Source: Pristiophorus japonicus (taxonomy: Eukaryota). From it: a stretch of DNA of 64,000 nt. The notes under the pieces are model-generated. The model saw only the letters and a program-made list of their open reading frames with translations. It was not told the origin of the DNA and ran no database searches. Each line of letters opens with the position of its first letter. Positions within the stretch are counted from its first letter, which is position 1. Shown here one piece after another: positions 1-64,000 of this stretch. The DNA lies in assembly GCF_044704955.1 (NCBI RefSeq), contig NC_091982.1, forward strand, positions 35,340,001 through 35,404,000, read 5' to 3'. Both the position numbers and the translations under genes were made by a program.

Positions 1-369
1 CTGGGGGGTAAAAGTGCAATATGGTTTTGGCTGACATAGCCCACAATTGAACAGCCGACCACAGAGACTGTCTAGGCTCACACCTGTGAAGAATGACCAA
101 CTGGGAATACTACAGTGGCAGATGATGATTCTGCAACTGTACCCAGTACAAGTCAGCACCATCAGGAGAGGAGCAACAAAATAAAAGCACTGCACAAATT
201 ATCCTTGGCTACTTTCATCCGACAAAGACCGAGGAGGGCACCATCTGCTTGCCCACCTGGTCAAGGAGAAGTATCTGAATCAGGGAATGAAAGCAATAAA
301 ATGCTTCACTGATAACGAGTAGTTACATGACATACAAACTAACTACAACCATTCGACAAGTAAACAGAA

Positions 370-640
370 GAAAGACTTGCATCTATAGAGCACCTTTCAC
401 AACCTCAGGACGTCCCAAAGCATTTTACAGCCAATGAAGTGCTTCTTGAAGTATCGTCCCTGTTGTAATATAGGAAACACGGCAGCCAATTTGCGCACAG
501 CAAGTTCCCATGAACAGCAAATGTGATAATGACCAGATGATCTGCTTTAGTGATGTTGACTGAGGGATAAATATTGGCCAGGAAGCCGGGGATAATTCCC
601 CTGCTCTTCGAAATAGTGCCATAGGATCTTTTACGGCCAC
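370..640 (-). mobile_element. DeuSINE (SacSINE1/AmnSINE-like), 3' half
   Basis: Reverse complement matches the Deu domain and L2-like tail (…GCTGTGCGCAAATTGGCTGCC…CATTGGCTGTAAAATGCTTTGGGACG…GCAAGTCTTT); similar to the fuller copy at 16161-16562. Confidence 0.85.
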
Positions 641-1034
641 CTTGTGCCTGTGGTATTAGACCTCAAGGGGCAGATGGCCTCTGCAGACAGTTTTTTAAAT
701 CCATTTTCGGGATGTAGGCATCGATAGCAATACTCGCATTTATTACCTATCCATCCCCAAAAGGCGGTGGTTATGTCATGGCACAGCTATTCCAAGAGAG
801 AGCTGGTGGGAGGAAGGGGAATCTGCCAATCTTTCAGTAATCATTAAGCTGTGCCATAGGGCAGCATGTGGGGGTGTGAGGGCAGAAGCACGGTCAGTTT
901 TTTTAAAAAGGGCTTTTTTTGATTGCACCTCTGCGAAATGCTTTGGGACGTTTTTCTGCATTAAACAAGCTAAATAAATGATTGTTTTTGATGTTTATGT
1001 TGTTATACCCACGCAAGAGTTAGAACTCAAAAAG

Positions 1035-1395
1035 TATATGACTCCACAGAGCCTGGCCATTCTCCAGCACTTCACCCAAGCAGCCATCCATCACCCCTAA
1101 GCCCAGATTTCCCCGCGGTGTTTAGCTGGGAGGCCATCACAGCCCAGGTTTTCACTCAATGTCTGCAGACTGACGCCCTTTCCAGCAGCGATGACTGAAT
1201 AATAAACAGAAACAGAAAATCTTGATTTTGCTCTCTCCTTGTGTTAGAGGGTCTGAGGCCAATTTGCTGCACCCTACTTCTCCTCCCCCTCTCCCACACC
1301 CCACAGAGATCGGCCAGCTCACCATACCGGAGTGAAACTCGGCACCATCTTAGTCTGTCTACTTAAGTGTCTGAGTGGCGCATTCATCCACTAAC
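1035..1395 (-). mobile_element. Old tRNA-derived SINE (LF-SINE-like), degenerate
   Basis: Minus strand has a decayed tRNA-like head followed by GAGCTGGCCGATCTC…AATTGGCCTCAG…GCTGGAAAG…GGCTGTGATG; related fragments near 40-110 and 63545-63640. Family assignment is from recall. Confidence 0.4.
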
Positions 1396-3554
1396 TGTCA
1401 ATTTTGTTTTCATTTATTAAAAGAAAGGCATGCCTTTATGGAGTGTAGCAGTAATGTTGTAAAGTATATACAGTGTATATAAAATCTGAATTGCGTACAC
1501 CAAATCCAATTGGCACACGTACAATTTGCCTTCTAAACTCAAAGCCCACAAGTCTGGTCTGCACTAAACTTCACATTACAGATAACTAACTTTAGGGAAT
1601 GGAAAACCATGTTTTTCTTTTAAACTTTTTTAAAAAGTCCATTTTTAAAAACCTGACCGTGCTTCTGGCCTCACCCTACCCACCCAGCGGAAACCAAGAA
1701 GATGCGCAGTTAAAATGCTTACCCATGGGAAAGCTACCCAGATACTTCAGTTATGATCTTAACGGATGCTTCTGGACAGGCAGCTAAGCCGCCACCCAAA
1801 GCCGGCGGGGTCCTAATTCACATCTGTTAATCAGGGTCTGATGGCATCATCAAGCCCCGTTAGCAATTTTAACTTCAGCCTGAGTGGAAAACCCACCCTG
1901 GCTTTCCTGCCAGGTGAAGGCCAGCGACATTCAAACGGTAATTTCACAGCCCTCTTTAGCTCTGATTACTGATTTGCTAGGCAAGGGTATAAAGGGATAT
2001 GAAGCCAATGCAGGTAAATTGAGCTGAGGTACAGATCAGCCATGATCTATTTGAATGGCAGAACAAGCTCATGGGGCTGACCAGTTGACTCCTGTTCCTA
2101 TATTCATTTAATTGATCAGATTTACAGTCTGCTACCAGAAATAACCTCCTTCACAAACTCCACTGGCATGCAAACAGATTAATTATTGCAACAAGTTCTT
2201 GTTGCAGGAGATGATCTATCTGCCAAATACAAATATTTGACCTTTTTCTGGGGGTGGGGAGGCAGGTGATGGAAGGGTTAAATTTTGTGCACAGAATGAG
2301 CTATCAGAGTCCTGACAATTTTTTTTATATTCATCATACAGTGTCAGCATCAAGTATTCCTGTACTAAACCCGACCTGTGGATGATAAAAGTGGAAAATT
2401 GTTCCCTTTCCCTACTTTACCAAACAATGGGGCGACATTCGTGCAGCAGCTCTCCCAGTCTCCTGCGTAACTTTGATGGAAACCCCAGTAAGACGACAAA
2501 CGGCCGCTTACGCTGTTTCTCTCCGGTTTCTGCCACAATTACAGCAGATATTATACTCCAGTGTCTCTTTACTACGATCTCAAAAGGGCCCACCCATGTC
2601 AATGATGCATTGGTTCTTTTTCCGATTCCCACACCAACCATCTTTGTTGCTAGCAAGATGATCAATTCACGTCAACTTGAGGGAGGTGCGTGAGGTGGGC
2701 TTGTACCACTAGGAATTAGATTTGGACTGTTCGAAACTCAATTCAAATCGGAATCCAGACTTGTATTGCTCACAGGACAAAAAAAACGTTTCCTGCAGCC
2801 ACTGCTTCGCTCTGGCTGCCTGCCTCTCTTCCACGGTCTTGTCCGCACCCATGCTGCCATGGAGAGGCAGCGCACGGTGTCCGTTAATATGCTTGGGGCC
2901 TTCCATGACTGTTGAAAACTTGTGTTATGGTTAAGTTCTCTTATTAATTGTGGCCCTTAAAAATGGGCAGGCACACGTAAATTAGGTTCAGTGGTATTAA
3001 CACTGGGGCAACCCAGTGTAATCCTTATCGATGTCTTAAAAAAAGCAGATCAACTCTGACTAAATTGCTGCTATTGGCAGTTTTGCTTATTTGCATAGAT
3101 CAGATCATTACCAGGAAGATAAATAAAGAGAGAGATCTATTTCAGACAGGAAACAAATTCAATTTCTTAACTTGTTGGTACAAGTTTATTTCAGTTGCAG
3201 GCTTAGAGAAAATGAACATGTATGAGAAAATAAAATCAATCTGACAAAAATGGTATGGAAAATTAGAGTAGGTAGGTCCAGTGGAAGCAGAATGGGCCAA
3301 ATGGTCTCATTCTGTGCTGTAATTTGTACTGTTCTCTGTGATAAAAACGCAAAATGCTGATGAAAGGTCATACCAAAAACATTTGACTTCTCTTTCAGTT
3401 ATCAGTGGCTTGCTTTGCATTTCCAGTTCTTGTGTTCTTGTTCCTAGCATGTGACGTGCTTATGTTACCTGGAAACTTTCTAAAATGAAAGAAACACTGT
3501 CCTTACCAGGTTCACATCAGAATAACCAGAGCACTTCTTTATCACTCCGACACC

Positions 3555-4290
3555 TATAACAACTTGCATTTATTTGGACCTTTAACATAGAAAAAAAGTT
3601 CAAGGCACGTCACAGAGGTGTAATCAAAGAAATTGGACATCAAACTAAAGACGGAAATATTAAGAGTAACAAAGGTTTGGTCAAAGAGATGAATTTTAAG
3701 GAGGGACAGAGGAAGGAATTCCAGAGGTGAGGACCCTGATGGTTGAAGGCACAACTGCCAATGACAGGAAGAGGAATGGAGAGTTTGAGGTTACAAAGGG
3801 ATTTAAACGTAGGAATGAGAATTTTAAACTTGAGGCATTCGGGCCTGGAAGCCAATGTAGGTCAGTGAGGAACAGAGGGAATTGAGGCAGGATAGGGTAC
3901 GGGCAGCAGAGTTTTGGATGAGCTGAACTTTATCGAGGATGGAAGCCAGCCAGGAATGCCTTGGAATAGTACTTCTGGAGGTGACAAACTTCAGGATTTC
4001 AACAGCAGGTGGGCTGAGGTGGGGGCAGAAGTGGGCGAAGCTACAGAGGTGGAAGTCGATGGTCTTTATGATGGAGAGGATATAGGTTGCAACTGGAGGG
4101 TCTAAAAGGTCATCAAGATTGCAAACAGTCTGGTTTAGTGTAAGATGTTAGCTAGGGAGGGGGATAGAATCGGTGGCAAGGATACAGATCTTGTGGCAAG
4201 GCTGAATACGATGACTTCACGCTTCCCACTAATTAGCTGGAGAAAACTTCGGCTGATCCAAGACAGGATGCCAGAGAAAGAATTTGAAAG
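3555..4290 (-). mobile_element. L2 LINE 3' fragment
   Basis: L2 tail (…TAAAGGTCCAAATAAATGCAAGTTGTT) and decayed RT C-terminus; similar to the copy at 5210-7655. Confidence 0.75.
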
Positions 4291-4543
4291 AGATCCACAG
4301 GTCCCAGCCTAGCTCGAGAGGTCTGAGGCACAAGGAAAGATTGGAGAAACATAGGCTTTTCAGCTTGAAAAGGAGGTGACAGAAAGATGATCTTAGCGAG
4401 TTGAACAAGATAGTAAACAGTATTCCAAAGATGGATTCAGTAAATTAATGCAAACTAATTTCCGAAACAGGCCAACAGTTTAAATTAGCAAAAGGCAAAC
4501 TTAGGACTGATGTCAGGACGTTCTTCATGAAACAAAGGTGAAC

Positions 4544-4968
4544 AGACTGGGCTGGTCTCTATTCTCTTGAAAAGAGAAGGCTGAGGGGTGACTTAATAGA
4601 GATCTTTAAATTATGAAAGGTTTGACAGAGTAGATACAGAGAGAGTGTTTCCACTTGTGGGGAAGAGCACAACTACAGGCCATCAGTATAAGATAGTCAC
4701 CAAAAAATCAACGAGGGAATTCAGAAGGAACTTCTTTACCAAGAGTGGTGAGAATGTGGAACTTGCTACCACAGGGAGTGGTTGAAGCGAATAGTATAGA
4801 TGCATTTAAGGGGAGGCTAGATAAGCAAATGAGGAAGAAGGGAATGGAGGGTTATGCTGATAGTTAGATGAGGAAAGAGGGAAGGAGGCTCAAGTGGCAC
4901 ATAAATGCTGGTATGGACTGGTTGGGTCGAATGGCCAGTTTCTGTGCTGTATATCCTATGTAATCCTA
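4544..4968 (+). mobile_element. CR1/HER1 LINE 3' end nested in an older CR1 fragment (about 4290-5100)
   Basis: RLRGDLIEIFK-type coding remnant; GTTGGGTCGAATGGCC…CTATGTAATCCTATG tail; short TGAACA duplication at the flanks. Confidence 0.85.
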
Positions 4969-5209
4969 TGAACAACAGATGGAATGGACTTGTGGATAGA
5001 GTAGTGGAGGCAAAGTTCCTGAAATTAAGAAAAGGTTGTTGCTACATTGGGAGGACTCGGGGTATATCTGGATGGACGAACGAACATGACCTTTCTCTTT
5101 TTTGTGAAGAGAAACAAAATGCAGATGATGAATCAGTGAACTGAGCGATTTGGTTGACCCCAATGATAGGAGGGGGCTGTGTTAACATCAGCAAAGATGT
5201 CATTATTAA

Positions 5210-7655
5210 CAACAACAACACCGACTTGTATTTATCTAGCACCTTTAACGCAGTGAATGGTCCCAAGGAGTATTATGATATAAAAATTTGACACCAAGCC
5301 ACATAAGTAGAAATTAGCGCAGATGACCAAAAGCTTGGTCAAAGATGTAGGTTTTAAAGGAGTGTCTTGAAGAAGGAAAGAAAGGTATAGAGCCAGACAG
5401 TTCCAGAGCTTGAGGCCTCGGCAACAGAAGGTACAGCCACCAATGGTTGAGCGATTATAATCAGGGTTGCTCAAGAGGGCAGAATTAGAGGAGCGCAGAT
5501 ATCTTGGAGGATTGTGGGGCTGAAAGAGATTATAGAGATAGGGAGGGGCGAGGCCATGGAGGGATTTTGAAAATAAGAATGAGAAGTTTGAAATCGAGGT
5601 GTTGCTTAACCGGAAGTCAATGTAGGTCAGCGAGCACAGGGTGATGGGTGAGCTGGTATTACTACAGCCCTGTAGACCATGAGCTTGGTGGTAGATTTGA
5701 GGGCCTGGTCTTCGAACACTCTTTTCCTCAGGCAGCCGAAGGCTGCGCTGGTGTACTGGAGGTGGTGTTGAATCTCATCAATGTCTGCTTTTGTTGATAA
5801 GAGGCTCCCGAGGTATGGGGAATGGTCCACATTGTCCAGGGCCGCGCCGTGGATCTTGATGACTGGGGGGTAGTGCTGTGCGGAGAAGACAGGCTGGTGG
5901 AGGACTTTTGTCTTACGAATGTTTAGCGTAAGGCCCATGCTTTTGTACGCCTCAGTAAATATATCGACTATGTCCTGCAGTTTAGCCTCTGGATGTGCGC
6001 AGATGCAGGCCGCGTACTGTAGATCGACGACAGAAGTTGGGGTGGTCTTGGACCTGGCCTGGAGATGGCGAAGGTTGAACAGCTTCCCACTGGTTCTGTA
6101 GTTTAGTTTCACTCCAGTGGGGAGCTTATTGACTCTGAGGTGGAGAATGACAGCGAGGAAGATTGAGATGAGGGTTGGGGCAATGACGCAGCCCTGTTTG
6201 ACCCTGGTCCAGATGTGAATTGGATCTCTAATGGATCCATTGGTAAGGATCACCTGTATGGCTCAGATACATGGACCATGACAGTAGGCACTTCAAGTCA
6301 CTAGAGAAATACCACCAACGATGCCTCTGCAAGATCCTACAAATCCCCTGGGAGGACAGACATTAGTGTCCTTGACCAGACCAACATCCCCAGCATCAAA
6401 GCACTGACCACACTTGATCAGCCACATTGTTCGCATGCCAGACACGAGACTCCCAAAGCAAGCGCTCTACTCGGAACTCCTTCATGGCAAGCGAGCCAAA
6501 CAAAGGTGGACAGAGGAAATGTTACGACGACACCCTCAAAGCCTCGCTGATAAAGTGCAACATCCCCACCGACACCTGGGAGTCCCTGGCCAAAGACTGC
6601 CCTAAGTGGAGGAAGTGCATCTGAGAGGGCACTGAGCACCTCGAGTCTCATCACCGAGTGCATGCAGAAAATAAGCGCAGGCAGCGGAAAGAATGTGTGG
6701 CAAACCTGTTCCACCCTCCCTTACCCTCAACGACTATCTGTCCCACCTGTGGTTGGGACTATGGCTCTCGTATTGGACTGTTCAGCCACCTAAGGACTCA
6801 TTCTAAGAGTGGAAGCAAGATCTCCTTGATTCTGAGGGACTGCCTATGATGAAGATGATGATGATGGGTGAGCGGGATTTGGTGCGAGTTAGGACACGGG
6901 CAGCCAAGTTTTGGATCACCTCTAGTTTATGTAGGGTAGAATGTGGGATGCCAAGAGTGCATTGGAATAATCAAGTCTAGAGTTAATAAAGACAGGATGA
7001 GGGCTTCAGCAGCAAATGAGCTGAGCCAAGGGCGGAGACGGGCGATGTTACGAAGGTGGAAATAGGCAGTCTTAGTTAAGCTGCGGATATGTGGTTGAAA
7101 GCTCATTTCAGGGTCAAATATGACACCAAGGTTGCGAACAGTGTGGTTCAGCCTCAGACAGAAGTTGGGGAGCGGGATGCAGTCAGTGGCTAGAGAACAG
7201 AGTTCCTGGCAATGACCGAAAACAATGGCTTCGATCTTTCCAATATTCAATTGGAGAAAATTTCTGCTCATCCAGAACTGGATGGTGGACAAGCAGTCTG
7301 ACAATTTAGAGACTCAGGAGGGGTCGAGAGAAGTGGTGGTGAGGTAGAGCTGGGTGTCATCAGCGTACATGAAAAAACTGACTGTGTTTTTGGATGATGT
7401 CGCCAAGGGCAACATGTAGATGAAAAATAGGAGGGGGCTAAGGATAGATCCTTGGGGGACACCAGAGATAACGATGCGGGGGGCAGAAAGAGAAGCCGTT
7501 GCAGGTGATTCTCTAGCTACAGTGAGATAGAAAAGAATGGAACCAGGCAAGTGCAGTCACACCCAGCTGGACGACGGTGGAGAGGCATTGGAGAAGGATA
7601 GGGTGGTCAACCGTGTCAGAGGCTGCAGACAAGTCAAGAAGGACGAGGGTCCTCA
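5210..7655 (-). mobile_element. L2 LINE (RT domain to 3' tail), interrupted by an RTE insertion at 5654-6861
   Basis: ORF remnants LLDLSAASDTVDH, SGVPQGSILSPLLF, MYADDTQLY and WMSRNFLQLN…VRNLGVIFD; (TTG)n tail at about 5210. Confidence 0.9.
5654..6861. mobile_element. RTE/BovB-clade LINE with 5' inversion (5654-6253 minus, 6254-6861 plus)
   Basis: RT motifs VKQGCVIAPTL, LQYA, NIRKTKVL and YLGSLLS on minus; C-terminal zinc finger CPTC…SHLRTH and (GAT)n tail on plus; TSD TGATGGGTGAGC at 5642-5653 and 6862-6873. Confidence 0.9.
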
Positions 7656-8328
7656 GCTTTAAGATTTGAATATAGGGGATATGATTAAGAAGTTTGCAGA
7701 TTACACTAAAATTGGTTGTGTGGTTGATAATGAAGAGGAAAGTCATGGACTGCAGGAGGATATCAATCTACTGGTCAGGTGGGCAAAGCAGTGACAAATG
7801 GAATTTAATTCAGAGAAGTGTAAGGTAATGCACTTTGGGAGGGCTAATAAGGAAAGGGTATATACATTAAGCAGTAGGCCACTTAATAGTGTAGATGAAC
7901 AAAGGGACCTTGGAGTGCTTGTCCACAGATCCCTGAAAGTAGCAGGCCAGGTGGATAAGGTGGTTAAGAAGGCATACAGAATGCTTGCCTTTATTGGCCG
8001 AGGCATAGAATACAAGAGTAGGGAGGTTATGCTTAAATTGTATAATACTCTGGTTAGGCCACAGCTGGAGCACTGCGTGCAGTTCTGGTCGCCGTATTAT
8101 AGGAAGGAAGTGATTGCACAAGAGAGGGTGCAGACGAGATTTACTAGGATACTGCCTGGAATGGAGAATCTTAACTATGAGGAGAGATTGGATAGGCTGG
8201 GTTTGTTTTCATTGGAATAGAGGAGGCTGAGCGGAGACATCACTGGGATGTACAACATTTTGAGGGGCCTGGATATAGTGGATAGCAGGGCCTATTTCCC
8301 TCAGTGGAGGAGTCAATTACGAGGGGGA
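7656..8328 (+). mobile_element. CR1 LINE RT C-terminal fragment
   Basis: KFADYTK, MEFNSEKCKVMHFG, QRDLGVLVH and LVRPQLEHCVQFWSPY. Confidence 0.9.
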
Positions 8329-8909
8329 GAGGGGATTAAATGAAGACTCTTAAATTTGTCTCGTCTTTGGCCTGCCCCAGAATCCCTATAGTTATCAGGG
8401 ATCCAGGGGTCCAGGGGTAAGTCAGTCTTCATTTAATCCTCTTTCCCAGTTAACAGCAGCCAAAAGACCCCAACCATAGAGGTCCTGGTCCGCAGCTGCA
8501 CTCAAATTTGTGCCTGATTTTTAAGTGCAAAGCTCAGCCAGGGTTGGGCCTGCACCTGAAGTTCCCAGGTCATGCAAATGGCTGCGGTAAGAAATACGTG
8601 GGAAATTGTCGCTGCTTCGGTGCAGCACGTCATGTTCACGGAATGCCGAGAGAGGACAATCTACCCGATACTGACATAATCATTCTTTCTTCTCCTTGAA
8701 TTATATTCATTCCCAAGGACCTCTTCTTCTCTCTCTCAGTTCTGACTTCCTCCTATAATCTTCAGCCTTTGAAAATCCAAGTTTGGTATCACCTAATCAC
8801 TGCTTCCTGGTTTGCCTAATATTCTCTTCTACTCCTGTCATCCTTGCTCGAGACCATAGCTTTTGACAGATATTTTTCAATAATTTAAATGATGATCCGA
8901 TGTCTTTTT

Positions 8910-9600
8910 TTAATTATTCATTCCAGGATGTGGGCGTCGCTGGTAAGGCCAGCATTTATTTCCCATCCCTAATTGCCCTTGAGAAGGTTGTGGTGAGCCG
9001 CCTTCTTGAACCGTGTGGTGAATGTACTCCCACAGTGCTGTGAGGGAGGGAGTTCTAGGATTTTGACCCAGCGACGATGAAGGAACGACGACATATTTCC
9101 AAGTCAGGATGGCGTGGAACTTGGAGGGGAACTTGCAGGTGATGATGCTCCCATGCGCCTGCTGCCCTTGTCCTTCTAAGTTCTAAAAGTTGCGGGTTTG
9201 GAAGTTGCTGCATCTTGTAGATGGTATACACTGCAGCCACAGTGCACCGGTGGTGGAGGGAGGGAGTGAATGATGAAGATGGTGGATGGGGTGCCAATCA
9301 AGCGGGCTGCTTTGTCCTGGATGGTGTCGACCTTCTTGAGTGTTATTGGAGCTGCACTCATCCAGGCAAGTGGAGAGTATTCCATCGCACTCCTGACTTG
9401 TGCCTTGTAGTTGGTGGAAAAGCTTTGGGGAGTCAGGAGGTGAGACACTCGCCATAGAATACCCAGCCTATGACCTGCTCTTGTTGCCACGCTATTTATG
9501 TGGCTGGTCCAGTTAAGTTTCTGGTCAATGGTGACCCCCAGGATGTTATGGGTGTGGGATTCGATGATGGTAATGCCGTTGAATATCAAGGAGAGGTGGA
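8910..9600 (-). mobile_element. CR1-superfamily (L2/Crack/Daphne-like) LINE 3' fragment
   Basis: ORF 9176-9640 reads LGVTIDQKLNWTSHI…YKAQVRSAMEYSPLAW…IQDKAARLI; 3' tail near 8915; a tail-only remnant lies at about 700-775. Confidence 0.75.
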
Positions 9601-10292
9601 CTGCTTCAGTATGCAGCTGATATAAAATGGTTTTATACAAAGCTGATGTTCTACATTTCCATATAAATTTACAGAAAATCTTTGTAAATGTCAGCTGCAG
9701 GCAAAGATGTGCAAATTTTAAGAGCCGTAAAAAACTGTTTGGGACAAGAAAAGGCCATTTGGTTGATCATGCTCATATATAATCTATCCTATAAGCCCTA
9801 CCATACTCTTAATCTGGAGAGAAAGTTCTTCATAAATACTTGCTAATCTCCAAATGAGATCATGAAAATGTTCACCCATCCTTATATCTGTACCGTTCAC
9901 CCCAGACATGCCTCCCTCCATGCAAAATAATTCTTCTCCCCTGCCCTAACAGCATCATTGGACTCGATATTAACTCCCCCCCATGATGGGCAGGAGAGCG
10001 TCGGAGGTGGGGGGGGAGGGGTGCGTTAAAAAGGCTGCACAGAATACAAATCCAACCCAGCACCATCTTTACGGCGGCGGATATCGGCGCATCAGAGTGT
10101 CCTGCAGTGGAAAGGTGGGACACTTAATTAACATATTTAAATTGGGCTCCCACAGTCCAACTGGGAGCCCGATTTGAAATTTACTGTTGCTGCGAATGTA
10201 TCCCAAAGGCTGGGAAACTCGGCAGTGAAACGGAGGTGGGAGCTGCTTGCTCCACAAGGTAAGTGGCTGTTTACAACCTTCCCCCCATATAC

Positions 10293-10860
10293 AGCTGCAG
10301 CTGTACAAAACCCTGGTTAGCCCACACCTGGAGTACTGTGAGCAGTTCTGGGCACCACACCTTAGGAAGGATATATTGACTTTGGAGGGAGGGCAGTGTA
10401 GGTTTACCAGAATGATACCCGGACTTCAAGAGTTAAGGTAACAGGAGAGATTACATAAATTAGGGTTGTATTCCCTGGAATTTAGAAGATTATGGGATGA
10501 TCTGATCAAAGTTTTCAAGATATTAAGGGGAACAGATAGGGTAGATGGAGAAAAACAATTTCTACTGGCTGGAGACTTTCTAGAACTAGGGGGCTTAGTC
10601 TCATAATTTGAGCCAGACCTTTCAGGTGTTAAATTAGGAAACACTTCTACACACAAAGGGTGATAGAAGTTTGGAACTCTCTTCTGCAGGCAATTGACGC
10701 TAGACCAATTGTTAATTTTAAATTGGAGTTTGATAGCTACCTACCAAAGGCATTAAGGAATATGGGCCAAAGATAAGTATATGGAGTTAGGTCGCAGATC
10801 AGCCATAATCTCATTGAATGATGGAGCAGACTCGAGGGGCTGAGTGGCCTACTCCTGTTC
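10293..10860 (+). mobile_element. CR1 LINE 3' fragment nested in MITE A
   Basis: LQLYKTLVSPHLEYCEQFWAP…; CR1/HER1 tail …TGGCCTACTCCTGTTCC. Confidence 0.9.
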
Positions 10861-10974
10861 CCCCCCCCACCCCCCACAACATTCCCCCAAGCCAACCTCC
10901 ACTGATTGCCAGGGACCATCCCCAAGTGTCCCCAGCTGCCGTTAAGATCGGCAGGATCCCCGGGCTTCCCGGCA

Positions 10975-11487
10975 GGCGTTCTTACAGCCTGACAAAAGTG
11001 ATGGGTACATAGCGGATCTCGAGCGGAATGGCCCAGAGAGCAAGACCTACACCGAGACTACCTGGTCTATGTGGTGCAGGATGGCAGTCCTGACAAACAG
11101 TTCGATAACGAGGTGGACGGGGACGAGGTTTTCGACATGGATTTCAAGCAGAAGAAGGAGGTGGGGCGGATCCCCGAGTTCCAGCACATCACAATACGGG
11201 AAGGGGAGGCGGGGGTCTCTGCCAACATCGCCATCATGAAGCAGAATTTAAATGTTTGCAAGAACTTGTCGGGCGGGACACCAGAACCCAAATATCCCCC
11301 TCAGACTGCCATGTACTCTGAAGATTCTGTAGAATGGGGACAGCCCAACACGTTGATCTGCCTGGCTGATGGATTCTACCCTCCGCGCATCACCATGAAG
11401 TGGAAAAGAAACAGTGAACCCATGACTGATGGAGTCAACAGCACGGAGTACTATATCAAAAAGGATTATTCCTTCCAGAGATTCTCA
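10975..11487 (+). pseudogene. Processed (intronless) MHC class II alpha chain fragment: leader + alpha1 + N-terminal half of alpha2
   Basis: Frame 11002-11487 is open: …HSGSRAE…YVVQDGSPDKQFDNEVDGDEVFDMDFKQKKEVGRIPEF…GEAGVSANIAIMKQNL…LSGGTPEPK|YPPQTAMYSEDSVEWGQPNTLICLADGFYPPRITMKWKRN…FQRFS. These are hallmark class II alpha motifs, close to shark class IIA as I recall it. No intron at the alpha1/alpha2 junction (11293/11294). The leader RSYSLTKVM is in another frame (frameshift at about 11004). Truncated before the second Ig cysteine; no TM domain or poly(A). Confidence 0.92.
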
Positions 11488-13345
11488 GAGTCCCCGGCAT
11501 TGCCGGTTTCTTTGGCCATTCTCGGGCTCCCCCGCACCCTCCCTGCCTCCCCGTAAATATCAGGGCCATTGGATCCAGCAGAATATTGAACACCTAGGTC
11601 GATTTCCAGCTTTCTATACTTATTTCAAGCATCTCAAAGTCTTCTGAAAACTCAAAACTATCCCTGCAGAAAGGGAAAGTTCGTGGCAGGGAAAGTGTTT
11701 GGTTCCATATTACATCAGCCATTCTCCACCCAACTGTTTGACTATCATTTCCTCTACATAATGCACACTTCCCCTTGTTATTCCTCTGCAAGATAATAGA
11801 CCACAGAAAGAAAGATTTTTAGAATCAATGACTGTTTTACCATGGAACAATCTTCAATTTCAGGAAAAATCTAGAGGATTAAAAGAAAGAAGTGTACTTT
11901 TTGATATGAAAGTCTAATGAATTGATCGGAGGATAAATGCCCGTCGGCTCTGACATTTCGCCATCAACTCTGGCACATTCTTCTTTCGGGTGGGGGGGAG
12001 GAATCAAATCTATTTTGATCTGCAGACATGTCTGATCAAGTAAATCCAAAGTTAAGTCTCATAAATAAATAGTACACAAGTTAAGTCCAAGCATGGTTTT
12101 GACACTATTAGTTCAAATTAACAAGTGCAGTTCATTTTGAGCTGAGCCAAACAGGCCAGGAAGTTTGCAGGTTGAATTTCTCCGCCCCACAGCAAAAGAC
12201 AATTGGCCAAGGTTTCTGTTCAGCATCAGTATCCAGCAAACCTTACTGAAAGTCTGTGAGAATAGTGTTTTTGACAGGAACAAGTCAAGTTGCAGTGCTG
12301 CCACAGTCGAATAACCTGCCTGGACAAACCAGGATAAGGCTATCACAAGAATACTGGCCACTTCCGTGAAGTACCAAAGGACACTAAGTGCCTGTGGAAT
12401 ATAGGAACAGGAGTAGGCCATTAAGCCCATCAGCCCTGCTCCGCCATTCAATGAGATCACGACTGATCTGTACCTCAACTCCATTTGCTCACCTGTGCTC
12501 CACATTTTTTTATACCCTTATCTAACAAAAAACTATCTCAGTCTTGAAAGTTTCAATTGTCCCAGCAACCGCTGCCTTTTGGGGGAAGAGAGTTCCAGAT
12601 TTCTATTACCCTGCTGTGGAAAATCTGCTTCCCGATTTTACTCCTGAATGGCCAACTCTAATTTTAAAATGAAGTCCCCTTGTCCTAACAAATTTTTTTA
12701 ACATTTTACACAGCTCAGTCAAATCACCCCTTAATCTCCTATACTTAAGGCAATGCAAGCCAAGTTTATGCAACCTATCACTTTAACCCTCTCATCCTTG
12801 GTATCATTCTGGTGAATCTGCACTGCACCCCTTCCAAGGCTAACATATCCTTCTTGAGTTGCGGTGCCCAAAGACTGAACGCCGAACTCTAGGTGGGGTC
12901 TGATCAAGGCTCTAAATAACTGAAGCATAACTTCCTCCCCTTTGTATTCCAGCCCCCTTGAACTAAAGGCCAGCATTCCATTAACCTTTTTGATTGCTTT
13001 TTGTACTTGACTACTGGCTTTGAATAATTTGAGTACTTGGGACTCCCAAATCTCTTTGCTCCTCTATGGTCCCTAGTTTCTTACCATTTAGAAAATATTC
13101 TGAGATATCTTTGGTTCAAAGTGGATGGCCTCACACTTGCCCACATTGAACTCCAGTTGCCATAGTTTTGCCCACTTATTTAATCTTTCTATGTTCCATT
13201 GCAACTTCCTGCTCCCATCTGTACTACTGTCCCACCTAACTTAGTGTCACCTGCAAATTTGGATATATATGATGAACGTTGATGCCCCAGAACAGATCCC
13301 TGACTAACACCATTTGTCAGATTCAGCCAATCAGAGTACCTACTC

Positions 13346-13840
13346 TGGTACTGACCTGGTACTGATGGTGGGACTGACCTATCAAGAAAGACTGGATCAA
13401 CTGGGCTTGTATTCACTGGAGTTCAGAAGAATGAGAGGGGACCTCATAGAAATGTTTAAAATTCTGATGGGTTTAGACAGGTTGGATGCAGGAAGAATGT
13501 TCCCAATGTTGGGGAAGTCCAGAACCAGGGGTCACAGTCTAAGGATAAGGGGTAAGCCATTTAGGACCGAGATGAGGAGAAACTTCTTCACCCAGAGAGT
13601 GGTGAACTTGTGGAATTCTCTACCACAGAAAGTTGTTGAGGCCAATTCACTAAATATATTCAAAAGGGAGTTAGATGAAGTCCTTACTAATCGGGGGATC
13701 AAGGGGTATGGCGAGAAAGCAGGAAGGGGGTACTGAATTTGCATGTTCAGCCATGAACTCATTGAATGGCGGTGCAGGCTAGAAGGGCCAAATGGCCTAC
13801 TCCTGTACTTATTTTCTATGTTTCTATGTTTCTATGTTTC
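13346..13840 (+). mobile_element. Young CR1/HER1 3' end
   Basis: Open ORF end GLTYQERLDQLGLYSLEFRRMRGDLIE…GIKGYGEKAG; (TTTCTATG)n tail. Confidence 0.92.
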
Positions 13841-14131
13841 TACCCATTATCCCCATTCTCTATCTCCTACCTCCCAATCAATTTCCAATCCAGCTCAAAA
13901 GGCTACCTCCAATACTCTTTGCTTTCATTTTTGCTAATAATCCCTGGTGTAGAATCTTATCAAATGCCTCTGGAAGTCCATCTATATAACATTCAGAGAC
14001 GCTCTCTTATTTACCTTATTAGTGACCATCTCAAAAATTCCAACTAAATTTGTCAAACATGAATTACCCTCAACAAAGGCATGTTGGCTCTCTCTGATCA
14101 ACTCATATTTGTTCAAGTGCTTAGTCACTGT

Positions 14132-15420
14132 GGGCCCAAGTTTGCCCAGGTGTTGCTCTGTTTTTTTTGGAGCAATTTGATTTTTTTGGAGTATCTTAAA
14201 AATCGCAATTCTGCCATTTAATTTGCTCCAGTGTAAGTGAGTTAGTTAGGTTATTTTTAAGTTTCGTTTTTTTTTTCAAAAGGGTATTACCAGCCACTTA
14301 CGCCTGTTTTGGCCATTTAAGCAAGTTTAGACAGCTAAAAGTTACTCCAAATTAACTTAGGCCAGCGTATGTGGCCACTTGTGGCCACACAGAAAAACCT
14401 TGCAGTGAGTTAAGAAATTAGCGCAGGTAGCCAGAGATGGGGGCGAGAAGGGAAGTGAGAGGACCTTGGCAAGCACAAACACCTTCACAACAACATTAAT
14501 TAAGCATAATACATTTAAAGCACCAAGCACTAAACAAAGCACAAAAATAAGCATTCGATAACAAATAAAAAATACAAGGAAGCTGAGAGGACCTGCACCT
14601 AGCACCAAGACTTACAAAGCACTAAACAAAGCAGAAAAAGTAATAAGCAGTTAGTTAACAAATAAAAAATAGAAGGAACCCTGCACCTAAAGCACCAAGA
14701 CCAAAGTAATAAGCAATCAATCAATCAGTAACAAATAAAAACAAAGTAAACTTGTCCAAACTACTCCTACACAATCCTTTTCAGTAGCTTCAATAACATT
14801 CTTTTGCTGGCTCCTACTTTATTCTAACCAATGGCATATAAATACTCAGCACAATGTATAGATCAAGTGCAGTGCACTTACTCCATCCATTGTGTGGCCT
14901 TGTGAACATTGCCAGCATGATTTGTCTCAATGCTTCCCATTTGTTTCAGACATTGGATACCTAACCTAACCCGTTTTTTCTAAATTCCCTTGTGGAAAAC
15001 ATCAGCATACTAACCAGCTGCAGGGTTTCACTGACAACTTGCTGGGGTTCTGGTTCTCTCAGACCTCCTTTTACTGGTGTGGCTGGATAAGGCAGCGGGT
15101 CGCCGATGAGGGAGCCCATTCGGCCACGGATGGGGCGGAGTGTTTTGGGCCCCTCCCACACAGCCTGCAGAGCACACGCAGAGATTGTGGGGGCGAGGAG
15201 CTACTGCACATGCGCGCACATTCTAGTGCACATGTGCAGAGGTCCCGGCACGGTTTTCAGCGCCGGGACCTGGCTCCGCCCCCCCCCCCATTGATGGTGT
15301 TGTGCCATGCCAAGGCCTTGACATTCCAAGGAGCAGGGAGAATACCGAGGTAAGTTTTCGGCGCCGTTTTTCATCTACAAAGTCGGCGCACCTTTTAACT
15401 GGAGGGACAAACTTGGGCCC
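14132..15420. mobile_element. Harbinger-type MITE (family B) with a foreign internal segment
   Basis: Perfect 13-bp TIR GGGCCCAAGTTTG/CAAACTTGGGCCC; 3-bp flanks TGT/TGC; removal restores the host CR1 reading (IRD-T-VTKHL); homologous to 43631-44417 and 50318-52485. Confidence 0.85.
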
Positions 15421-16160
15421 TGCATCTCTAATGACAGATTTTAGTAGCTTCACCACATCTGACAATAAACTGATCGGCCTGTAGTTACCTAATTTCTCTC
15501 TCCCATCCTTCTTATATAATGGAGTGACATTAGCAAATTTCCAATCCAACAGCACATTTCACAAATCAAGAGAGCTTTGAAAGATTATGACTAATGCTTC
15601 TACAACTCCCTCACCGACTTATTTTAATAGCCTGTGGTGGAAACCATCAGCTCCTGGAGACTGATTGTTTTTAAGTCCCATTGTTTGCTCCACTGCCATT
15701 TTGTTACTAACACTGAATCTAGTAAGTTCTTCCCCTTGATTTAGTTTGGTTTCCCTTCTACCATTGATATTATATCCTTTTCCTCTACTGTGAAAATGGA
15801 TACAAAGTACGTGTTTAATAAATCTGCCATTACCTTGTTGTCTACTACAGTATCACCTGCACCTGTCTTTAATGGGCCAACATCTCCCTTAGCCACTCTC
15901 TTACTTTTAATATACTTCTAAAAACTTTTATTATTAATCTTTATATTGCAAGCTTTTTTCATATTCCCTTCATACAGCTTTTAATATTTCCCTTGTTGCT
16001 TTCTATACTTCTCCCAGTCCGCTGGATCACCACTTTTCTTGGCATTGTATAAGCCACTTCCTTTAGCTTTACACTGCATCTTACCTCATATGTTGACTAT
16101 ACTTGCTTGACTGTACAAGTGGAACTTTTGCCCTTCAAGTGTGCATATTGGTCTTGTAGT

Positions 16161-16562
16161 ACAGTGTCAGCTGTGCCTCAGTGCATAGCACTCTTGCCTC
16201 TGAGTCAGAAGGTTGTGGGTTCAAGTCCCACCCTAGGGACTTGAGCATATAAATCTAGGCTGACACTCCAGTGTAGTGCAGTGCTGAAGGAGCCCCACAC
16301 TATCGGAGGTGCCGTCCTTCGGATGAGACATTGAATCGAAGCCCTGTCTGCTCTCACCGTATGGATGTAAAAGATCCCACAGTACTATTTCAAAGAAGAG
16401 CAGGGAAGTTATTCGCAGTGTCCCAGCCAATATTTATTGCTCAATCAACATAACAAAAACAGATTTAATGTCATTATCACATTGCTGCTTGTGGGAGTTT
16501 GCTGTGCGCAAATTGGCTGCCGCATTTCCTATATTACAACAGTGACTACACTCCAAATGTAC
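16161..16562 (+). mobile_element. DeuSINE (SacSINE1-like), near full length
   Basis: tRNA-like head with A box (TGCCTCAGTGC) and B box (GGTTCAAGTCC), then the Deu domain GGAGGTGCCGTCCTTCGGATGAGAC…GCTGTGCGCAAATTGGCTGCC. Confidence 0.88.
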
Positions 16563-17032
16563 GTACTTCCTTTCTTTCTTTCTATTGTACTAAATAGCTC
16601 CCACTGTTTTTCTGCAGGTTAACAGCTCGGCCCAGTTTAACATGTTCAGTTTATGTTTCATTCCTTCAAAGTCAGCCGTATTTAATTTTAAATCCTTGGT
16701 TGCTGTACGATCCTTTTCCTTTTCGAACATAATGTCGAACTCGAACATGTTATGGTTACTGTTTGCAAGATGCCCCCTTACTGTCAGATTATTAATTAAT
16801 TCTGGCTCGTTACTAATTACTAAATCTAGTGTGGTCTGATCCCTTGTCGGTTGTAAACATACTGGCCCCGATACGAACAGGGAACCAGGGAGGGTGCGCA
16901 GGAGGCCATAATCAAAGAACCCGGCGAGGACGAGAACGTGGAGGTCCTTCTGATCTTAACGGCAGGACCTCATTAGAATACTGTTGGGCCGCTTCCCGAC
17001 CAGCAGGTGGTAACATTTCAAGGAGGAAAAAC

Positions 17033-20000
17033 TGTGTCCTCACACACTACTATAAATTCACACTAGGCACATTCTGCAGACAAGGTCAATCAGTGACCCA
17101 AACCTTTATTCACAGGACCAAGAAGTGATGACCCTGCATGGGACCTCCCTTTATATACCTGGATGACAAGGTGAGTAGTATCTCCCACAAGTTCACCCCC
17201 TGTGGTCAAGGTGTGCATTTCTTAGGTGTATACAGTATGCAGTGTTGTTACATGAAGGTTACAGTTACATGAAGATTACATACATGCCATCACCTCCCCC
17301 CCAACGTCTTATGGGGTCAAAGATTAAGTCTTTCAGGCGGTCAACACTCTCGTGTGGAGCGCCGCAGTTGGGGCTCTGGTTGTTGAGCCTTGGCATGTGT
17401 CTCTATCACCTGTGGTGATTCCGGCTTGTCCGGGCTGGCCGCAGTGACTGTGCATGCTGCTGAAAGTTCTTGTTGCTCGTTCATTGACGGTGGTGTGGGC
17501 AACATCTCATGATCTTCCTCAGGTTCCTCAGTGTCCATGCTGAACCTTTTTTTTTAAACTTGGTCCAGATGCTTGCGGCATATCTGTCCATTGTTAAGTC
17601 TGACTACTATGACCCTATTCCCCTCTTTGCCAATTACAGTACCCTCAAGCAACTTAGGTCCCAAAGCGTGATTAAGAACAAATACAGAGTCATCGATTTC
17701 TATACATCTCCCCTTTGAGTTACTGTCATGGCACTCATTTTGGGACTGGCGCTTGCCCTCAACAATGTCTGACAGGACTGGATGAATGAGGGACAGCCGA
17801 GTTTCAAGTGTACGTTTCATGAGTAAGCGAATGAGGGCGGGACATATAGGCCAGCAGGAGGCGCGATAGGTGAGCAATGAAGGGAGGGTCCTTGAATCCG
17901 GAGCATACCTTGTTTTATGATTTGGACCGTACATTCCGCCTGGCCAATGGAAGCCGGCTTGAACGGTGCTGTCCTGACATGTTTGATGCCATTACCAGAC
18001 ATGAACTCCCGGAATTCATAGCTAATGAAACACGGGCCGTTGTCTCTAACCAGGATGTCCGGCAAGCCGTGGGTTGCAAAGACCGCATGCAGATTCTCCA
18101 CAATGGTGGATGTCATGCACGAATTCAATATGATGTACTCGATCCATTTCGAGTACGCATCAACAACGAGGAACATTTTTCCCATGAACGGGCCCGCGTA
18201 GTCTACGTGAATACGTGACTATGGCCTGGTGGGCCAGGGCCACGGGCTGAGTGGGGCCTCCCTGGGGGCATTGCCCAGCTGGGCACACGTCGTGCACCTG
18301 CGAACACAGTGTTCCAGGTCTGAGTCAATTCCCGGCCATCATACATGTGATCGGGCAATGGCCTTCATTAGCACGATGCCTGGGTGCTCACTGTGGATCT
18401 CCCTGATGAATGCTTCCCTTCCCTTCTGGGGTATGACCACCCGGCTGCCCCATAGTAGGCAGTCGGCTTGGATGGAGAGCTCATCCATCCGTCTGTGAAA
18501 CGGTCTGACCTCCTCGAGGCATGCTCCGTGTGCGGGCGCCCAATCCCCAGTCAGGACACATTTCTTAATCAAGGATAGGAGGGGATCTCTGTTTGTCCAA
18601 ATTTTGATCTGGCGGGCTGTGATGGGGGAGCCTGCGCTATCAAAGGCATCGACAGCCATGACCATCTCAGCGCTTTGCTCCGCTGCCCCCTCAGTGGTGG
18701 CCTGTGGAAGCCTGCTGAGCGCGTCAGCGCAATTTTCGGTGCCTGGCCGGTGCCGTATGGTGTAGTCATACGCAGCCAGCGTGAGAGCCCATCGCTGTAT
18801 GCGAGCTGACACATTGGCATTGACAGCTTTGCTGTCTGACAACAGGGATGTTAACGGCTTGTGGTCTGTTTCTAACTCGAACCTTCTGCCAAAAAGGTAC
18901 TGGTGCATCTTTTTTACCCTGTAGACACATGAGAGTGCTTCCTTTTCAACCATCCTATATCCCCTTTCTGCTTGGGAGAGCGACCTGGAGGCATAAGCCA
19001 CAGGTTGGAGTTGGCCCTCATTACTCTGCTGCAATACGCACCCAACCCCATAAGATGATGCATCACATGTCAAAAGCAATTTCTTACAGGGGTTGTACAG
19101 GGTCAACAGCTTATTAGAACAAAGCAGGTTCCATGCCCGATTGAAAGCCCGTTTGTGACAGTCCCCCCAAAACCAATCGCAACCCTTACGCAGGAGCACG
19201 TGTAGTGGCTCCAACAATATGCTTAAGTTTGGCAGAAAGTTCCCGAAATAATTCAAGAGTCCCAGAAATGTACGCAACTCCGATGTGTTGCCGGGCCTGG
19301 GCGCACGACAAATCGTCTCCATTTTGGATTTGTTAGGCCGGATCCCGTCTGCGGCAACCCTCCTGCCCAAAAACTCGACCTCTGGGGCAAAAACACATAC
19401 TTGGACTTCTTTAGTCGCAGGCCTACTCGGTCCAGTCGGCGTAGCACCTCCTCCAGGTTGTGGAGGTGTTCCTCGGTGTCTCGACCCGTGATAAGGATGT
19501 CGTCCTGAAATACGATTGTTCCAGGGATGGATTTGAGCAGGCTTTTCATGTTCCTTTGAAAGATAGCGGCTGCTGATCGAATGCCAAACGGACACCTGTT
19601 GTAGACAAACAGCCCCTTGTGTGTGGTGATGGTGGTCAGTAGCTTGGATTCTTCGGCCAGTTCCTGGGTCATGTCGGCTGAAGTGAGGTCCAACTTGGTG
19701 AACAGCTTGCCGCCTGCTAGCATGGCAAAAAGATCCTCCACTCTCGGAAGCGGGTATTGGTCTTGTAGTGACACTCGGTTGATAGTGGCCTTGTAGTCAC
19801 CACAGATCCTGACTGAGCCATCCGTTTTTAGGACAGGGACGATGGGGCTTGCCCAGTCGCTGAATTCAACGGGTGAAATTATGCCCTCTTTTAGCAACCT
19901 GTCCAACTCACTCTCAATTTTCTCCCGCATCACATACGGCACAGCTCTGGCTTTGTGGTGCACTGGTCTGGCGTCCGGGGTGATGCGTATCACTATTTTG

Positions 20001-21764
20001 GTACCTTTGAAAGTCCCGACACCAGGTTGAAATAGTGACTCAAATTTCTGTAGGACCTGTGAGCATGAACTTCACTCCACAGATGAAATGGCATGCACAC
20101 CCCCCCATTTCCAGTTCATCTCGGCTAGCCAGCTCCTCCCCAAAAGCGCGGGACCATTTCCCGGGACAATCCAGAGTGGCAGCCGGTTCTCTGATCCATT
20201 ATGTGTGACCACCAACATTGCACTGCATAGCACTGGGATGATCTCTTTGGTGTACGTCCGTAATTGCGTGTCAATGCGTTCTAGTTTGGGTCTGCTAGCT
20301 CTGAGTGCCATAGTTTCTCAAATTGTTGGACACGCATAAGTGACTGGCTGGCCCCTGTGTCCAGCTCCATGCGTACCAGGATGCCATTTAATAGGACTTT
20401 CATCATCATAGGTGGTGTTTTGGTATATGAGCTGTGGATGTCTGCCACATGAACCCGCTGAACTTCAGCGTCCATTGCTTTGTCCCAAGCATCAACCTGC
20501 CCTGCAGACCCCTCTTGTGGTTCATCTGCCTTTTAAATTAGCCTCGCTGCGGGCTTCCTGCACATTCTGGCTAAATGTCCACTGAAGTTACAATTTCTAC
20601 AGATAAATTGTTGAAACCTACAGGTTTTTGCAGCATGTCTGTCCCCGCATGAGCTGAGATTGTTGTGAACAAAAGAGCTGTTACCAGGCATTCCTCTCTG
20701 ATTGTCTCTTTGATTACTCTTGAGCACTCTGTTAGTGGGTGTCAATGGCCCCATCCCGGGACGTATTGTCCACTGTGATGGTGTAAATGTCCGTTCAACC
20801 TGCCATTGTCTCTGTTGAGGACCCACTCTAGAGTCTGTTGCTGCCTGGGTGGTGTCGAATTGCCCTTGCCTGCCTGTGGGGTTCTGAGTTGTGTTTACAA
20901 TGTTAACTCCCTGATCCGTTGGAAGCAGAGTTGCGTGCGTATATTATCTTGGTTTCCTCCTCCCCCGCCATGAAGGTCTGAGCTATCAACGCCGCCGCTT
21001 CCAAGGTCAAGTCCTTGATCTCAATTAGCTTTCTGAAAATCCCGGCATGCCCAATGTCCTCAATGAAGAAATCCCTTAACATCTCCCCCCTGCAGGCGTT
21101 TGTGAACTTACAGAAGCTGGCCAAGCGCCAAAGGTCCACAACGAAGTCCGGTATGCTCTGTCCTTCCCGACGTCGGTGTGTAAAGAATCGGTGTCGGGCC
21201 ATGTGTATACTGCTCGCCGGTTTGAGGTGCTCACCGATCAGTTTGCTGAGCTCTTCAAAGGTTTTGTCCGCCGGCTTCTCGGGTGCGAGTAGGTCTTTCA
21301 TCAGCGCGTACGTCTTAGGTCCACAGCTGGTCAGTAGATGCGCCCTTCGCTTGTCAGCCGCTGCTGCTCCCAGCCAGTCCTCCGTGACAAAACTCTGCTG
21401 GAGCCTCAACGAAATCGTCCCAGTCCTCACCAACACAGTACCGTTCCTCTGTGCTACCGGTGGCCATTCTCGTGAGTCGTTGATTCCCGTTTCTCGTCAG
21501 CAAATGTAGTGTCCTTACACACTACTATAAATTCAAACGAGGCACATTCTGCAGACAAGGTCACTCTGTGACCCGAACCTTTATTCACAGGACCAAGAAG
21601 TGATGATCCTGCGTGGGACCTCCCTTTATATACCTGGATGACCAGGTGAGGAGTGTCTCCCACAAGTTCACCCCCTGTGGTCAAGGTGTGCATTTCTTAG
21701 GTGTATACAGTATGCAGTGTTGTTACATGAAGGTTACAGTTACATGAAGATTGCATACATGACA
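17033..21764 (-). mobile_element. Full-length but decayed Ty3/Gypsy LTR retrotransposon
   Basis: LTRs of about 260 bp at 21505-21764 (5') and 17033-17289 (3'); TSD AAAAC at 17028-17032 and 21765-21769; degenerate PBS TTGCTGACGAG; PPT GGGGGGGAGGTGA; domain order gag-PR-RT-RH-IN. Confidence 0.95.
17340..21470 (-). pseudogene. Gypsy gag-pol, disrupted by frameshifts and stops
   Basis: Gag (20903-21436); zinc knuckle CRNCNFSGHLARMC; protease MELDTGAS; RT WASPIVPV…GDYKATIN…FQDDIL; RNase H TCDASSYGVG…ETDHKPL; integrase HSEHPG, VDAYSKW and DNGPCF. Confidence 0.92.
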
Positions 21765-22968
21765 AAAACGAATGGCAGGAGGCCGCAGCCGGGGCCCATG
21801 GGGACGGTCCCCAGGACTTGGAAAGGAGCATCATCTCCAGGTCACGATCGGGGCGGGGTTGGGGGAGGCCGGTGAGGCTGGAGATTAGTTCTGGGGGAGG
21901 GGCGTGCTGGAAAGAGAGACTCCAGGCAATGATTGGTTGGGACTGGGGGGCTGGGGGAGGCCAAAGGCTTCCTATGAACCTCGGGGGGAGCATTCCTGCC
22001 TCTCCAACCCATGAGCAGTGCTAAAACAGCAGATCTTTCGAACTTGCCTTCTGGAGTTGGCACCTCCCACCTCAGATCTGCTGCCAGGTAGCTCTGGCCT
22101 CCTCCTCATCTCCAGTTAAATTTAAGTCACGGCGCCAATGATGTCATCGGACTGTGGCTTTGGAATGTTAATTCGGTCCTGCTTCCCTTTTGCAGGAGCC
22201 TCGTCAAAGGCTTGACTGCTGTATGTTAAATTTAAAGGGGTGGGAATGGGTTGGGTTACTCGATCCTGATATTTTAACCACCAGCCCCTCCCGCCCGGGG
22301 ATGGTAAAAAAATCGAGTCCTTTGTTTCAGAAAACTGTCTTGGATACACTCTGGAAATTCTTTGTCTTTATGACTTGAGCTGTTTTGCATCTCCCAGTCT
22401 ATGCAAAAATTAAAATCTCCCCTTATAATTGCTCTGCCTTTGTTTCATGCTTCTCTGATGCATCCCATTACTACAATACTCCTGTCAAGAAGTCTTTGGA
22501 TAACGCCTAATAGAGTCTTGCATGCTTTGCTGTTGCTTAATTCGAATTCTGTAGAACTACATTCCAGCAAGGAGTCAACATCTTCAAGAGAGGAGGAGAG
22601 GGAAGAAAATGAGTCAGGAATCTAGGGATAGGGCCACTAAGAGATGAGTAAAATGAACTCACGAGATGATACTGAAATGGCAGGAATGCTGGATTGATAC
22701 TTTGGCTGGAATCTTTACCGTGGAGTTGGGTCAGGAGCGTGTGGGCTGCGTGATGGATGTTTTGGTCAGTGCGTTGTTCAGAGCGATTTTACTTGAAGCA
22801 GTCATGCGCGTTATCCGGCCCTCTTAAATGGAACAGATCTGAGGACGTCATCGATGACTCATTTCCAGCACCAATATTTAAAGCAGCCTTGCACACAACT
22901 CATTTGAAGGTTGCTAAAGGAGTGTGGAAGGTCGAATACAAATATCTCAGTACTGTTCCAAATGTTAA

Positions 22969-24540
22969 ATGATGGATACACAGGCTGCACCCAGATTTAG
23001 TGATGCATCCCTGCATATTCTGGTGAAGGCAGTGAGAGCACGCATGGAGGTCCCGTTCCCTGCTGATAAGCACAGGAGACCTCCCAAAGATACCAAAAGG
23101 GCCTGGCTGGAGATAGCAGAGGAGGTCAGCAGCAGGGATGTTGTCAGGAGGACCTGGATCCAATGCAGGAAACAATTCAATGATCTCATGAGATCAAGAA
23201 GGGTGAGTGCAATGCCACATTCACCTTCATCCTGATGTGTCTGTCACCACATCCCCATCACTCTGCCTTCCCAAGCCTACTCCTACACATCATTCTCACA
23301 CCAATATAGCTTCCAGCTCCACACATCCCTTTCTCTCTATGTACATACATACATCACCGTCTGACTAACCACCCAACACTCGCCTTCATCCGAATACAAT
23401 CATAGCAAGTAACACAACAGAAGGAGGCCGTTTGACAATAGTACGCCTCTCCCTCAGTTACCCGCTACAGATGTAACCTATCCATTCCTTACACTCATTC
23501 CATCACTCTTACTCACCCTTCTCTTTTTTCCCTCCCTGCAGGAGAAAAGAGCCCAGAACATGCGGGAGAGGCAGAGAACCAGAGGTGACCCTCCAGTATT
23601 TACGCAACTGACTCTAGCAGAGGAAGGGGTCCTGGAGATATCGCAAGTTGCAGAACTGGTGGTGGCGGGAGACAGAGCGAGGGAGACATCCCAGCAGCCT
23701 GGTGACAGAATCACACCTCATACAGCAACATAGCATACAGCAGTCATTCATATGGTGACTGATGTCAGCAGCCAGTGAATTTTCATCATGTGCGTAATAG
23801 TAATATTACCCATTTTTAATATAACACTTCTAAATCATCTCTTTAAACAAGTAAACAAGAACAGGTGGTGTTGACAGGGACAGCAGTGGAGACTCCTTGC
23901 CGGAGGGTGCAGGATGCTCCCAGCTTTGCTGAGCTGCATGGAGATGCTGAGCCTCGGGGGCCATCGAGAAAGAGGGTGATCTTGGAGAGGCAGCAACAAT
24001 TGCAGGAGGCTCTGGCATCTTTTGCAGCTGCGATGTCTGCAATGTGCAGAGAATGGAGGAGTCCATCTCCAACATGAGCAGCACCATGTCGCAGGTAATG
24101 GCGACGATGTGCTGTTCTATGGAAAGAATAGACACCTGCACGGAACAGTAAATGTGCCACTCAACATGAGCACATGCTAGCTGTAGACAACAGATGGCAG
24201 ATGCTCATAGATCTCATCTCTAAGAGGGATTTAAATGTTGACTTGGGTCCTTATCACCCCACTGCTGTGCAGCAAGGTGCTCTCCAGCTTCTTGCAAGCA
24301 TGGAGGTGCGGGTGGCCCATGAGAGGGATGATGCTGAGAGGGGATATGGAAGTGGGCCTCCTCTCAAAGTGTCCCACTTCTCCCTCCGTTGCCTCCCCCT
24401 CAGTCAGAGCTCCACATGCTTCCTCGGATCCCGATGCCCCTGCATAGTTGCAGGAGGAGCAGACTTTGGCGGATACATCACAGGCTCCAAAACCCAGAGG
24501 AGGGCCGCCAAAAGTGTCTATACAATCGCAGCAGGGAAGT
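22969..24540 (+). pseudogene. Harbinger Myb/SANT-like DNA-binding protein (spliced: exon 1 22969-23202, exon 2 23542-23701, decayed exon 3 from about 23850)
   Basis: APRFSDASLHILVKAV…AWLEIAEEVSS…RTWIQCRKQFNDL; donor GTGAGT at 23203; polypyrimidine-CAG acceptor at 23541; exon 2 stays in frame as EKRAQNMRERQRTRG…LTLAEE. Confidence 0.85.
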
Positions 24541-24551
24541 GAGCATCCTTC

Positions 24552-25027
24552 CAGACTGATTCCAGGGATGGCTGGACTGACATACGAGGAGAGACTGGAT
24601 CAACTGGGACTTTAAACACTAGAGTTTAGAGGATGAGAGGGGATCTCATAGAAACGTATAAGATTCTGACGGGACGGGACAGGTTAGATGCGGGAAGAAT
24701 GTTCCCGATGTTGGGGAAGTCCAGAACCAGGGGACATAGTCTTAGGATACGGGGTAGGCCATTTAGGACTGAGATGAGAAGAAACTTCTTCACTCAGAGA
24801 GTTGTTAACCTGTGGAATTCCCTGCCGCAGAGAGTTGTTGATGCCAGTTCACTGGATATATTCAAGAGGGAGTTAGATATGGCCCTTATGGCTAAAGGGA
24901 TCAAGGGGTAGGGTGAGAAAGCAGGAAAGGGGTACTGTGGTGAGTGATCAGCCATGATCTTATTGAATGGTGGTGCAGACTCGAAGGGCCGAATGGCCTA
25001 CTCCTGCACCTATTTTCTATGTTTCTA
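24552..25027 (+). mobile_element. Young CR1/HER1 3' end nested in the Harbinger element
   Basis: MRGDLIETYKIL…RRNFFTQRVVNLWNSLP; TTTCTATGTTTCTA tail. Confidence 0.92.
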
Positions 25028-25369
25028 CATCTGGTGAAGCCACAGTGGTTGCACATTGTAGAAGCACATGGAAAAGAAAAAAGACACAAAAGTAGATGCA
25101 TACGGGTATGCATTTGGATGTATGAAAAAATTTTAAGTTTCAGTTATTTTGATGACACAGATAAATGTATTTCTTTGCACCACTTTTCGATCTTGTTCAT
25201 TTTTGCTTGCTACCTTGGAAGTGGCTTCGTCACTTGGAGCGAATGGTGAGATATTACTTAACCTCGAGCATTGAGTGTTTGGGTGAGGGGAATGGCTTGA
25301 TGATTGTTGGGATGCTTTATGGTGTTGTTGCTGGGGGGAACTTAGTACAGCATGTGACAGTCATATGGG

Positions 25370-26786
25370 TGCATTGGAGCAAGTTAAGTAAATCCGGCCA
25401 TGATGCCAGGCAGCAATGTGCACCGCTGCTGGTGCCATCTTCACCTCAGGTTCCTCCTCCTCCTCGTCTTTCACCTGTTCCTCCTCCTCTGTGCTCTGCG
25501 TCTTGCTCCTCCTGCAGCTCCAATCCTCACTGCTGTGCTATTTTGTGCAGTGTGCAAACAACAATGATTCTGGAGACCCTGGCTGGTGCGTACTGAAGAG
25601 CTCCTCCAGATCTGTCAAGGCATCTGAAGCGCATCTTCAGCATGCCTATTGCTTGTTCTATGGCACATCTGGATGGAAATGTGGCTCTCATTATAACAGT
25701 CCTCGGCTTCATTACTTGGCCTCCTCAAGGGTGTCATAAGCCACGTGTTCAGTGGATAACCCTTGTCTCCAAGCAGCCAGCTGGTAAATGTGTTTTTGCG
25801 AAGAGCTTTGGAGGAGGAACTGGCGCATGCAGCACGAAAGAGACATGACAGCTGCCAGGAAATCTGGCGCACACATGCATGATGATCTTTTTATGTTTGC
25901 CGATGAGCTGCACATTGAGGGTATGGAAGTCCTTGAGGTTGACAAACACTCCTGGGTGATGATTGGGTGCCCTGATGGCCACATGTGTGCAGTCGATTAC
26001 GCCCTTCACCCGTGGGAAGTCAGCCAGAGCGGCAAAGCCGAGCATCTGCTCAGTAACACTGGCCTCATCAGTGGCAAGGCTGTCATAATTGGCTGACTTG
26101 TGAAACTTGGCATTGGTCACCTGGGTGATGCATCTATGTGCGGCCGACTGCGAGATCCCGCAAGCGTCTGCTACAGATCCCTGGAAGGAGCCTGAGGCAA
26201 AGAAGTTGAGGGCGGCGGTGACTTTGACAGCCATTGGTAAGGCATGTCCACCAGCTCCTAGTAAAGGATCCTCTAAGAAAGAGTGATCATAGCATGGTGG
26301 AATTTCAGTTGGTGGGTGAGAAAGTTGGATCTCAAACCAGTGTCCTAAGCTTAAATAAAGGAGACTACAAAGGTATGAAGGCAGAGTTGGCTAAAGTGGA
26401 TTTGGAAAATAGATTAAAGTGTAAGACGGTTGATGAGTAGTGGCAGACATTTAAGGAGATATTTCACAACTCTCAACAAAAATATATTCCAATGAGAAGG
26501 AAAGACTGTAAGAGAAGGGATAATCATCTGTGGCTAATTAAAGAAATAAAGGATGGTATCAAGTTGAAAATAATGGCATGTCCAGGAAGCTCATCCTCTG
26601 CCTGTATACCCTGTGTTGGGGGGGGGGTATCGCCTCCGGGGCACTGCAGCCCTGTGATGCCCCCCTCCTATGGAGCATCAGATCATCGAGGGGAAGGCTG
26701 CTGTTGTGGTTGCTGCTGCTGCTGGTGAGGCTCATCTTGATCTGATTCTGAGGACCAAGGTGAGATAGTATAAGTGGCACCCATTT
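25370..26786 (-). pseudogene. HARBI1-like DDE transposase of the Harbinger element, disrupted
   Basis: [59 protein letters not shown] and [16 protein letters not shown], spread over several frames. Confidence 0.9.
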
Positions 26787-27845
26787 TGATGTAATAGATG
26801 GCAGATAAAGTGGAGATTAGAAGGCCAATCCCTTAATGTTCTGGTAATGAGCAACAATGTGGCGAGAGTGGCTTCCGAGGACACAGAAATGACCTGCAAA
26901 CTGCTGACGCCTAAATCTGTGGACAAAATGATGTCAGCAAGAACCTTTACATGAGGCAAGTAATGAGGTGTAATGTGGGAGTATTTATGTGCTTTTCCCA
27001 GCTCTCAATGAATTGAGTCGCCAATGGACAGTGAGCTCCCGCCTCCCAGGCGAGGTTCCCGAGCTACGTGAAACCCGTGCTCCTGCAGTTAAAGTCAAAA
27101 GCTGGTGTTACAAACCCTCTTAAGGCTCTCTCAACAAGCAGTTAATTTTTTGAAGAGGTCGCCCACCTCTGCCGATCGGGTCCATGTCGCGCCTTCAAAG
27201 CCAACCGAGTTCAATGCGCGAGGGGGCACGGGATGATGGCGAGTTCCCGACACACTGGCAATTTGGGGGATTTTTCCTGCCGGCCCGCCCCCAAAACTGC
27301 ACGCTCGCAACGGGAACATTCCGGCCTATGCTTCAGTTTTCACTGAAGAAGCTAACAACAGTAGAAGAGGTCTGGAATGCACTGCCTGAAAGGTTGGTGG
27401 AAGCAGATTCAATAGTAACTTTCAAAAGAGAATTAGATATATACTTGAAAAGAAGAAAAAAAATGCAGGGCTGTGAGGATAGAGCTGGGGGAGTGGAACT
27501 AATTGCAAATACTGTTTTACATGAAGATAATCTCCATTTTACAAAATTGTAAAAAAAAATGTATAACCAGACAGAATGGGAAAGCATCTATTCTCAAAAC
27601 AAAATTGTGGCAGAAATTTCTCTCTCTTAAATATTCGCCCAAAGCTGTGCTTTGCCTTTGCCTTTCCCAAATATTGACATTTGTAGAGGTATGTTGTGGC
27701 TATCTAATCGCAACAACCAGCAGTCTGATCTCATTGTTCAGACTGTGTGTGGCATGATATTGGCAATAGAAACTTGCCATTACATTTAATCACTGACATC
27801 TGACTCCAGGAGACAACACTGGAATACTAAACAGAAAATGAATTA

Positions 27846-28566
27846 TAGGTTGTGTCATGTGTTCAACTATCATTGTAACCCATGTATAAGCTGACCTAAG
27901 TTGTACACCTTGAGAACATTGACCACAAGGGGGTGAACTTGTGGGAGGCACTCCTAACCTGGACTTTCAGGTATAAAAGGGGAAGCTCCACCCACCTTCA
28001 TCACTTGAGGTCTTGGTAATAAAGGTAACTGGTCACAGAGTGACCTTCTCTCAAGTATGGGTCCCGTGTGCATTTATACTGCATAGTAAGGATATATCAG
28101 GTTGGACCTCTCTGGTCTGGCACCCTCAGGACCTGACCGATGCCAGAACAGAGAATTTTCCGAACCACGGGAGGTCATGCCGAGCCTAGGCTTCCCGATA
28201 CCTGTAGACAGCGCCTGGGCTCCTGAATGCCTCTGCCCCGCTTCGACTCAAGCTGCGAAACCCGGGCTCTCTCTCTCCATGTAAAAATCTCCCAGCCACA
28301 TTTGTTAATTAAAGCGCTGGTTTGGTGCTTTTTTTAAAAAAAACCCTCCTCTCCCTCAGGCCCAGCTTGGGCGCCTCAGTCAGCCGCCTACCCTTCCCTT
28401 TCCTTGCCCAGTCACCTCACTGAAGCGCGGAAACCAAGACACCACGCATGCAAAGCGGCAGTTGCGCACTGATCAATGAGAGCCAGCAAGTGCGGGAAAC
28501 CAATGCCGAAGCCAAACCACGGATGTTTCCGGACCAGAGAATACCGCACCAGAGAGGTCCAACCTG
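27846..28566. mobile_element. Tc1/mariner (pogo/Tigger-like) MITE, left TIR split by a solo LTR
   Basis: TA flanks at 27844-27845 and 28567-28568; TIR (T/C)AGGTTGGACCTCTCTGGT versus ACCAGAGAGGTCCAACCTG. Confidence 0.8.
27853..28099 (+). mobile_element. Solo Gypsy LTR
   Basis: TG…CA ends; TATAAAA and AATAAA; perfect TSD GGTTG at 27848-27852 and 28100-28104; shares GGGGTGAACTTGTGGGAG and GGTCACAGAGTGACCTT with the LTRs of 17033-21764. Confidence 0.9.
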
Positions 28567-28633
28567 TACTCTTAAATAAATTTATAATTTGAAGTCTTAT
28601 TAATAAATACAAGTCACCCTTAAGCTTAACCAA

Positions 28634-28738
28634 AAGCAAAATACTGCGGATGCTGAAAATCTGAACTAAAACCAGAAAATGCTGGAAATACTCAGCAGGT
28701 CAGGCAACATCTGTGGAGAGAGAAACAGAGTTAACTTT
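28634..28738 (-). mobile_element. Penelope-like element terminal (pLTR) remnant
   Basis: Reverse complement reads GTTAACTCTGTTTCTCTCTCCACAGATGTTGCCTGACCTGCTGAGTATTTCCAGCA…; related copies at 38204-38325 (+) and about 3356-3460 (+). Family assignment is from recall. Confidence 0.55.
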
Positions 28739-29197
28739 TCTCACAGGATTCAACTATTTATTTTCGATACATGGTTAATATGTGTTAAAATCTAATCATA
28801 CTTGTTCAGCAAGCATCACAGGGTGGGTATCCCTCAAATATGTCCTTTACTACAGAGTTGCGATCAGCGTATTTAAGTAAATACCGCTGGATCTGTTAGC
28901 TTAGAAATATTCAGGATATTCTGCTGTTGTGTCAGTCCAAATGGGTCACCTAATTTACACTGAATTTATGGTGACAACACCAGACAGTGCAGTAAGTACA
29001 AATTTAAAATGGCTAAATAAACAATAGCACACGCAGCCCAATGAATGTTGGTGTACAGTCTGTCTGGACCAAAGACATCAACATTCAAACAGCTGTAATA
29101 GCTCAAGAGAGCCGACGTATAGTCATTCTGATTTCTAGTGTAAGCTATGCCATGCTGTAAACCCCCACTGACATTCCCGGAGTGCGTGTTCTTTTGT

Positions 29198-29660
29198 AGA
29201 ACATAAGAATTAGGAGCAGGAGTAGACCATACGGCCCCTCTAGCCTGCTCCGCCATTCAATAAGATCGTGGCTGATCTTCGACCTCAACTCCACTTTCCT
29301 GCCCGATCCCCATATCCCTCGATTTCTCTGGAGTCCAAAAGTCTATCTCTCTCAGCCCTGAATATTCTCAACAACAGCATCCACAGAACTTTGGGGCAGA
29401 AAATTTCAAAGATTCACAACCTTCTGAGTGAAGAAATTCCTCCTCATCTCAGTCTTAAAAGGCCAGACTTTTATCTTCAGACTATGCCCCCTAGTGCTAG
29501 ACTCTCCAGCCAGGGGAAACAACCTCCCTGACAATTCCCCTCAGAATCTTGTATGTTTCAATCAGATCACCTCTCATTCTTCCAAACTCCAGAAAGTATA
29601 GGCCCAATCTACTCAATCTCTCCTCCTATGACTACCCTCTCATTCCCGCCTTAATCTAGT
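29198..29660 (-). mobile_element. CR1 LINE 3' fragment
   Basis: Tail AGAACATAAGAATTAGGAGCAGGAGTAG… and RT C-terminal remnants. Confidence 0.85.
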
Positions 29661-30249
29661 GACCCAAGTTTTGCTTGGTTTAGACATGTATTTACTGTCC
29701 TGTTTGGCAATACCTTTTCCATTTGCAAGCAAATTATACATTTTCATTGCACAGCTAAGACTAGAACTATATAAAAAGAATCTTATTAAAACTATATAAA
29801 AGACAATCTTACTGGAACTGTATAAAGACAATCTTCCCCTTTAGTTTTCATGACAGTGAATTGTTTGGAATCCTTCTTGCTCGTCCATTTACTATTGAAA
29901 GGAAGACATTTATTTTCATAATCAAGCCCGATATAAATGATTTATTTCACTCTGTAATAAAAACAAATTTAATGGGAAACAGCACTACTAATATGCTCAT
30001 AAAAAATCCTCTACTTTACAGAAAAATAAAAAGCTGCTATTCAACAGCACAAAAAAAGAGAAAACATTTTCTCCAACAACTTGCATTTATATAGTGCTTT
30101 TAATGTAGAAAAACAAAGTGCTTCACAGAAGTGTAATCAAAAATGGATGACTCTTTCAAAGAGCCAGAACAGGCACAATGGGCCGAATGGCCTCCTTCTG
30201 TGCTGTATCATTCTATGATTCTACATTGATAAACTATCTAGTCAGGTGA

Positions 30250-33200
30250 CTAAATATGGCAGGGGGGTGGGAATCTATGCAGGGAGAGAGAAGGAAGTAA
30301 AATGGGGGAAAAAGCGAAAGGTAGAAAGGAGATAAGGAAAAGTGGAGGGCAAAGAAATCAAAGGCAAAAATCAAAAAGGGCCACATTACAACATAATTCT
30401 AAAAGGACAAAGAGTGTTAAAAAAACAAGCCTGAAGGCTCGGTGTCTCAATGCGAGGAGCATTCTTAATAAGGTGGATGAATTAACTGAACAGATAGCTG
30501 TTAACGGATATCATGTAATTGGGATTACGGAGACATGGCTCCAGGGTGACCAAGGCTGGGAACGCAACATCCAGGGGTATTCAATATTCAGAAAGGATAG
30601 ACAGAAAGGAAAAGGAGGTGGGATAGCGTTGTTGCTTAAAGAGATTAACGCAATAGTAAGGAAGGACATTAGCTTGGATGATGTGGAATCTGTATGGGTA
30701 GAACTGCGGGACACCAAAGGGCAGAAAATACTAGTGCGAGTTGTGTACAGACCACCAAACAGTAGTAGTGAGGTTGGAGATGGCATCAAACAGGAAATTA
30801 GGGATGCATGCAATAAAAGGTACAGCAGTTATTATGGGTGACTTTAATCTACATATAAATTCGGCTAACCAAACTGGTAGCAATACAGTGGAGGAGGATT
30901 TCCTGGAGTGGATAAGGGATAGTTTTCTAGACCAATACGTCGACGAACCAACTAGAGAGCTGGCCATCCTAGACTGGGTGTTGTGTAATGGGAGAGGATT
31001 GTTGTGCGAGACCCCTTGGGGAAGAGTGACCATAATATGGTTGAATTTTTCATTATGGAGAGTGACAAAGTTAATTCAGAGACTAGGGTCCTGAACTTAA
31101 GGAAAGGTAACTTCGATGGTATGAGACGTGAATTGGCTAGGGTAGATTGGCGAATGATCCTTAAAAGGTTGATGGTGGATAGGCAATGGCAGACATTTAA
31201 AGATCACATGGATGAACTTCAACAATTGTACATCCCTGTCTGCTGTAAAATTAAAACGGGGAAGGTGGCTCAACCGTGGCTAACAAGGGAAATTAGGGAT
31301 AGTGTTAAATCCAAGGAAGAGGCATATAAAATGGCCAGAAAAAACAGCAAACCTGAGGACTGGGAGAAATTTAGAATTCAGCAGAGGAGGACAAAAGGTT
31401 TAATCAGGAGGGGGAAAATAGAGTATGAGAGTAAGCTTGCAGGGAACATATAAACTGACTGCAAAAGCTTCTATAGATATGTAAAAAGTAAAAGATTAGT
31501 GAAGACAAATGTAGGTCCCTTGCAGTCAGAATCAGGTGAATTTATAATGGGGAACAAAGAAATGGGAGACCAATTGAATAAATACTTTGGTTCTGTCTTC
31601 ACTAAGGAAGACACAAATAACCTTCCGGAAATACTAGGGGACCGAGGGTCTATCGAGAAGGAGGAACTGAAGGAAATCCTTTTTAGTCAGGAAATTGTGT
31701 TAGGGAAATTGATGGGATTAAAGGCTGATAAATCCCCAGGGCCTGATAGTCTGCATCCCAGAGTACTTAAGGAAGTGGCCCTAGAAATAGTGGATGCATT
31801 GGTGGTCATTTTCAAACATTCTATAGATTCTGGATCAGTTTCTATGGACTGGAGGGTAGCTAATGTAACCCCACTTTTTAAAAAAGGAGGGAGAGAGAAA
31901 ACAGGGAATTATAGACCGGTTAGCCTGACATCGGTAGTGGAAAAATGTCGGAATCAATTATTAAAGATGTAATAGCAGTGCATTTGGAAAGCAGTGACAG
32001 GATCAGTCCAACTCAGCATGGATTTATGAAAGGGAAATCATGCTTGACAAGTCTTCTATAATTTTTTGAGGATGTAACTAGTAGAGTGGACAAGGGAGAA
32101 CCAGTGGATGTGGTGTATTTGAACTTTCAAAATGCTTTGACAAAGTCCCACACAAGAGATTAGTGTGCAAAATTAAAGCACATGGTATTGGGGGTAATGT
32201 ATTGACGTGGACAGAGAACTGGTTGGCAGACAGGAAGCAAAGAGTAGGAATAAACAGGTCCTTTTCAGAATGGCAGGCAGTGACTAGTGGGGTACCGCAA
32301 GGTTCAGTGCTGGGACCCCAGCTATTTACAATATACATTAATGATTTCGACGGAAGGAATTAAATGTAATATCTCCAAGTTTGCAGATGACACTAAGCTG
32401 GGTGGCAGTGAGAGCTGTGAGGAGGATGCTAAGAGGCTGCAGGGTGACTTGGACAGGTTAGATGAGTTGGCAAATGCAGTATAATGTAGATAAATGTGAG
32501 ATCATCCACTTCGGTGGCAAAAACACGAAGGCAGAATATTGACAGATTCAGGAAAAGGGGAGGTGCAACTAGATCTGGGTTTCATGGTACACCTGTCATT
32601 GAAAGTTGGCATGCAGGTACAGCAGGCAGTGAAGAAGGCAAATGGCATGTTGGCCTTCATAGCGAGAGGATTTGAGTATAGGAGCAGGGAGGTCTTACTG
32701 CAGTTGTACAGGGCCTTGGTGAGGCCACACCTTGAATATTGTGCACAGTTTTGTTCTCCTAATCTGAGGAAGGACATTCTTGCTATTGAGGGAGTGCAGC
32801 GAAGGTTCACCAGACTGATTCCCGGATTGGCAAGACTGACATAGGAAGAAAGACTGGATCGACTAGGCTTATATTCACTGGAATTTAGAAGAATGAGAGG
32901 GGATCTCATTGAAAGATATAAAATTCTGACTAGATTGGACAGGTTAGATGCAGGAAAAATGTTCGCGATGTTGGGGAAGTCCAGAACCAGGGATCACAGT
33001 TTAAGAAAAAGGGGTAAGCCATTTAGGACCAAGATGAGGAGAAACTTCTTCACTCAGAGAATTGTGAACCTGTAGAATTCTCTACCACAGAAAGTTGTTG
33101 AGGCCAGTTCATTAGATAGATTCAAAAGGGAGTTAGATGTGACCCTTACGGCTAAAGGGATCAAAGGGTATGGAGAGAAAGCAGGAATGGGGTACTAAAG

Positions 33201-33300
33201 TTGCATGATCAGCCATGATCATATTGAATGGTGGTGCAGGCTCGAAGGGCCGAATGGCCTACTCCTGCACCTATTTTCATATGTTTCTATATTTCTATGT
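30250..33300 (+). mobile_element. CR1 LINE with near-complete but frameshifted ORF2 (APE endonuclease + RT)
   Basis: [77 protein letters not shown]; tail TTTCTATGT. Confidence 0.95.
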
Positions 33301-34674
33301 AAATTTTCACTGCTTCAATGCTAGGTTACCATGAAGCAGAGTGTGACCTTAACACTGACCTGAAGAAAGTGCAATTCAGCAAGCATGAGGCATCCTCTTT
33401 GGAGAGGAGGTTGATAAAAATGTGGAAGGTGCCTGAAAGTTGTGTGAGCTTTGGGTTTGGGACTCCTGATGCACTGCAAATGGACATTGATGAGACTGAC
33501 TGGAAGAACATTCTTATCTGTGTTGGAAAAAGCAGCAATACTGCACCACCATCACCACCAGCCAACCTGAGGCCTGAGCGGAGGAGCAGTGGTGGTTTCC
33601 TCCACCAGGCCAAAGTTGTCCTGAACGGGAGGAGGGGCCAAAGGAGACCCAAAAAGATGATGTATTTTTACATATTTTCAAGTTTCCTTGTGGGCCAGAA
33701 GGAGTAAGAGTGCTCCTCTTGGCCCGGGAATGAATTCTTGGGTCTCACTTGCCCCCAAGCTTCCAACACCCTTCCCTGAATAAGATTTCTGTCAGATTCC
33801 CCCTCCGTAAGACTTACCTAGTACCGTGGACCATTCCCTTTGGTCCCCAGCTGAAGCTTCCTTCCATCTGATTTTGATGGCTGGTTAGTCGCTTTCTGCC
33901 GACATCGAGGCCATTTTGGTCGGGAAGTCAGCCAGCGGCATGCTAATTAAATGCCATTTAAATCATCTGAGCCTCCATGCCAGTCGGTCGCTCACCCACA
34001 TTCCTGCCCGGGACTTAAAACTGACCACTTGGTGTTATATTGAAATTCACATGTATTTCTCATGAGTTGTAAACTAAAGTGTTGTCATCGCATATTCTAG
34101 TATATATTTAGGCATGCCAGTTGTACTAATTAAGTTAACCAAATATATTAGTTTGGGTTTTGCTCGGAGTAAATAATGCTGCTATGCTATTACCTGTATT
34201 GCAATATGCCATAATAATTATTACAGTATATGTGGCTTAATCATAGGATTAATCTAATGCTACAAGACCCAATCTCAGTATATAACATGATTCAATCTCT
34301 TTGCCATTCATTCATTCTGCAATTATGTATCTTGGTTCTTTCAGAGGTCAAGAACGTTATTGTTGTTCTGCATATTGGGTCATTATAGTTAACTTAACAT
34401 AACACACTTTAACAGGAGAGTGTCTTACAAACAAACTTGAATGGTTTATTGATCTTGTTGCACAAAAAAATATTATAAATAAATTAATCTGGAGGTTTTT
34501 CCTGATGCAAAAGGGAATGCAAGTTTCTGTGCCCCACAATTGATAACTTGACACGGCACTTATCAGCATTGGAACAGATGGGAGAGCACCCTATAACGCA
34601 CAGTTCTCCATGGCAGTTACAAATTCCGCTCTATTACCACCTGGAAGAAGTTAGATTTGTAGCTGAGTTAGGGA

Positions 34675-35190
34675 AGCACTGCACTTTTGGAAGGATGTGA
34701 AGGCCTTACAGAGGGTGCAGAAAAGATTTATGAGAATTATTCCTGGGATGAGAGACTTCAGCTACGTGCAGACACTGGAGAAGCTGGGGTTGTTCTCCTT
34801 AGATTCGAGAAGGTTGAGAGGAGATTTGATAGAGGTGTTCAAAATCATGGGGGAGTCTAGACAGAGTAGATAGAAACTGTTCCCATTGGCAGAAGTGCCA
34901 AAAAGCAGAGGACACAGATTTACGGTGATTGGCAGAAGAACCAAAGGAAATATACGAAAAACCTTTTTACGCAGCGAGTGCTTAGGATCTAGAATGCACT
35001 GCCTGAAAGGGTGGTGGAGGCAGACTCAATCACGGCTTTCAAAAGGGAGTTGGATAAGTACCTGAAAGAAAAACATTTGCGTTTAAAGGGCGAGGGAGTG
35101 GAACTAGCTGAGGTGCTCTTGTGGAGAGCCGGCACAGGCTCGACGGGCCAAATGGCCTTCTTCCATGCTGTAACCATTCTATGATTCCTA
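34675..35190 (+). mobile_element. CR1 LINE 3' fragment
   Basis: RLRGDLIEVFKIM remnant; GGGCCAAATGGCC…TTCTATGATTCCTAT tail. Confidence 0.85.
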
Positions 35191-35196
35191 TAACAT

Positions 35197-38089
35197 TGTG
35201 ATGTATGCACCTGTGAGTATGCTCACAGGTGTTGTAGAGCTGTTGCGCTGCCTAAGAAAGGCGATCTCCGCCTACTTAAGAACTGGCGCCCGGTCTCCCT
35301 CCTCAGCACGGACTATAAAATCTTTGCCAGGGTGATGTCTGCTCGCCTTGGCGCCGTGCTGGACCACATGATCCACCCCGACCAGTTCTACACGGTCCCG
35401 GGCCGGACAATCCACGATAACATCCATCTGGTCCGGTACCTTATCCATCATTCCCAGGAGTCGGTCACCTTCCTATCCCTCGACCAAGAGAAGGCATTCG
35501 ACAGGGTGAATCATGACTATCTGTTCGGAACTCTGCGCGCTTTCGGGTTCGGGAAATATTTCGTCGCCCGGATCCGACTTTTGTATGCCGCCACAGAGTG
35601 TCTGATTAAGGTTAACTGGTCTTTGACAGCGCCCTTCGCTTTAAGAGAGGGGTGCACCAGGGATGCCCCATGTCCGGCCAGTTATATGCCATCTGCGTGG
35701 AGCCTTTCCTGCGCCTCCTGCGGACGAGGTTGACGGAACTGGCTCTGCAAGGGCCGGGCGTGGAGGTCGTCCTCTCGGCTTACGCCAATGACATGCTCCT
35801 CACGGTAGAGGATCCCGTTGACCTGCGGAGGGTGCGTGAGTGCCAGGAGATTTACTCGGCCGCATCCTCCGCCAGGATCAACTAGGAGAAATGTTCCGGA
35901 CTCCTGGTGGGCCAGTGGTGGGTGGACTCCCTGCCGGAGGAGCTCAGGCCTTTTGCCTGGAGCATGACCCATCTCCTCTATCTGGGAGTCTACCTTAGCC
36001 CCGACGAGGAAGCCTGGCCGGCGAACTGGCAAGAGCTGGAGGCCAAGGTCGCCGCTTGCCTAGGGCGCTGGACAGGACTGCTCCGAGTGCTGTCCTACAG
36101 GGGTCGAGCGCTAGTCATAAACCAGCTGGTGGCCGCTATGCTGTGACCCCTTTGACCCCTCCCCCTGCATTTGTTGCCAAGATACAGAAGAAGCTGGTGG
36201 ACTTCTTCTGGAACAACAAGAAGCACTGGGTCTCTGCCGCGGTCTTGAGTCTCCTGCTTAGGGAGGGCGGTCAGGCATTGGTGTGCGTCAGCACCCAGTT
36301 CGCGACTTTCCGTCTTCAGACCCTGCAGAGATACCTTTATGTCGAGCCCCCTCCTAGGTGGCGTGCGCTGGCAATGTATTTCTTCCGCCAGCAGTACAGC
36401 CTCAACTACGACACGCAGCTCCTGTTTCTGAGCCTGGGGGGCATCAGGATCGCCGTCTAGGGGCTGCCTGTCTTTTACCAGGAACTCATCAGGGTCTGGA
36501 ACAAAGTCTTCACCAAGCGCAGCTCTCCACTGTCTGGAGTGGTGGCTGTCCAGCAGGAGCCGCTGATCAGGAATCCGTACCTCCACGACCGAGGTTTTAG
36601 GTGGCAGTCGGACGAGAGGGCTGTGGCTGGCGAGGTGACCAGGGTCAGGGACCTGCTCGATGGCGGAGGAGCGGGCTGGATGGCGCTAGACATGCTGGCA
36701 CGGCGCCTAAATTCGGCCGACGTCCGCCGCACGGCCGATGACATCGAGTCGCTAAAAACAGCTCTGGGCCCTGACTCCATTAGGTGTGTCGAGGAGGCTC
36801 AAGCACGTGGGGACATCCCGTCCGAACTGACCCCCATCCGGACGGAATTCCTCATCGGCGCCAAACCCCGGAACCTCCCTCGGGAGCCGGCGCCTCACAA
36901 CTTGAGCCGCCTCGGGGAAATCCCCTCCGTGCCTTTCAGTTCCGCGCGGAGGGGATTCCTGTACGGGCTGCTCCTGCACACCCTCAACTTTGCCATCCTC
37001 GTCTGCCGTCCGGACACGCCATGGCGTACCATCTTGCCGTCCGGAGGAGGCGGGGGTCCCTGATGGAGTGCACTCTACGCGGGAGTCCTCCCACTATTTA
37101 TCGGGGACTTGGCCTGGAGTATGGTGCACGGAGCAGTCCTGTGCAACAAATTTTTAAGCCGGTTCACGGGCTCCCAGGCCACCTGTAATTTCTGCGGCCT
37201 GGAAGAGTCCGTGTTCCACGTTTTTATGGAGTGTGCGAGGTTGCAGCCCCTGTTCCACTATTTAAAGGGGCTGCTCGTCAATTTCTGGCTGCACTTCAGT
37301 CCCACACTCTCCTGATCTTTGGGCACCCTGTGCGGAGGGGAGCGGGTAGGTTCGAGCGCCTCCTCGTAGGACTGCTCCTGGGCACGGCCAAGGGTGCCAT
37401 CAGCCGGTCCAGGCAGCGGGCGGTCGAGTGGGTCGTTCAGCCTGGCTGCCTGCTTCTCTTCCGCGCCTACATCCGGGCCAGGGTGTCCTTGGAGATGGAG
37501 CACGCGGTGTCCACCGGTACGCTCGCGGCCTTCCGTGAGAGGTGGGCGCCGGAGGGACTGGAGTGCATCGTTACCCCCGGCAACCAAATTTTAATTTGAT
37601 TTTATATGTTTTAAAGTTTAATTTGTTTTAATTGCCGGGTTTTAGTGTCCCCCTCCCCTTTTATAGGGGGCACTTGTAAATTATGGTTTTAGGACCCAAA
37701 AAACACAACCCCCCCCCCCCCACCCCCCAAAAAAAACACAAAAAAAAATACAAAAAAAATATTAAAAGGGCCGTGATAAGTGTTTGGAGTGTCCCCCAGA
37801 TCGGGGGGCACATGATTTAACTGTTATTTTTATTTCCAACCAAAAATAGTTGTAGAGCTGTTGCACTGTGAGTGGCTTAGCCAGTCACGTGATGTTCACA
37901 AGATTCAATAAAACCCCAGTCAGTTGGGTCTAGGTCATCTACAATCAGGTATGCAGTTGCAAGCCTCGTGGATGAACTTGTAATGTGTAGTGTGATTGTT
38001 AAACCATTGTTAATAAAGCAACACGTTCTTAATAGCAATGTGTTGCTATGAATTTTTAAGCAAAGAATCCATGAAGCAAATACATTACA
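35197..38089 (+). mobile_element. Solo LTR (35197-35250 plus 37849-38089) interrupted by a Tx1 LINE
   Basis: TGTGATGTA…TACATTACA terminal inverted ends; AATAAA signals; 5-bp flanks AACAT/AATAT. Confidence 0.75.
35251..37848 (+). mobile_element. Tx1-clade (L1 group) LINE, 5' truncated, ORF2 RT to CCHC finger, disrupted
   Basis: KNWRPVSLLSTDYK, LSLDQEKAFDRVNH, QGCPMSGQLY, AYANDM, YLGV and CNFCGLEESVFHVFMEC; 20-bp TSD GTTGTAGAGCTGTTGC(G/A)CTG at 35231-35250 and 37849-37868. Confidence 0.92.
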
Positions 38090-38974
38090 AATATCATTCC
38101 CCAAAAAATCATATATGCACACATGGAAAATAGTGGGGCAGTGATGGGCAAAGGGGGTTCATACAAGAAGTATTAGACATTAAGTCCCTCACCAAAGCAG
38201 AGAAAGGTCATTGACCTGAAACATTAATGCTGTTTCTTTCTCCACAGATGCTGCCTGACCCGCTGAGCATTTCCAGCAATTTCTGACTTTTTAATCAGAG
38301 TTCCAACATCTATAATATTTAGCTTCTGACACACTGCAAGTAGTTGCTTCCTGCAAAAATTAGCAAAATTCTAGTTTAATTGTTGTCATTTTTCTTAAAA
38401 TTTCAACGGTTATTACAAATTATAAAATTAAATCGCAATCAAGTTCAAGTCATCCTACAAGTAAGCATTTGACAATAGCCTAATAGTTAATAAATTGGCA
38501 CCAATTAGGGTATAACCACAATGGTAAAATTTATCTTGTACCTAAACCAAACTCATCCTTTACTATAAAATAAAAAAGTAATTTTGCCTGTCACATTTAC
38601 TGCATATTGATTGCACTATATTCAGTCATGGCCATTAAGAACCATGTTAAATACCAATATATTTTTGTCCTCTGGTATTGCTGAAATGCAACAATAGTGA
38701 TAGAATTGATCATATGAAAATTAGTGGGGCAAAGGGATGTTCATGCAAAGGAATATTAGACAGTTTCTCATTAAACCACTCACCAAAGCAGAGAAAATAA
38801 GTGATTGGATATGCAGGTCTAGGTTGGCTAACACCCAATGCTAGACTCAGTCCAGATGAATTCAAACTTTAAATATAGCATACTCCATCTAAATGCAAGT
38901 CTTTTCAATTCAGCCCAGTTTTTCTTCCCTCCCCAAAAACATATTATTCACTTGAACGTTTTCCAGCTTTAATA

Positions 38975-39695
38975 ATACTGAGAAGTGTAGAGGAACTAGA
39001 GAGACCTTGGAGTGCATGTCCACAGATCCCTGAAGGTAGCAGGACAGGTAGAAATGGTGATTAAGAAGGTGTATGGGATATTTTTTTTTATGTTGAGGCA
39101 TAGAATATAAGAGCAGGGAGGTTATGCTTGAACTGTATAAAACACTAGTTAGGGCACAGCTAGAGTACTGCATGCAGTTCTAGTCATCACATTACAGGAA
39201 AGATGTGATTGCACCAGAGAGGGTACAGAGGAGATTTATTAGGATGTTAGCAGGACTGAGGAAATTTAGCTATGAGGAAAGATTGAATAGGCTGAGGTTG
39301 GTTTCTTTGGAAGGCTGTATGAGACTTAATTGAGGTGTTTCAAATTATAAGGGGCCGAGATAGAGTGGATAGGAAGGACATATTTCTCGATGCAGAGGGG
39401 TCAATAACCAGTGGGCATAGATTTAAAGTAATTGGTAGAAAGATTAGAGGGAAGTTGAGGAGAAACGTTTTCACCCAGAGGGTGGTGAGGGTCTGGAACT
39501 TACTGCCTGAATGGGTGGTAAAGACAGAAACCCTCATCGCATTTAAAAAGTACTTGGAAATGCACTTGAAGTTCCGTAACCTACAAGGCTACAGACCAAG
39601 AGCTGGAAAGTGGGTTTAGGCTGGATAGTTCATTTTTGGCTGGCACAGACACGATGAGCCAAATGGCCTCCTTCTGTGCCGCAAATTTCTATGAA
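38975..39695 (+). mobile_element. CR1 LINE 3' fragment
   Basis: RDLGVHVH, LYKTLVRAQLEYC and FTQRVVRVWNLLP; CR1 tail. Confidence 0.88.
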
Positions 39696-40036
39696 TGCAT
39701 CAAATTCTACAGCACGGAAGAACTTGCAGTGACAGCTGCTGGAAAACATTACGTGGGGGCCATGCATGAGAACACGTGCTTGGCACTACCATGAGTATGC
39801 TGTAGAAAGGCAAACAGCAGTTGCTGAAGTTCCACACCTCTAACTGGTGGTATGAGCATTTGATGGGGTTTGGTGTGTCTAAGCTGTGGTTTACAGAATG
39901 GTGGTAATACGTCTACATTATAGTGAGTTGTGCTTCTCGCCATTTCACTTGTAAATAGCTCTTGGTTGCTGTTGTCTGCCGAGAGAGGGCTCAAACCTGC
40001 ACTTGTCAGTTATGTAATAATAATAGCATACATTTA

Positions 40037-41042
40037 TATACAGTACGCAGACAACGCTTGCATCTGCGTACATTCAGTGGCTGAATTCCAAGCCATGGTC
40101 AGCATCTTCACCGAGGCGTACAAAAGCATGGGCCTTAAACTAAGCATCCGTAAGACAAAGGTCCTCCACCAACCTGATCCCGCCACACAGCACTGTCATC
40201 AAAATCCACAGCGCCGCCTTGGACAACATGGACCATTTTCCATACCTCAGGAGCCTCCTATCAGCAAGGGCAGACATCGATGACGAGGTCCAACACTGCC
40301 TCCAGTGTGCCAGCACAGCCATCGGTCGCCTGAGGGAGAGAGTGCTTGAAGACCAGCACCTCAAATCTGGCACCAAGCTTATGGTCTACAGGGCAGTAGT
40401 GATACCCGCCCTCCTATATGATTCAGAAACGTGGACTATATACAAGTAGACACCTCAAAGCACTGGAGAAGTACCATCAGCGCTGCCTCCGCAAGATCCT
40501 GCAAATTCACTGGGAGGATAGACGCACCAACATCAGTGTTCTCGCTCAGGCCAATGTCCCTAGCATCGAAGCACTGAGCACACTCGGCCAGTTCCGTTGT
40601 GCGGGCCACATCGTCCACATGCCCGACACGAGACGAGACTCCCAAAGCAAGCGCTCTACTCGGAACTCCTACACTGTAAGCATGCCCAGGGTGGGAAGAG
40701 GAAAGATTTCAAAGACACCCTCAAAACCTTCTTGATAAAGTGCAACATCCTCACCGGCACCTGGGAATCCCTGGCCCAAGACCACCCTAAGTGAAGGAAG
40801 AGCATCTGGGAGGGCGTTGAGCACCTCGAGTCTCGTCGCCGAGAGCATGCAGAAATCAAGTGCAGACAGCAGAAGGAGCGTGCGGCAAACCAGACCACCC
40901 ACCTACCCTTTCCTTCAACTACTGTCTGCCCCACCTGTGCCAGAGACTATCATTTCTGTATTGGACTGTACAGTCACCCGAGAACTCACTTTTAGAGTGG
41001 AAGCAAGTCTTCCTCGATTTCAAGTGACTGCCTATGATGATG
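40037..41042 (+). mobile_element. RTE LINE, 5' truncated, not inverted
   Basis: QYADNAC, SIRKTKVL, FPYLRSLLS and CPTC finger; (GAT)n tail; ACATTTA duplication at 40030-40036 and 41043-41049. Confidence 0.9.
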
Positions 41043-41049
41043 ACATTTA

Positions 41050-41520
41050 AATAATATGTTTAATGTTGTGAAACGTGCCAAGGTGCTTAACAAGTGCGAT
41101 ATCAATAAAAACATTGTTGACACCAAAGCACAGAAAGAGCTATCAGGACAGATGACCAAAGGCTTGGTCAAAGAGGTAGGTTTTAAGGAGGAGAAAAAGG
41201 TAGAGAGGCAGAGAGGTTTAGGTAGGGAATTCCAGAGCTTACACAGCTTTCAGCTCCAAGCAGCTGAAAGCACGGCCACTAATGGTGGAACGATTAAAAT
41301 GGGGGATGCGCAAGAGGCCAGAATTGGAAGAGCGCAGGGATCTCAAAGGCCTGTAGGGCTGGAGGAGGTTACAGAGATAGGGAGGAAAGAGGCTATGGAG
41401 GGATTTGAAAACAAGAATTAGGATTTTAAAACTGATTTGTTGTCAGACCGGGACAGTCAGCAAGCACAGGGATGATGGCTAAACAAGACTTGGAGCGAGT
41501 TAAGATATGGGCAGCAGAAT
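41050..41520 (-). mobile_element. L2 LINE 3' fragment
   Basis: GACCAAAGGCTTGGTCAAAGAGGTAGGTTTTAAGGAG block shared with the other L2 tails. Confidence 0.8.
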
Positions 41521-42199
41521 GACTAACCTCTTTGGTCTGGCGTTGAGGTGGGAGGGAAGGGAGATGTGGGGTCTCTTTGGGCTGGAGATGGAGCCAACCT
41601 GACCCATCCAGCAATCACTGGAACCATGTAAGTAGGAAACAGGCAAGTTAAAAAAACATTTGCCTTACCAATGCTACTTTGTTTGCCTTTTCATGGGCTT
41701 ATTTCTTTGACTTTGAGGTGCAGTAAGGTAAATGCAGCATCAAATTGGCCATTATTTAAATATGTGAATGTCTCATTCCGAAACACTGATAAAGCCTTTT
41801 TCAAGAGAAGCTTCAGGCTACAAACCAGCCTCTACACTATTGAATGTGTCGAACCAACACCTAGTTCTCAGCACTCGTACAACAATTACAGTAAAAACCC
41901 ACCTGCATAGGAAAAACAACTCTCAAAATGCATTATCCACTTACTGAGAGCAGCCATTGATTACTGTGGAGGGGTTGGTCGCAGCCTTTTGTCACTAGAT
42001 CATGATGTCACACTGCTTGCTGCCCTCAAAACAAACAAAAACAGGATCCAGAGGGTGTCAGGTGAATGAGCTTACTCTGTACTTCTTAAATAAATGAAAG
42101 TTATTTCTTTCCTATGGAATATGAACCTAAAGCAAAAGGCAGGTGCCACTAATCATTGTATGCCAGGGAAAGGGAAGCAAAGAAAGGGAGGAACTTACA

Positions 42200-42580
42200 C
42201 ACAAGAACTTATCATGTCCTCAAGTCGTCCAAAGTGCTTCACAAACAATGAATTATTTTTGAAGTACAATCACTGTTGTCATGTAGGCAAACATGGTTGG
42301 CAATTTTTGGACAGCGTTTTCCCACAAACAACATATGAGATGAATGACCAGTTAATTTGTTTTTGGCGGCATCAGTTAAGAGAGAAATGATAACCTGGAC
42401 ACCTGAAGAAGAACATTTTGTTCTTCAAATAGTACCGTCGTATCTTTTAAATCCACCTGGAGCAGACTGGGTCTTGGTTTAATACCAAATCAAAAGAGAA
42501 TGCAGCATTCCCTCACTACTGCAGTGAAGTATCAGCCAAGGTTAAGTTGAGTTAGATTAAGTGCTGCTCAAGTCTTAAGA
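42200..42580 (-). mobile_element. DeuSINE, strongly diverged
   Basis: Collinear but degenerate match to 16161-16562. Confidence 0.6.
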
Positions 42581-42707
42581 GTGGAGCCTGAAGCTATAAC
42601 CTGCTGCTTTCCACCTGTCTCGCCCGGGCAGCTGACTGGTGGAATGCAGATGAGGGCCGGGAGTGAAAATCACCTGATCCTCACGCTGCTGACAGGTGCG
42701 TTTGGGA

Positions 42708-43195
42708 ATAAGAACATAAGAAATAGGAACAGGAGTAGGTCATTTGTGTTCTTGAGCCTGTTCCGCCATTTAATAAGATCATGGCTGATCTGATCATGGA
42801 CTCAGCTCCACGTCCCCGCTCCCCATAACCCTCTACTCCCTTATCGCTCAAAAATCTGACTATCTCCACCCTAAATATATTCAATGACCAGCCTCCACAG
42901 CTCTCTGGGGCAGAGAATTCCACAGATTTACAAACCTGAGAAGAAATACCTCCTCATCTCAGTTTTAAATGATAGACCCCTTATTCTGAGACTATGTCCC
43001 CTAGTTTTAGTTTCCCCTATGAGTAGAAATATCCTCTCTGCATCCACCTGTTGAGTCCCCTCATTATCTTATATGTTTCAATAAGATCACCTCTTATTCT
43101 TCTGAACTCCAATGTGTATAGGCCCAATCTACCTTCATAAGTCAACCTCCTCATCTCCGGAATCAACCTAGTGAACCTTCTCTGAACAGCCTCTG
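42708..43195 (-). mobile_element. CR1 LINE 3' fragment
   Basis: VQRRFTRLIP…RIRGDLIETYK; AAGAACATAAGAAATAGG tail. Confidence 0.88.
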
Positions 43196-43630
43196 AATCA
43201 CCTTGTCTCCCGCTATCCAAATCATGCTCCCAATTAGAATCGGGAGCTATAGGATAAGTCTCCTCTGAACAGTGAATACAATATTTATCTAACCTGTGGT
43301 TGCAACCACAAGAAAGCCACTAGCTGAACAAGTGAAACCACCAGTTGCATGTATTAATGTTTTCCATTTATACAACAGTTATGAAGAGAAAACCAAGGCT
43401 ACAGCTGGTTTGAAATTTAAAAAGGGATTTTAAGGTAATATAAGTGCTAACAGGAAACGGGTTCATCAAACACAACATATATCCTTGTCCTTGCTACACC
43501 ACACTGAAAAAAAGTAAAATATCCTTGCTCTTTTGCCCTCCTAAAGGGTTGTCAATTACTTTTTAATGAAGACCATGAAAAGTTTACAATTAACAAAAGG
43601 GAAACAATGGATTTATTGACAAAGGACAAT

Positions 43631-44417
43631 GGGCTAGAGTTTCCCGAACCGGTTTTTCTGGCGCCCTCACCCAAGATGCGCCGCTTTTGTCCGCCTCCAA
43701 GCGCGCCGAAAAAAGACGACCGTATTCTGGCCGCTCCCCAGCCTCTCTTCAGTCGTGGCGCAGCGTGGCCCAATGGATTGGGGGGCGGAGCCAGGTCCCG
43801 GCGCTGAAAACAGTGCCGGGACCTCTGCACATGTGCGCTAGAGTCTGCGAGCATGTGCAGTAGCTCCTGGCAGGCCGTTTCTGCAAACGCGCGCTGCAGC
43901 TGTGTGGGAGGGGCCTGAAGTATGCCGTCCCTAGCCCTGGCCGAATGGGCTCCCTCATCGGCGGCCCGCTGAGTTCCCTAAGGTACGACTTCTATTTTTT
44001 ATTTGTTATTTACTGATTGATTTTGGTGCTTTAGGTGCAGAGTTCCTTCTATTTTTTTTATTTGTTATTTATTGATTGCTTATTACTTTTTGTGCTTTGT
44101 TTGGTGCTAGGTGGTGCTTTAAATGTAGTTACTTGCGCCGATTCCTTAACTCTAGGTAAGGTTTTTCTGTGCGGACAGAAGTGGCAACATACGCTGGCCT
44201 AAGTTAGTTTGGAGCTACTATTTGCTGGCCAAACACCTAAAACAGGGGTAAGTGGCTGGGAATGTCCCCTTTTGAAAAAACTGAACTAAAAAAAAAACCT
44301 AACTGACTCACTTACACTGGCACAAATTAAATGACCAGAATTGCAACTAAAAAGATAGTCCAGAAAAATCAAGTTGCTCCAAAAAAAAAGGAGCAACTCC
44401 TGGGGAAACTTGGGCCC
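43631..44417. mobile_element. MITE family B, short copy (reverse orientation to 14132-15420)
   Basis: Ends GGGCTAGAGTTTCCC and GGGAAACTTGGGCCC; high similarity to 14132-15420; TSD ambiguous (AAT/ATG). Confidence 0.8.
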
Positions 44418-44803
44418 ATGGGTGGAATCCATTACCGAGATAGCAGGGAGGTTCTCTTTATTGTTGAGTTTATATTACAGCGGTACTCCTGGTGATTTGC
44501 AATCCACCTTGGTTATACTGCAGGACAGATTCCACAGCACTGACAGCAGGTAGATGTCCAGATATTTGAACCGTAACAATTCTGGCTATAGGGTCTTACT
44601 CAATGGCTGGAGAAGATAGCACGATAAAAATGGTGTCCCCCAAAGACAATACTTTTGACTCCAGAGAATAGATTCAGCTTATGAGGTACCGTTCCATGCC
44701 TTAAGAAGGAACCACTTATATTTGAATTACCTAAACTAAACTAGAGATGATCCAAAACTCAGCTGACTGTGACCTAACTCGCACCAAGTCTGCTCACCCA
44801 TCA

Positions 44804-46952
44804 TCATCATCATCATCATAGGCAGTCTCTCGGAGTTGAGGATGATTTGCTTCCACATTAAAAATGAGTTCTCAGATGACTGTTAAGTGCAATGCTGGAG
44901 GTACAGTCTCTGTCACAGGTTGGGCAGACGGTGATTGAAAGTACGTAGGTTGAAGTGCCAGTTTCTTGAAGTGCTTGTGTTGTCGTGCACTTCTTCCGCT
45001 GTATGCGCTTGGTCTCCGTTTGCTCCTGGCGAAGAGACTCAAAGTGTTCGATGCCCTCAAGGATTATTCTCTTCTATTTTGAGCGATCTTGAGCCAGGGA
45101 TTCCCAGGTGTCGGTGAAGATGTTGAACTTCTTCAAGGAGGCCTTGAGGGTGTCCTTGAAGCGTTTCCTCTGTCCACCTGGGGCTCGTTTGCCCTGTCGG
45201 AGCTCTGAGTTGAGCGCTTGTTTTGCGAGTCTCGTATCGAGCATCATCATCATAGGCAGTCCCTCAAAAATCGAGGAAGACTTCCTTCCACTCCAAAAGT
45301 GAGTTCTCAGGTGACTGTACAGTCCAATACGGGAATTACAGTCTCTGTCACAGGTGAGACAGACAGTCGTTGGGAGGAAAGGGTGGGCGGGGAGTCTTGT
45401 TTGCCGCACGCTCCTTCCGCTGCCTGCGCTTGTTTTCTGCGTGCTCTTGGCGACGAGACTCGAGGTGCTCAGTGCCCTCCCAGATGCTCTTCTTCCACTT
45501 AGGGCGGTCTTTGGCCAGGGAACCAGGTATCGGTGTGGATGTTGCACTTTATCAAGGAGGCTTTGAGGGTGCCCTTGAAACATTTCCTCTGCCCACCTGG
45601 GGCTCGCTTGCCGTGTTGGAGTTCTGACGAGAGCGGTTGCTTGGGGAGTCTTGTGTCGGGCATGCAAACACTGTGGCCCGCCCAGCAGAGCTGGTCGAGT
45701 GTGGTCAGTGCTTCGATGCTGAGGACATTGTCAATGGACGCGCAGAATCTTCCTGAGGCTGCGTTGATGATATTTCTCCAGTGCCCTGATGTGCGTTGTA
45801 TATAGTCCACGTCTCATATATGAGGGCAGGTATCACTACTGCTCTGTAGACCGAGCTTTGTGCTGGTTTTAAGGTTCTGGTCTTCAAACACTCTGGCCCC
45901 AGTTTTCATGAGCTGCAAGGCCCACCCATCTGCCGCCCAAAGGACCACCTGGCGGCAAAATAATGGCTTACGCCGTCAATCTGGGCAGCAGCGGGAGCTC
46001 TCAATCGCTTGCCACCCAAGTGCGCCAAGGATGGAGTCGGGCCCAGGGAGGGTGGAAGACCTGAAAATAAAAACATCACAAAATAAAAGTCACCGGAACA
46101 CCTTCAGGGGACCCCATCCAGGTCAGTCACTGTAAAAATAAATGTAAAAGATGTTCACTAACCTTTTGCAGGTCTTCATACCCACCGTCGGGGTAACAAC
46201 AGCCTCCACACAGCGGTCCTTCCCCCTGCTGGCGCGACTCTCGCCCGCACCAATCTAGCATCTCGGCGGGCAGGAGGCCAGTTACGCGACTTGGCCGCCA
46301 GAGGACGTCAGCTGGAGATTCCCGACAGTGCTCTTCTCCCGCCTGCTCCAGCCCAAGTGGAAACTCGGAGCGAGAGGAAAACAGCAGGAAAAGTCGGCGG
46401 CAGTCGGCAGTAAGTCCACCAATATGGGGGCCGCTATTCCTTAGGCGACCAAAGATTGAGGAGGATTCTTGCGATAACTTTCCCTGTGGTAGACAGTAAG
46501 GAAATTCCTCTGTAGTTACCGCAATCGGACTTTCTTGAAGATGGTCACGATTACGGCGTCTCTGAGATCCCCTGGCCTGCTCTCCTCCTTCCAAATGAGA
46601 AATTACCTCATGTATTCGCGCCAATAGTGCTTTTCCGTTATGTTTTAGTTGCTTTGGCGGGTATTCCATCCGCTCCTGAGGCCTTGTTGTTCCTCAGTTG
46701 TCGAATGGTCTTTTCAATCTCATGCTGGGCAGGGATTGTGCTGAAATGGTCATGGGTAACATGCTGTGGGATGTAGTCGAGAACACTCACATCGAAGACA
46801 GAGTCTCGGTTAAGGAGATCTTCAAAGTGCTCCTTCCAGCGAGCACTGACTGCCTCTCCATCCTTGATTAAAACTTCTCCGTTCTTCGGCCGCAATGGGC
46901 GAGCACCTTGGGTGCTTGGTCCGTAGATGATCTTTGCTGCACTGAAGAATCC
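44804..46952 (-). mobile_element. Composite RTE insertion with two tandem 3' ends (44804-45242 and 45243-46952), inside an L2
   Basis: Two (CAT)n tails at about 44800 and 45243; RT remnants up to GFFSAAKIIYGPSTQG; flanks GCTCACCCATCA (44792-44803) and ACTCACCCTTCA (46953-46964). Confidence 0.85.
45895..46432. mobile_element. Harbinger-type MITE (family C) nested in the RTE
   Basis: Ends GGCCCCAGTTTT and AATATGGGGGCC; 3-bp flanks TCT/GCT; removal rejoins RTE GRLRN-R-VFEDQ. Confidence 0.7.
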
Positions 46953-47383
46953 ACTCACCCTTCACCCCTGTGCTCACTGACCTACATTGGCTACTGATAA
47001 GCAATGCCTCGAATTCAAAATTCTTATCCTTTCAAATCCCCTCCCTATCTCTGTAATCTCCTCCAGCCCCACAATCCCTTGAGATATCTGCGTTCCTCTA
47101 ATTCTGCCCTCTTGAGCATCCCTGATTATAATCGCTCCACCATTGGTGGCCGTGCCTTCTGTTGCCTCGGCCCTAAGTTCTAGAATTCCTTGCCCAAACC
47201 TCTCCACCTCTCTACCTCTCTTTCCTCCTTCAAGACGCTTCTTAAAACCTACTTTTTTGACCAAGCTTTTAGCCACCTGCCCTAATTTCTCCTTATGTGG
47301 CTCGGTGTTTTTTGTCTCCTGTGAAGTGCCTTGGGTCGTTTCACGATGTTAAAGGTGCTATATAAATACAATTTATTGTTATT
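46953..47383 (+). mobile_element. L2 LINE 3' fragment (continues 44748-44803)
   Basis: CACCCCTGTGCTCACTGACCTACATTGG…AAAGGTGCTATATAAATACAA tail. Confidence 0.88.
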
Positions 47384-48599
47384 GGCTCTGGGACAGTGCT
47401 GTAGCGTTTCACATGAAATATCTTTTTTTCCCATGGCAGAGTCCCTAAAGCTCTGTAAAGTCAAAGGATGCTATGATTTACACAGGAAACGCCAAAGATC
47501 TGAGTAAAACAAATCATGAGGTTCCCCCCACATAGAAGTGTTTTACATAGATTTTTTGGCTTTTATGGAAATGATCAGGAAGTGATCAGGTTTCACCACC
47601 TACCTCCATCCCAACTTTGTAGAGCTCAAGAGAATACGAAAGCCATTCCATTCCATGAAAATCGAACAGACCTATTACTAGCAATTCTGAGCACCAATGA
47701 AGAAAAGGCTGTAAAACATTTAATGGTAAATTACCCTAGATGTCTCATTTGAATGATCCATTATGCTTTTCTGTTTATATATATTCCCAAATGCAGTGTT
47801 GAATTTTAATCTTCAATACAAAGTTGCTGACCCATCTTGGAAATGCTGAAATAATGCCATATCTGGTGTGTACATAAGGTCAGAAATACATTAAAGAGTA
47901 GTAAGTGATTACTTCAGCTCCAATCGACAGACAGCAATGGCAAGGAGGTGACTTATCAAACTTGAACGTGCTGTTTCCTCCCAACTCGGTGCCCACCTCT
48001 CTCTCAAAATTTCCTTAAAACTGGCTTCCAACTTGCTTACAATACCAAGGCCACTCTACCAAAGTATTGGCATTGTGACTATGACCATGGAATGCTATCT
48101 CTCCTTGTCCTTTACCTCTTCATGGCATTTGATACAGTCACCATCCTCCTCCATCACTTCTACACCATTGTCCAGGTCTATGGGGCTGTCCTCATGCAAT
48201 TCCACTTCAACCTGTCCTTACGCAGCTAGCACATCTCCAGCGATGGCTTCGCTTACACCTCAAGCATAGTTATGTCTGATGTCCTTCAAGAATCTATTCC
48301 TTGCCTCTTCCTCCAAGTGCTACATTGCACGGATTTCTCACATATACATTACACAAACCAGCAGCCTTGTCCTTACAGCAAAATATCATAGACCTGCTAA
48401 TTCGTGTGTGTCGAAAAACATCCCAAGTAGATTGACATGGTGGCCACTCCAGGTAAAGTTTTGGTGACTATTCAAAATTTAGTTGCAATTTTGTAGCAAA
48501 AGTGGAAAAAGGTGCTTCACAAAGACGTAATCATAAATAAATGGTCCCCGAGCCAAAGAAAATATTAAAAGGGGTGACTAAAAGGTCATTCAAAGAGGT

Positions 48600-49133
48600 A
48601 CATAGAAACATAGAAATTTGGTGCAGGAACTGGCCATTCAGCCCTTCGAGCCTGCACCACCATTCAATAACATCATGGCTGATCATTCAACCTCAGTACC
48701 CCTTTCCTGCTTTCTCTCCGTACCCCTTGATCCCTCCGGCCGTAAGGGCCATATCTAACAGCTCACACCGCCATCCAGCTTAGTGTCATCTGCAAACTTG
48801 GAGATAATACATTTAATTCCTTTATCTAAATCATTGATGTATATTGTAAAGAGCTGGGGTCCCAGCACTGAATTCTGCGGAACCCCACTGGTCACTGCCT
48901 GCCATTCTGAAAAGGACCCGTTTATTCCGACTCTTTGCTTCCTGTCTGCCAACCAGTTCTCTATCCACGTCAAAACATTACCCCCAATACCATGTGCTTT
49001 AATTTTGCACACTAATCTCTTGTATGGGATCTTGTCAAAAGCCTTTTGAAAGTCCAAATACACATCCACTGGTTCTCCCTTGTCCACTCTACTAGTTACA
49101 TCCTCACAAAATTCCAGAAGATTTGTCAAGCAC
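48600..49133 (-). mobile_element. CR1 with internal deletion (tail fused to RT core), inside an L2 tail
   Basis: Tail at 48600-48758 joined directly to LTNLLEF…LDFQKAFDK…KFADDTKL. Confidence 0.85.
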
Positions 49134-49224
49134 GTTTTAAGGAGTATTTTATATGAGAGGGAGGTGGAGAGCCAGAGGGGCTTAGGGAGGGAATTCGAGA
49201 ACGTGGGGCCTAGGTGGCTGAAGG

Positions 49225-49492
49225 TGTTATGTATGTATGTTAATGTATGTACTGTAACACAAGACCACTGAATGTACCTTCACACTGTTTACACCATACC
49301 TGTACCACCAGAGGGTGCTACTGGTAGAGACCTAAGGGTTACCTGCACACTGTAGGGAACCAAGTATAAAAGGGAGCTCACCTCTTGGTGTCCTCACTCA
49401 AGGAGCTGCAATAAACGGACTAAGGTCACTATAGTTCAAATACTATATCCTTATCTCGTGGAGTCATTATTAGAGTGCTTGCATATACCACA
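49225..49492 (+). mobile_element. Solo LTR
   Basis: TGTTATGTA…TACCACA ends; TATAAAA and AATAAA; flanks GAAGG/GAACG; interrupts an L2 tail (GGCTGAAGG|CACAGCCACCAAT). Confidence 0.85.
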
Positions 49493-50317
49493 GAACGCAC
49501 AGCCACCAATCATGGGGAAAAGCAAGGGGAGATACACAAAACACCAGAGTTACTTTTACATTCGTATGCTCATTGGTGAAGCTCATGGACAGTCAACTTG
49601 TACAATTTAATAAATGTGCTTAGGAAATGACACTAAGAGATGTGGTGGGCAGAACAGGCGAATTTGGTTTCAATGGGAAGGATCCATGCAAATCAGTAAT
49701 TCGTGCTATCATGAAACCCAGCAACACACTTTCAAAACCTGTAAGTCAACTTGATAGATTGGGTATGTTTTTTTTTGAAGGTTGGATCCCAACTAAGTTC
49801 TGGGTCTGATCCAACCTCTGAAATATGGTATAACCACAGCATTAGTCCAATTGTAAATTGATATCACAAAAAGAGAGCCTGCTAATGTGCTAAATATGGA
49901 GATTCAAATGTGAGAAATACAAGATGGAGAATGTGAAAATGTGGTTGGGTGCAGCCAGTTTGATTATGAAGCTTTGAGAAAACCCCGCAATGTTTTTTCC
50001 GAAGCTGAGTAACCAAACTGATGTTACTGTGTCTACATTCTGCAGGGTGTGGGCATGTTCACTGTACTAAAAGAAACTTGTATTTTCAACTTTGCTTCAG
50101 GGAAAACGTCCTTCAACATGACTGGGAATTATTGTAATGGATTCACATGGTGGTGGCCACTCCAGATAAAGTTTTGGTGACCATTCAAAATTTAGTTGCA
50201 ATTTTGTAGCATTGCGTCATCATCCATTTTCGGGGAAAAAAGACTTGGATTTATATAGCGCTTTTCACAACCACCAGACATCCCAAAGTGCTTTACAGCC
50301 AATGAAGTACTTTTGTA

Positions 50318-52485
50318 GGCCCCAAGTTTCCACGTGATTTGCTCCTGATTTTTAGGAGCAACTGGTGTAGAACGGAGTATCTTAGAAATTGGAATTTTCG
50401 TCATTTAGTTTGCTCCAGTTCTAGTCAGTTAGAACAGTTTCACTTTGGAACAGAATTTTTTTTTCAAAAGGGGGCGTGTCCGGCCACTTACGCCTGATTT
50501 CAAAGTTTCGTGAGTGAAAACTTACTCCAAACTAACTTAGAATGGAGTAAGTGAAAATTTTTGTACGCTCGAAAAAACCTTGTCTACACTTTAGAAAATC
50601 AGGCGTAGGTTACAAATCAGGCGTAGGGAATGGTGGGGGGGGGAGGTGTTTAAAGGGAAGTTTACAAACATTAAACACTTCAGTTTTACAAATAAAGAGC
50701 TATCATCAATAATAAATGATAAATACATCAATAAATCAACCAATAAATCAATCAAAAAAAATTAATAAGAAATAATTGTTTTTTTTAAATCAATAAATAA
50801 AACATTTTCTACTTACCGACTGCAGCACCGGGAGCCCTCCAACAGCGTGCTGGGACGCCCCCCTCAGTGTGTCTCTGTCAGTGTCTCTATCTGTCTGTCT
50901 GTGTGTCTCTCATTCTCTGTCAGTGTCTGTGTTTCTGACAGCGAGGGGAGGGGGAGGAGGAGGGTAGAGGGAGAGAGGGGGGGAGCAGAGGGAGGGAAGG
51001 GAGAGGGAAGGGGGAGAAGGGGGAGGGATGGGGAGAAGGGGGAGGGGGGGAGGGATGGGGGAGAAGAGGGGGAGGGGGAGAAGGGGGAGGGAGAGAAGGG
51101 GAGAAGGGGGAGAAAGGAGATGGGGGGAAAGGAGATTGGGGGGAAGAGAAAGAGATTGGGGGGGAAGGAGATTTGGGGGGGGAAGGAGATTGGGGGGGAA
51201 GGAGATTGGGGGGAAGGAGATTGGGGGGGAAGGAGATTGGGGGGGAAGAAGATTGGGGGGGAAGGAGATTGGGGGGGGGGAGAAGGAGATTGGGGGGGGG
51301 AGAAGGAGATTGGGGGGGGGGAGGAGATTGGGGGGGGGAGAAGGAGATTGGGGGGGGGAGAAGGAGATTGGGGGGGGGGGAGAAGGAGATTGGGGGGGGG
51401 GGGGGAGAAGGAGATTGGGGGGGGAGAAGGAGATTGGGGGGGGAGAAGGAGATTGGGGGGGGAGAAGGAGATTGGGGGGGGGAGAAGGAGATTGGGGGGG
51501 GGAGAAGGAGATTGGGGGGGGAGAAGGAGGTTGGGGGGGGAGAAGGAGGTTGGGGGGGGGAGAAGGAGATTGGGGGGGGGGAGAAGGAGATTGGGGGGGG
51601 GGAGAAGGAGATTGGGGGGGGGGGAGAAGGAGATTGGGGGGGGGGGAGAAGGAGATTGGGGGGGGGGAGAAGGAGATTGGGGGGGGGGAGAAGGAGATTG
51701 GGGGGGGGAGGGAGATTGGGGGGGGGAAGGAGATTGGGGGGAAGGAGAAGGGGGAGGGAGGCTGAACGGGCCGGGCCCGAGACTTCGGGCAGGGCCCGTC
51801 CCCAGCACCAGATTTACAGTTGGGGGCGTTGGGTCGGGTTGGGGGGGTGGTAGGAGGGAGGTCGGTTCGGTTCGGTTCAGGTCGGGGGGAGGGAGGTCAG
51901 GTCGGATCCAGTCCGGGGGGCGGGTGTCGGGTCCGGGAGAGCGGGTGTCGGGTTCGGTCCGGGGACGGGCGGGGGTTGGGGGGGGGGGGGGGAGTAGGGG
52001 GGGGTGGGTGTCGGGTCCAGCCCAGGGGGGAGAGAGCGGGTGTCAGGTCCGGGGGGTGGGGGTGTCCGGTCCGGGGTGGGGGGGGCGGGGGCGGGTGTCG
52101 GGTCCGGTCCGGAGGCGGGAGTCGAGTCGGGTCGGGAGGAAGCAGGAGCTGGCCGTGGGAGGAGCCTTATTCATGCAGCCCCAGTGAGGCCATTGGGCCA
52201 GGGCTAGGGGCTGCGTGTTTCGGCCCCTCCCACACAGTTTCAGGTGCCTGGAGCTACTGCACTTGCGTGCCCACTGTAGCGCGCATGTGCAGAGGTCCCG
52301 GCACTGTTTTCGGCGCAGGGACCTGGCTCCGCCCCCTACAGCTCGTGCTGCGCTGCGCCGAGGGCCAGAGGACCTGCAGGGAGGTGGAGAATCTGGAGGT
52401 TTTTTTTAGGCGCACTTTGTGGCGCGAAGAACGGGCGTCCAGGTCGGGACTGCGCCGTTCTAGGCGCAGCTCGAAACTTGGGCCC
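50318..52485. mobile_element. MITE family B, long copy with expanded G-rich repeats, inserted in a DeuSINE (50240-50317 plus 52486-52605)
   Basis: TIR GGCCCCAAGTTTC / GAAACTTGGGCCC; perfect TSD GTA at 50315-50317 and 52486-52488. Confidence 0.9.
50945..52135 (+). repeat. G-rich minisatellite (GGAGATT-Gn-AGAA)n at about 51115-51750, plus GGGTGTCGGGTCC-type repeats
   Basis: Directly visible tandem units with G runs of variable length. Confidence 0.97.
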
Positions 52486-53357
52486 GTAGTCAATGCTGTA
52501 ATGTAGGAAACGCAGCAGCCAATCTGTGCACCTCAAGCTCCCACAAATAGCAATGTGATAATGATCATGTGATAATGCTAATGTTTAGTCATTTTGATTG
52601 AGGGACTGCCCAGAATTTTCTCTGACTCACCTCATCGCTATCTTACAAGAGATGGATGTGTAAACAGAAAGAGATTTGAGTTGAAACAGCAGGATTACCT
52701 ACATGCAGCACATACGCTGGTTGTGGCTTGAGCTTGTGAAACAGACGCACACTGCAAAGTAGGTAAAACTAGGCTCATCATAGCAGAGGAGCTATTATTT
52801 GAGAGCATTTATGAAAAGTGTAAAACAGTTACTGGCTGGGACATGTATTGATTTTTTTTCAGTCAGTGCTGAAATTGGCTTGGCAACCAAGACTCCCACA
52901 CCATTCTGTGTCCTATCCGAGAGTCAATGCCCTCTGAAAATGAGCATGTGGGCCAAAAGCTCTGATCATGCTGAGCATGTTTCCTTGTAACTTTTTGATA
53001 AATGTATGACATATACCAGAAGGCTAACTTTCAATGTTACTAGTTGGCGTATGCACCCAAGAGTTGTGAAACTGTTTCTGAACCAGGGCTTTTAAAAGGA
53101 ACAAGGGCCAAGCACTATGACATTCTGAAAGCTACAGCAAAGTGGCTTCAGTACCTAAAAGTTAGGTGTCGTGTCCAAATAATCTGACGTACCTTCCTAT
53201 TGTGCTGTATATAGAAGCTGAAGGTACCAGTGACATTCATAATAAGTTCCAAGGATCATTTGTAGGCCAACTCCCTCACACCCATTGTCCTCAACAGACA
53301 TATTGCTCTCTGTGTGGGTAATTTTGACTTTTGGGTGATATCGTCAATAAAGAAACA

Positions 53358-53705
53358 AAAGACTTGCATTTAATATAGCGCTTTTTACATCCTCAGGACT
53401 CCCAAAGTGCTTTACAACCAATTAAGGACTTTGAAGTGTAGTCACTTTTGTAATGTAGGAAACGCAGCAGCCAATTTCAGCAAGAAAGATCCCACAAACA
53501 GCAGTGAGATAATGACCAAATCATGTGTTTTCGTGGTGTTGGTTGAGGGGTAAATATTGGCCAGGACACCGAGGATAACTCCCCTGCTCTTCTTTAAAAC
53601 CATGTGCCATGGAATCTTTGATGTCCATCTGAGAGAGCAAAAGGGGCCTCGGTTTAATGTCTCATCTGAAAGACGGCACCCCTGATAGTGCAGCACTCCC
53701 TCGGT
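53358..53705 (-). mobile_element. DeuSINE
   Basis: Deu domain and tail as in the other copies. Confidence 0.85.
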
Positions 53706-55257
53706 AAATTTGGCAAGTTGCCATTTTGGGTGTGTCAGGACAAAAAATTCAGAGCAGAACTTGCTCATATCAAGATTTCTGTTCAACAAACTGGAAACCT
53801 GCATGAATAGGACGAAGCATTTTAATCTTTTCAATGACTGCATCACCACTTTCGACACCACAGTGAGAAAAACAGCTATTTTTTTTCCCAAACGCCTTGA
53901 GTTAAGAAATGTTCTTTTGTTTCAGTATATTTCCTTAATTCTAAGTGTTGTAACTGTTACTATTAGAAACACAAAAACACAAAAACTGCCCAGATACCAC
54001 GTGCACAAACCTATGGATTTCGAGAGCTAAAAAAAATAGCTTTTTGCCACTCGAGGGTTAAAAGGAAAATACTTGGTCGTGTTAGTGTCTCTTTGTTTTA
54101 ATGGTTCTACTGATAACAGCCATCTCTGAAAGCCTGTTATTGGTTGCAAGGCTGTGAGCCAGAGTGAGGGAGCAGGTGCAGGTCCTAGGCCTCAGCAGCT
54201 GGGCCGAGAATGTGCAGAGAGCAAATGATTGGTGCATGCATGTTTTATGTATCGGGGTCTGTTCACCATTGTTTTGCCACTTTAAGATTCTGCACTGGAA
54301 ACGACAGCTTGGTAGATGCCAGGTGGTGGGCCTGATTCATAGTGGGGGGATGAAGAGGGAGGAGTTTAGTTTGCTATTTTCTCATTTGCGGCCTTACTAA
54401 AAAAAACACAAGCTATTTTTAAGAAACCCTTTGCACAGTTAGTGAAGTTCTTTTATATTCTTGATAGTTCTTTTGAGTTCTTGATTGCACCGGCTGGAAT
54501 TTTAGAAAATATAACAGGACATCAGGATTTAAAAATAAATACAAGTCTTTATTCCACCTACATTTTGTCATGCTCAGATATTAATTATGAATTTTTTTTT
54601 TAAACCAAATTTTCATAATCAGGAAAAGGAAGAAACAGATCTCAAATCATGATACGGTAACATCCTTATTTATGTGATCAGTGAGACATGGTAATCTGTT
54701 CTGTGGGCTAATAAATGGTACAGTATTCCTGTATAACCCAACTGCTTGAGGTGTAATTCTTCCTGGATAGGTCATTCGCAAAATAAGTAATTAAAGGGAA
54801 GTCCCCCCCTCATTAGTTTGGTGTAAGAATGATTTATGGTGATGACCCTCGATTAGGACAAGGTAAGCATACAATTACTGACAGGGTATCTATTGCACCA
54901 CATCACCTGCTGGCTATTTCTTCAGTAGCTGCGTCTTCTCAAGTTATTTTTACGCAGTATCTAGTAACTTCTATTTGAACACGTTGGTGCCCCAGTGGCC
55001 TGTGTCATAGAACAGGGAAACTAATAATTTACTTGCATCTCATTTCAGCACTATTTTTGAGAGGCCCACAAAGAGTGAAAATCAGAGGTCATGATACCCA
55101 GCCAAGTCATTCTTGCAAACTTCCTCTTAAACACCCACCTCTAAAGATCCATTAACAGCAAGAGACTCATCATCAAGTCTCCCTTTTCAACCTGGAGAAC
55201 AATGTGTAGAGTGGAGATACTGAATTCTAATTTTTTTTAAATGGAGGTCATATAATC

Positions 55258-55622
55258 TTGGCTGACACTTCAGTGCACTACTGAGGGAGAGCTGCACTGT
55301 CGGAGGTGCCGTATTTCGGATGAGACGTTAAACGAGGCCCTGTCTGCTCTCTCAGGTGGACGTAAAATATCTTGTGGCACTATTTAAAAGAAGAGCAGGG
55401 CAGTTATCCTCGCTGTCCTGGCCAATATTTATCCCTTAATCAACATCACTTCAAAACTGATTATCTGGTCATTATCATATTGCTGTTCATGGGACCTTGC
55501 TGTGCACTAATTGGTGGCTGCGTTTCCTACATTACAACAGTGACTACAATTCAAAAAGTACTTCATTGGCTGTAAAGTGCTTTGGGACATCCTGAAAGGT
55601 GCTATAGAAATGCAAGTCTTTC
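55258..55622 (+). mobile_element. DeuSINE lacking the tRNA head
   Basis: GGCTGACACTTCAGTGC…GGAGGTGCCGTATTTCGGATGAGACG…GCAAGTCTTT. Confidence 0.88.
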
Positions 55623-56032
55623 TTTTTAAAAAGTATTTGTATGATTCCCTCAAAAATAGAATCATGCTAAGAGTGTGTGTAAGGAGTTTGTGATGATGAA
55701 TACTGTACTATAAAGCTGAATCTAGGAGCACAAAACATTTGTGGTTCTCATTCTCTCAGAAAACTGCAAAACCTTTCGATACTCGACACAAACATAGCAA
55801 GTTGACCGTGATCTCAAACACATTTGGTTTCAGTTTCCCTGGAGGTGGTAAATTCAGTAAAACTCTTCTTACTATAAGCACAAAAGCACCAATGTCATTT
55901 CATCAGCTGACCGGTTACAGAATTCCTTCAAGAATGCAGGCCTGTAGATGAAAACTTAATTTTTAAAAACAGGTTTGGGTCAGGAGACAGTGAATTGCTT
56001 TTGAATGTTACAGCAGAGTTTATCCAACTTAA

Positions 56033-56803
56033 TACTGGGGATGTTAGCATGGACGAGGACGCTGATGTTGGTTCGTGTGTCATCCCAGGAGATTTGCAGG
56101 ATCTTGCGGAGACACCGTTGGTGATATATCTCCAGCGCCTTGAGGTGCCTTCTGTACATCGTCCATGCCTCAGACCCATACAGGAGGGCGGGTATTACTA
56201 CAGCCCTGTAGACCATGACTTTGGTGGTAAATTTGAGGGCCTGGTCTTCAAACACTCTTTGCCGCAGGCGGCCGAAGGCTGCGCTGGTGCACTGGAGGTG
56301 ATGCTGAATCTCCGCATAAATGTCTGCCTTTGTTGATAAGAGGCTCCCGAGAGGCTTCGCTGGGCAGACCACATAGTGCACATGCCAGATACGAGACTCC
56401 CTAAGCAAATGCTTTATGCGGAGCTCCTTCATGGTAAATGAGCCAAAGGAGGACAGCGGAAACGTTATAAGGACATTCTCAAAGCCTCCCTGGTAAAGTG
56501 CGACATCACCAGTAACACCTGGGAGACCCTGACAGCAGACCGCCCGAGGTGGAGAAAGTCCATCCGGGAGGGCGTTGAGCTCTTTGAGGCTCGACGCAAG
56601 GAGCATGAAGAGGCCAGGCGCAGACAGCGGAAGGAGCGTGCGGCAAACCAGCCCCACCGACCCCTTTCCCCAACGAATGTCTGTCCCACCTGTAACAGGG
56701 TCTGTGGCTCTCGTATCGGACTGTTCAGCTGTCAAAGAACTCACTTTAGGAGTGGAAGCAGGTCTTCCTCGATTCCGAGGGACTGCCTATGATGATGATG
56801 ATG
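56033..56803. mobile_element. RTE LINE with 5' inversion (56033-56351 minus, 56352-56803 plus)
   Basis: GSLLSTKADI…HANIPSI on minus; LRWADHIVHMPDTRLPKQ…CPTC and (GAT)n on plus; TSD ATCCAACTTAA at 56022-56032 and 56804-56814. Confidence 0.9.
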
Positions 56804-59800
56804 ATCCAACTTAAACAACAGCAACAACAATGTAAAAAAAAAGCCCTAGGGGTCATGGAAAGAAAAAAAAAGTAGCGAAAATGGATATCCAATATGGTGG
56901 GAGAATTGACTGAACATTGGTGAAAAAGATAGGGTTTGAGCAAGCCTTTTAAGGTAAAGGGGGATGTGAAGAGTAGATGCAGTTACGGATATAGCACCTA
57001 GAGAGCCACGATGCAAAGATAAGGAGGAGCAAGCAATTGTGGCGGGCAGATACAGTAACCTATCAGTCACATATCTGAGATCAATGAACTCAGTAAAGCC
57101 AGTTGCCTTTGGTTATAGCCAGGGAGCTGCAGCAAGGCTTACAGATACCATTGGTGACATACTAGTAAGAGCAAGCAGTCTGGTGCCCAATATGCCTGCT
57201 TTCATCTCGTACCAATTCAACCATAAAATAATACAATTGGGATGCTTTCCAAATAACCCCCATTGTTCACTTTACATTGTCCCACCAACTGGCATGGGAC
57301 TATGCTCAATGCATTAGATGCCCTGTTGTTCCCCAGCCCCATTTTAGGTCTGCTCCTATTGTACTACATTCTTTTTCTGCTGAACTGTCACAAGTTCTTC
57401 AATCACTCTCGGTTTATCTCTTCTCAGGGAGGTTGCACACAATATGCCACAGAAAAATAGCAACCATGTTCTGATAGCGAGAAAGAGAGAGCAAAAACTA
57501 AAACAAGTTAAAAGAGGGGGAAAACCAACAGCAGAAGCACAAATAAAAAGCTAGTAACAAAAAGCCATTGAAAAAGGGGAAAAATAAATTACAAATATTT
57601 CTGCCCCTTTAACAATTCCATTTATGGATGGAGCGCCTCGTTACACTCAGTGCTGATGGATGAACGCACAGTTCTGTCGTAAGTGGTAAAAAATCACTGA
57701 TGCTCCAGTTCGCATATATATTTAGGGCTTACTTCAACATTTAAATAAAGCTAAATATTAAGTAGCATCTGCTGTCATCAGCCTTTTTGGTAAGTCTCTA
57801 GATCTCTCCATTTTCCAATACAACTTGATTGTCATCCTCAAACAACAACAACAAGAATTTGTATTTATATAGCACCTTTAAAGTAGTAAAATATCCCAAG
57901 CCGCTTCAGGGGAGCATTATCACACAAAATTTAACAAAAAGCCACATATTAAGTCAGGTGACCAATACTTTTACATAACCAAGCAAACCTTTTATATTAC
58001 TATGCAATATAAACTGATGGCATGTGCACAAATGTTACTAACAGCCAAAATTTCAATTATATTTTGATCTCTCCTGTCATCCTTGAGGAAATCATTGCAC
58101 TGGGATAAAGAAAACATTTTCACTGAATAGAAATAAATAAGCAATGTTTCCCATGCACTGACAGTACCCTGCTGTAACCTTGTTAATCAGAATGTTCCAA
58201 TATACACTGAGACACAATTCAAGCAGAAGACAATGAATTAAGTCCAGTTGCAGCATAAAAAGATCTAAACAGGTTAGACCAAGATCAGTGGTACCACACT
58301 TGTTCTTCACATTAATCAATACGTCGTTATAAAGATGGGATTTATATAGCGACATCGGAGACATACAAGTAGCAGAAAACATCCTTACTGCTTAGAAATG
58401 AACAACCTCCATCAGTTTATACAATTGTATTTACCCTCGGAATGCACTCGAAGTGAACAGCTCTAGCCACTTCAGCAGGTTGACGTTTTGCGTTAGGATT
58501 CTCTATTTTCTAAGTGCAAGTCAGTCCATAGAGACATAGAAGGGTGGGGAGGTAGCAGGAGAGAAAGCAAACATTTTCTATGCCATAAGTTGCAATGCTA
58601 GACACTAAGTTAGCCATCTGAATAAACAAAATATTTGCCTAATGCTCAAAGTTAACACAAGGAGCTGGAATTCCAAGTTGAAAACTCCCAATGACCACAC
58701 CTTACCTTCTCACATCTGTTAATATCAGTACTGAACAGAGAAAAGGAACGATGATCAAGGTTGGTCATGTCAGACTTCATAGTAGTTACAAACTGGCAAG
58801 ACCTGCAATTTGCAGCAGCAATAACCAATAAGCACAGTTCTTCCTAAGAGCTACATGCTTTTCAAACAATTGTTAGGCTCCAGCTGTCTTGTTCTTTGAT
58901 TGAATCAATACAGGGGCAGCAAAAGCAATCTAACCAGAATGAGGAGGGTCAATTGAATTTAGATGGTTCATTGGTAAGAAATATTCGAGAATAAAGACCA
59001 TAGTGTCTGATTGTACATTCCTATTTCTGTTTTCAGAAGCAATGAAATTAAAAAGAAGTTGAGTGCCTTCTCATTACAAACAAAAAGAGTATTTTATTTT
59101 ATAACTTCATTCCCTTTCTCCTGAAGGTGCGTCTGAAAAATGTTTAAATAATTAGGAAAATAGTTTGTAAATCGAGCCATTTCAATCTCCCTTCACTTCC
59201 CCACCCCTGCAATATCTAGAATTGTTGGAGTGCCAAATATGTGTTTCAGCCAATTAGATGTATTACTTTCCAGGTAATGTTTGGGAAATGGAAACAGGAA
59301 AATAGAGCTTTAGCTAACTAGAAAACGTGGCTAAGGAGAAATAAAATGGCCGTCTGATGACTATCAATTGAAATTTATATATTTTTTAAACATATGGGTT
59401 TTATTTGGTAATTTTCTAGTGGCAGTCTCAATATCAGTAAAACAACCAAATGCCAATTTAAGTCATGTAGTTCCTTTAAGGGAAAATAGTTGTAAAAAAA
59501 TTCTAATTTTTTGGCTAGGAATTATTGTAAAGCTCAGTGGTGCTGCAAAGACAAAAATAACGGAGTACAGATTTAAGCGTCCCCGAGGCAGTCACCTTCA
59601 TAGCTTAGAGCACAGACTGAAGAATTGCTTCTCAGTTTAGATCAGTGATAGGAGATGCTTGACCCAGGATGACACACCATAGACTACAGTTGTTAGGTGG
59701 ATAATAGCAATTAGGTGGGTAATTGAAATGGTGGTCAGGGGGTTTACACTAAGTTCCTAACACGTTTCCACCCCTGCAATTTTAACACCCGGATTTTATG

Positions 59801-60079
59801 GATTATGGATGCCACCTGTCACAGACAGGCAGAGGCCTTACAAATATTGAAATGTCGGGGCTCAATGATGGATACTGCGATGTAATTTTTATATTGAAAA
59901 CTGCAATTCGTGCACAGTTTCAAATCCACCAATAACAACTGGTAGCAAGCAACATTGGGCGAGAAGAGGCCCATGTAAGTTATTAGCTTTTTAAACTTTA
60001 GAAAATGCTCCTGCAGGCCCAAACGAAAACTGTGGGGGATCTCTGCCTCGGGCTTTCCCCCACACCTGCTCTGGCCATG

Positions 60080-60527
60080 CCCTTGCTGCTGCTTTACATA
60101 CGTTGCCGGGACCATTTCCTGCTTCACCTTGTGGGCGTGCCTTCAGCTGCCAAGGCCCTAAGCGCTGGAATTCCCTGCCTAAACCTCACCGCCTCTCGAT
60201 CTCTCTCTCCTCCTTTAGAACGCTCCTTAAAACCTACCTCTTTGACCAAGCTTCACCCACCCTTTCCTTCAACAGCTGTCTGTCCCACCTGTGACAGAGA
60301 CTGTAATTCCCATATTGGACTGTACAGTCACCTAAGAACTCACTTTTAGAGTGGAAGCAAGTCTTCCTCGATTTCAAGGGACTGCCTATGATGATGATGT
60401 TGATGGTCATCTGACTTAATATTTCCTTATGTGGCTCGATGTCAAGTTTTGTTTGATAACGCTCCAGTGAAGCGCCTTGGGACCTTTTGCTACATTAAAG
60501 GCACGATATAAATACAAGTTGTTGTTG
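60080..60527 (+). mobile_element. L2 3' fragment with a short RTE 3' stub (about 60254-60404)
   Basis: L2 GACCAAGCTT|GGTCATCTG is interrupted by CPTCDRDC…SHLRTHF plus (GAT)n. Confidence 0.85.
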
Positions 60528-62844
60528 AGCCCCAGCAGCGTCCACCTCCTGTCCCAATTCCCGCTCCTGCCTGCCGACCATGATGTCACTCCCGCTGGTC
60601 TCGGATGAGAATCAGAGCTGAACTATTTAAAATGAGGCCCAGGCCCCATGCTAAAGGGGCCTGTATGGGTTTCCCTTCCCCCCTGCAGCCCACCTGCCCC
60701 AAACACATCTCAAGTTAAAATCAGGTCTTCTGCCATGAGTATGACTTCACTGTACCAGTTTTAATCCCATTACACAAAGGAACACCTCCAATTACACCTA
60801 ACTCATCCTGTTCTACATTGCAATGTACCGAGACAGTCTTCATTATCCTCTGATCTGCAACATAAGTAAGAAAAATCTAAATGTAATTAAGCCACTATGT
60901 CAGGCTTACATGCCATCACTCTATAATTTTGCATAATGTAAACAGATCAATGCGTTCTCTACTACACTATGCTGACAATTCATGATTGCAATTGTATTAA
61001 AAGAGAACGTTTTTATCAACCATTTTATATTAGAAAGATGTTTCACTTAACTTATCGAGCCTTTGAATTTTGAAAAGCTTAACAGCAACGTGAGAAAACT
61101 TGCTGATGTTTAGAGATTTTACATAACAATTTTGTTATTAAATGATAACAGAAATGGAGATGTGCCTGATACTCCTGCAGTCTGGCCTGACAAGGATCTG
61201 TTTATTTTCTAGTTTATCATGGGCTGGGAAACTGTGACAGTGACTGAATCAAGCAAGTTCTATTTGTATTACACGGGATTCCAGGATTTTCACAGGCCTT
61301 TTGGGGATGACATTCTGCAATTCTGTCTGTTTACAATTACGGCTATAGGTTTCACGGTAACTGAATAAGTCAAATTTAGTTTTTATTATACGGGATTCCA
61401 GCACCAGGAAATTCCTCGGAAGATCAGTGGAAACGCCGCGTGCACTACGGAAACGGGATTTCCGCTGATCTTCCATCGAAGTTACGGTGGACGATCGGGA
61501 GAACTTCCAAAGAAATTCCCAGCATAGGTTTTTTAAATATCGTTTTGGGCATCATGTTCCATAATTCTGCATTATCTTCCTGTGAATATCATAAATCAGA
61601 GGCCTTATACGTGGATTTATGTTGAGTGCCATTTTCCTTCTTAAAAACAAATGGTGAGCAAACCTAGTTTGTTTAGGAAGAAAAAATAAGCAGAAAAACT
61701 GCATCATTGTGTTACAGTTGGAGCCAAGATACGTTTCACACTGTGTGCTCACAGACCGAAACAGATTTGGCAAAAAAAATCATGCCTTTAAAAGCACCAT
61801 TTATTGTATTCAAATTCTCTTCTCCCTTCCGCCAAGAAAAACACATTTTGTAAAGCAATTGGAGTGATAAAAGTCTACCTGTCACACAGAGCTCACGTAA
61901 ACTCATAACCCTCTCCCCCATGTTTCCTTATGAAAGTGACAGAATAAAGGGAATGACCCCTAAAGTATGGCATAGAACTAACTGAAAGGAAATAATTTTT
62001 ATATTCCACCTCATTTGGCAAATGGCAGCAAAATTATTAAATTTGCTAATTATGCTAAATACATGCGGGCAATTAAAGTTGAGTGTAATGCAGGGCCGAC
62101 CTTGCTCACTTAGTGTGGTGCACCACCCAGCACAATACAATGGACCCATCAGGAGCAATTGAGGCCTCAGCCACTGGGACGGCAGATGGTGCCTGGAAGG
62201 GTCTGACATTAACATCTGAATAGATATTTGATGGCTGCATATTACCAATGGACACACTTTCACCTGCTTCCACAACCTCATTCTGGAAAGCAAATGGTCA
62301 TGTTTCATGCAATCCCACGACCCAGCAGACGAACAAAGGGAGAACCAACTATTTTTTTGACACGTGCTAACATATTCCAAAAGATGACAAAAGCTCATTT
62401 GTTGCAGTTATTGTGCAGCAACACAAGTCCCCTTGTGTGTTCAAGTAAATATTGTTTGATTTAAGATGACATTGAATTAAAAAAGATATCAACATCTTTT
62501 TGTAGTATTCAAGCTACTTTAAACACCGTTAGATTGGGGTTGACGTCGCTAAGAACCCAGTTCCTACCAGCAGATATTAAGGATCGAAGTTTTATTTTTA
62601 AAACAGCATTTTATTAACAAGTTAAAATGACAGCTCAGTTTATCTGATCAGTCAACTACGCTCCTGCAGATTAGTAGAGGGCATACTCACTCTGGTGATT
62701 CCTCATCAGTAACTGTTTTATAGGCTGTTAGTACCACTAGATCCCACCGTTCCAGCACCGTGATGCTCAGCATTAGTGAGACACGCAAGTTTACCTGTGG
62801 ACGCCACCAGTTCCATAAGACCCATGTGTCAGGAGCCAATGTAA

Positions 62845-63048
62845 CTAACAGCAACTTGCATTTAGATAGCGCCTTTAACATAGTAAAATATCCCAAGGCG
62901 CTTCGCAGCAGCGTTATCAAATATATTCTGACACCGAGCCACAGAAGGAGATATTACCACAGGTGACCAAAACTTTATCAAAGAGGTAGGTTTTAAGGAG
63001 CACCTAGAGGGGAGAGCTAGTGAGACAGAGAGGTTTAGAGAGGGAATA
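62845..63048 (-). mobile_element. L2 3' tail
   Basis: Matches the other L2 tails in the window. Confidence 0.8.
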
Positions 63049-63217
63049 ACAGCCCATTATAAACAATACAAGGCCAATTTCAGAAATGTTGTCTCGTATG
63101 GAGGGAGGACAGCAAAACAAAAGAGAAATGAGGAGGTAGTCTATTCTTGTACACTTCCTCATAACCAGTTCTGGGGAACAGGGAAGAAAAATGGGACATT
63201 TCATATTTAAGAAAGAA

Positions 63218-63530
63218 AAAAGACTTGCATTTATAAAGCACCTTTCACAACATCAGGACATCCCAAAGTGCTTTACAGCCACTGAAGTACTTTGTCACTC
63301 TTTTAATGCAGGAAACGCAGCAGCCAATTTGCGCACAGCAAGCTCCCACAAACAGCAATGTGAGAATGATTAGATAATCTGCTTTCGGGGTGTTGGTTGA
63401 AGGATAAATATTGGACAGGACAGCGAGGAGAACTCCCCTGCTCTTCTTCGAAATAGTGCCTTTGGATCTTTTACGTTCATGTAAGAGGGCAGACAGGACC
63501 TCGGTTTAACATCTCATCTGAAAGACGTGC
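63218..63530 (-). mobile_element. DeuSINE
   Basis: Deu domain and tail as in the other copies. Confidence 0.85.
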
Positions 63531-64000
63531 ACATTTTACTGTCCGATGCACACATGAGGAATGGGTATTTGGGTGAGGTGCCAGAGGGCTGCCAGTACCC
63601 ACAGGACTGTACTCCCAGACAATTCACCAGCCTCAGAAGGAGCGGGATGAAAAATAATTAGTCCCAATTTTCAACAGGCTGTTAAACATACAAATGGATC
63701 GAATAAATCATTTAGTTTTATATCTGTAGAGAGAAAAAAAAACAGGAACCATATGACAGTGGATAGTCCTAAAGAAAATTAAATGTCGATAAGCATAGTT
63801 AAGCTTGCATATAGAACACAACAAACCACCTCCCAGAATGAAAAAAAACCCGTCCCTTTTTTCCATTGAGTTTTAACTCTGCATTTGATTCTAGAAGTGA
63901 ATTTGGATTTTGCTTTTCTGATATAATTATTGAATTGCACAAGCTATTTGCTCAACACATCGGCCATATTGTTACAGGGAGGGAGGGGAGCAGGAAGTTG

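Follow-up and report, generated by a model that had tools for sequence, protein, structure and literature searches.

The 64,000 nt of Pristiophorus japonicus DNA analyzed in this study (GCF_044704955.1, contig NC_091982.1, positions 35,340,001-35,404,000, forward strand; hereafter the window) contain a small, old DNA transposon in which a young, intron-free piece of an MHC class II alpha gene is lodged, and this piece is most likely RNA-derived sequence that was pasted in during repair of a DNA break. The locus is a genomic scar, and is neither a working gene nor a demonstrated mobile immune module.

The class II alpha insert

Confident class II alpha homology covers 459 bp (11029-11487, forward strand) and consists of the end of the leader, the whole alpha1 domain and two thirds of the alpha2 domain of a classical MHC class II alpha chain; it is free of introns, and none of its 153 codons is a stop. 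The leader end and the complete alpha1 (peptide-binding) domain occupy 11029-11292; the alpha2 (C1-set) domain follows at 11293-11487 and breaks off two thirds of the way through, in mid-exon after the residues ...FQRFS. These boundaries were drawn from Pfam and from alignments to 24 shark and ray proteins. The open frame of the insert matched the Pfam MHC_II_alpha profile (1.4e-16, profile positions 5-80 of 81) and, adjoining it in that same frame, the C1-set profile (6e-14, profile positions 3-62 of 86). In shark class II genes alpha1 is encoded by exon 2 and alpha2 by exon 3 (PMC8010645, Table 2 legend). The two domains of the insert are joined seamlessly at 11292/11293, with the intron absent at this conserved exon border, and thus the insert is RNA-derived in form. 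One homologue in the protein alignment, P0027, has an extra 53-residue stretch exactly at the alpha1/alpha2 junction. The sequence-only reading had described an intronless class II alpha piece of 513 bp, about 80 bp from the right end of the element, as spliced cargo held between both ends of a TIR-type element. That description agrees with our results: the piece measures about 515 bp when the 56 nt to the left of the confident homology (10973-11028) are included, and its right border is 80 bp from the right end of the element.

The rest of the class II alpha gene is missing, namely the remainder of the alpha2 domain, the connecting peptide, the transmembrane segment and the tail, and the fragment ends about 95 residues before the end of the 247-residue proteins. 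No poly(A), A-run, microsatellite or LINE tail was found at the 3' end of the insert, where position 11487 lies in the middle of exon 3 and element sequence follows directly. For these reasons the insert is not a canonical retrocopy. Neither a significant leader nor an in-frame ATG occurs upstream of the insert. The 56-nt segment between the host element and the confident homology (10973-11028, forward strand) is a candidate for exon 1/leader of the source mRNA, or else for filler. Frameshift-aware alignment of 10925-11030 to shark leader peptides gave scores of 17-19, no better than random window segments, whose mean was about 17, and 10973-11028 had no other match within the window.

The protein encoded by the insert is 83% identical to class II alpha of P. 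japonicus and 65-79% identical to class II alpha of other sharks and rays. The differences from the P. japonicus protein (P0001) are distributed very unevenly. The alpha2 part is identical at all 63 residues, whereas the leader end and alpha1 differ at 29 of 89 (Fisher 2e-8). Because alpha2 is identical while alpha1 differs at about one third of its positions, the insert is a young copy of another allele or paralogue. Only 6 of its residues are absent from all 24 living homologues, and real genes range from 3 to 10 by the same count. These results indicate that the insertion is recent and that its source was a different allele or paralogue from the annotated sawshark gene. The protein search returned one sawshark class II alpha only and no fragment-like product, and no parent class II alpha gene was found in the 64-kb window.

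The host element and its sister copy

The host element is a 1608-bp non-autonomous repeat (9960-11567) with short, imperfect inverted ends. It is bordered by two identical 3-bp duplications, ATT at 9957-9959 and ATT at 11568-11570. The terminal letters are GGACTCGATATT at 9960-9971 and AATATCAGGGCC at 11556-11567, with an inverted match of 9/12 that extends to 11/15; by our own binomial estimate at fixed positions, the 11/15 match has a chance probability of about 1e-4. The left TIR (GGACTCGATATTAAC, 9960-9974, forward strand) is therefore complementary to the right TIR (11553-11567) at 11 of 15 positions, and its start, GGACTCGAT, recurs at the sister end at 22320. The terminal repeats and the perfect ATT duplication reported earlier are thus present, with inverted ends that are imperfect. 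A smaller inner element between the TAA triplets at 9972-9974 and 11553-11555 was considered and rejected, since its would-be ends are not inverted. No tRNA-derived SINE head or known RNA family was found in the element.

From left to right, the element begins with a left arm (9960-10278, forward strand) whose conserved blocks align with sister positions 22320-22020; the predicted fold of this arm is unremarkable. A 5'-truncated, CR1-like LINE tail follows as a secondary insertion (10287-10858, forward strand). This tail is 64-89% identical to other LINE copies in the window, is absent from the sister, and is flanked by T(T)CCCCCC at 10279-10286 and 10858-10865, a duplication of 7-8 bp. The middle of the host element (10859-10953, forward strand) has blocks in common with sister positions 21960-21770 and shares an exact 14-mer, CTGCCGTTAAGATC, with the right part of the sister. 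This sister-homologous segment separates the LINE tail from the insert, and the LINE has its own flanking repeat; neither LINE 3' transduction nor a LINE-mRNA chimera was therefore accepted as the origin of the insert.

A degenerate duplication of element sequence flanks the class II alpha piece. Its left copy is GGATCCCCGGGCTTCCCGG at 10954-10972 (forward strand, possibly to 10985) and its right copy is GAGTCCCCGGCATTGCCGG at 11488-11506 (forward strand), which begins at the base after the last MHC codon. The copies are identical at 14 of 19 positions (74%), or possibly span 27 nt with a 5-nt indel, and both map to one sister segment, 16950-16915. The right end of the element, including the right TIR (11488-11567, forward strand), resembles the sister over 45 nt at 78% (16907-16863) or over 67 nt at 76%. 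The right junction has a possible AGAT..CA microhomology, and the left junction has the 56 nt at 10973-11028.

The sister copy lies on the reverse strand as a right part (16864-17027), which includes the uninterrupted counterpart of the MHC insertion site, and a left part (21770-22320), which aligns to the focal left arm. A 4.7-kb LTR retroelement is nested between them (17033-21764, reverse strand), with a GTTTT target duplication, RT and RNase H, and LTRs that differ at 14 of 257 positions. The sister halves were joined in silico solely for alignment across the LTR insertion. Where alignable, sister and focal copy are about 70-76% identical, and the insert is absent from the sister. The TIR match of the sister is 7/9, and the start GGMCYYGAT is common to both copies. 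The sequence-only reading had taken the sister as an empty site. This was borne out insofar as the sister segment that matches the insertion site is contiguous, but the sister is a paralogous empty reference and not an allelic one, being diverged to the degree given above and split by the LTR element. It has no matching target duplication (AAA vs AGT). The 64-kb window contains no further family members, no empty site of either copy and no second copy of the element-MHC junctions.

Judged from these sequence comparisons, the host element looks old, because it has only 70-76% identity to the only other copy in the window, because the sister predates the insertion of an LTR element whose LTRs are about 5% different, and because a LINE has inserted into the focal copy as well. 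This age is judged via the family, and two observations run counter to an old focal copy: its CpG observed/expected ratio of about 0.6 is not below that of the insert, and its 3-bp duplication is intact. The CpG ratio was 0.60-0.65 in the arms, 0.64 in the insert and 0.15 in the LINE piece, and is not a discriminating clock here.

The name Harbinger, which the sequence-only reading had given to the host element, is unproven. The Harbinger transposase/Myb pair that it placed about 11 kb away does exist, as a decayed autonomous relic (22969-26234) 11-15 kb from the host element. The relic comprises a Myb_DNA-bind_5 (Myb/SANT) ORF (22969-23235, forward strand) and a DDE_Tnp_4 region that is frameshifted across three frames (25527-26234, reverse strand). 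Blastn found no similarity of the host element to this relic or to the rest of the window. PIF/Harbinger elements have TWA as their target duplication, and the Pangu group of the same superfamily has ANT (PMC4482050). The ATT duplication of the host element is not TWA, and fits the ANT of the Pangu group. The host element resembles the PHIS superfamily (PIF/Harbinger and Pangu, PMC4482050) in its 3-bp duplication, its short TIRs starting with GG and its form as a small non-coding derivative. It differs from PIF/Harbinger in the duplication, and a matching autonomous partner was not found in the window. Pangu has no vertebrate report in the PMC4482050 survey, and the comparison draws on the two element copies in the window, one of which has no matching duplication.

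Origin of the insert

The explanation that we favor, at a probability of roughly one half, is that RNA-derived sequence patched a resident element at a single locus, either as a class-2 templated insertion or by transposition-independent gap filling. A chromosome break would have occurred inside an already resident, inactive TIR-type element. A fragment of spliced class II alpha mRNA, reaching from about the coding start to the middle of the alpha2 exon, would have been copied into DNA, and this DNA copy would have served as a patch in the repair of the break. A messy re-copy of 19-27 nt of neighboring element sequence is what microhomology-guided template switching or alternative end joining would be expected to leave. 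The outcome would be a dead insert at a single locus. Two names would suit it equally well: class-2 templated sequence insertion, and single-copy "Pack-TIR" that arose by transposition-independent gap filling, here with an RNA-derived filler. A late patch in a resident copy is favored over travelled cargo because the insert is much younger than the family looks. The flanking duplication, at 14/19, seems too diverged to be the target duplication of so young an insert.

Both of these known systems share features with the locus. Class-2 TSIPs lack a target site duplication and poly(A), have NHEJ features and may contain several spliced exons (PMC5110952). Poly(A) and a clean target duplication are likewise missing from the insert, and its template is not in the window. 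As in the class-2 templated insertions of Onozawa and Aplan (PMC5110952), the template would be a distant transcript in which spliced exons are possible, the junctions may resemble end joining, and the product would be germline-fixed and functionless. Those insertions were described in human. The present case differs in that the insertion site lies within a TIR element, that a long, degenerate re-copy of the acceptor stands at the junction, and that the RNA intermediate is one that we infer. Among animal Pack-TIRs, most single-copy cases result from transposition-independent gap filling with microhomology (Tan et al. 2021; PMC8277862). The locus is similar to these in having host gene sequence between both non-autonomous TIR ends, probably added to an old resident copy, and in the possible switch-point microhomology (AGAT.. 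at the right junction). In that survey the fillers derived from genomic DNA, usually of a neighboring region of the same chromosome, whereas the filler here is spliced.

An atypical retrocopy driven by a LINE is unlikely, though it has several points in its favor. At a nick in the element, a LINE reverse transcriptase would have primed within the class II alpha mRNA and copied toward the 5' end, with the 19-27-nt duplication as its target site duplication. Such an origin would be consistent with the intronless insert, with the duplication of host sequence on both sides of it, and with LINE activity at the same element, where the nested CR1-like tail has its own 7-8-bp duplication. The right copy of the duplication begins exactly where the insert ends, which is a counterpoint to a patch, as it can be read as a genuine, if odd, target duplication of a LINE-driven event. 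The 3' end does not fit, having no poly(A), microsatellite or LINE tail and falling in mid-exon, nor does a duplication that is 74% identical beside an insert that is less than about 2% diverged. CR1-type LINEs also recognize their own 3' ends and rarely copy mRNAs, and this specificity argues against a LINE origin. The insert is similar to a processed pseudogene (a LINE-mediated retrocopy) in that a multi-exon gene has been copied without introns to an unlinked, repeat-rich site, and differs in lacking the mRNA 3' end, poly(A) and a clean target duplication and in retaining the 5' part of the transcript instead of the 3' part.

The remaining explanations are improbable to different degrees. 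There is a small chance that the locus is a true Pack-type element, in which the fragment was captured during the active phase of the family and the composite later transposed, leaving copies with the same junctions elsewhere. Non-TE host sequence is enclosed by both ends of a TIR element, both ends and the perfect 3-bp duplication are intact, and the CpG ratio is no lower in the arms than in the insert. Against such transposition, the junctions have no second copy in 64 kb, the only family member in the window is 24-30% diverged, the ends are imperfect (11/15), and the window holds a single transposase of the superfamily, which is decayed and has no DNA relationship to the element. The earlier description of the insert as Pack-TIR-like cargo is unsupported or unproven: the survey of Tan et al. 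2021 removed intronless captures of multi-exon genes as retroduplicates, a filter (Methods, PMC8277862) that this capture does not pass, and found single-copy cases that form without transposition. A slightly smaller chance is given to copying at the DNA level, by gap filling or gene conversion from an existing intronless class II alpha retrocopy or from an insert-bearing family member, with no RNA involved at the locus. Animal Pack-TIRs normally copy DNA (PMC8277862), and the divergence between the duplication copies could be accounted for by another, diverged family member having supplied part of the flank. This would need an extra step, and no donor is known, the protein search having returned the single sawshark gene product noted above. 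Least probable is an artefact of assembly or library preparation that fused cDNA-like sequence to a repeat. Nested repeats surround the site, which was judged from the assembled sequence. Nevertheless, the window is free of gaps, both junctions continue in register with the element according to the sister copy, and in its alpha1 the insert differs from the annotated gene, which excludes a mis-joined copy of that locus.

Implications for transposons and class II genes

As it stands, the insert is a further example of RNA-derived filler DNA, here inside a transposon. It raises the question of whether such elements only collect patches when they are broken or whether cargo-carrying copies move, and only the latter would be of wider interest. 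Intronless captures are uncounted in animals because they were filtered from the one large Pack-TIR survey (PMC8277862). As a long shot, spliced fragments of immune-gene mRNA may be taken up repeatedly by small PHIS-type elements of the sawshark, with some of the composites transposing; if true, this RNA-fed Pack-TIR system would scatter peptide-binding-domain sequence around the genome. The insert itself preserves an alpha1 domain that differs at about one third of its positions from the annotated gene while its alpha2 is shared, which makes it a datable "fossil" of another allele or paralogue, in a group known for very old class II lineages.

Content and source of the class II alpha fragment

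The focal element, a non-autonomous TIR-type repeat at 9960-11567, carries an MHC class II alpha fragment with confident homology at 11029-11487 (+). A single open frame spans 11002-11556, and Pfam identified in it an MHC_II_alpha domain (1.4e-16, profile 5-80/81) followed directly by a C1-set domain (6e-14, profile 3-62/86). In a protein search, all matches of the fragment were classical class II alpha chains from sharks and rays, and the top one came from Pristiophorus japonicus itself (83%). By alignment, the fragment begins in the final residues of the leader and stops in alpha2 at ...DYSFQRFS, some 95 residues before the C-terminus would be reached. In cartilaginous-fish class II genes, alpha1 is encoded by exon 2 and alpha2 by exon 3 (PMC8010645). 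The alpha1/alpha2 junction of the fragment, at 11292/11293, is seamless, and thus the claim of the sequence-only reading that the class II alpha sequence is intronless stands. One shark/ray homologue, the database prediction P0027, contains 53 extra residues exactly between ..PEPK and PP.TAMY, which resemble a retained intron. The 56 nt at 10973-11028 could be exon 1; in a frameshift-aware alignment with shark leaders they scored no better than random window segments.

The 153 confident codons were compared with 24 full-length homologues, and living genes were assessed in the same test by leave-one-out. The fragment contains no stop codons and six residues that are absent from all 24 homologues (3-10 for living genes), and it departs from just two columns that are invariant elsewhere. 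Compared with the sawshark protein, the leader end and alpha1 differ at 29 of 89 positions, while alpha2 differs at none of 63 (Fisher 2e-8). Neutral decay would strike both domains equally, so the alpha1 differences belong to the source gene, an allele or paralogue other than the one encoding the compared sawshark protein. The split fits the known class II pattern of a variable peptide-binding domain and a conserved Ig-like domain (PMC8010645). Divergence since insertion is estimated at less than roughly 2%, based on 0 changes in ~145 non-synonymous sites. At 11134-11136 the fragment encodes D, a position occupied by Y in every one of the 24 shark and ray chains compared (DGDEVF-Y-MDF); this single-base change, TAC to GAC, is probably one of very few post-insertion substitutions.

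The host element and its relatives

The region 9957-11570 is a nested repeat, the outer shell of which is a non-coding element of 1608 bp (9960-11567). Its ends, GGACTCGATATTAAC and GTAAATATCAGGGCC, form an inverted repeat in which 11 of 15 positions agree, and ATT borders it on each side, in agreement with the earlier description of a TIR element with a perfect ATT target duplication. A sister copy without the MHC insert occupies 22320-16864 of the minus strand, with the same start as the focal copy (GGACTCGAT) and the end ATCGGGGCC. The copies are distant relatives only: blastn matched just 67 nt (76%) between them, and MAFFT and local alignments identified conserved blocks spread over the left arm and, at the right end, a match of 41-45 nt (~78%). 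Neither a third family copy nor an empty site of either copy was found in the 64-kb window.

An LTR retroelement of 4.7 kb (17033-21764, minus) interrupts the sister copy; its ends are TG..CA, and its target duplication, GTTTT, is perfect. This retroelement is nearly complete, with RVT_1 and RNase H (RT_RNaseH) domains in overlapping broken ORFs, and there are 14 mismatches between its two 257-nt LTRs. Thus, the sister copy is older than an insertion that is itself aged at ~5% LTR-to-LTR divergence. The sister copy is embedded in the endonuclease-coding part of a LINE (flanks 16700-16863 and 22321-22500, minus), whose peptide reads ..GDFNFCIDWE..SFLKQ on one side of the site and VCLQPTRDQTTLDLV.. 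on the other. The triplets that border the sister copy, AAA and AGT, are not the same, and it would take a duplication of 2, 5 or 8 bp, not of 3 bp, to bring the LINE back into frame there, which adds to the doubt about the sister copy's target duplication.

With its short TIRs starting with GG and its duplication of 3 bp, the focal element looks like a member of the PIF/Harbinger-IS5 (PHIS) superfamily, a placement to which the sister copy, with its unmatched flanks, gives no support. PIF/Harbinger elements duplicate TWA and the Pangu group duplicates ANT, the latter with no vertebrate report in the survey (PMC4482050). The focal ATT is not TWA and is compatible with the ANT of Pangu. No DNA similarity was found between the host element and the window's Harbinger relic, a decayed autonomous element at 22969-26234, and the host element showed no tRNA-like head or Rfam match. 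In the relic, the Myb_DNA-bind_5 (Myb/SANT) ORF (22969-23235, +) is still open at 88 aa, and DDE_Tnp_4 (25527-26234, -) is broken over three frames; the N-terminal side of the latter ends at 26234, where a plus-strand LINE fragment starts. The label "Harbinger-type" given to the host element earlier is therefore a reasonable guess rather than an established placement.

Elsewhere in the window, a purine-rich minisatellite lies at 50943-51751 (~33 copies of the 20-nt unit GGGGGGAGAAGGAGATTGGG, 90% match), with a less regular G/A-rich array before it. The minisatellite is the source of the long spurious ORFs at 50847-52506 and of a GC skew of 0.59.

Junctions and mode of insertion

The insert retains the 5' and not the 3' part of the transcript, and no mRNA 3' end, poly(A) or LINE tail is present at it; it is without the hallmarks expected of a LINE-made processed pseudogene. 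The focal copy also contains a 5'-truncated CR1-like LINE tail at 10287-10858, with T(T)CCCCCC at each flank, which resembles many copies in the window (64-89%) and is absent from the sister copy. The 95 nt that follow it on the 3' side align with the sister copy again, so the MHC sequence came neither by 3' transduction nor from a LINE-mRNA chimera. The motif GGCCGAGTGGCC, GGCCGA(A/G)TGGCC, has 14 matches in the window compared with 2.9 expected, one of them at 10838-10849, 124 nt 5' of the insert. It belongs to the abundant CR1-like LINE/SINE tail (..GGCCGAATGGCCTACTCCTGT), and thus may be a LINE-tail feature rather than a fixed capture site. One CR1-like tail copy is followed by a (TTTCTATG)n microsatellite at 13813-13842.

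The insert is flanked by a duplication of element sequence, GGATCCCCGGGCTTCCCGG on the left (10954-10972) and GAGTCCCCGGCATTGCCGG on the right (11488-11506, beginning immediately after the last MHC codon). Both correspond to one and the same segment of the sister copy, and the duplication is perhaps ~27 nt long when the GTTCTT and TTTCTT that come next are counted. The two copies are identical at 14 of 19 positions, far too diverged for a target duplication produced so recently. The explanations that remain are a tandem repeat present beforehand, error-prone or multi-step re-copying in alternative end joining, and template switching with a diverged family member. Where the MHC sequence stops on the right, its last bases, ..AGATTCTCA, look like the part of the element that immediately precedes the duplicated block, AGATCGGCA, a likeness that is possibly microhomology.

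Taken together, these features match a break in which a reverse-transcribed patch would have been used for repair. In this combination the insert resembles human class-2 templated sequence insertions, which have no TSD or poly(A), carry NHEJ marks and sometimes contain several spliced exons (PMC5110952). Single-copy Pack-TIRs of animals have been ascribed, in one survey, to gap filling that is guided by microhomology and independent of transposition; that survey deliberately removed intronless captures, so the sawshark case, likened earlier to a Pack-TIR, falls just outside its definition (PMC8277862). What the sequence-only reading described is thus confirmed, and its interpretation is supported in part. 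The most likely reading, with a probability of about one half, is that an RNA-derived patch was recently added, at a single locus, to a PHIS-type element already resident there.

Possible movement after capture

Indirect evidence leans, though not conclusively, against transposition after capture: the family looks old, the insert is young, the ends are imperfect and the only nearby transposase of the superfamily is dead. The arms have a CpG content of 0.60-0.65, not below the 0.64 of the insert. The interest of the finding is modest, unless such composites turn out to move.
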